Assembly: GCA_039794085.1 (NCBI GenBank)
Contig: JBDIWC010000087.1
Span: 1 to 11,469 of the forward strand
DNA: 11,469 nt
Reading direction: 5' to 3'
Source: Gemmatimonadales bacterium
Lineage (GTDB): Bacteria; Gemmatimonadota; Gemmatimonadetes; Gemmatimonadales; GWC2-71-9
In this document: piece after piece, positions 1 through 11,469 of the stretch
Numbering within the stretch: position 1 is the stretch's first letter
Layout of the letters: every line of letters starts with the position of its first letter
Program-made: the position numbers and the translations under genes
Notes under the pieces: generated by a model
Told to the model about the DNA's origin: nothing
The model's database searches: none
What the model saw: only the letters and a program-made list of their open reading frames with translations

Positions 1-33
1 TCTGCGGTGATCCCTTCCCCCAACCCAAGTTGA

Positions 34-221
34 ACCACGGAGAGCACGGAGGACACAGAGGGTGGACGGCTCCCACGACAGGTCCCCGATCTCGGATGGC
101 GGGCATCGGCAGGATGGGGGCCCTTCCACCCCCCAACAACAAGATCCGGGTCTCCGCGCGCAAGGCGGGGAGCGACGGGAATCACTCGGAGACCCTCCGT
201 GTCCTCCGCGGCCTCTGTGGT
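34..221. repeat. Inverted-repeat element with 9-nt-periodic arms (34-63 and 192-221)
   Basis: Left arm ACCACGGAGAGCACGGAGGACACAGAGGGT matches the reverse complement of the right arm (ACCACAGAGGCCGCGGAGGACACGGAGGGT) at 25 of 30 positions. The arms are built from CACRGAGRR-like 9-mers. Confidence 0.8.
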
Positions 222-231
222 GATGAATCCC

Positions 232-711
232 TCAGGCCACCGGCAGCGCCTCGAGGGCGGCCCGAAGCTCGCCCATCGGCAGAGCCCCGTTCGGATTGGC
301 ACCCGCATGGACGAACCTCACGACGTGGTGCGCATCGGTGAAGATGGTGCCCGATTCCTGAATCAGACCGAGCTTCCGGGCAAAACCAACTCCCTGGAAG
401 ATCACCCGCTCTTCGTCACCCAGAATCGGGAAGGGGCTCGTGAGAAGACGAGTCACCCGCTCGGCGGCCGATGTTGATCCGGGACCCGCCGCCACGACCC
501 GAATCCCGGCCGCCGCGAATTCCGCGTGTGCCCGCCCCAACTGGGCGGCGTGCCAGAGGCACTGCGCTCAGGTGAAGGCCCGGAGCAGGAAGAGCACGAG
601 CCCGCGGCCCGCCGGTTGGCCCTCGGGAACGGCCAGCGGGCCACCCGCCGCGAAGAGGACGTGGGGAAGGGTGTCACCCACGGCGATGCGGGTCGTACGA
701 GAGGTATCCAT
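232..711 (-). CDS. AhpC/TSA family (peroxiredoxin-like, thioredoxin-fold) selenoprotein, 159 aa, Sec at codon 48 (UGA at 570-568)
   Basis: ATG at 711 is preceded by AGGA. Translation is MDTSRTTRIAVGDTLPHVLF...GLVLFLLRAFT-UGA-AQCLWHAAQLGRAHAEFAAAGIRVVAAGPGS..., in frame with ORF 232..540. The UGA sits exactly at the first Cys of the CxxC motif, and a SECIS-like hairpin follows. Confidence 0.85.
532..548 (-). promoter_or_regulatory. Candidate bacterial SECIS hairpin
   Basis: Minus strand reads CCGCCC-AGTTG-GGGCGG. The loop begins 25 nt after the UGA and has G at its second position, consistent with the general bacterial SECIS model. Confidence 0.6.
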
Positions 712-802
712 GGGAGTCCTAGTGTGAGTTTCGGTTTACAGTTCCCCGGTACTTCCCTCCGTTGGATCGGGGCAGGTTGCCGCGCAGCCATCGTGGTCCC
801 GA

Positions 803-858
803 CGACGGGAAGTACGCCCGCCACCGTCTCAGATCCCTCGCCTGCGGCTCGGGATGAC
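803..858. repeat. REP-like palindromic element, copy 1
   Basis: CGACGGGAAGTAC...CCGTCTC-AGATCCCTCGCCTGCGGCTCGGGATGAC; a near-identical copy lies at 5074-5130. Confidence 0.8.
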
Positions 859-860
859 TC

Positions 861-902
861 CTCCTTCGAACTTCAAACTTCGAACTTCGAACTTCAAACT
901 TC
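861..902. repeat. Heptamer tandem repeat (NNNCTTC x6)
   Basis: ctccttc gaacttc aaacttc gaacttc gaacttc aaacttc; contains the coxG-like stop codon at 896-894. Confidence 0.9.
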
Positions 903-1346
903 CACGGCGCTCCGTTCCGCAAAATCGTTCCAGAACTTTTCGGTGAAGAGACGAGCCGCCCCGCCCAGCATCTCCGGGCCGAGGCGGGCCAGCGGGCCGC
1001 GAATCTCGGTCGTGGCCTCCCAGCGGAGGAGAACACTCCCGGGCCCCGTCTCCTCCAATTCCACCGTGGAGCGGACGTCGATCTCGGATCCCTGCACGGT
1101 GCCCCGCAGCAGAAGGCCCGCCCGATGCGGTGCCACCGGATCGATGATCTCGGCGTCGAGTACCAGACGCAGGGCCAGGATCCCGAGGCCCACCGATGAG
1201 TGAATCCGGAACCGGCCCTCCGCGATGCGCTCCACCGACTCCATCCCCGGAGTCGATTGCGCCACGACATCGGGATCCATCAGCCGGTCCCAGACCTGAA
1301 GCCGAGTGGCGGAGATGGTGGGCGTGCCGTGGAAGGAAAGGCGCAT
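894..1346 (-). CDS. coxG: CoxG / SRPBCC (START-like) family protein, 150 aa
   Basis: MRLSFHGTPTISATRLQVWDRLMDPDVVAQSTPGMESVERI...IRGPLARLGPEMLGGAARLFTEKFWNDF fits the CoxG pattern (VW..L.DP..L..C.PG and G.LA.LG). The ATG at 1346 is preferred over 1436 because the family N-terminus starts here. No coxLMS genes are in the window. Confidence 0.8.
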   Translation of the reverse strand: MRLSFHGTPTISATRLQVWDRLMDPDVVAQSTPGMESVERIAEGRFRIHSSVGLGILALRLVLDAEIIDPVAPHRAGLLLRGTVQGSEIDVRSTVELEETGPGSVLLRWEATTEIRGPLARLGPEMLGGAARLFTEKFWNDFAERSAVEV

Positions 1347-1480
1347 GGGTTTCGATTGCGAGAGGAACGATTTAGGGTTCATGCCATGAACAATTCTCCC
1401 GGAATGGTAATGCCCCCCCGCCAGCCCTCCTACCATCGTGGAAGCGACCGACTCGGCAGACCCGGAACGAGCGTGACGCC

Positions 1481-2932
1481 GTGACGCGAACCCTGCACGC
1501 CGAACTCGCCCAGTTGCTGCCGCCCGCGGTGCAACTTGCCCTCGACTACGTTGCGGCCCTCGACGATCCGGCCACCCCGGTGGTCGACCATCGGCCCCCC
1601 GACGCCCTGCGGGAGGCGCTCTGTCTGTCCCTTGACACTCAGGGTCGCCCGCCTGAGGCCGTGCTGGCCCAGGCGAGGGCGGTGCTCGAGCACAGCGTCC
1701 GCACCGGTCACCCCCGCTTCTTCAACCAACTATACGGCGGCGTCGACCCCGCCGGCATTCTCGGCGAATGGGTGACGGCCCTGGCGAACACCTCGATGTA
1801 CACCTTCGAGGCGGCACCTGTGGGCACGCTCATGGAAATTGAGCTGATGGCGAGGATGACCCGACTGGCGGGTTTCACCGCGGGCGAGGGGATCTTCGCT
1901 CCGGGAGGAAGCATCGCCAATCTCATGGCGGTTCTCGCCGCTCGGCACCGGGCCTTTCCCGAGTCGAAGCGCCGGGGTGTGTCAGGGCTCGCGGATCCGG
2001 TCATTTTCCTGTCCGCCGAGGCGCACTACTCGACCCCGCGGGCCATGAGCATCGCGGGATTCGGTTCGGAATCGGCCATTCCTGTGCCGGTCGATGCCGT
2101 GGGCCGCATGAAGCCTGACGCCTTGGAGGTAGCCATCCTCTCCGCGCGCGCGGAGGGCCGGATGCCCTTCCTGGTGGTGGCAACCTCGGGGACCACCGTG
2201 CCCGGCGTCTTTGATCCGATCGACGCCATCGCCGACATCACCGAGCGGCAGGGGCTCTGGCTCCATGTGGATGCCTCCTACGGCGGCGGTGTGCTCTTCT
2301 CCTCCAGGCACAAGCACCTCATGGCCGGATCCCACCGGGCCGACTCGATCACCTGGAACCCGCACAAGATGATGGGGCTCCCCCTCGCCTGCGCCACGAT
2401 CCTGACCCGGGAGCGCGGGGTGCTCGAGGCCACCAACGGCATGCATGCCGACTATCTCTTCCATGACTCCGGGGGCCCCACCTGCGATCTCGGCGATCTG
2501 AGTCTCCAGTGCGGGCGCCGGGTGGACGCCTTCAAGCTCTGGCTTTCCTGGATGGCACTCGGCGACGACGGCTACGCCCGCCGCGTGGACCGGCTCTTTG
2601 AACTGGCGGGGAAGTTCCGTGACATGGTGGCGGATCGGGAGGGATTCCACCTGGTGCGGGAACCGGAAGGGACCAACGTCTGCTTTCGCTACCTCCCCCC
2701 GCGGGAGACGCTCACCGGCGAGGCCCGCGTGCGCCGGGAGCATGAGCACACCGTGGCCATCCGCCGCCGGTTGCTGGAGAGCGGCCGGTTCATGATCAAC
2801 TACGCGACGCTGGACGGAGCGGCCACCTTCCGGATCGTGATGAACAACCCCCGCGCCACCGAGGCCGACCTGATGGCCCTGCTCGATGCGATCGTGGAGT
2901 TCAGCGCGGCGACGGGTCGGGACTCTCCATGA
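1481..2932 (+). CDS. Group II PLP-dependent amino-acid decarboxylase (CSAD/GADL1/GAD-like), 483 aa
   Basis: Motifs TGHPRFFNQL, PGGSIAN, GTTVPGVFDP, WLHVDASYGG, WNPHKMM (PLP lysine codon 2366-2368) and QCGRRVDAFKLW. Confidence 0.93.
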   Translation: MTRTLHAELAQLLPPAVQLALDYVAALDDPATPVVDHRPPDALREALCLSLDTQGRPPEAVLAQARAVLEHSVRTGHPRFFNQLYGGVDPAGILGEWVTALANTSMYTFEAAPVGTLMEIELMARMTRLAGFTAGEGIFAPGGSIANLMAVLAARHRAFPESKRRGVSGLADPVIFLSAEAHYSTPRAMSIAGFGSESAIPVPVDAVGRMKPDALEVAILSARAEGRMPFLVVATSGTTVPGVFDPIDAIADITERQGLWLHVDASYGGGVLFSSRHKHLMAGSHRADSITWNPHKMMGLPLACATILTRERGVLEATNGMHADYLFHDSGGPTCDLGDLSLQCGRRVDAFKLWLSWMALGDDGYARRVDRLFELAGKFRDMVADREGFHLVREPEGTNVCFRYLPPRETLTGEARVRREHEHTVAIRRRLLESGRFMINYATLDGAATFRIVMNNPRATEADLMALLDAIVEFSAATGRDSP

Positions 2933-3566
2933 GATGGAGCAGGTGGGCCGGGTCCGCAAACCAGTGATCCGGGGTGGTCGCCTCCAGCACGGCACGGCTG
3001 AACGGTCCCCAGAGGGCGGCTCCGGTGGCGGTGCCGGCCGCCCGTCCCGCCAGCATGTCGTGCGGGCTGTCTCCCACGAACAAGGTGTCGCGGGCGTCGA
3101 TGCCGGTGGCGGCCAGCGCGGCCAGCACCGGCTCCGGGTCGGGTTTGTGACGGGAGACGGAGTCGGCCCCGATGATGATCTCCATCGCATCCTCCAAGCC
3201 CACGAGCCGAAGCCCCCGTAGCGCGCCTGAGCGATTCTTGCTTGTGACGATGCCGAGCCGGGTTCCGGAGGCCTGCAGCGACCGGACCACCTCGACGATG
3301 CCGGGGTACACGGTAACCCGGGAGTCGTGATGCTCCAGATTGTACTCCCGATAGGTCGCGATCAGCTCGGCCATGCGAGCCTCATCCTCCGCCCAGGCGC
3401 TGAACTGCGCCCGGAGTGGCGTGCCGAGACCTTCCAGCCACTCGGCGTCGGTCCGAGCGGGAAGACCGTGCACCGCCATGGTGTGGTGATAACTGTCGAG
3501 AATGAGGCGGACTGAATCGATCAGGGTGCCGTCGAGATCGAAGAGGACGGAGCTGTATCGTGACAT
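2901..3566 (-). CDS. HAD-superfamily hydrolase, subfamily IA (PpaX/phosphoglycolate phosphatase-like), 221 aa
   Basis: Motif I LFDLDGTLIDS, motif II IVTSK, motif III KPDPEP, motif IV FVGDSPHD. Converges on the decarboxylase with a 32-bp overlap. Confidence 0.93.
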   Translation of the reverse strand: MSRYSSVLFDLDGTLIDSVRLILDSYHHTMAVHGLPARTDAEWLEGLGTPLRAQFSAWAEDEARMAELIATYREYNLEHHDSRVTVYPGIVEVVRSLQASGTRLGIVTSKNRSGALRGLRLVGLEDAMEIIIGADSVSRHKPDPEPVLAALAATGIDARDTLFVGDSPHDMLAGRAAGTATGAALWGPFSRAVLEATTPDHWFADPAHLLHLMESPDPSPR

Positions 3567-3720
3567 GCCCGAACCTAGCGGATCTCCCGTCGGCGGAACA
3601 GGACCGGTGGTTCATCCGGGTTTCGTGTGGGTGAGGGAACTTCAACCGGCCGTTTCCAGGGGCTCTTCAGGCCTTCCGGCGGTTGGATTTCGGGGTGAGG
3701 TGAGGGGCTCCGGTGGCCAG

Positions 3721-3953
3721 GCGGGTGGGGGAATGGCCACAAGAGGCACAAAAGGCACAAGAAGCCACGGGACCCTGCGGAGGGGTGACGAACCGGGCGG
3801 ATGTCTACGCTGTGCCTTTTTGTGTTTCTTGTGCTTTTTGTGGTTGACCCTCGAGTGAGACGGAGTGGTCCGCCGGTCAAGCGGGTGGGGCAATGGCCAC
3901 AAGAGGCACGGAGGGCGCAAGGGGCACGCGATCCCGCGGAGGGGCGACGAACC
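3721..3953. repeat. 9-nt-periodic inverted-repeat element (about 3735-3845) plus a direct partial duplication (3721-3794 vs 3881-3953)
   Basis: GGCCACAAGAGGCACAAAAGGCACAAGAA is answered by TGTGCCTTTTTGTGTTTCTTGTGCTTTTTGTGGTT. GCGGGTGGGG(G/C)AATGGCCACAAGAGGCAC...GCGGAGGGGYGACGAACC recurs 160 bp downstream. Confidence 0.8.
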
Positions 3954-4033
3954 AGCTGAGCCTGAACCCATGCCAAAGCCTGAAGAAACGGACCGGTTTG
4001 CAGGAACCGGCCCCGCCGGTTGATATTGCGCCG

Positions 4034-4891
4034 ATGCCGTCCTTTGCCCCCCTCCCCGAACTCCTGATCGAACCGGTGGTCCGTGCTGCCCTCCTGGAGG
4101 ATCTGGGACGCACCGGCGATCTCACCACCTCCTGCCTCATCCCCCCGGATATCCCGGCACGGGGCGCCATCGTGGCCCGCGAGGCCGGGGTGATCGCGGG
4201 TGTCGGGGTGGCCGCCCTGACGTTCCGCCTGCTCGATCCCACGGTCGAGTTCGAGCCCGTCGTGCCCGACGGAGGGTCGGTATCCGCGGGGCAACCGGTG
4301 GTTCGCCTGCGCGGCCCCGCCGGCTCCATCCTCACGGGGGAGCGGGTGGCGCTCAACTTCCTCGGGCGTCTCTCCGGGGTCGCCACCGCCACTCGGCGCC
4401 TGGTCGACGCCGTCCGCGGCACCGAGGCGCGGATCGTCTGCACCCGGAAAACCACTCCCGGACTCCGGTCCCTGGAGAAGTACGCCGTCCGCGCCGGGGG
4501 CGGCCGGAACCATCGCTTCGGCCTCGACGATGGGATTCTGATCAAGGACAACCACATCGCCGTGGTCGGCTCGGTGCTGCGGGCGGTGGAACGGGCCCGC
4601 GAGCGCGCGGGGCACATGGTGCGGATCCAGGTCGAGGTCGACTCGATCGAACAGTTGCACGAGGCCCTCGCGGCGGGCGCGGACGCCGTGCTGCTCGACA
4701 ACATGACGGTGTCGCAGCTGGCCGAGGCGGTGACCCTGATTGCGCGCCGAGCCGTGACCGAGGCCTCGGGCGGGGTCACCCTCGATCGGGTGGCCGCCAT
4801 CGCCGCCACGGGGGTGAACCTGATCTCCAGCGGGGCCATTACTCATAGCGCGCCGTGGCTTGATGTTGGGTTGGACCTCAATGAAGTTTGA
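4034..4891 (+). CDS. nadC: Carboxylating nicotinate-nucleotide diphosphorylase (quinolinate phosphoribosyltransferase)
   Basis: Motifs ALLEDLG..GDLT, GERVALNFL..LSGVAT, TRKTTPGLR, NHRFGLDD.ILIKDNH, EVD, LLDNM, EASGG and G.ITHS. The ATG at 4034 is chosen because the longer 3893 start runs through repeat DNA. Confidence 0.96.
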   Translation: MPSFAPLPELLIEPVVRAALLEDLGRTGDLTTSCLIPPDIPARGAIVAREAGVIAGVGVAALTFRLLDPTVEFEPVVPDGGSVSAGQPVVRLRGPAGSILTGERVALNFLGRLSGVATATRRLVDAVRGTEARIVCTRKTTPGLRSLEKYAVRAGGGRNHRFGLDDGILIKDNHIAVVGSVLRAVERARERAGHMVRIQVEVDSIEQLHEALAAGADAVLLDNMTVSQLAEAVTLIARRAVTEASGGVTLDRVAAIAATGVNLISSGAITHSAPWLDVGLDLNEV

Positions 4892-4976
4892 AGGAGAGGG
4901 GGGTATGAACCGCGCGTACATCCCGGGGGTGCCCCCTAACGAGTGGTGGCAAACATTCCGGATCTCCAGGTGCCGT

Positions 4977-5018
4977 TCCCCTCTCCCACTGTGTGGGAGA
5001 GGGGACAGGGGTGAGGGC
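4977..5018. repeat. Perfect 13-bp hairpin within a CCCTCACCCC...CCCTCTCCC-type repeat; possible terminator between convergent genes
   Basis: TCCCCTCTCCCAC-TGT-GTGGGAGAGGGGA (4977-5005) followed by CAGGGGTGAGGGC. There is no U-tract on either side. Confidence 0.7.
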
Positions 5019-5073
5019 TAACGGTCCCAGGTCTCCGGATCTCGTCGTTGCGGAGAGTTGCAGTGGACGCAGC

Positions 5074-5130
5074 CGACGGGAAGTACACCGACCCGTCTCC
5101 ACAGATTCCTCGCCTGCGGCTCGGAATGAC
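5074..5130. repeat. REP-like palindromic element, copy 2
   Basis: CGACGGGAAGTAC...CCGTCTC-CAC-AGATTCCTCGCCTGCGGCTCGGAATGAC; its last 28 nt match 831-858 at 26 positions. Confidence 0.8.
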
Positions 5131-5160
5131 CCAGCGGATGTAGGGGTCGTTCGCGAACGC

Positions 5161-5188
5161 CTCCTTCACACTTCGAACTTCAATCTTC
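5161..5188. repeat. Degenerate heptamer repeat (NNNCTTC x4)
   Basis: ctccttc acacttc gaacttc aatcttc; contains the helicase stop codon at 5168-5166. Confidence 0.65.
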
Positions 5189-7376
5189 CAAACGCCACCA
5201 CTCCCACCACCTCCACCCGGGGCGTGATCACGACCTCGCGCTCCGGGAGAGTGGCTGTCCACGCCGGCAGCCGCGACGCGGGAAGCGCCAGCAGTTCCGT
5301 GAGCCACGGCTCCTCTCCCGCCGTGTGACCCCGCCGCACGAAACTCACGGCGGATCCGATCGCGGCCACCATGCGGTGATCCCGGGCCCGGGCCGCCTGC
5401 TGGCCGAGTCGGAAGAGCCGGGAGAGAAGAACCCCCCGCGCGCCGTCTCGCGCCAGCGGCCAGTGACGGGCATGCATCTCGCGCGTCGTCCGGGCCACCG
5501 GATCCGCCACCAGGCGCGCCACCGTTCTCATGAGCGCCGGGGAGGGCATCGGTGCGGCTGGACGATCCGCCCGGGTGAGAGCATCCGAGACGGCGCGCAC
5601 CCCCTCGGTCCATCGTCCCTCGGACCACCACCAGCAGCGGCCACCGATCGTGCGCCCTCGGGCCTTCACCCGGAGGCCCAGCAGGAGCCCATCCGGGGCA
5701 TCGGGAATCCAGGAAACCCCCGAGTGCCAGGGACGATCCTGCCATTGCCGGGCCAGGGCGTCGCGCCATTGCCAGGGGGCCTCATCCTTCTCGCCGAGAC
5801 CCACGAGAGGGGGGAGGGACCGCTTCCGGTCCAGGATGGCGAGTTGACCGAGATGCTGTTCGATCTCCGGCGGAGGGTGAAACGCAATGACCTCCACGTT
5901 GGCATGCAGCGACCCGGGGCGATGGATACGTCCGGTGCGTTGCGCCATCCGGAGGGGCGACCAGGGCAGGTCATAATGCACCACTCGGCCCGCGCCCTGC
6001 AGGTCGAGCCCTTCCGACGAGACATCAGTGGTGACCAGCACCTCGCCGGGCGCGGCCCCTCCGCCGGGGCGGAATCGCTGGAGCACCGCGTCCCGGTCGC
6101 ACCGCAATGCGTCGACACCCGCCGCGCTCCCGGTGCACCAGTGGACGTGGGGCTTCAGATGACGGCGAAGCCAGGTCACCGTGGCCGTGCGGGTGGTGAA
6201 CACGATCGTCGCCGGACCGTCGACCAGCAGCGGACGGAGGCGAAGGAGCTTGTCGTCCGGTTCGGTGCAATGGGCCCCGACGGCGTCGAGCAGCGGGGCG
6301 AGCCGGTGCAGGTCGTCGAGCGGGAGGGTCACGGGTCCATCGTCTCCCAGCAACTCCCAGAGCAGGAGCTGCTCCGGTTCCTGCCCGAGCAGGCGATGCA
6401 GCTCCCGCCGAGTCACCCCACGTCCCGCCCGCGCGGCGTCGGCAGCATGCAGAAGAAGGGAGCGATAACGCACGAGGGCCATCCGGAGTGCCGCCGGACT
6501 CGAGGCAAGCGCGGTCCAGAAGGTGTGGCGCAGCAGGGAACGCCCCGCCTCGTCGCCGGTGCAGGCAAGGGTTGACACTCCCTGAATGAGGTCCCGGATT
6601 CCCGGCGGCACGGACCATGTCACCGTACGGTGGGCCGCCGGGGGCGCCGTCGGCGGAGGACCGGTGATGACCACCTCACCCAGCGCGTCCACCACTAGCG
6701 GCCGGGGGTGAGGGCTCAGGACCAGGTCGGGGAGCCCGGCGGGAGCCAGCGCATCGGTGGGGATGCCGAGTCGCAGTACCTGTCCGAGATCCTGGAGCCG
6801 GTTCACGACCGGAGTGGCGGTGAGGAAGAGGACCCGATGGCCGACGAGTGCGCGAGCCAACCGGCGGTACCGCTGGGTCCCGGGGTTCCGCAGTCGATGC
6901 GCCTCATCGACGATCACCAGTGGGTGCGGGGGCAGATGTTTCGGTCCTCGGCTGAACGACTCCATCGACAGGGCCACGATCGGCACCCCGGAACGATCCG
7001 CCACCTCGCGCCACTGGGGCAGCAGTACCGCCGGGGCCACCATGCCGACCGGTCCCGGGGCCAGGGCGCGTGCCACCGCCAGAGCGATCCAGGTCTTCCC
7101 ACTCCCCGTCGGGAGCGCCAGCATCGCGCCGCCGTGGCGATCGAGGGCGCCGAGTGCTCGGCGGAAGGGGAAGACCTGGGAAGGCCGGAGCCACGAGGGG
7201 GGGACGGCGTCGGGACGACTCACCGGGCGGAGCACCCGGGCGATGGCCGCCGCCACCAGCGCGGGGACCGCCTCTCCCGGGGGAAGGATGGTTCCGGTGA
7301 GGAGGTGCTCCCCGTCGCGGAGCGATTCAGCGACGAGAATGGGGGGCCGCAGAGCGGAGCGTCGCAAGAGTGTCAT
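5166..7376 (-). CDS. Superfamily 2 (SNF2/RapA-like) helicase/ATPase, 736 aa
   Basis: Walker A LPTGSGKT, DEAH, motif III LTATP, SEGLDLQ, HYDLPWSP, motif VI QRTGRIHR. GGAG lies just before the ATG, and the start overlaps the methyltransferase 3' end by 50 nt. Confidence 0.9.
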   Translation of the reverse strand: MTLLRRSALRPPILVAESLRDGEHLLTGTILPPGEAVPALVAAAIARVLRPVSRPDAVPPSWLRPSQVFPFRRALGALDRHGGAMLALPTGSGKTWIALAVARALAPGPVGMVAPAVLLPQWREVADRSGVPIVALSMESFSRGPKHLPPHPLVIVDEAHRLRNPGTQRYRRLARALVGHRVLFLTATPVVNRLQDLGQVLRLGIPTDALAPAGLPDLVLSPHPRPLVVDALGEVVITGPPPTAPPAAHRTVTWSVPPGIRDLIQGVSTLACTGDEAGRSLLRHTFWTALASSPAALRMALVRYRSLLLHAADAARAGRGVTRRELHRLLGQEPEQLLLWELLGDDGPVTLPLDDLHRLAPLLDAVGAHCTEPDDKLLRLRPLLVDGPATIVFTTRTATVTWLRRHLKPHVHWCTGSAAGVDALRCDRDAVLQRFRPGGGAAPGEVLVTTDVSSEGLDLQGAGRVVHYDLPWSPLRMAQRTGRIHRPGSLHANVEVIAFHPPPEIEQHLGQLAILDRKRSLPPLVGLGEKDEAPWQWRDALARQWQDRPWHSGVSWIPDAPDGLLLGLRVKARGRTIGGRCWWWSEGRWTEGVRAVSDALTRADRPAAPMPSPALMRTVARLVADPVARTTREMHARHWPLARDGARGVLLSRLFRLGQQAARARDHRMVAAIGSAVSFVRRGHTAGEEPWLTELLALPASRLPAWTATLPEREVVITPRVEVVGVVAFGRLKFEV

Positions 7377-10335
7377 GGTCTCCGGGGGAGAGGTTGAGGA
7401 AGGTTCCGGTCAGCTCGTCCAGGTCGTCCTGGGAGCGGCCGCTGTCCCATTCGGTGAGGGTGGGATCGCAGAGGACGGAGGCGGGGCAGGGGAGACTCGA
7501 CACCACGCGCGCATTGAACCGCCGGTATCCCGAGGCGGCGGGATCGGCCACGAGCGCCGCCAATGCGCGGATCCAGGTCGAGTTGAACCAGGCGGCGAGG
7601 GCCCGTGCCACCCGGCGAGGCGCCGGGATCAGGTAGCAGGTGTTGAGGGGGACGAGGGACCGCCCGGGGTCGAGCAGCACGGCGGCGCCCAGCTGCGGGG
7701 CGAGATCGGCCCACACCACGCAGGCCTCCGTGCGGAGCGACTCGGTCCGGAAGAGCTGCCAGAGTGGGCCGTCGCGGTAGTCGGCGCGCTTTCGGAGCGC
7801 CGTCTCATTTTCGGCGCAGTACGCGGCGGCCCGCCGGGGAAGCTGCGAGCGAACCCTCCCGTTCGCATGATAACCCCAGAGCAGCCGGACTCCGCCGGTC
7901 AGCGCGAAGGGACCCACATCCCGCCCGCGGATCGCGCGACGAATCACCGTGGGTTCCAGCGTGTCGGGAGGGTCGAGCAGGACGCGATTGCATCCGGTCT
8001 TCACGCCCAGGTGACAGCGCCACTGGTCCCCCACCGGGGGGCCCGACGCCTGGAGCCGCATCACCAGGTCCCTCATCCGGTCGGGGAGGAGGATCCAGGG
8101 ACCACCTCCCGAGAGATTGGTTTGGGAGACGCTCTCCTCGGGATACCCGAGGCCGGTGCGAACCGCATGCATCGCCGCAGGTGGCTCCCGGCAGGCCACG
8201 AGAGCCATTGGGTACACCGTCGCATCGAATTGGGCCCTGGGATCGCCCGTGAGATCGCTCGCCACCTCGAGCGTGGCCGACGCCGCCATCGCATGCCGCG
8301 CCAGGGTGGCATAACTCGCGGTCAGCAGCTTGCCCGGAAGCACGAACCCGACGATCCCTCCAGGACGCACGAGCTCGAACGCGCGCTGCAGGAAGGCGAT
8401 GGAGAGATCGGGCTGGTGACGGTACCCTCGCGTGCCCGGTCCCGCTGTCCACCAGCGGTACCGCCCCCGCAGGCGGTCCCGCTCGGCACGCGACAACGAC
8501 TCGGCTCGCACCCATGGCGGATTGCCGACCACCAGGTCGAAGCCTCCCCGGCTCTCCATTGTGTCGGCGAACTGCACCGCATAATGGAACCAGGGAAGTT
8601 CCCCGGTGAGCCGGAGCCGTTGCCGGAGGAGGCGCACCTCCCGCCTCTTCTGTCGCGCATCGGCCAGCGCCTGCTGGAGGGAGGGAGACCGCACCGTCTC
8701 CCCGAAGAGATCGGGTGACTGCACCGCCGCATGGAGTTCGGTGATGCGGTCCGACCAGCGCCGCTCGGTGTCCGCCAGCAACGCCTTCCAGACCGCGATC
8801 TCCGCCGACCGCAGGGCGCGCACCGCGGGGCGTCTCTCGGGTCCGTGTGCCTGCTCCAGGGACCCACGGGCCTCGATGAGACGGGAAATGGCGGAGCGGG
8901 GAAGTCCCGCGGTCACCAGATCGGCCGGTGCGAAGAGAGAATCGCCCTGCCGGATGGCGCCATCGAGGTTGGGTAGCGGGAGCAGGAGGTCGGGGCCCAG
9001 GTCGGCATCGCCGGTGAGCAGCTCGAGCCAGAGTCGGAGTTCGGTGAGCCGGACGGCGTTGGGGTTCCGGTCCACACCATGGAGCGAGGAGGCGAGGATG
9101 CGCCGCCGTCGCTGCGCCAGGGAGAGGGGCTCGGGGTCGAGGCCGGAGAGGCGGCGCAAGGCGGCCACCAGGAAGGCGCCCGATCCCACCGCGGGGTCGA
9201 GGATCCGGATGTCCCGCATGACGGAACGGACCACGCCGTCGGGATTCAGGAGACGGTCCTCCGCCTCCCCAAGCGGGATGCTGAGACGGCGGGAGAGCCA
9301 GGCTGCCAGGGCGTCACCCAGGAGCGCATCCACCAGAGGGGGTGGCGTGTAGTACGTCCCCGAGGCATGCCGCTCCTCGGGATCCATCACCCCTTCGAAC
9401 ACTCGGCCGAGCATCTCGGGGTCCACGCTCTCGGGTCCACCGGCGAGTCCGGTGAAGTGGTAGCGGAGAAAGAGATCGTCAAAGGCGTTCCGCCACTGTT
9501 CGGTGGGAATGACCACCGGCCAGCGGCGCTCGATCGTCTGGCGCTCGAACAGACCGCCGTTCAGAAAGGGGAGGGGGCCAAAGCCCCGGGCGCGCCGGGC
9601 CCGTCGTTCCGGCGGCAGGTTGAAGGTGCCGAAGAAGAGCGGGTCCAGCACGTCCTTCTGCAGGTCCCCTCCCTGGCGGAGGCAGGTCTCGAGCAGCTCC
9701 GCCAGGAAGGCGGGACGGCCGTCGAGCCACCCGCGGGCCTGCACGAAGTGGAGAAAGAGAATGCGGGTGAGCTGGAGCAGGACCAGTTCATGACGGATGG
9801 AGACGGGTACCCGGACGGGAAGGGCCTCCCGCATGTCGACAAGCGTGGTGCGGAAGGCGCGGAAGAAGCGGTCGCCGAGAGGGAGCGTGGCGAGTGCATC
9901 GGCGATCCGGCGGAGCCGGGTCAGGGGATGATCGGATCCGTCCCCCTCTCCCCGGTTGCAGCGGGCCAGCACGGCGAGGTCATCGGGAGTGGGGCGGGAG
10001 AGGGAGATGGTGCGGACCTCGATGCGCTCGAGGCCCGCCGCCAGGGAGAGGGTCCCGCCGTCAGGGGCGAGGGCCACCACGAGGGCGTACCGTCCGCAGC
10101 GCCGCAGGTGTCTGGCTACGCGGCGCGCATCGGCGGCGGGACGCGACGATGCGAGGCCGATGCACCAGAGGTCGTCTCCCTGGCCCACCACGGCGCTCGC
10201 CGAGATGGTGGGGGACACCGGTGTCCAGTGGTCCCCGGGGAACGGCTCCCAGGCCCACTGGAAGCCGAGTGATTCCGCGAGCCGGGGGAGGTCGTTGAGG
10301 GACCGGACGTGCCGGAGGTCGATGGAGCGGGACAG
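7327..10335 (-). CDS. Large N6-adenine DNA methyltransferase (Eco57I/TaqI-like, gamma class). Start uncertain: CTG at 10335 (1002 aa) or GTG at 10218 (963 aa)
   Basis: PFLNGGLFE, DPEMLGRVFE, GTYYTP, motif I ILDPAVGSGAFL, motif IV FDLVVGNPPW (NPPW at 8523-8512), and a C-terminal TaqI-C-like target-recognition region (GVKTG, LNTCY, NSTW). The frame stays open upstream to a TGA at 10371-10369. Confidence 0.9.
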   Translation of the reverse strand: MSRSIDLRHVRSLNDLPRLAESLGFQWAWEPFPGDHWTPVSPTISASAVVGQGDDLWCIGLASSRPAADARRVARHLRRCGRYALVVALAPDGGTLSLAAGLERIEVRTISLSRPTPDDLAVLARCNRGEGDGSDHPLTRLRRIADALATLPLGDRFFRAFRTTLVDMREALPVRVPVSIRHELVLLQLTRILFLHFVQARGWLDGRPAFLAELLETCLRQGGDLQKDVLDPLFFGTFNLPPERRARRARGFGPLPFLNGGLFERQTIERRWPVVIPTEQWRNAFDDLFLRYHFTGLAGGPESVDPEMLGRVFEGVMDPEERHASGTYYTPPPLVDALLGDALAAWLSRRLSIPLGEAEDRLLNPDGVVRSVMRDIRILDPAVGSGAFLVAALRRLSGLDPEPLSLAQRRRRILASSLHGVDRNPNAVRLTELRLWLELLTGDADLGPDLLLPLPNLDGAIRQGDSLFAPADLVTAGLPRSAISRLIEARGSLEQAHGPERRPAVRALRSAEIAVWKALLADTERRWSDRITELHAAVQSPDLFGETVRSPSLQQALADARQKRREVRLLRQRLRLTGELPWFHYAVQFADTMESRGGFDLVVGNPPWVRAESLSRAERDRLRGRYRWWTAGPGTRGYRHQPDLSIAFLQRAFELVRPGGIVGFVLPGKLLTASYATLARHAMAASATLEVASDLTGDPRAQFDATVYPMALVACREPPAAMHAVRTGLGYPEESVSQTNLSGGGPWILLPDRMRDLVMRLQASGPPVGDQWRCHLGVKTGCNRVLLDPPDTLEPTVIRRAIRGRDVGPFALTGGVRLLWGYHANGRVRSQLPRRAAAYCAENETALRKRADYRDGPLWQLFRTESLRTEACVVWADLAPQLGAAVLLDPGRSLVPLNTCYLIPAPRRVARALAAWFNSTWIRALAALVADPAASGYRRFNARVVSSLPCPASVLCDPTLTEWDSGRSQDDLDELTGTFLNLSPGDHDTLATLRSAAPHSRR

Positions 10336-10404
10336 GGAGCGTCCTTGAAGGAGACCCTCCAGTCTCGCTCAGGGCTCTCCGGACACCGTCACCGATTTCG
10401 CCCG

Positions 10405-10503
10405 GAGAGGGTCCTTGCTACGCGGGTCAAGCCGGTGGCACCGTCTCAGGTTTCGAATCCGAAGGTATCGCGGCGACCGCATCCAGGCTCGACGGACCCT
10501 CCC
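10405..10503 (-). ncRNA. Candidate structured RNA immediately downstream of the DUF3800 gene
   Basis: Nested stems on the minus strand: GGGAGGGTCC/GGACCCTCTC and GTCGAGCC/GGCTTGAC, an inner GCGG-TCG-CCGC hairpin, and a TTCGAA-containing loop. Two G-U pairs work only on the minus strand. Confidence 0.4.
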
Positions 10504-10508
10504 GATCG

Positions 10509-11331
10509 TCAGGGCGCAGGCAGCGCATCTTCCAGACGAAGATTGACAACCCGGTAGCCGAAAACAGTGAAACCATCAACCTGCCCAACGCTCTTGAACT
10601 GAAGTCGATTGAGCGCGGGCCAGTATGCCGTCGCATGACGGTAGTCGGGCGAGCCCGCGAGAGTGCGAAGGTAGTAGTTGTGATGCGTCGCGTAGAGGTT
10701 CGCCGCAAATATGTCCGAGAGTTGGAGGCCAACTGTGAGGCGTGAGTCGGCAAAGAGTGGCGCCTCAAGAATGTTGGTGAAGGTTCTGCCGGTGGTGTGG
10801 CCGAAAATGTAGCTCATGTGTGATCGGGCGACCTCGCCATCCAGGCCGGCAATACCACGCATGCGAGAGTCACAGGCCAGGATTGCGTTCTGATATGTTT
10901 GGCTTTCGGCGACGAAAAGGCTGATTCTTTCCACCAGGATCTGGAGCGCCTTGGGTGTAGAGGCTTGTGGCTGAAATTGGATCGACGGCACTCTTGAGGA
11001 ACGTCGCAGCGAAGGTACGACCACCACAGCGATCGATGAAGTCAATGGCGCGCCGGTTGAAGGCCTGCCGACGGGTGCTGGTTCGCTGGTGGGGGCCGGT
11101 GAGGTCCCTTCCCTTTACCTCGACTTCCTCGTCCCGACGACCAAGGCGGCCCATCTTGTCCGGAAAGAAATGGCGCTTCAACCGAAGATACTCCCTGTCC
11201 CTGTGTCGCCAGTCGTTCAATGGCAGGGCGACTGCCGCCAGGACGAAGAGAGGCGTCTCCCCGCTGCGAAGGGGCTCATGATGCCGGGCGGGATTCCCGG
11301 CTTCATCAACGTAGATTACGGCAGTCGTCAT
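10509..11331 (-). pseudogene. DUF3800 domain protein split by a +1 frameshift at 10953-10955 (about 273 aa if repaired)
   Basis: The N-terminal half MTTAVIYVDEAGNP...LFVLAAVAL...EVKG lies in ORF 10870..11442. The C-terminal half KALQILVERI...FADSRLTVGLQLSDIFA lies in ORF 10509..11045. The N-terminal DE and C-terminal QxxD motifs are the DUF3800 signature. The junction reads TAC ACC C AAG GCG. Confidence 0.8.
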
Positions 11332-11350
11332 GCCATGAGGACCTAAGGAA

Positions 11351-11427
11351 GCTCTGAATAAAGCCGTTTCGTGAGCGCCGTCGTGATTGGAATCGCGTGA
11401 CCGGGCGAAACCCACGAAAAACAGAGC
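11351..11427. ncRNA. Candidate long interrupted stem-loop upstream of the DUF3800 gene
   Basis: Nested pairs: GCTCTG(11351-56)/CAGAGC(11422-27), TTTCGTGAG(11367-75)/CCCACGAAA(11411-19), CGCC/GGCG and CGTGAT/ATCGCG. Confidence 0.4.
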
Positions 11428-11469
11428 GTTTCCGGCTCCCACCGGCGGTTGTCAGCCTCCTTCTCACGC

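Follow-up and report, generated by a model that had tools for sequence, protein, structure and literature searches.

A predicted peroxiredoxin-like selenoprotein with a UxxC site, split by gene callers, in a Gemmatimonadales genome

The gene and its in-frame UGA codon

The minus strand of the window (the whole stretch of 11,469 nucleotides analysed here) very likely carries, at positions 232 to 711, an intact gene in which an in-frame UGA serves as a selenocysteine (Sec) codon and which gene callers cut in half. Its product is predicted to be a peroxiredoxin-like (Prx-like) selenoprotein with a BCP/AhpE fold. The 159-codon frame runs from 711 to 235, contains a single in-frame TGA, at codon 48, and is closed by a terminal TGA at 234-232. 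The original prediction had described an ATG at 711 with an AGGA in front of it, 47 sense codons, a TGA and then GCG CAG TGC with the frame staying open, and the sequence agrees in every particular. Following the minus strand, the AGGA (720-717), a possible ribosome-binding site, is separated by a 5-nt spacer from the ATG; the 47 codons (571 to 711) lead to the TGA (570-568), predicted to encode Sec48 on the basis of the TGA/Cys column in homologues; and GCG CAG TGC opens a run of 111 sense codons in total before the stop. The AGGA is absent from a relative with 85% identity (locus L009). The read-through product has 159 amino acids and the site LVLFLLRAFT-U-AQC (R44-A-F-T-U48-A-Q-C51), in which Cys51, encoded by the TGC at 559-561 and conserved in homologues, is predicted to act as the resolving partner in UxxC. 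The 102-aa open reading frame (232-540) that had been proposed as the downstream half is indeed in frame after the UGA; its TTG start (538-540), however, is actually Leu58 of the read-through protein, a false start inside the loop of a predicted hairpin described below.

The segment upstream of the UGA, which comprises the N-terminal strands, a core strand (residues 37-42) and Arg44, had been expected to show homology of its own, and it proved to be both homologous to relatives and coding. Under a codon model trained on the genome the 47 codons score 12.7 bits, which is what coding 47-mers reach on average (12.7) and what about 1% of off-frame windows attain. The Pfam family PF00578 (AhpC-TSA) is matched with 32.7 bits with the read-through and 20.3 without it, the cut-off being 26 and the query sequence having had one additional terminal residue. 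Promoter and terminator scans returned no sites, an Rfam scan of the window gave no match, and no signal peptide or membrane segment was evident by eye in the protein sequence.

Genome searches covering 61 relatives, 401 genomes of the phylum and 401 of the order recovered nine genes of the family, the present one included (G000, G001, G003, G158, G165, G172, G287, G438 and G540). These genes come from three families of the phylum, the proteins of the six that were aligned are ~30-86% identical, and all nine have TGA in the codon-48 column and keep Cys51. The RNA run X1 holds a contig with a tenth relative, which has no listed difference over 530-600; the run itself (5% of words) was set aside as evidence of expression, its contig being from a ~90%-identical relative and of flat depth. 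A TGA in G014 was left out of the family count, as it precedes a BCP gene.

A HMMER search yielded 232 relatives, and the homologue counts are from the best 150 of them. The expectation that Cys would occupy the UGA column in homologues was borne out in 87 of the 90 that cover it, the other three having Ser; Cys51 and Arg44 are each present in 88 of these 90. As many as 53 of the best 150 matches begin at query positions 49-70, among them 16 at 49 and 16 at 58, and seven more are other pieces. One of the seven, a separately called 47-aa protein of a relative (P0018), ends exactly at Thr47, and the proteins P0039 and P0170 are identical to the C-terminal parts of UGA genes that we read in the genomes. 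The original claim of a 159-aa selenoprotein split or truncated by standard callers is supported. The remaining N-truncated fragments would also derive from Sec genes. The closest named relative is a Gemmatimonadales genome with a syntenic copy, 85% identical; others belong to Longimicrobiales, Anaerolineales, Aggregatilineales and Chloroflexia, and relatives of the Cys form are named "redoxin domain-containing protein" or "peroxiredoxin family protein". Thirty-six weaker genome loci, when read, proved to be BCP, AhpE-like, TlpA, SelL-like or other subfamilies, with no Cys-form family member among them; a scan of metagenome contigs gave one locus, outside the family; and a plasmid search with a Cys-form protein returned 15 records at E 7e-12 or worse (ResA, BCP, TlpA and generic redoxins) and no DNA of a Cys-form member. 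Two loci seen along the way belong elsewhere: a paralogue in the host's own genome (L017, G000:C53:22562-22831) with an R-x-x-x-C-x-x-C site, that is, a Cys form of another subfamily, and a different PF00578-type gene (L039, G303:C1:1654035-1654430) whose in-frame TGA falls within W-U-P-F-C, representing a second UxxC subfamily.

The host was predicted to encode the Sec machinery, and its genome (4.16 Mb, 94.7% complete) does contain selA, selB and selD, each above its curated cut-off, together with a tRNA-Sec scoring 69.3 bits against a gathering threshold of 47; selD carries an in-frame TGA of its own. Co-occurrence of Sec genes discriminates little, because selA is found in 320 of the 401 genomes of the phylum sample, a tally that takes in two unpublished genomes (G099 and G185), which enter the phylum tallies alone. 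Genus g53 is mostly without selA (1/15). All nine carriers of the family gene have a selA match over the cut-off and eight have one for selB, and tRNA-Sec is present in all five other carriers examined. In carrier G003 (690 contigs, 91% complete) selB is matched only partially, with nothing at the cut-off, tRNA-Sec is present, and the selA frame (L066, G003:C612:18400-20400) is closed by a TAG at about position 396 of the 455 in the model, short of its end.

When the 98,070 TGA triplets in the six frames of the host genome were screened, 314 showed coding signal on both sides. Five of these allow a UxxC reading, and three of the five also have a SECIS-like hairpin: the gene studied here, a PrdB/GrdB-like gene, and one more that looks like an ordinary gene junction. 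The screen is incomplete, because selD itself was missed. Of nine other candidates from the same genome, seven match NCBIfam families that include known selenoproteins and two match nothing. The likely selenoprotein genes of this kind are those for SelD, an FdhA-like protein, a PrdB/GrdB-like protein (UxxC), a SelW-like protein (CxxU), a TxxU peroxiredoxin and two AhpD-like proteins (CxxU), with coordinates C4:72190, C14:41528, C13:25056, C4:48243, C9:48266, C36:26693 and C43:20232 in G000.

Two other accounts of the UGA have to be set against this evidence. The gene might be a nonsense pseudogene, or the real product might be a 102-aa protein started at the TTG at 540, with the 47 codons as debris, and the many C-terminal pieces in databases could be cited in its favour. 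Yet the TGA falls in the catalytic column in nine genes from three families of the phylum, the upstream codons reach the full coding score, and the pieces are devoid of the active site, two of them being exact truncated calls of UGA genes; we hold this account to be highly improbable. A genome-wide reassignment of UGA to Trp, Gly or Cys has next to no chance of being right, being contradicted by the TGA that terminates 1031 of 1467 long training ORFs of the host, by the finding that the sole UCA-anticodon tRNA found there is tRNA-Sec, and by the gene's own stop, which is also TGA. Sec read-through at codon 48, as predicted from these sequence comparisons, is to our mind very likely.

The hairpin downstream of the UGA and its imprint

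A predicted bacterial SECIS (bSECIS) hairpin lies on the minus strand at 532-548, where a 6-bp stem (548-543 with 537-532) encloses the 5-nt loop AGUUG (542-538), which starts 25 nt after the UGA; its folding energy is -11.4 kcal/mol and it spans codons 55-60 (AAQLGR). It conforms to the bSECIS criteria as set out in PMC13188914: a loop of 3-9 nt, a stem of 4-16 bp, a spacing of 16-37 nt, G in the first two loop positions and an MFE <= -7.5. Across the nine genes, 51 of 54 cells are paired and three of the six pairs show two-sided (compensatory) changes, a level of covariation attained by 3 of 500 shuffles, which ignore kinship; slid controls reach a pairing of 43-61% only. With seven genes the covariation was not above that of shuffles (84/500), which likewise ignore kinship. 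The isolated hairpins of two relatives lie above the -7.5 kcal/mol threshold, at -6.5 and -4.4, and in G540 the loop reads GGGUC and the peptide AARVGR, with the stem retained. Taken alone the hairpin says little, because the surrounding 60-80 nt do not fold more stably than shuffled sequences (z -0.03 and -0.49) and a comparable hairpin occurs at 69 of the 314 coding-flanked TGAs. A second small stem, pairing the codons of Cys51 and His54, was discounted, the protein sequence probably dictating it.

The SECIS element seems to leave its imprint as the peptide "QLG" and as a rare TTG codon that callers take as a false start. At codon U+10, TTG or TTA is used in all eight cases of Leu, as against 19 of the 151 other Leu codons of the same genes; TTG makes up 6% of the Leu codons in the host genome, and of the 18 Leu codons of this gene none but the one at U+10 is TTG. 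At the protein level, all 23 fragments that cover columns 57-59 have QL and 15 of them QLG, compared with 16 and three, respectively, of 82 full-length RxxxCxxC proteins (both sets from the best 150 of 232 matches; one further full-length protein, the 83rd, was excluded for a gap). A quick tree built from the part beyond residue 62 (96 rows, 95 columns) is poorly resolved; several of its clades contain Sec genes and fragments alongside Cys forms, and some QLG-keeping Cys forms stand beside fragments. Such a pattern fits repeated exchange between Sec and Cys, the direction of which is not given by the tree.

Fold, active site and possible chemistry

A structure model built from 76 sequences, with Cys substituted for Sec, has a pLDDT of 93.6; in it strand 37-42 is followed by helix 49-60, and residues 48-51 lie where this helix begins. 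Its best fold matches are BCP/AhpE proteins (Z 16.7-17.3, rmsd 2.4-2.6 over 142-145 residues); human PGFS matches with Z 14.1 and rmsd 2.8 over 132 residues, and the core of deiodinase 3 with Z 12.1. In the alignment with AhpE, Arg44, Sec48, Cys51 and Ser120 stand where the peroxiredoxin site has Pro, Thr, Cys and Arg, and against both AhpE and BCP paralogues RxxxUxxC stands in place of PxxxTxxC/U. The distal Arg has a catalytic role in peroxiredoxins; in its column, Ser120 is invariant in the seven of seven Sec members. With Pro, Thr and Arg replaced by Arg44, Sec48 and Ser120, the peroxiredoxin triad is therefore gone. The description "AhpC/TSA-like" in the original prediction consequently holds for the fold and the Pfam family but not for the enzyme, the absence of the peroxiredoxin catalytic residues setting it apart from a true AhpC. 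Pro140 is near-invariant.

In PGFS an arginine, Arg40, lies four residues before Cys44 of the CxxC (completed by Cys47), and Cys44 has been proposed to reduce the endoperoxide (PMC12938796). The loss of the triad together with the analogy to Arg40/Cys44 leads us to favour Sec48 as the nucleophile, Cys51 as the resolving residue, Arg44 as the charge donor and a hydroperoxide as the substrate. SelB with Sec-tRNA would very likely bind the AGUUG hairpin, so that Sec is inserted at codon 48. The selenolate of Sec48, where helix 49-60 begins, would then, with high probability, be the attacking group, to be resolved by Cys51 to a selenenyl-sulfide. Arg44 might give the O-O bond a positively charged pocket, in the manner of PGFS Arg40, and thioredoxin or a small thiol might re-reduce the pair; this is the weakest step, for and against which the scales stand level. 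The chain as a whole, namely a predicted cytoplasmic Sec48/Cys51 redox enzyme assisted by Arg44 with a hydroperoxide as likely substrate, is by analogy a candidate to which we give an even chance. The substrate of the Sec/Cys pair is likely either a hydroperoxide or a disulfide.

The latter option corresponds to the same selenoprotein acting as a thioredoxin/TlpA-like disulfide reductase, in which Sec48 attacks a protein disulfide or mixed disulfide. The position of UxxC at a helix N-terminus and the near-invariant Pro140 suit thiol-disulfide exchange, proteins of the ResA, DsbE and TlpA types also match, and the class as named in PMC13188914 is "Prx-like thiol:disulfide oxidoreductase"; against this, BCP/AhpE peroxiredoxins outrank ResA in both fold and profile matches, and the protein shares with PGFS, an endoperoxide reductase, a conserved Arg that precedes the nucleophile by four residues. 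We regard disulfide reduction as a serious possibility on the unlikely side and favour the hydroperoxide chain over it. It is improbable that the protein is a variant peroxiredoxin with Cys51 as nucleophile and Sec48 resolving or activating it: Cys51 does align with the peroxidatic Cys of AhpE, and position 48 is Ser in three homologues (best 150 of 232 matches; P0008 is SxxC), but the activating Pro, Thr and Arg are replaced by Arg44, Sec48 and Ser120, and Sec usually sits at the attacking position. Some other chemistry, such as a deiodinase-like reductive dehalogenation or the handling of selenium or metals, is suggested by the model NF038285, "deiodinase family protein", which 15 of 76 family members match at E <= 0.001 (best 1.2e-8), and by the deiodinase 3 core match of the structure; since both deiodinase matches rank below the peroxiredoxin ones and are expected from the shared fold, we think it very improbable.

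Genomic context gives no pointer to the substrate: neighbours vary among the eight loci scanned and are conserved only within the genus, and the 10 longer homologues scanned show no informative fusion, the domains seen being a single cNMP-binding one and a single partial radical SAM one. In the window itself, 894-4891 encodes a CoxG/SRPBCC protein, a PLP-dependent decarboxylase, a HAD phosphatase and nadC, of which the first three are syntenic within the genus only. Just 3' of the gene, 21-230 holds an element of ~200 nt with 30-nt inverted arms, which has 105 blastn matches in the genome, some of them arrayed; 5' of the gene there is a second intergenic repeat (796-905) with a 7-nt tandem at 864-902 and 204 blastn matches in the genome. 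Further away, on the minus strand, two overlapping genes at 5166-10218 encode an adenine methyltransferase (963 aa) and a SNF2-like helicase (736 aa), which partly match DISARM DrmMI/DrmD and type IIG models, every NCBIfam score being under the cut-off; they are possibly a defence pair. A DUF3800 gene (10509-11349, minus strand) extends across two overlapping frames with a weak Pfam match in each, a split attributable to a frameshift or an assembly error near 10870-11045.

Significance and relation to known families

The class to which the protein belongs is already known, because PF00578 selenoproteins with UxxC have long been catalogued: PF00578 UxxC, PF08534 UxxC and cd02970 UxxS families are on record in Table 1 of PMC13188914, WP_010940744.1 being the listed representative of the Prx-like UxxC class and HEU0032618.1 another published one, and the GOS survey reported 225 "Prx-like 1" PF00578 UxxC selenoproteins in ocean samples (PMC2398784). 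Our gene thus probably represents a subfamily of a known selenoprotein class that has no fitting NCBIfam model. We found no paper in the literature on the subfamily itself; supplements, BSepDB records, and Haft and Tolstoy 2025 lay outside the scope of the search and may include it. Term counts in the main text of a 2026 review and of the BSepDB paper gave no instance of "Gemmatimonad". A bolder reading, for which we would put the chances slightly short of even, is that of an uncatalogued subfamily spread over multiple lineages (RxFT-U-xxC-xxH-xx-QLG) that combines a BCP/AhpE scaffold with Sec/Cys chemistry, in which "QL(G)" would be the mark of the SECIS, about one third of the database representatives would be truncated and the Cys members that keep QLG would be recent Sec-to-Cys reversions. 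If this were true, the use of Sec could be read from the protein sequence alone.

The case entails no new kind of recoding and no new fold. It does correct a repeated error of database annotation, as the 53 of the best 150 (of 232) matches mentioned above start just past the Sec column and no fewer than two of them are proven truncated calls of UGA genes, and it supplies a ready alignment for the missing family model. It also offers a compact natural example of a SECIS within a coding region constraining both the sequence of the protein and its use of codons, with compensatory changes, and it presents a Gemmatimonadota genome in which eight or more genes likely encode selenoproteins, selA being common in the phylum.

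Compared with known systems, the protein resembles the Prx-like thiol:disulfide selenoproteins, as far as these are described in PMC13188914, in its PF00578 score (32.7 against 26), the single Sec in UxxC, the many Cys homologues and the bacterial SECIS inside the coding region; it differs from that class, to which it is likened by Pfam score and motif, in the signature R-x-[FY]-T-U-x-x-C-x-x-H-x-x-Q-L-G. The redoxin (PF08534, UxxC) and cd02970 (UxxS) selenoproteins listed there share the fold clan, but the PF08534 score is 19.1 against a cut-off of 26.6, and the motif is UxxC, not UxxS. The SelL-related model NF040769 is the sole NCBIfam match of the protein and is matched by all 76 aligned members (best E 2.7e-23), the protein's 38.9 bits falling below the cut-off of 120. 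BCP/PrxQ, AhpE, AhpC and Sec-Prx (TxxU) provide the closest folds (Z ~17) and the closest solved sequences (E 2e-18); unlike true peroxiredoxins, our protein has R-x-x-x-U-x-x-C for P-x-x-x-T-x-x-C and Ser120 for Arg, and unlike in Sec-Prx, its Sec takes the position of the Thr rather than the peroxidatic one. The best mechanistic analogue is human PGFS (PRXL2B, PDB 9us9), which at 19% identity has the thioredoxin fold in common and likewise carries an Arg four residues before CxxC (R40/C44/C47 versus R44/U48/C51); the bacterial protein departs from it in having Sec instead of Cys and, in place of Arg41, Ala45, this position being Ala or Glu in all nine UGA genes.
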